20,018 nt of DNA from Candidatus Thorarchaeota archaeon (GCA_048882505.1 JBHLRO010000034.1:9451-29468); one strand, 5' to 3'. Counted from the stretch's first letter, positions 1 to 20,018 are shown. The notes: a model not told the origin generated them from the sequence alone. Made by a program: numbers and translations.

Positions 1-29
1 ATAAAACAAGAACCGTTGAAAGTTGTTTT

Positions 30-731
30 GTGAGGAATCAGACCGCCCGAAAATTCTCTCTTCTTACTCTCTGTTTCTTTCTAGTCAATTTAGGGTCTGT
101 TTTGGGCATCAATCAGACTAATACTCTCGAATTGAGAATCAAACCTGGAGATGTCATGGTTTACCGATATACCAAGATCTTTGTTCGGAATTCTGACGAT
201 CCGACAATTTTGCCTCTACTTATTACCACAGTGGAGAACAAAAGGGTTACTGTTCACCTAAAAGTGGGCAGTATCGTAAACATTACGATTGTTCAGGTTG
301 AACCACCAGTCTACCAAGCCACGTATGACAACCTTGTCACAACACAGAACGAAACCCTCGATACGACTAGCTTTTTCGAGCTGGTCCTCCCTACCACTGA
401 TAACATTACGTACTGGCAGGATCACATTACTAATTGGAGCCCATTTGGCGGGAGCGGGAAAGTGTCTTTGAAGGACTCCACTCTCACCTATAATATAGTG
501 TATAGCAATAGCGACTGGGATATCCTGTTTGAATATTCACGAAATTGGAAGACTGGGTGGTTGACCCGATTTTATGAGAAGAAATCGTATAAAAATGGCT
601 CGTTATACGGTGAACTCGATTATACCGCGCTGGAGGAAAATATCAGTCAAACTATCGGAGTCGAGATCTTTCCGTCAGTGATACCGCTGCTAGTTCTGCC
701 AATCTTGGCGCAACGAAGGAATCCAAGATAA
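30..731 (+). CDS. Secreted/surface protein with N-terminal signal peptide and C-terminal membrane anchor
   Basis: GTG-start ORF of 233 aa. Basic-then-hydrophobic N-terminus (RKFSLLTLCFFLVNLGSVLG). C-terminal hydrophobic segment plus basic tail (IFPSVIPLLVLPILAQRRNPR). Seven N-x-S/T sequons. Confidence 0.75.
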   Translation: MRNQTARKFSLLTLCFFLVNLGSVLGINQTNTLELRIKPGDVMVYRYTKIFVRNSDDPTILPLLITTVENKRVTVHLKVGSIVNITIVQVEPPVYQATYDNLVTTQNETLDTTSFFELVLPTTDNITYWQDHITNWSPFGGSGKVSLKDSTLTYNIVYSNSDWDILFEYSRNWKTGWLTRFYEKKSYKNGSLYGELDYTALEENISQTIGVEIFPSVIPLLVLPILAQRRNPR

Positions 732-814
732 TTTTGTCCGATAACTGTCTCATAAAGTTTTGATCCCTGCCTTGACTATTATAAGACTTAGTTAGATACC
801 ATATGGTGTGATTT

Positions 815-1306
815 ATGGTCGCTTTGGAAATCCTGGTTTCCTACATCTTGCTCTGGGGTTTCATCGAGACCATATGTTTTACAGCACTTCTCGTCATACT
901 TTATCTTTCTGGGAGCGGAAACCTAGTTAGAGACGAAGAGGGAAAATTCAAAAAGAAAAAAAAAATACAGATTAGAGTGTATTTATTATATGTCCTGCTG
1001 TTAAGTTTATTGACTGGATTGCCGATCCTTGCGAACATTTTTTTCGTCGTAGAGGAAGGTATAACATTGGATATCGTTGAAATATTCACATTAACCTATG
1101 GGATTTTTCTGTTTGCTAATGTGTGGGATTTAATTCTGATTGATTATTTTCTCGTTGTAAAAAACGTGTTTCGATTAAAAAATCTCCCAGAAACACTGTA
1201 TTACACTAGTTTTCGTCCCCATCTCGTAGGGTTTTTCAGGGGCCTGGTCTTCGGTCTATTTTTCAGTCTTATCTCCTCGGGAATCACCTATCTAGTCATT
1301 GGGTAA
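815..1306 (+). CDS. Integral membrane protein of unknown function (about 4 TM helices)
   Basis: 163 aa ORF with four long hydrophobic segments and a Lys-rich loop (GKFKKKKKIQ). No family recognised. Confidence 0.75.
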   Translation: MVALEILVSYILLWGFIETICFTALLVILYLSGSGNLVRDEEGKFKKKKKIQIRVYLLYVLLLSLLTGLPILANIFFVVEEGITLDIVEIFTLTYGIFLFANVWDLILIDYFLVVKNVFRLKNLPETLYYTSFRPHLVGFFRGLVFGLFFSLISSGITYLVIG

Positions 1307-1372
1307 TCGATTACACCCTGGAAAAGCATGAAACCGGTATCATGAGACTGCAATAGTTACCGTAGATTGCAT

Positions 1373-1384
1373 GAAGTTTTTAAA
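1373..1384 (+). promoter_or_regulatory. Putative BRE/TATA for the cupin gene (probably leaderless mRNA)
   Basis: GAAGTTTTTAAA ends about 24 nt before the ATG at 1408, which is typical archaeal TATA-to-start spacing. Confidence 0.5.
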
Positions 1385-1407
1385 TCCATGATTTAGAGAT
1401 TAAAGAC

Positions 1408-1737
1408 ATGATTCCAATAACTAGCTTGGATAACATAATCAAAGAAATAGATGGAAGGCCTTGGCATCCAATAGACGTTGCAATAGTCAACGATCAGGTT
1501 GTACGAATGGCTCTCGTGAAAGGTGAATACCATTGGCATAAACACAACAATGAAGATGAGTTATTTTATGTAGTTCGTGGAAAAATGACTATTCGAATGA
1601 AGGATGATGTTGATATCAAGTTAGTAACGGGCGAGACGGTTGTGATTCCCAAAGGGGTCGAACACTGTCCAAAGAGTGATGAGGACACCTATGTATTATT
1701 GTTTGAACCCATGAAATTGAAAACGAAAGGAGACTAA
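1408..1737 (+). CDS. Cupin domain protein
   Basis: Cupin motif 1 (YHWHKHNNEDELFYVVRG) and motif 2 (GETVVIPKGVEHCP). Confidence 0.9.
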   Translation: MIPITSLDNIIKEIDGRPWHPIDVAIVNDQVVRMALVKGEYHWHKHNNEDELFYVVRGKMTIRMKDDVDIKLVTGETVVIPKGVEHCPKSDEDTYVLLFEPMKLKTKGD

Positions 1738-1800
1738 TCTATTAGCTTCATAGGGTGATTATTGGTAGAGAGTCAAAGACGAAGAGTAAAAGTGTAAGCA

Positions 1801-2220
1801 ATGAGGATTAGGTTGGCCACGTTTGAGGAGTTCGATGTAATTATTGGGTTCAATCATATAGCTACCACCCAGAAGAGTCGACGGGAATTTATTGGTAGAT
1901 CGATATTCAAGAATCGATGTTATGTGGCTATAAGCAAGGAGGAGCTAGTGGGCTATACTGTCTTGGAATACAGCTTTTTTGAATGTGGATTTGTCTCAAT
2001 ACTATATGTAAAAGAGAATTATAGAAGAAAGGGGATAGGTACCAGGTTGATGGAGTATATCGAAACAAAATGCAAGACTGAGAAATTATTCACATCCACA
2101 AATCAGTCAAACATACCAATGCAGGGATTATTGGAAAAGCTAAACTTTGCCAAAAGCGGAATAGTACATAATCTAGATCCGGGTGATCCCGAACTTATTT
2201 ATTTCAAAAGAATCTCGTAA
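1801..2220 (+). CDS. GNAT family N-acetyltransferase
   Basis: Acetyl-CoA binding motif A (LYVKENYRRKGIGTRLM) and motif B-like TNQSNIPMQGLLEKLNF. Confidence 0.9.
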   Translation: MRIRLATFEEFDVIIGFNHIATTQKSRREFIGRSIFKNRCYVAISKEELVGYTVLEYSFFECGFVSILYVKENYRRKGIGTRLMEYIETKCKTEKLFTSTNQSNIPMQGLLEKLNFAKSGIVHNLDPGDPELIYFKRIS

Positions 2221-2445
2221 AGCTAAAGATTTCCCAAGAAAATTTGACTCCAGATAAATAGAGGCAACCTGTTTTTGTATTTCTCTTGTCCTCTTTTTTA
2301 TTGCCTTATTATCTATGGGCGGGCTGTTTGGGCCTCTAATTAATGGCTTTAAAGTTGTAATATTTCAGCATCGAAGGAACAACACATCATGCTATAAATC
2401 CCCCTATTAACCATAAATAACTTGCATCAGGAAAATCTGTATCAA

Positions 2446-2706
2446 TCAGCCCCCACTTAGGGCAGCAATTATATGAATGTCGTCATTATCCGAAACCGGC
2501 ATTTCAAGAGAATTAATCTGCTCCTGATTGAGAAAAATCCGGATATGTTCACGAACCTGATCCTGTTCATCGATGATCCGAAAACGAATACCTGGATACT
2601 TAGCATTAAGATCTTCCATCGCTTCCGCTATTGTCTTTCCACGCACGGCGACGTGGCTTTCCTGACCTGTATACGAGCGTAGATGGGTCGGAATATAGAC
2701 TTTCAT
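2446..2706 (-). CDS. MoaD/ThiS-family ubiquitin-like (beta-grasp) protein
   Basis: 86 aa. Starts MKVYIPTHLRSYTG, contains IRIFLNQEQI, and ends in di-glycine (AALSGG). Its ATG overlaps the upstream TGA (ATGA, 2703-2706). Confidence 0.92.
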   Translation of the reverse strand: MKVYIPTHLRSYTGQESHVAVRGKTIAEAMEDLNAKYPGIRFRIIDEQDQVREHIRIFLNQEQINSLEMPVSDNDDIHIIAALSGG

Positions 2707-3851
2707 CCCTGAATCTCACCGATTTCTAGTGAAAAAATCTTGGGTAAATGTTGAACAAGACAACTCCATTCCTCACCTTCATTTTTACTTGCCCAGAGTT
2801 CTCCATTAGTTGTCCCAAAATAGACTCCAACGGGGTCTTGTTGATCTACAGCCATTGCTTGTCTGAGCACAGTAAACCATCCGTGTGGCGGGAGGCCCGA
2901 ATCTTGACGATTCCAGGTAGATCCCCCGTCTTTGGTAATATATACAGCGGGTTTTCCTGCGGGACTCGTCCTTGGCCAAACGTCGGTCCCATCCATGGGA
3001 AACACCCAAACAATATCAGGGTTTCTTGGATGCAACGTAATCGGAAAACCGATATCTCCGATATCCTGGGGCATATTTTCTCCAATTCGAACCCATGTGT
3101 CATTCTTAGACCGATCAAGTCGATATATCCCACAATGATTTTGCATGTATAATCGATCAGGCTTTAATGGATGGAGATAAACACAGTGGGGGTCATGGCC
3201 ATATTCAGGATCGGGAGTTGGAAGAAAATCTGCCACACATCCTTTATTCAATGGAGTCCAGTCCGTTCCCTTTGTCGTACTTTCGAAAAAGCCTCCCGTA
3301 CTAAGTCCAAAATACATATGATTTGGATCCTGCGGATCAATATTAATGGAATGGAGCAGAGGACCATCGGGCGTACTGGCTTCGATGTCATCACCCCATT
3401 TGGGTCTCATAGGGTGGTCGTTAAATCCACTTACGCCTTCCCAAGTATCACCATCATCATCTGAACGAAATAAGCCGTGAGGGCTGGTTCCAGCATACCA
3501 GGTGTTTCTTTCTGTTTTATGGCCTGGTGTTAGCCACAAAGTATATTTTACTACACGTCCCTTCTTTTCATCTTGGGCCTTTTTAAAAGCAGGAGGTTTA
3601 GTTGATTCTTTCCAAGTTTTCCCCAGATCTGTTGACCGGAAGATAGTAGGTCCAAGGTGTCCTGTTCTAGCGGCCATCAACATAAGATTTCCTTTATTAG
3701 ATCTCGGATCCATCACTACATGATGAACCATATTACCAAGAAAATGCGGCCCTTCCAAAGCCCAGTTATCACGTGACGCATCACGACGTAGGAAAAACGC
3801 TCCTTTCCGAGTCCCGATCATTATCATGATTGATTTCGTATTTGTACTCAA
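2703..3851 (-). CDS. BNR/Asp-box repeat beta-propeller (sialidase-like fold), cytoplasmic
   Basis: Five Asp-box-like motifs (RSTDLGKTW, RSDDDGDTW, ESTTKGTDW, ITKDGGSTW, ASKNEGEEW). TTG start has GGAGG 9 nt upstream (CCTCC at 3861-3865). No signal peptide. Confidence 0.88.
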   Translation of the reverse strand: MSTNTKSIMIMIGTRKGAFFLRRDASRDNWALEGPHFLGNMVHHVVMDPRSNKGNLMLMAARTGHLGPTIFRSTDLGKTWKESTKPPAFKKAQDEKKGRVVKYTLWLTPGHKTERNTWYAGTSPHGLFRSDDDGDTWEGVSGFNDHPMRPKWGDDIEASTPDGPLLHSINIDPQDPNHMYFGLSTGGFFESTTKGTDWTPLNKGCVADFLPTPDPEYGHDPHCVYLHPLKPDRLYMQNHCGIYRLDRSKNDTWVRIGENMPQDIGDIGFPITLHPRNPDIVWVFPMDGTDVWPRTSPAGKPAVYITKDGGSTWNRQDSGLPPHGWFTVLRQAMAVDQQDPVGVYFGTTNGELWASKNEGEEWSCLVQHLPKIFSLEIGEIQG

Positions 3852-3894
3852 ATGAAGATGCCTCCAATTTTGTTTCCATCATCTACTGGATGGC

Positions 3895-3912
3895 AATGGT
3901 CTTATGACCATT
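3895..3912. promoter_or_regulatory. Perfect inverted repeat, putative operator next to a TATA-like tract
   Basis: AATGGTC-TTAT-GACCATT, abutting TTTTTAAAA (3911-3919) in the divergent intergenic region. Confidence 0.45.
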
Positions 3913-4103
3913 TTTAAAATTCGATGGTGTGTAACTCGGAGAATGTTCTCTAATTCGAATAACAATTAATTTCGTACGATCTTGACCACTAAATGCGCAG
4001 GATCCATCTTCGCTTTCAATTAGGTCCATTTTTTAAACTGCCACTTTTTCGTACAATGGAATCTTGGAACAAAAGTTCCCAAAGTCCGCGAAAGGTGATT
4101 AAT

Positions 4104-4700
4104 ATGTCGACAAAAGTATTTGTTGGTAGTGTACTAGTCGCTGTGATTATTTCAAGTGTAATTGGATTATTTGCCTTACCCTTGCTTTATCCAATAGTTT
4201 ATGAGGACGTTTCGACCATCCCTGGATTTGCCGATGAGGGTATTGTCCTCCAATCTTTGTATAAAGAATTTTCAACGACGGCTCAGATTTTCGATTTAGA
4301 AATAGGCACGTATAAGCCTGTTCCTGATACTGAACTAAATATTACGATTCAAACGAACTCTAGGATAAATGCTGTGTTTTCTTCAATCTATATATTGGGT
4401 GTTTCAGACTCTTTATCTCCAGGCCAACGTGTTGGGTTTAATATCTCCCTAGGCATTGAGGGAATGGGAAATAAAACAGTTAGAATAGCATACTTTGAAA
4501 CAAGCTCTTATTCGGCTCTTAGAGAATTTTCATCCACCTTCTATCTCAATTTTGTCTCCAAACCTTTACCTGCCGGAACATATAAAGTATCTTTGTCATG
4601 GATTTCGATTGCAGACCTATCTGGAACGAGCTATTTCCTTTTTACTACTCCAAACGCCAATTTTACACGTTCTCTTTGGATACAAGAATATAAAGGCTGA
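4104..4700 (+). CDS. N-terminally membrane-anchored protein with an extracellular beta-rich domain
   Basis: The ORF track starts at 3993, but ATG 4104 follows an AGGTGA SD-like motif and begins a TM helix (VFVGSVLVAVIISSVIGLFALPLL). Four N-x-S/T sequons follow. Confidence 0.72.
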   Translation: MSTKVFVGSVLVAVIISSVIGLFALPLLYPIVYEDVSTIPGFADEGIVLQSLYKEFSTTAQIFDLEIGTYKPVPDTELNITIQTNSRINAVFSSIYILGVSDSLSPGQRVGFNISLGIEGMGNKTVRIAYFETSSYSALREFSSTFYLNFVSKPLPAGTYKVSLSWISIADLSGTSYFLFTTPNANFTRSLWIQEYKG

Positions 4701-4778
4701 AATATTCCCGATTAAGAACGATTAAAGAGAATTTACTCAATATATTAAACCAGGAAAAAGCATAAGAAGGCATTTTAT

Positions 4779-6737
4779 ATGACAGAACGCCCACAAATTC
4801 TTCCATATCATAAATGGATCGGAAAACTCACTTCAGAACAGATTTTTGAGGAAATCATTGCTTTTACGGCGATTAAAGTCGTTAATGGCAACATTTATTG
4901 GTCTGAACTCCGTCCTACTGAGAAAGGTAGAATCACGATAGTCTGTCGCAATATAGAGGGAGACACCTATGACGTTTTACCCGGAAATGTAAATGTACGA
5001 TCCAGGGTTCATGAATATGGTGGAGTGTGCTGGGAGGTGGATGAAAAGTACCTTTATTATGTGAATTTTGAGGATCAGAGGCTTTACCGTAAAACTCTCG
5101 GAACAGATGACGTACCCATACCATTGACTCCTTCCAAGAACGAAGATGGATCTCTGGGGAAGTATGCCGCGCCGATTCTAACACCAGAAGGGAATGCCCT
5201 TGTCTTTGTCTATGAAAAGGAATTTGATCAAAAAGAAAACGAAAACTTCATAGCATTATTGGATCTCTCAAAGACCGCCATTCAAGAGCCAAAAATAATT
5301 GTAAGAGGAAAGAATTTCTATTTTGATCCGACATTCTCATCCAACGGGAATCAAATCGCCTGGATACAGTATGATCATCCTAATATGCCGTGGAACTCTA
5401 CAGAGGTAATATCAGCAGATTTCAAGGATAATAATGTTGTACCAGACTCCGAAGTGATCATTGCGGGTGGGGAGGGGATTTCTGTTTGTGGAGTGAACTT
5501 TGACAGTAGCGGACGAGTTTATTTTGTCATGGATGAAGAAAATCAACCCGATTCGAGCTTCAAGAATTGGTGGAACTTATATCGCTTTGAAAATGACGAG
5601 ATACAGCCAATTACGATGGAATTGGCTGAATTTACACTCCCTAGGTGGGTACTGGGGGATGTAACCTGGAACTTCTTACCAAGTGGACAGATAGTCGCAA
5701 ATTACGAGAAAGCCGGAAAGGGATTTTTATCACTGATAGACCCAAATAGCAGGGTTTTGACTACCCTAAATTCTCCCTTTGATGGACATGATAGTATACA
5801 GGTATATTCAGAACATGAAATTGTACTTCTTGCTAACAGCGCAAAACGACCGGCAGCGCTAGTGAAACTCGATATCCAGACTCTGGAGTACGAAATCCTC
5901 CGAACTAGTTTTCCAAATCGTCTTTCCATTCAAGATATTTCAATACCAGAACAAATAGAATACCCAACTTCTGATGGAATGAAAGCTTTTGGTTTGTTTT
6001 ACGTCCCAAAAAATAGTAATTATATGCCTCCAGAAGGTGACAAACCTCCTCTAATTGTTATGGTACATGGAGGCCCGACAGGGAGAGCATCTGGCCAATA
6101 TTCTTTATCGCGACAATTTTGGACTAACCAAGGGTACGCCATATTTGATGTGGATCATCGGGGAAGCACGTCTTATGGGAGAAGGTATCGGGATGCATTG
6201 AAGGGGCAATGGGGCCTCATTGATGCTCAGGATATTAAGGATGCTGTTGATTTCCTAGTCAATCAAGGAAAAGTAGCACCGAAGGTTGCAATCAGAGGCG
6301 GTAGCGCAGGTGGATATGCGGTACAACGAGCTCTAACATTATTTCCTGATACATTTCAAGTAGGTGCGAGCTATTTTGGAATTGGGAATCTTATCACCTT
6401 AACCAAGCTGATACACAAATTCGAATCACAATACATTGATTGGTTGATGGGGAAGCCTTTATCAGATCCGGAAGGGGAGCAAATCTATAACGAGCGTTCC
6501 CCCATAAATCATATGGATAGATTAAAGTCCCCTATGATCTTATTTCAAGGAAAAGATGATAAGGTGGTTGTACCTGAAGTTTCACGAGAAATGGCGGAGA
6601 TTCTCAAAGAAAAAGGAATCTTCTCTGAATATATAGAATATGAAGGGGAAGGGCACGGCTTTCGGAAGAAAGAAAACAACGTAGATGCATTATCGAAAGA
6701 GGCTGCCTTTTATCGTAAAGTTCTATTCGGGAAGTAA
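4779..6737 (+). CDS. S9 family serine peptidase (prolyl oligopeptidase / acylaminoacyl peptidase-like)
   Basis: N-terminal propeller region, then VHGGPT, DHRGSTSYG, nucleophile GGSAGG, Asp in QGKDDKVV and His in EGEGHGF. Confidence 0.95.
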   Translation: MTERPQILPYHKWIGKLTSEQIFEEIIAFTAIKVVNGNIYWSELRPTEKGRITIVCRNIEGDTYDVLPGNVNVRSRVHEYGGVCWEVDEKYLYYVNFEDQRLYRKTLGTDDVPIPLTPSKNEDGSLGKYAAPILTPEGNALVFVYEKEFDQKENENFIALLDLSKTAIQEPKIIVRGKNFYFDPTFSSNGNQIAWIQYDHPNMPWNSTEVISADFKDNNVVPDSEVIIAGGEGISVCGVNFDSSGRVYFVMDEENQPDSSFKNWWNLYRFENDEIQPITMELAEFTLPRWVLGDVTWNFLPSGQIVANYEKAGKGFLSLIDPNSRVLTTLNSPFDGHDSIQVYSEHEIVLLANSAKRPAALVKLDIQTLEYEILRTSFPNRLSIQDISIPEQIEYPTSDGMKAFGLFYVPKNSNYMPPEGDKPPLIVMVHGGPTGRASGQYSLSRQFWTNQGYAIFDVDHRGSTSYGRRYRDALKGQWGLIDAQDIKDAVDFLVNQGKVAPKVAIRGGSAGGYAVQRALTLFPDTFQVGASYFGIGNLITLTKLIHKFESQYIDWLMGKPLSDPEGEQIYNERSPINHMDRLKSPMILFQGKDDKVVVPEVSREMAEILKEKGIFSEYIEYEGEGHGFRKKENNVDALSKEAAFYRKVLFGK

Positions 6738-6842
6738 TGAAAAAAAGGTTTTGAGCTATAAAACGGATTCTATGAACTTTATGCCAGATTTAACGCAATA
6801 AGATTGGTTGATGTTACCATCTAGGGATATGTGTTTTCTATT

Positions 6843-9434
6843 TCACTCTCCAGTTGGACTATTTTGGTTAAAATACAAATCGTTTATCTGATCATCTAAT
6901 TCCATCAATAATTGCTGGAATTGTGCCTCTAATTCGTTTTTTACATCATGATTTGATTTATTGATATGAAGTGTTCTATTCCGCTCAATTTTTTCCACGA
7001 TCTCTTTAATTATAATCTGATTCTTTTTATCGACATTTGGAATCGGTAATTTCCTTAAATCATTTGGTTGGAAATAATTTTCTTGTCTATGAGTCCTTAT
7101 GGAGTTGAGGTAACTATTAGCAAATGATGAATTAATGATGCCAAGAATGTAGCGTAGATCAAAATCTAATGAAAGAGGTTTTCCACGTAGTATGGCTTCT
7201 TTTACTGCTCTTCTATTCAGAACCCTTGTTTTTATACCTACTAAATCATGATAAGGTTTCAATATCATAATGGAGTGATTACACCATAGACTCCCACATT
7301 CATCGTATATTCCTCTACCTCCAATCGCACCAACCATAATTTTAGGGGAGTCATACAGCTCCGGAAATGTAGGTCGTCTTATCTGTCTTGGAACTCGATC
7401 CGTACCATATTCCAAGAACTTTACATCGTTTATCCTAAATTTGTCAATATATTTGTTTTCAATATACTTTTTATTGAAGAATCTTCCTCTTTTATCCCTT
7501 ATTAGATCATTCTTTTTGAATTTTCCTTTAAACCGCTTTTCATCACTGTTTAGAACCATACCAACGCTTATATAGAATATACGACCAAGAGGAATAGTTT
7601 CTGCAGCGAATTTTCTTACATTGACCATCGAATAATACTTTTTTCGAAACAGTCTCTCGCCATAGTCTTCTATTTTTACTTTCTCAATTTTTTCAACTTC
7701 ACCAAGGTTTTTGTAGAAGACACGTTTTGTGATATGATCAACATTTCGATTTCTGTTTCTGAGCGACACAATGATGTTGCTTACATTCATAGTTTCAAAA
7801 ATCTGAATTCCTGAAAAAAAGCAAATTTCAAAGAGTTCTTTTGTCAGAAGGTATTTTCTCATCTTTGATGCATAATTTGAAGTGGAGAATCCATCTGAAA
7901 TAATGAATGACATAATTCCATTAGGTTTTAGAAGTTTTATACCCAATTCTAAGAACGGTATAAACAGATCCCATTTTTGCGTTAGTAGAGAAAAATTCCT
8001 CTCTATTATTCTTCTATATTCTTGATAAACTAAGTCTTGATAATCAGCCCGAACATAGGGGGGATTGCCAATTATTATATCGAATCCTCCATCCGTAGCC
8101 TGTAATATCTCAGGAAATTCCAGTGTCCAATGGAAAGGATGGAATTTTTCATGGAATTGCCTGGGAGTATATTTCTCATAAATATCCCGGAACTCTGGCT
8201 TTTCCAATAGCATTTGTGTAAAAACATCGTTTAATTCACGGGATTTCTTATTGATTCTTTCTCCTGCGTTAACAGTTTGATATCCAATCTTTTGTTCATT
8301 CTTTCTATTTTGTTGCATTCGTTCTTTCTTGATCCTAACTATAGGATTATCCCTGAAATCCATTACTGGTCTACTAGATCTCTCATAGATTCCTAATAAT
8401 GAATCTCCACATCTATAATAGAAATAAATGTCTGGTAACTGATTGATTTCTTCCAAAGACGTAACTTTGGCTATAACAGCCAAAATCAATCTCATTTGGC
8501 ACGTTTCTATAGCTTCTGGTGAAATATCAACTCCAAATAGGTTGTTTCTGATAATAAATTTCCTAATATTTTCCCCATTGATTTCGTGTTTTTCTTTCAA
8601 AAGCTTGTTGTCAGTGTTTGCAAACCTACTGTAAATATCTTCAAGAAGAAAAAGCATTTTTACCAGAAAATCACCGCTCCCCACTGCCGGATCTAGAATC
8701 TTTATTGATGTTATAAGGTTAAGTATTTGAGACTGTTTCTTTTCATCATTTTCCTTTAATACGCTGTTGAATGTCGAATAATTAAGATTTAACGTTTTAT
8801 TAATGTATTCAATAAGCGTTGTTTTACACATTTTTGAAGTAATTTGATTTGGAGTATAAATTGCCCCAGCTGCTTTTTGATCTAAACTTCTCTCCAAAAT
8901 ATAACTCAAAATATTCGGTTTTAACCTGCTGACGTCCCCAATTTTTTCGTTAATGGTCCAAGACGTGCTTTCTAACAAATTAAGTACTGGTAACGAGGTA
9001 ATCGATCTGTTTAGAGGATAATCCATCTCTTTATAAAAAACAGAATTGGAAATTTCTATTGTTTCCCTGTAGATAAGCTCTTCTTTTGCTGGTAGAAAAA
9101 TATCAATATTTAAATATGGAATTTTTCCCAATAATCCATTAATGGATTTTTTTCTGTCATTAAAGGCCTTTGAAAGCCCTTCAAAGAATAATAAGCTTAA
9201 GAATTCCTTGAAATAGTTATTGTCTTTGTTTTTGATAAAATTCGATATCAGATAGTTAAAATCATTATCTAAGAAACCCCTTGTCTGTAAAAACCATAGA
9301 AACATCAATCGTTTCAAAATGATCTGTGCATATCTGTCGCTTTGATCGGAATCAGGGAAACCTCTAATATTCTTTTTCAAATATTTTCGTGAAATCACAT
9401 AGAAATCATAAAATTCCTTTAGAATGTCCTGCAA
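6843..9434 (-). CDS. Eco57I/type IIG-like N6-adenine DNA methyltransferase with TaqI_C-like specificity region; no nuclease domain evident
   Basis: Motif I (ILDPAVGSGDFL), motif IV (DIIIGNPPYV), helical region RLMFLWFLQTRGFL...IPYLN, and C-terminal YILGIINSS...LRKLPIP. TTG start. Confidence 0.88.
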   Translation of the reverse strand: MQDILKEFYDFYVISRKYLKKNIRGFPDSDQSDRYAQIILKRLMFLWFLQTRGFLDNDFNYLISNFIKNKDNNYFKEFLSLLFFEGLSKAFNDRKKSINGLLGKIPYLNIDIFLPAKEELIYRETIEISNSVFYKEMDYPLNRSITSLPVLNLLESTSWTINEKIGDVSRLKPNILSYILERSLDQKAAGAIYTPNQITSKMCKTTLIEYINKTLNLNYSTFNSVLKENDEKKQSQILNLITSIKILDPAVGSGDFLVKMLFLLEDIYSRFANTDNKLLKEKHEINGENIRKFIIRNNLFGVDISPEAIETCQMRLILAVIAKVTSLEEINQLPDIYFYYRCGDSLLGIYERSSRPVMDFRDNPIVRIKKERMQQNRKNEQKIGYQTVNAGERINKKSRELNDVFTQMLLEKPEFRDIYEKYTPRQFHEKFHPFHWTLEFPEILQATDGGFDIIIGNPPYVRADYQDLVYQEYRRIIERNFSLLTQKWDLFIPFLELGIKLLKPNGIMSFIISDGFSTSNYASKMRKYLLTKELFEICFFSGIQIFETMNVSNIIVSLRNRNRNVDHITKRVFYKNLGEVEKIEKVKIEDYGERLFRKKYYSMVNVRKFAAETIPLGRIFYISVGMVLNSDEKRFKGKFKKNDLIRDKRGRFFNKKYIENKYIDKFRINDVKFLEYGTDRVPRQIRRPTFPELYDSPKIMVGAIGGRGIYDECGSLWCNHSIMILKPYHDLVGIKTRVLNRRAVKEAILRGKPLSLDFDLRYILGIINSSFANSYLNSIRTHRQENYFQPNDLRKLPIPNVDKKNQIIIKEIVEKIERNRTLHINKSNHDVKNELEAQFQQLLMELDDQINDLYFNQNSPTGE

Positions 9435-9563
9435 CAGAAATCCCTTTCCTCACGCAAGGAATGAATTGTCTCGTGAGTATGACGGGAACCTCGAGTCATT
9501 GATATTTACTCTGGGCGAAAATTCGGAGGGATTGAAACCTCAGAATTCTCTAACAAGCGAGGT

Positions 9564-10673
9564 TTATATCTTTTTTATTTGTTTGGACACGTACCTGTGC
9601 CATTCAGCGTATTGAGATTCCGCTCGTGAGAAAATCCGGGCTATTTTGAGAAATAACCATCTGATCCCTCGTACAATTGGATTTGTGGTTTTGGGAGGAA
9701 AAAAGGGATCCATTTCGCTGCTGATGAATCCTAGCTTATTTGATACATGGTAGAATTCCTCACCCACATCCATAAACTTATCCATGAAGGGGGGAATATT
9801 AATCCACGATTCATACACCGAATCATCCCCTTGACACTCAATATCGGGTTTGTATTGCAGTTCTTCGACCGCCAGTTTGTATATCCGGCTTTGCATCGGA
9901 TTCAGACCCATTTTCTTAGCCCCTATTGTCTCCACCGCGATAATGTTCTCTCCGCCAATAATTGTCTTCGTGGGTACGGGAGTATCATCAGATTTAAGGC
10001 CCCATAGCCCATCCGCACTCCAATATGCATCAATTAATCCGTAATGGCACCAAAACTCTTTCAACATTTCTATGGTTGGCCAGTCGAATTCCTTTTTTTC
10101 GTGATATTCTTTGAACTTATTCTGTAAAGGCATGCAGCCGTAAAGGTTCTTTAAAGTCAAGGTGAAATAGCAACTGAAATGGGTTTTGTTTTTTGCAAAA
10201 GAAATTCGAAAATCAGCATCCCGCCAGGTCGGACCTATCCAGTGCCTCCCAAGACGTCCCTTAAACCTATAACGAACTTTCTCACGCGTTAGATCCACTA
10301 TCTTGTAATTACTACCGGAATACCCGAAGTAGGTCGCCACGGTCACAACATCACGGTTTCGAAACCAATTTCCAAAAACGTTTTGAGATTCAACCACAGT
10401 GATTTTTGAGAATCCATGTTTAATAATTTCATTGATAAGGTATTCCACTAGCTCAGGATCAGTAATAGTAGATGGATCTTTTCTTGAATAAGCCATCATT
10501 ATGTTAGGCTTAATAACGATTGAAAATTCTTCTCTTGCTTTGTTTGATCCTTTGAAATGCCGCTCTAGTATGTCAAAAAAGGCCGTTTTTTCCAAAACAT
10601 CTGCCAAGGCAGTAAATTTGTTATCATGCTTGCTAATAACGACCAAATCTTTTGGGTTTGCGCTTGATGCCAT
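9564..10673 (-). CDS. DUF362 domain protein
   Basis: IVIKPN, KNKTH...TLTLKNLYG and IAVETIGAKKMG match the pattern I recall for DUF362. Confidence 0.78.
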   Translation of the reverse strand: MASSANPKDLVVISKHDNKFTALADVLEKTAFFDILERHFKGSNKAREEFSIVIKPNIMMAYSRKDPSTITDPELVEYLINEIIKHGFSKITVVESQNVFGNWFRNRDVVTVATYFGYSGSNYKIVDLTREKVRYRFKGRLGRHWIGPTWRDADFRISFAKNKTHFSCYFTLTLKNLYGCMPLQNKFKEYHEKKEFDWPTIEMLKEFWCHYGLIDAYWSADGLWGLKSDDTPVPTKTIIGGENIIAVETIGAKKMGLNPMQSRIYKLAVEELQYKPDIECQGDDSVYESWINIPPFMDKFMDVGEEFYHVSNKLGFISSEMDPFFPPKTTNPIVRGIRWLFLKIARIFSRAESQYAEWHRYVSKQIKKI

Positions 10674-11143
10674 TTGAATCTCTCTTGGTAAATCTAATGC
10701 AGATTATTAAAATTTCTGTTACGAGTAAAGGAAAATTTAGGATGACAAGGATTTTAGATCCAGAGATATTTGTTCGCGATATCCTTGATAATGGGAAACC
10801 CACTTTTTAATAAATGATTAATCCCTTGTGTTTGGTTTTTCGTAAATAAGGTTAGTAAATAATCGAACTCCGATTTCACAATCATATTTTTGACTCAGAG
10901 ATAGAATCATCCATCCCCGATGGTTATTGAAGATAAGGGTGATTTTTAAGCCAAGGAAGGTTTCTATCCTTACCATTTGACGTTTCCAGATAGATATAGA
11001 GCAATCCTTCTCAAAGTATTAGAAGAGCTACCAATATTGGTGTTACAGGTTTTAAATCTAAAGAATGAATTTCGATGCCGTCCCGCTTCTCCCATTCGGG
11101 CTACGAGGTCGTGTTTCCACGACGTATAACATTAGGCCCCGCT

Positions 11144-11758
11144 ATGATAGAATTATATTTACAGATCACCAAGTTTATTGATCAGATAGTGGGGTTTCAG
11201 GATCCAAAAGTTTTTCTTGAACAATATTCACTGCCAAGTGATTTAATTGCGTTTATTCTTATATTGGCTGCAGAAGATTTGACTGGAAAAAACGTTGTAG
11301 AACTAGGATGTGGTACAGGCCGATTTACACTTCCTATTCAGAAATTTTTTGCAGCACGAACATTAGGAGTCGATGTGGATTGGGAGGGGGTATTGACACT
11401 TGCTCAGCAGCGCGAGCACCTGACACTGGATATCGAGTTACTCGTAACAGCAATAGAATTTCTTGAGCCTGAATTGTGGGGAAACTGGTTTCAAACAACG
11501 ATTATGAACCCTCCCTTCGGAACAAAACGGCGAAAAATTGATTTAGTGTTTTTAGAACAGGCCTTACAATACTCACAAACAATTATTTCTCTACACAAGG
11601 CGAATAGGCCAACTCGGAGGTTGATAGAGAAACTGAGTTCAGAATATGGAAAACGGGTGGAACGCCTAGCCACCGTGAATTTTATCTTAGCACCTCAATT
11701 CCAGTTTCATCGAAAAACTCAATATAGGGTGCTTGTCGATGTTTTACGAGTCTATTAA
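11144..11758 (+). CDS. METTL5: METTL5-family (COG2263-type) SAM-dependent RNA m6A methyltransferase
   Basis: GFQDPKVFLEQY, SAM motif VVELGCGTG and catalytic MNPPFG. Start moved from 11075 to ATG 11144 by comparison with typical family length. Confidence 0.85.
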   Translation: MIELYLQITKFIDQIVGFQDPKVFLEQYSLPSDLIAFILILAAEDLTGKNVVELGCGTGRFTLPIQKFFAARTLGVDVDWEGVLTLAQQREHLTLDIELLVTAIEFLEPELWGNWFQTTIMNPPFGTKRRKIDLVFLEQALQYSQTIISLHKANRPTRRLIEKLSSEYGKRVERLATVNFILAPQFQFHRKTQYRVLVDVLRVY

Positions 11759-11858
11759 TGCATTTTCTTCTTAGAAAATAGAGCTCCATGCTTAATCTAG
11801 GCAGGGATTAGTCCACATGACAATGACTTCTCTAAAACCCTAGCTACTTAAGGCCGTA

Positions 11859-12464
11859 TTGGCAAGTGGCGTCTTGGAACTGGAAATGAGTAGAAAGCAT
11901 CAGAATTTATCTAGTGAGAAACGGGTTCTTCCAGGTGACAAGATCGCTGTTATTGAGGAATTCCTACCTGATGAAACATGTTATGAACAAGACGGTAGTA
12001 TTTATTCATCGGTAATAGGACGTGTGGTCACAGATCCACAAAAACACAAAATTTCTGTAGCCCCTGACAAGCAATATCAAACCATCAAGCCGGGAGACGT
12101 CGGAATTGGACGCATCGAATTTGTTAAGAACAAAATGGCATCTGTGGAAATCTATCGCCTAGATGGGCGCGAGACCACCCCTCCGATAAAGGCTAGTCTG
12201 TACATTTGGGAAGTCTCTCGGAGTTTCGTAAAGAATATGTATGAAGTGGTTCGGCCGGGAGACTGGGTGCGCTGCCGTCTGATTAGAACCGATAGTGTTG
12301 TTGATGTAGGATTGGTAGGTGAGGGATTAGGGGTAATTCAAGCATTTTGCAATCATTGCGGATCTGAACTTGAATTTAAACGCCGAAATACCTTGAAATG
12401 TCCAAATTGTGAATTAATTCAACCCCGAATCACATCTAGACAATACGGACGACTTGTCAGATAG
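11859..12464 (+). CDS. csl4: Exosome complex RNA-binding protein Csl4
   Basis: N-terminal VLPGDKIAVIEEF, S1 domain (RPGDWVRCR) and C-terminal zinc ribbon (AFCNHCG...KCPNCELIQPR). True start may be ATG 11886. Confidence 0.93.
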   Translation: MASGVLELEMSRKHQNLSSEKRVLPGDKIAVIEEFLPDETCYEQDGSIYSSVIGRVVTDPQKHKISVAPDKQYQTIKPGDVGIGRIEFVKNKMASVEIYRLDGRETTPPIKASLYIWEVSRSFVKNMYEVVRPGDWVRCRLIRTDSVVDVGLVGEGLGVIQAFCNHCGSELEFKRRNTLKCPNCELIQPRITSRQYGRLVR

Positions 12465-12467
12465 ATA

Positions 12468-13310
12468 TTGGGGCCCTCAAGAATGCGGCCAGATGATAAG
12501 CGGATCTGGGAGTCTTATGATAAAAAGACGGACTCTTGGAGAAAACGAAGGAAACGCACAGAGGATAACCAAACATTAAATGCGGTACTCGATAAGAGTA
12601 CCTCTATCGAATTAGAACGTCTCCAAGCCAAGGAGTTTCTAGGCCCGATAACTGGAACCATAGCTTCTGGCAAAGAAGCAGGGGTTTTTTTGGCGGAGCT
12701 TGGTAAGGAGGGCAAGAAACACTGCAGATCGCTTTCCATTGAATCCCCAGTCGTAGTCAAGATCTATCGAACCCGTACTCTCAACTTTAAGCGAATTTCT
12801 GACTATATTACTGGAGACGTCCGTTTTCAACGGCATAGTAAAAAGAGTTGGAAAATTATAAAATTATGGGCGGAAAAAGAATTTCGAAATCTTCAGCGTA
12901 GCGATCAAGCAGGAGTGAGCGTTCCTCGGCCTATTTTAGTAAAACGAAACATTCTTATAATGGAGCTAATTGGAAAAGAAGGAAAACCTTCCCCCCTGTT
13001 AAAAAGAACTCCTGCTGCATTTACAGAAGACACATTGACCCAAATTCTCACACAAATGAAAAGTCTGTTCCTTAAAGCGAAACTAATTCATGCAGATCTT
13101 TCCCCATTTAACATTTTAATGAAGGAAACAAGGCCATATTTTATCGACATGGGTCAAAGCGTCCTTATCTCTCACCCAAAAGCAAGAGAATTTCTCGAGC
13201 GTGATTTAGAAAACGTTCTCTCCACATTTTCCCTTAAAGGGGTTGATGGTCCCTCTACTAATACCATACTTGAGGAATTGTTAAGTACCGTTAACGATGA
13301 GCTTGCTTAA
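12468..13310 (+). CDS. rio1: RIO1 family atypical Ser/Thr kinase/ATPase
   Basis: ASGKEAGVF, VVKIYR, YITGDVRF loop, KEFRNL, LIHADLSPFNIL and IDMGQSV. No N-terminal winged helix, so not Rio2. True start may be ATG 12483. Confidence 0.93.
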   Translation: MGPSRMRPDDKRIWESYDKKTDSWRKRRKRTEDNQTLNAVLDKSTSIELERLQAKEFLGPITGTIASGKEAGVFLAELGKEGKKHCRSLSIESPVVVKIYRTRTLNFKRISDYITGDVRFQRHSKKSWKIIKLWAEKEFRNLQRSDQAGVSVPRPILVKRNILIMELIGKEGKPSPLLKRTPAAFTEDTLTQILTQMKSLFLKAKLIHADLSPFNILMKETRPYFIDMGQSVLISHPKAREFLERDLENVLSTFSLKGVDGPSTNTILEELLSTVNDELA

Positions 13311-13327
13311 TAGGAGCAATATTTTAA

Positions 13328-13894
13328 ATGGTCATAGAATGTCACGTGAAGATACCACGGAGTCGGATTGGAGTGTTGATTGGGAGAAAAGGGGAGGTTA
13401 AGGAGGAATTGGAATCCATAACGAAGGTGGTAATCCAAGTCGATAGTGGCGAGGGATCGGTCCATATATTGGCAACAGAGAACACTCCAGACCCTATTTT
13501 GGTATGGACCGTTCGTGATATTGTACGCGCTATTGGAAGGGGATTTAGTCCTTCGGCCGCATTTAATCTTTTGGATGATGATATTTTTTTGGAAACAATT
13601 GATTTAGAAGGTTCAAAAAGCAATATAAAACGCTTAAAATCTCGAATTATTGGAGAAAAAGGAAAAGCAAAAAGAATGATTGAAACCAGCACCGAAACTG
13701 CTGTTTCAGTTTTTGGAAATCAGGTTTCTATTATCGGGGAGTTGACAGAAATTCAGCACGCCCGTGAGGCCATCCAACACCTTATTCAAGGATCGAAACA
13801 TAGCACGGTTTTTCGTTATTTGGAACAGCTACGGTTCCGATCTAAGTCCGAACCTTTAAGGATTTGGAAAGACAAACCTCGCAACTCCGATTGA
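13328..13894 (+). CDS. dim2: KH-domain SSU biogenesis factor Dim2/Pno1
   Basis: Two KH GxxG loops (IGVLIGRKGE, RIIGEKGK), RAIGRGFSP and GSKHSTVFRYL. Lies directly after rio1. Confidence 0.92.
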   Translation: MVIECHVKIPRSRIGVLIGRKGEVKEELESITKVVIQVDSGEGSVHILATENTPDPILVWTVRDIVRAIGRGFSPSAAFNLLDDDIFLETIDLEGSKSNIKRLKSRIIGEKGKAKRMIETSTETAVSVFGNQVSIIGELTEIQHAREAIQHLIQGSKHSTVFRYLEQLRFRSKSEPLRIWKDKPRNSD

Positions 13895-13906
13895 AAACCT
13901 TTTAAG
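13893..13906 (+). promoter_or_regulatory. Putative BRE/TATA of the tRNA gene
   Basis: GAAAAC-CTTTTAAG about 30 nt upstream of the tRNA 5' end. Confidence 0.55.
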
Positions 13907-13936
13907 AGTAACAGATTATTTTCGCTCATAATAATT

Positions 13937-14041
13937 GGGCCGATAGCTCAGCTTGGTAGAGCGCCTGGCTTGCAAGCAGATGATCGTGTGTCCTCTGTCC
14001 AAGAACCCCGGAGGTCGTGGGTTCGAGTCCCACTCGGTCCA
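13937..14041 (+). tRNA. trnA: tRNA-Ala(UGC) with a 31-nt intron at 37/38 (13975-14005)
   Basis: Acceptor stem GGGCCGA/TCGGTCC with G3-U70 and discriminator A. D arm GCTC/GAGC, T arm GTGGG-TTCGAGT-CCCAC, anticodon TGC at 13971-13973. Bulge-helix-bulge: CTTG (13969-72) pairs with CAAG (14000-03), with 3-nt bulges CAA and AAC. CCA is not encoded. Confidence 0.93.
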
Positions 14042-14061
14042 TTTGAGAGAGGAAATTACCC

Positions 14062-14280
14062 TTAAACTAAGGATCTTACTAAAGAAAAGAGGGAACCCAA
14101 TTTCCTGAGGAGTTCATCTGCATTAACTAGAAGCCAATCTAAAACCCCAGTGACAATTGAGAGGATCAAGAGAAACCCAAAGAGACTAAGACCGATAAGA
14201 ATTCCCTCTTCAACCAATGGGGAGGCTCGTTTCTTTCTAGTGAATCTAGTGGTTACCGCTGTTAATAGACGCTTGCTCAT
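14062..14280 (-). CDS. Small type IV pilin-like (class III signal peptide) membrane protein
   Basis: Basic leader ending KKRA, then SPLVEEG followed by an ~20-residue hydrophobic helix. Start is ATG 14280 or 14298. Confidence 0.6.
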   Translation of the reverse strand: MSKRLLTAVTTRFTRKKRASPLVEEGILIGLSLFGFLLILSIVTGVLDWLLVNADELLRKLGSLFSLVRSLV

Positions 14281-14411
14281 GAATTTGGCCGATCTCATTT
14301 ATACTCAGTATATATCAACTAGATCCTCTTTTAATAACCCCAAAATCCTCTGCCAAAATCCAATGAGGATGTCAGGAAATAGAATTTGGGTAGTTAAAAC
14401 CGATATGGAGG

Positions 14412-15023
14412 ATGAAAAGATTGGTGCATCTCGTGAAATTCCTGCCACGAAAAAGTAAGAAACCATTGAAACTTGTCATTCTCGGAGAGGGAGGAGTTGG
14501 AAAAACCACGCTTTCGAAGTCTTTTACCTCAAGCTCCTTTTCTCCGGATACTAAACAGACTATTGCAGTAGAATTCCATTCCAAACTCATGTACGATCGG
14601 AGAAACCGGCAACATAAACTTCAAATCTGGGATTTTGGGGGCCAAGAGCAGTTCAAGAACATGGGGGTATTCCGAGAATTTTGTGTCGGTGCAGATGCTG
14701 CAATTTTATGTTTCGATCTTACTGATCTATCGACGCTCTTTTCGCTTCCTGAATGGTTGGAATTCATTGATCCCAAGGTTCCGAGGTTTCTCATAGGAAC
14801 TAAACTTGATTTAGCTACTCCAGAAGAAAGAAACTTCGAACTTACGCCATTTCACCGTCAATTTCAATGTTTTACTTCTTTTAAGTGCTCAGCAAAGGAT
14901 GCACAGCTGGTGTTCGAAATATTTGGGGCCATCATTGATTTCATTGATTCATTCAAGAAAGGAACACTCGATCACACCACTAATCATCATGTTAATGTTT
15001 CGAAACAGCTAATAATGTCTTAA
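14412..15023 (+). CDS. Ras-superfamily small GTPase (Rab/Roc-like)
   Basis: G1 GEGGVGKT, G2 TIAVEF, G3 WDFGGQ, G4 TKLD and G5 SAK. No C-terminal Cys motif. True start may be TTG 14421, 9 nt after GGAGG. Confidence 0.92.
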   Translation: MKRLVHLVKFLPRKSKKPLKLVILGEGGVGKTTLSKSFTSSSFSPDTKQTIAVEFHSKLMYDRRNRQHKLQIWDFGGQEQFKNMGVFREFCVGADAAILCFDLTDLSTLFSLPEWLEFIDPKVPRFLIGTKLDLATPEERNFELTPFHRQFQCFTSFKCSAKDAQLVFEIFGAIIDFIDSFKKGTLDHTTNHHVNVSKQLIMS

Positions 15024-15032
15024 GGTTACAAG

Positions 15033-15791
15033 GTGACAATATTGCAAAAGTTATTGCGAAATAGGATTACTAGTACCCAAGAAAGGATCCCGAGCGGCGT
15101 TCCTGGTTTTGATAACCTGGTCCATGGCGGGTTCCGGAAATATTCAGTCAATGTTGTAATTGCGGATCCTGGATGTGGAAAATCCACGTTTTGTTGGCAA
15201 TTCTCTGCTGAAGATAGAAACACACCCGCGCTCTACGTTTCATTAGAGCAAAATCTTGATTCCGTGCTTCGAGATTGTCATGATATTGGATTGAAACGAT
15301 TTGAGGAGAAATACAACCAAGGGAGCCTTCAATTTCAGGTGGCTTTCAGCGAAGCTTCCGATCTGACGTCAGGAGAGATCGGTCTGCGTTTTTTTATGTC
15401 AGAACTTCCAAAATATCTTTCCATCATAAAAGAGACCGCAGAAAAACATTATGGTGGAATCCGTATTGCAATTGATCCCCTCACTCCGTTGCTTCTGGAA
15501 ATTCCTGATCCTAACCAACAACGGAATGTGATAAACCGAATATTCACATCTTTGAGAAAAATTGGCACTTCTGTTATTACAATAGAAAAGGGATTTGGTG
15601 AAACTCTTGCAAGAGTCCCGCTTTTTCTATCGGATTCGATAATCGAGCTAGATCGAATAGGATTGGGCGGCGTTTACAATCGTACATTGAATGTCCGCAA
15701 ATTTCGTGGTTCAGCGCATAGCGAAACACCCCAACCCATAGGTTTTGAAAAAAACAAAGGAATCGTGGTTTATGACATTACCAATGACTAA
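15033..15791 (+). CDS. Single-domain KaiC/RAD55-like RecA-fold ATPase
   Basis: IPSGVPGFDNLVHGG, Walker A ADPGCGKS, VSLEQ, Walker B IAIDP and RTLNVRKFRGS. Confidence 0.9.
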   Translation: MTILQKLLRNRITSTQERIPSGVPGFDNLVHGGFRKYSVNVVIADPGCGKSTFCWQFSAEDRNTPALYVSLEQNLDSVLRDCHDIGLKRFEEKYNQGSLQFQVAFSEASDLTSGEIGLRFFMSELPKYLSIIKETAEKHYGGIRIAIDPLTPLLLEIPDPNQQRNVINRIFTSLRKIGTSVITIEKGFGETLARVPLFLSDSIIELDRIGLGGVYNRTLNVRKFRGSAHSETPQPIGFEKNKGIVVYDITND

Positions 15792-16212
15792 ACCACAATC
15801 TATTACTCATCACTTATCAGATGTAGTAAGTGGTATAAACAAACAAATAGAATATTTGGCAAAATTCAGTGACGTCGATGCCGCATTGCTATTTCGTTTA
15901 GATGGTAAAGTCCTAAACGCCTTTTATAGTCACCAACGTTCTCAGAGATTGCTGATAATTATTGAATGGGTAAAAAAAATAATTTCGAAAACGATGGAAC
16001 AACTGCAAAATGGGTCACAATCAGTTAAATATGATAAAGATATCGGAGAGAAAGAGCCGACTCCTGTGTATTTCTATCGTGCGGGGAATTCAAGTATTTT
16101 GGTATCTATTCTTGATCCACGGGTAAATACGGGACTTATGGAGATTGAGATGAGCCGTATTGCACGATTATTGGGATGGATAATAGACGACAAAAATCTA
16201 ACTGGTGTATGA
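15784..16212 (+). CDS. Roadblock/LC7 (MglB/LAMTOR-like) domain protein
   Basis: VDAALLFRLDGKV and AGNSSILVSILDPRVNTGLMEIEMSRIARLL fit the roadblock pattern. ATG 15784 overlaps the KaiC-like stop (ATGACTAA). Confidence 0.72.
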   Translation: MTKPQSITHHLSDVVSGINKQIEYLAKFSDVDAALLFRLDGKVLNAFYSHQRSQRLLIIIEWVKKIISKTMEQLQNGSQSVKYDKDIGEKEPTPVYFYRAGNSSILVSILDPRVNTGLMEIEMSRIARLLGWIIDDKNLTGV

Positions 16213-17594
16213 CAATGATCCAAGCCGCTGTTGGATTATGTATTGATCACGATCTAGTACAGGCGACTACAGTCGCTCTAGAACAGGCTGAAGCTGACTT
16301 AAAAAACAGGCCCGACTTGATTCTTTACTTTACGGGATCACATCTTGGAGGAGCAAAAACTTATAACAAAGCATTAGCTATATTAAAGGAAGCGTATTCT
16401 GATGTTCCGATGGCTGGATGTTCAGGATTAGGAATTGGCAATCGACAGGATTATGGCCTGAAGGGCGTAGGTCTCATGATGCTTACGGGTATAACAGCCA
16501 AATCTTATCTACTTAAACGATTTCGGATCGGAACGAAGAGAAAAACGAAAAAAATCGTCAAAAATTGTATTCGAGACAAAAAAATCGCCCAAGATAGTAA
16601 TACAAACTCAACGTTTCTTTTTTTTCCTCCAGGCGTTGGATTTCCCAAATTCGTAGCTGATATGCTGAATCACAGAATAGAAGGGATTAATCCTTTTTTC
16701 ATACTCAATTTGCCCATCTGGCGCAAATTTCCTATTTTATCTAAGATCATTGGAAAACCCGTAGAATTTCTACTTGATATTGCGGGAATAGGTATTTCTT
16801 ACTCCTCAACATGGTCTTTGTTTACCCAGCTGTACAGAAATGGAATTCATTACACTGGTACTTTTGGAGCCGATCCTCTTAACTTGTACAAGGCCTTTCA
16901 ATTCTATAACTACCGTGCCTACAAGGACTCTTTGACCTATATTTCAATTCAATCTTCCGAACTGGCCTTTGAAAGCCGAAGTGATACGGGAGCAGAAATT
17001 CTGCCAGATAAAAGATTCGATATCGACAGTTTCATTAAAGGTGGGTTTATTCCACGGATTCAAGGAAAATGGGGAGCTCATGCTTTACTTGACCTTTTTG
17101 GGATGACTGACACCCCTGACATTCTGGAAAGGTGTACTCAGTCTGCCTTCTATTATCATCCTTATCGTCCAGTTTGTGTCATTGACAGCCAACAAAAACA
17201 GAATCTATACGCATTAGCGGTAAATCCGAACCTTAAGCACGCTCTTATCACGGCTCCTAATCAGGTTGTGGAGAAATTGAAAGCAGACGATCCAGACCAT
17301 TTTCAGGCTTTTATTGCTGATCAGAGCAGAAATACGATCGAAAACCTCCTAGAAAACGCTTTGGAAGAACTTATATCCCCTAATTCAGCATTTGGCCTCT
17401 TTTTTGATTGTGGCAATCGGGCAATGGTGATCGGAGATCGATTTGACAAATATATGAAAAAATACGCTGACAGTTTAGGGGAAATCCCGTATCTGGTAGT
17501 CATTTCAGGAGGAGAAGTCAACTCACAAGATTTTCCTATTGTAAATTTTACTACTGTTTCGAACATTGGAAAGAAACTCAATTCCGTTCGTTAA
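16209..17594 (+). CDS. Stand-alone FIST domain protein (FIST_N + FIST_C)
   Basis: PDLILYF, PMAGCSG, GVGLMML, GLFFDCGNR and VVISGGEV...NFT. ATG 16209 overlaps the upstream TGA (ATGA). Confidence 0.8.
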   Translation: MTMIQAAVGLCIDHDLVQATTVALEQAEADLKNRPDLILYFTGSHLGGAKTYNKALAILKEAYSDVPMAGCSGLGIGNRQDYGLKGVGLMMLTGITAKSYLLKRFRIGTKRKTKKIVKNCIRDKKIAQDSNTNSTFLFFPPGVGFPKFVADMLNHRIEGINPFFILNLPIWRKFPILSKIIGKPVEFLLDIAGIGISYSSTWSLFTQLYRNGIHYTGTFGADPLNLYKAFQFYNYRAYKDSLTYISIQSSELAFESRSDTGAEILPDKRFDIDSFIKGGFIPRIQGKWGAHALLDLFGMTDTPDILERCTQSAFYYHPYRPVCVIDSQQKQNLYALAVNPNLKHALITAPNQVVEKLKADDPDHFQAFIADQSRNTIENLLENALEELISPNSAFGLFFDCGNRAMVIGDRFDKYMKKYADSLGEIPYLVVISGGEVNSQDFPIVNFTTVSNIGKKLNSVR

Positions 17595-19044
17595 GGCCTT
17601 TTCAAGAGAGCAAACTCAAGAATGTGGGATACAAGCCATGACGTTTATCCATTCTGTCCTAGGCGTTGATACCTTTCCCCGAGAATTACAAACCTTGAGT
17701 TTTAAATACATCACTCTCCAAATCTTAGTTTGTGGAATTTATCTGAGTAATGGATGGATTTCTCTTTATTATTTGGCCATACTCGATTCTTTTGAAGCCT
17801 TTGGATTCGTTGTTGGTTTGGGTCTAGTCTGTGGAATCATACTCGATATCCCGCTTGGATACTTAACAGATCGATTGGGACAACGGTTAGCCTATTGTGG
17901 CGCTATGTGGTGTTTGGTGATCTATTATTTGGGACTCATCGTTGCCACCAGACCATTTCACCTAGCCATTCTCGAAATAGTGGTTGGAATCTATTCTGCT
18001 CTACTTTCCGGTTCTTATAGTTCGTGGTTTATGAATTCCTGGGATATTTTAGTACGAGATTCATCGGTTCCTGATAATTTATTCAGAAAAGCCATGGGAA
18101 ATATCACGTTCGCGAAAACTCTCTGGATTATTCTAGCTACGCTGATTGGAGGAATTTTACTCCAACAAGGTTACTTCCCACCCCAAGTGATTTTTATTTC
18201 CCAGGCATCTATCGCCACCATCGGTATCATGGTTGGGTACAAATTTGTTACACTTCCTAATTCCCTCAACAAAGAAGACCTTCTGGGTGAATCTGGGAAT
18301 GTTGATAGGCGTTTGGCACCCCCAGTTTATCAACCTGAGGAAAAAATAACATTGAGTGGGCGGATAAGTCCTATCCTGTCATATCTTAGGACTAACTTTC
18401 TGATCATCACCCCTTTTCTAATAGGTTTTGCATTGTTATCATTTACTTCAGTTTCATTTCGTTCGCTAATCCTTACACCATTATTATACGAACTAGATTC
18501 CAATACGCAAGCATTCCGTCAAAATGACATTGTAATCCAATTCACCGCGGTATCGATCCTATTGGTAACCTGGACTAGAGCGTTTTCCGACATTCTTTAC
18601 GCGATATCTTGCCGTATTTCTGGACGATTAACTACCTTTGTTCGATCCCCATATTGGGGAATCATTATATTCTATTTAATCCAATTTCCTGTCATTTGGC
18701 TTCTTTATGCTGGTCTAATGATATCCAATCTGCCCAATTTCATAAAAACAACCATGATTATTTTGGTTTTTTTCTGTCAAATAATAATCGGGGGATTAGC
18801 CACAGGAATGTACTGGCAATTATACTACAAGCTTACTTCCGCTCCGACCAGAAGTACCCAAGAGTCTTTATATAATACTATAAATTTACTGGTTTCTTTA
18901 GTTGGATTTACCACTATTGGTGCAATATTAGGGACATTTGGGTTCATAGAAGCTTTAATATTCCTATTTGTATTAAGCTGCGGAGGAATTCTCCTCCTAG
19001 TCGCAGCCAAAAATCCGTTCCATTCCCCAACCCCGATTTTTTGA
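17566..19044 (+). CDS. MFS transporter
   Basis: About 12 hydrophobic segments in two halves, with MFS motif A (GYLTDRLGQR). Start is uncertain (TTG 17566 or ATG 17638). Confidence 0.85.
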   Translation: MERNSIPFVKAFSREQTQECGIQAMTFIHSVLGVDTFPRELQTLSFKYITLQILVCGIYLSNGWISLYYLAILDSFEAFGFVVGLGLVCGIILDIPLGYLTDRLGQRLAYCGAMWCLVIYYLGLIVATRPFHLAILEIVVGIYSALLSGSYSSWFMNSWDILVRDSSVPDNLFRKAMGNITFAKTLWIILATLIGGILLQQGYFPPQVIFISQASIATIGIMVGYKFVTLPNSLNKEDLLGESGNVDRRLAPPVYQPEEKITLSGRISPILSYLRTNFLIITPFLIGFALLSFTSVSFRSLILTPLLYELDSNTQAFRQNDIVIQFTAVSILLVTWTRAFSDILYAISCRISGRLTTFVRSPYWGIIIFYLIQFPVIWLLYAGLMISNLPNFIKTTMIILVFFCQIIIGGLATGMYWQLYYKLTSAPTRSTQESLYNTINLLVSLVGFTTIGAILGTFGFIEALIFLFVLSCGGILLLVAAKNPFHSPTPIF

Positions 19045-19198
19045 CTTCTACATGCTTATTTCTATAATTATCCAGAAAGCCATCGGCTGACCCACACAGA
19101 GGATTTGTTCCATTTAAGAAATCCATCTCACACGTAAGGGTAGAGTTATCACAGCTCAAAGTGTGGAAGGCGTAACCCTTATCGGGAACCCTTCAAAG

Positions 19199-19212
19199 TA
19201 AAAGTTTTTATA
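19199..19212 (+). promoter_or_regulatory. Stable-RNA-type promoter (BRE + TATA)
   Basis: A-rich BRE-like tract followed by TTTTTATA (19205-19212), about 20-25 nt before the structured RNA. Confidence 0.65.
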
Positions 19213-19228
19213 GGGGGAAAGCCCAAGC

Positions 19229-19490
19229 GAGAGCGGGCATGTTCCTCCTCTTAATGAGAGGTGCCCATCTTGAATGTTAAACACATCCCAGCAGAATAGT
19301 GAGGAGCTGGGGTGAGGCCCTCGTAGGCTGTATAACCCTCACAACCCCCCAGCGGTTAGGAAACGTAATCCCTAAAACGTGGGTTAAGCGAAGCTGGAGC
19401 CCCCAAGTCCCTGTAAATCGGGGTACTGGGAAGTACGGTTTATGTCGTACTTGGTTAACGGCGAGGTCGTCCTGGCAACGGGAGTTCTCC
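19229..19490 (+). ncRNA. Probable SRP (7S) RNA, divergent
   Basis: Manual fold: terminal helix 19229-34/19484-89; Alu-like helices 19235-40/19261-66 and 19287-92/19306-11 with loop-loop complementarity; long helix-5-like pairing 19316-37/19453-68; helix 6 capped by GAAA; helix-8-like hairpin 19391-19441. Not confirmed with a covariance model. Confidence 0.62.
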
Positions 19491-19659
19491 ATTCTAATAA
19501 CTATTCGACCAATGTCTAAACAGCGTACAGACACTAGATCCAATAACATGGGCTCATATTTTATTGCTCCCTCTTCTTCAGGAAAGAGGGTTCTATTTAC
19601 CTCCGCGATAAAAGATTCCCAAACCTTAATTCATTGTGAACTCACAAAAACTTCCGTGT

Positions 19660-20018
19660 AATCCCGTTTGATCCTGACGGAGCCCACTGCTATCGGAGTC
19701 GGATTAAGTCATGCAAGTTAAGGCGATTCGTTCGCCTGGCGAACTGCTCTGTAACACGTAGATAATCTACCCTTGGGTACGGCATAATCCCGGGAAACTG
19801 GGCATAATTCCGTATAGGTGTGCTGTTCTGGAATGGCTTCACACCCAAAGCTTCGGCGCCCGAGGATGAGTCTGCGTCCGATTATGCTTGTTGGCGGTGT
19901 CACGGACCACCAAGGCGATGATCGGTACGGGCCGTGAGAGCGGTAGCCCGGAGATGGCCACTGAGACAACGGGCCAGGCCCTATGGGGTGCAGCAGGCGC
20001 GAAAACTGGCCAATGCGC
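19660..20018 (+). rRNA. rrs: 16S rRNA, 5' part (runs off the window end)
   Basis: TTGATCCTGACGGA, GTCATGCAAGT, GTAACACGT, CTGAGACAACGG and CCCTATGGGGTGCAGCAGGCGCGAAA are conserved archaeal SSU landmarks in the correct order. Confidence 0.98.

Follow-up and report, generated by a model that had tools for sequence, protein, structure and literature searches.

A KaiC-roadblock-FIST gene triad shared with Euryarchaeota and accompanied by a Rab-like GTPase and an MFS transporter in a Hodarchaeales archaeon

Organization of the Gene Cluster

The window, i.e., the whole analyzed stretch of 20,018 nt from a Hodarchaeales (Asgard) archaeon, contains five genes on the same strand between positions 14412 and 19044. 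Together with the region preceding them, the features are:

14299..14411, no strand, intergenic region common to the cluster and a divergent small membrane-protein gene
14412..15023, plus strand, Rab-like small GTPase, 203 aa
15033..15791, plus strand, single-domain KaiC-like (RecA-superfamily) ATPase, 252 aa
15784..16212, plus strand, roadblock-fold protein, probable member of the narrow "AF0774" family, 142 aa
16209..17594, plus strand, FIST-domain protein, 461 aa
17638..19044, plus strand, MFS transporter, a divergent MFS_1 member, 468 aa

The initial annotation had described five co-directional genes joined by a 9-nt gap, ATGACTAA and ATGA overlaps and a close or overlapping MFS start, all of which can be read in the sequence. 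The GTPase stop codon (TAA, 15021-15023) is separated from the KaiC GTG at 15033 by the 9-nt gap, the KaiC stop codon (TAA, 15789-15791) is overlapped over 8 nt (ATGACTAA) by the roadblock gene starting with ATG at 15784, and the roadblock stop codon (TGA, 16210-16212) shares 4 nt (ATGA) with the FIST start at 16209. The FIST gene ends at 17594 and is followed by an MFS start either at ATG 17638, leaving a 43-nt gap, or at TTG 17566, giving a 29-nt overlap; when translated from ATG 17638, the MFS protein aligns with its orthologues from the first residue on. Alternative starts were also noted for the first two genes. For the GTPase this is TTG 14421, which has a GGAGG 9 nt ahead of it and is possibly the true start, and for KaiC it is TTG 15042, which fits the MQKLL N-terminus of the orthologues and has AGGTGA just ahead.

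The only gap in the cluster with room for a promoter is the region 14299..14411, which contains TATA-like AT-rich stretches and might function as such. The same gene order is found in other species of the genus at protein identities of 40-80%, and judged by this sequence comparison the arrangement is far beyond chance. With all five genes being co-directional, separated by gaps too short for promoters and kept together across species, one tightly packed operon is predicted, and the observation of the initial annotation holds.

Encoded Protein Families

The assignment of the five products to the small GTPase, KaiC, roadblock, FIST and MFS families was backed in each case, for the roadblock protein by profile and fold only and not by Pfam. 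The GTPase matches Pfam Ras (PF00071; 4.5e-28, 98 bits) as well as NCBIfam small_GTP, and its G motifs are intact (G1 GEGGVGKT, G3 WDFGGQ, G4 TKLD, G5 SAK); in the G4 motif, Thr replaces the usual Asn. Its closest PDB relatives are Rab12/30/43/7. Since the prenylation motif with a C-terminal Cys found in true Rabs is missing from both the window protein and its orthologues, the term Rab-like is to be understood as resemblance only. Rag GTPases bear a C-terminal roadblock domain of their own; assignment to Rag/Gtr was rejected for the window protein, which has a single domain, no C-terminal roadblock and a Gtr1_RagA score of 17.3 bits (cut-off 22). The MglA family, defined by a G3 motif without the conserved Asp (PMC4316618), was likewise rejected, as this Asp is present in WDFGGQ.

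The second protein matches Pfam KaiC (PF06745; 1.3e-31, 110 bits) and KaiC in the PDB (2.4e-33). Its catalytic motifs, namely Walker A (GCGKST), catalytic Glu and Walker B Asp, are intact, with G47, G49, K50, T52, E72, and D148 being invariant in an alignment of 14 orthologues. Circadian KaiC consists of two tandem domains (about 500 aa) and works with KaiA and KaiB as partners. The window protein, having one domain of 252 aa and scoring far below the cut-offs of the NCBIfam clock KaiC models, is not a circadian KaiC proper.

For the roadblock protein, no match was obtained in Pfam or NCBIfam. This includes Robl_LC7 (PF03259), which is matched by 3 of 19 orthologues with a best E-value of 0.0045. 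The profile of the orthologues matches the Thorarchaeota roadblock 7f8m (1.7e-6), and the AF2 model (pLDDT 86.7) has the alpha-beta-beta-alpha-beta-beta-beta-alpha order of the fold, matching 7f8m, MglB (6hjm/1j3w), and MK-D1 Roadblock3 (9jue) with a Foldseek probability of 1.00. Ragulator subunits (5y3a) were among the weaker matches. Relatives are few, with only 52 representatives among 1.84 billion proteins. Eight representatives retrieved with the orthologue profile carry the precomputed label PF27410 "AF0774", and relatives with PF27410 lie directly behind KaiC.

The FIST protein scores above the cut-offs for both FIST_N (30.2 bits, cut-off 23.2) and FIST_C (28.8 bits, cut-off 28.5) and contains an insert peculiar to its family at about residues 140-230. 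The top Foldseek match of its AF2 model (pLDDT 77) is the FIST protein FBXO22 (probability 0.99), followed by weak matches to Toblerone-fold cyclic-amide hydrolases (probability up to 0.87, TM about 0.25). With a view to haem binding of the NosP type, none of the 26 invariant columns of the FIST alignment is a His. Orthologues were found in 21 of 21 Hodarchaeales and 28 of 31 Heimdallarchaeaceae genomes searched. The MFS protein matches Pfam MFS_1 (45 bits, cut-off 33.4) over residues 32-423, with the profile spanning both six-helix halves, and its neighbours in the Atlas are generic MFS only. A T-run is located at the MFS stop codon.

Conservation of the Cluster in Archaea

The KaiC, roadblock and FIST genes are kept together in 18 of 19 informative Hodarchaeales loci, and a GTPase orthologue is part of the cluster in 15 of these 19. 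The GTPase is missing from the cluster in two species (G019 and G004) and decayed, with the P-loop gone, in a third (G005). In all 19 Hodarchaeales loci that reach far enough, an MFS gene follows 1-49 nt 3' of FIST. Heimdallarchaeaceae possess a tight but shuffled cluster of KaiC, roadblock, FIST and GTPase genes at 21-38% identity, in which the GTPase lies downstream of the core and not upstream as in Hodarchaeales; the clusters examined in this family contain no MFS gene. In a third Asgard lineage (G397), KaiC, roadblock and FIST are followed by a different, unrelated MFS_1 gene, and no GTPase lies beside the triad.

Many genomes from a euryarchaeal phylum also contain a KaiC-roadblock-FIST triad in this order. 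One of them, GCA_001914405.1, encodes AF0774 behind KaiC and AF0772_C behind AF0774, the last being a divergent FIST protein (FIST_N 4.3e-4, hhalign 72%). Considering the best 30 loci from 301 phylum-mates, KaiC is located immediately 5' of the roadblock gene in 23 and a FIST-like gene directly 3' of it in at least 18. When 17 of the euryarchaeal loci were extended to 8-12 kb, all held KaiC and a FIST-like gene, none held a GTPase beside the triad and no transporter was found next to it. As the GTPase is missing from the clusters of G019, G004, G397, and these 17 loci and decayed in G005, the core must be able to function with no GTPase gene next to it.

Judged from these comparisons, the stable and old core of the cluster is KaiC-roadblock-FIST, whose order is kept from the euryarchaeal phylum to the Asgard archaea; that it is not Asgard-specific is new here. 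By the same gene-order evidence the GTPase is the variable member, specific to Heimdallarchaeia and at times dispensable, and the MFS gene of the window type is confined to a Hodarchaeales genus. The five-gene module proposed in the initial annotation thus holds as a conserved, tight cluster but not as an indivisible unit, with the triad occurring without the GTPase in the euryarchaeal phylum and the MFS type being limited to one genus. Likewise, the linkage expected across Asgard genomes applies to the core, but not to the GTPase, which is relocated, lost or decayed in some relatives, nor to the lineage-specific MFS gene.

The cluster GTPases of Hodarchaeales and Heimdallarchaeaceae form, together with GTPase2, a close paralogue of the Hodarchaeales cluster GTPase, one clade among ~60 paralogues (SH-aLRT 97), a grouping that joins long branches; the clade of the Hodarchaeales cluster GTPase and GTPase2 has an SH-aLRT of 100. 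Reciprocal best hits between the Hodarchaeales and Heimdallarchaeaceae cluster GTPases fail. In 10 of 22 Hodarchaeales genomes GTPase2 is encoded 10-50 nt 3' of a canonical Robl_LC7 gene, and in the metagenomic protein P0065 a cluster roadblock of the Heimdall type is fused to a Ras-family domain, which is degenerate. The link between roadblock protein and GTPase put forward in the initial annotation gains comparative support from both the GTPase2 pair and this fusion. Furthermore, a second, paralogous pair of an Arf-like GTPase followed by KaiC occurs in 19 of 19 Hodarchaeales genomes holding that KaiC. At the level of gene linkage, a connection of KaiC to both the roadblock protein and small GTPases is thus supported.

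Relation to Known Systems

The uncharacterised euryarchaeal KaiC-AF0774-AF0772 triad (PF27410 "AF0774," PF27411 "AF0772_C") shares all three families, their order and their tight coupling with the cluster, KaiC and AF0774 overlapping by 4 nt and being followed by the gene for a FIST-like protein (about 450 aa). It differs in having no GTPase or MFS gene beside it, in often possessing two or three tandem KaiC paralogues, and in the length of its KaiC (about 290-305 aa), which carries a C-terminal tail missing from the Hodarchaeales KaiC (252 aa). No literature naming the proteins of this triad was found.

The MglA/MglB polarity switch of Myxococcus and Thermus resembles the cluster in pairing the gene for a small GTPase of the Ras superfamily with that for a roadblock-fold protein. 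In addition, the roadblock model has MglB as one of its best structural matches, and the Hodarchaeales Robl2a-GTPase2 pair has the MglB-MglA gene order. In contrast to MglA, however, the window GTPase has retained the Asp of G3 (WDxGGQ) and resembles Rab and Rup GTPases, and KaiC and FIST partners are missing from Mgl systems. The actinobacterial conservon CvnA-D is likewise a multi-gene signaling operon with a sensor, a roadblock/LC7 protein and a small GTPase, but its sensor is a membrane histidine kinase, its GTPase belongs to MglA-group 2, and it contains a DUF742 protein and no KaiC or FIST (PMC4316618). In a survey of prokaryotes, none of 121 Ras-like (Rup) GTPases was coupled to an MglB-type roadblock (PMC4316618).

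With archaeal KaiC-like hubs and cyanobacterial KaiABC, the cluster shares a KaiC-family ATPase with intact motifs, small partners and a sensory-type domain, and the idea of archaeal KaiC-like ATPases as signaling hubs is cited in PMC5847659. Unlike the double-domain clock KaiC, the window ATPase has a single domain, and neither KaiA nor KaiB is encoded with it. A conserved Asgard operon encoding a LAMTOR1-like roadblock, a Rab-like GTPase and a DENN protein (Liu et al., preprint 10.1101/2020.10.19.343400) is alike in that a roadblock-superfamily protein is associated with a GTPase of Rab-like and not Rag-like type, but has DENN in place of KaiC and FIST and a roadblock of another family. Most GTPase and roadblock genes of Asgard archaea lie outside operons (10.1101/2020.10.19.343400; PMC10933270). 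The eukaryotic Rag-Ragulator (LAMTOR)-SLC38A9 system shares with the cluster only the logic of combining a transporter with roadblock-fold proteins and a small GTPase; there is no homology past the shared folds, and KaiC and FIST do not occur in it.

Proposed Function

The reading we prefer, while giving it somewhat less than an even chance, is that an old KaiC-roadblock-FIST signaling core was joined in Heimdallarchaeia by a Rab-like GTPase plugged into it, and that the MFS gene was added in a Hodarchaeales genus. The FIST protein would serve as input by sensing either a small ligand or the state of a protein, and would act via the roadblock protein, probably a dimer, on a hexameric KaiC-like ATPase. 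Toward this ATPase, the roadblock protein might be a small adaptor with a role akin to that of the KaiB-like partners of KaiC, while the same surface would regulate the Rab-like GTPase or offer it a docking site (as GAP, GEF or scaffold, in the manner of MglB), so that the nucleotide state of KaiC would be converted into an on/off output of the GTPase. The Hodarchaeales transporter could either be regulated by the module or supply it with the solute that is sensed. As proposed in the initial annotation, transporter and FIST may provide the input, KaiC the relay, and GTPase and roadblock the switch. Counting against the sensing part is that FIST proteins can serve as protein-recognition modules, as in FBXO22, and not just as ligand sensors. 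The clusters with a missing or decayed GTPase, the failing reciprocal best hits, the long branches joined in the GTPase tree, the degenerate Ras domain of P0065 and the lack of MglB-type coupling among the 121 surveyed Rup GTPases likewise weigh against the preferred reading. A broader version, in which KaiC, roadblock (AF0774) and FIST constitute a widespread and undescribed archaeal three-component signaling system, with the roadblock as KaiB-like adaptor and FIST as input, wired via the roadblock to a Rab-like GTPase in the lineage nearest to eukaryotes, is regarded as rather unlikely.

It is rather unlikely that the triad alone is the functional unit, with GTPase and MFS being lineage-specific neighbours that are at most co-transcribed and make no contact with the triad proteins. 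Such a restriction would agree with the GTPase-free triads of G397 and all 17 extended euryarchaeal loci, with the intact KaiC-roadblock-FIST-MFS clusters of the three Hodarchaeales species in which the GTPase was lost, relocated or decayed, and with the failing reciprocal best hits. However, in two orders of Heimdallarchaeia the triad is accompanied by the same GTPase subfamily, in a different gene arrangement each; a paralogue of this GTPase is encoded behind a different roadblock gene, a roadblock-Ras fusion exists in the same roadblock family, and the short gaps leave no room for independent promoters. Also considered was a transporter-centered nutrient-sensing module, in which the MFS protein (as transceptor or solute supplier) and FIST would provide the input and the cytoplasmic proteins would regulate the transporter or report its substrate, in functional analogy to transporter-Ragulator-Rag. 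The FIST-MFS spacing of 1-49 nt in 19 of 19 Hodarchaeales loci speaks for it, as does the unrelated MFS_1 gene behind FIST in G397, possibly a second, independent recruitment of a transporter. Yet no transporter accompanies the Heimdallarchaeaceae clusters or euryarchaeal triads, and it therefore cannot be essential to the core; moreover, no homology to Rag or LAMTOR was found, with Gtr1_RagA below cut-off and the C-terminal roadblock domain absent. We consider this module unlikely.

To our knowledge, no role other than sensing or recognition is known for FIST domains, which counts against a core acting as an ATP-driven maturation or enzymatic system, with a FIST-like enzyme or client of the KaiC-like ATPase and the roadblock as adaptor. 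The weak matches of the FIST model to Toblerone-fold hydrolases, the LuxE/LuxC-like acyl-activating and reducing enzymes encoded after FIST in other Asgard families, and a LarA-like gene near the G397 triad would fit such a system; but no catalytic residues were identified in the FIST protein, and the association of a small GTPase with a roadblock protein is typical of switches, making it distinctly improbable. Direct homology to eukaryotic Rag-Ragulator amino-acid sensing, as its archaeal counterpart or precursor, could be suggested by the host belonging to the Asgard lineages closest to eukaryotes and by the Ragulator subunit 5y3a among the weaker fold matches. This appears extremely improbable, as the GTPase is Rab-like, single-domain and without the Rag C-terminal roadblock domain, the nearest roadblock relatives are prokaryotic (AF0774 family, MglB and Thorarchaeota roadblock), and the core triad is common to Euryarchaeota. 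The disclaimer of the initial annotation that it implied analogy and not homology to Rag/Ragulator was hence appropriate.

The cluster offers a rare testable pair of an Asgard GTPase and its candidate regulators. If the broader version with a widespread three-component system were true, it would represent an early case in which small GTPases of the eukaryotic (non-MglA) type came under the control of roadblock-fold proteins, a logic later used by Ragulator/LAMTOR and by longin/roadblock GEFs and GAPs.

Operon structure and genomic setting

The window corresponds to C34:9451-29468 of a metagenome-assembled genome (4.3 Mb, 94.6% complete). Five co-directional open reading frames in it are flanked upstream by a conserved block of RIO1 kinase, KRR1/Pno1-like KH protein and intron-bearing tRNA genes and downstream by the beginning of a 16S rRNA gene. 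The initial annotation had described them as a tightly packed cluster of GTPase, KaiC, roadblock, FIST and MFS genes, and this description was borne out in every detail by the reading of frames and junctions, by Pfam and by the profile and fold of the roadblock protein.

Genes of the operon (window coordinates, strand, gene)
14412-15023, +, small GTPase, first gene of the operon
15033-15791, +, KaiC-like ATPase, 9-nt gap after the GTPase gene
15784-16212, +, roadblock protein, ATGACTAA overlap with the KaiC gene
16209-17594, +, FIST protein, ATGA overlap with the roadblock gene
17638-19044, +, MFS transporter, 43-nt gap after the FIST gene

Orthologue alignments favored ATG 17638 over an upstream TTG as start of the MFS gene, and the same alignments suggest that the GTPase may begin slightly later, at TTG 14421, and KaiC likewise at TTG 15042. 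Pfam searches verified Ras, KaiC, FIST_N plus FIST_C, and MFS_1 in the operon proteins. The roadblock protein yielded no Pfam or NCBIfam match; a profile of 19 roadblock orthologues matched a solved Thorarchaeota roadblock at 1.7e-6, and the AF2 model (pLDDT 86.7) was assigned a Foldseek probability of 1.00 to roadblock and MglB structures. On the strength of the Pfam assignments, the profile match and the fold match, the gene families are confirmed, and the reading of the junctions establishes their operon-like packing. PDB sequence searches with the FIST and MFS proteins returned nothing useful, and the Atlas neighbors of the latter were generic MFS proteins only. When the FIST profile was run against a wide set of proteins, with a reach limited by the word index of the search, only Hodarchaeales and Heimdall-type proteins came back.

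The genes upstream (11859-13894, +) encode small-subunit ribosome and RNA-processing proteins (Csl4/Rrp4-like, RIO1 kinase, KRR1/Pno1-like double-KH). They keep this place ahead of the operon in the whole genus and are followed by a 105-nt tRNA gene with an apparent intron (13937-14041, +; Rfam 54 bits), which ARAGORN did not find; in several relatives the tRNA halves lie about 30 nt closer together, so that intron presence varies within the genus. A 78-aa ORF with one hydrophobic helix and no Pfam match (14062-14298, -) is divergent from the GTPase gene and more conserved than it, with 67-92% identity in all 18 loci of the genus that cover the ORF. The 16S rRNA gene begins at 19661 (+; Rfam 317 bits), and the leader ahead of it is GC-rich (window 19045-20018, ~50% versus 40% elsewhere). 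A tie of the module to ribosomal or rRNA genes was ruled out, since the 16S gene stands 3′ of the operon only in the window's genome and its closest relative (G016). Further upstream, an 863-aa Eco57I/MmeI-type restriction-modification methylase (6843-9434, -) occupies the stretch of lowest GC content in the window (0.33), possibly a horizontally acquired island.

Distribution in Asgard archaea

Orthologues of the FIST protein were found in all 21 other genomes of the window's genus (Hodarchaeales), in 28 of 31 Heimdallarchaeaceae genomes and, in a third family, in one genome out of 12. Twenty loci of the genus were fetched, 19 of which were informative. The RIO-KH-tRNA block is kept upstream of the operon, KaiC-roadblock-FIST is unbroken in 18/19 loci, FIST-MFS in 19/19 with gaps of 1-49 nt, and the GTPase occupies its operon position in 15/19. 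In one relative (G015) both KaiC and the GTPase are absent at the operon locus.

Heimdallarchaeaceae clusters show the order KaiC (310 aa), roadblock (119 aa), FIST, GTPase, again with overlapping genes and with no transporter in the cluster. Downstream of them come a conserved ~105-aa ORF that has no annotation (L056 6526-6846, +) and then EF-1alpha or ribosomal protein P0; a divergent E3-UFM1-ligase-like/PCI protein also flanks the cluster (L056 2408-3166, -). In a distant Asgard genome (G397), the genes after KaiC-roadblock-FIST are a canonical MFS_1 gene, distinct from the Hodarchaeales one, and a LarA-like gene. In other Asgard families FIST is clustered with genes for a roadblock protein, a ~320-aa roadblock fusion and gelsolin-like, LuxE-like and LuxC-like proteins (L095/L231; also L087, L092-L094, L097, L103), and both KaiC and small GTPase are absent from these clusters. 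The ~320-aa protein was considered as a degenerate KaiC, which was ruled out by its roadblock-like N-terminus and zero KaiC match. One such cluster has a 934-aa LRR-Roc GTPase divergently upstream.

The triad in Euryarchaeota

The roadblock family is narrow, with just 52 representatives at E<=1e-3 among 1.84 billion proteins in a full-library profile search, and eight representatives carry the precomputed Pfam label PF27410 (AF0774). At every AF0774 locus with enough DNA, the end of a KaiC gene meets the start of the roadblock gene. The euryarchaeal genome GCA_001914405.1 encodes KaiC, then AF0774, then a 452-aa "AF0772_C" protein, which is a divergent FIST protein (FIST_N 4.3e-4; hhalign 72% against the Asgard FIST alignment); the Asgard FIST HMM scores such euryarchaeal relatives down to 1e-10. 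In the 30 best loci from 301 sampled genomes of this phylum, KaiC is directly upstream of the roadblock gene in 23 and a FIST-like gene directly downstream in at least 18. All 17 euryarchaeal loci extended to 8-12 kb contain KaiC and a FIST-like gene; the roadblock HMM scored the full KaiC(-KaiC)-roadblock-FIST row in ten, and six further ones have a 116-125-aa ORF at the roadblock position. Ahead of the euryarchaeal triad there is often an additional KaiC paralogue in tandem, or a pair of them (L272, L273, L275-L280).

The KaiC-roadblock-FIST triad is deeply conserved, and its origin predates the Asgard archaea. The Pfam family names imply that AF0772 and AF0774 of Archaeoglobus fulgidus are probably members; a literature search found no mention of either.

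Attachment of the GTPase and the transporter

The main rival explanation is that GTPase and transporter are mere neighbors of the triad. Neither a GTPase nor a transporter of the Hodarchaeales type was found beside the triad in any of the 17 extended euryarchaeal loci, and within the genus it is the GTPase that proves unstable in the cluster. It is missing from the cluster in two relatives (G019, G004), and in a third (G005; L048 7556-8050, -) its position is taken by a 164-aa open frame with the P-loop lost and an ETKID remnant of G4, so that the gene is decaying inside an otherwise intact operon. Its position changes as well, being upstream of KaiC in Hodarchaeales and downstream of FIST in Heimdallarchaeaceae. 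On the other side stands a maximum-likelihood tree (long branches, quick search) in which the cluster GTPases of both groups are united in one clade (SH-aLRT 97); its 76 GTPase domains were drawn from the window's genome (43), from a Heimdallarchaeum genome (19) and from representative copies of the clusters. Reciprocal best hits between the two fail, and the link comes from the tree only. One GTPase subfamily has been attached to the triad in a lineage-specific manner.

Roadblock-GTPase and KaiC-GTPase pairings are moreover recurrent. In 10 of 22 genomes of the genus (L198 1054-2096; L201-L208, L221, L228), including both genomes without the cluster GTPase, a canonical Robl_LC7 gene (3.9e-14) is followed after 10-50 nt by a close paralogue of the operon GTPase (GTPase2), which forms one clade with the Hodarchaeales cluster GTPase (SH-aLRT 100). 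The window's genome has only a GTPase-less roadblock paralogue of this unit (C8:75552-75929). In the 337-aa metagenomic protein P0065 (L234 5001-6014), a roadblock domain of the AF0774 type, as in Heimdall-type clusters, is fused to a Ras-family domain whose P-loop and G3 motif are degenerate. Another protein (P0111) has two V4R domains fused to a roadblock domain. The window's genome contains more GTPase/KaiC neighbors on contigs C11, C13 and possibly C1. On C11 an Arf-like GTPase precedes a KaiC-like ATPase (G000 C11:29741-31242; L166 3242-4743; L170-L189), an order retained in all 19 genomes of the genus having that KaiC; C13:93294-96151 is a looser group of Ras-like GTPase, AbrB-like, KaiC and LplA genes. 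Of the genome's four strong KaiC paralogues, three have a GTPase within 1.5 kb, which is not attributable to chance, since by our rough estimate (~43 GTPase genes in 4.3 Mb) only ~3% would be expected for a given gene; 43 GTPase-domain ORFs were counted. A 138-aa ORF beside tandem GTPases on C12 was ruled out as a roadblock protein (hhalign probability 0.3%).

Comparison with published systems

By its closest solved relatives the operon GTPase is Rab-like; it retains the G3 Asp and Gln, has TKLD in place of NKxD, and is without prenylation Cys and Rag-type C-terminal domain. It qualifies neither as a Rag nor as an MglA protein. The initial annotation had likened the module to Rag-Ragulator by functional analogy and not homology, a distinction that holds: the likeness is one of logic only. 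MglB coupling has been described as limited to MglA-type GTPases (404/488, versus 0/121 for Ras-like Rup GTPases; PMC4316618), and given this 0/121 a roadblock-coupled Rab-like GTPase is unusual outside eukaryotes. The roadblock/Rab-like/DENN operon of Liu et al. is a different Asgard operon. GTPases of MK-D1 are generally found outside operons with roadblock genes (Tran et al., PMC10933270), and Asgard GTPase, roadblock and longin genes are seldom in operons, which leaves regulators unmatched to GTPases (PMC10933270).

Proposed mechanism and significance

The operon is real and conserved, and it combines known signaling parts in a new variant on top of an old, uncharacterized archaeal triad. 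In a working model, FIST would provide the input, the roadblock protein would bridge KaiC and the GTPase, the GTPase would act as output, and the transporter might be either target or solute supplier. Complex prediction with KaiC, GTPase and roadblock protein scored 0.23 (mark 0.32), which counts neither way. Taken as a whole, we consider the mechanism of FIST input, roadblock bridge and GTPase output tentative and somewhat more doubtful than probable.

Eukaryote-like small GTPases number in the dozens in Asgard genomes, which also encode many proteins of the roadblock and longin types. The operon, the Robl_LC7-GTPase2 pairs and the roadblock-Ras fusion provide specific candidate regulator-GTPase partners, which can be expressed and assayed, from the archaea closest to eukaryotes. 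The analysis also brings to light an unstudied KaiC-roadblock-FIST triad common to Euryarchaeota and Asgard archaea, which may suit genetics if a genetically tractable euryarchaeon has it.
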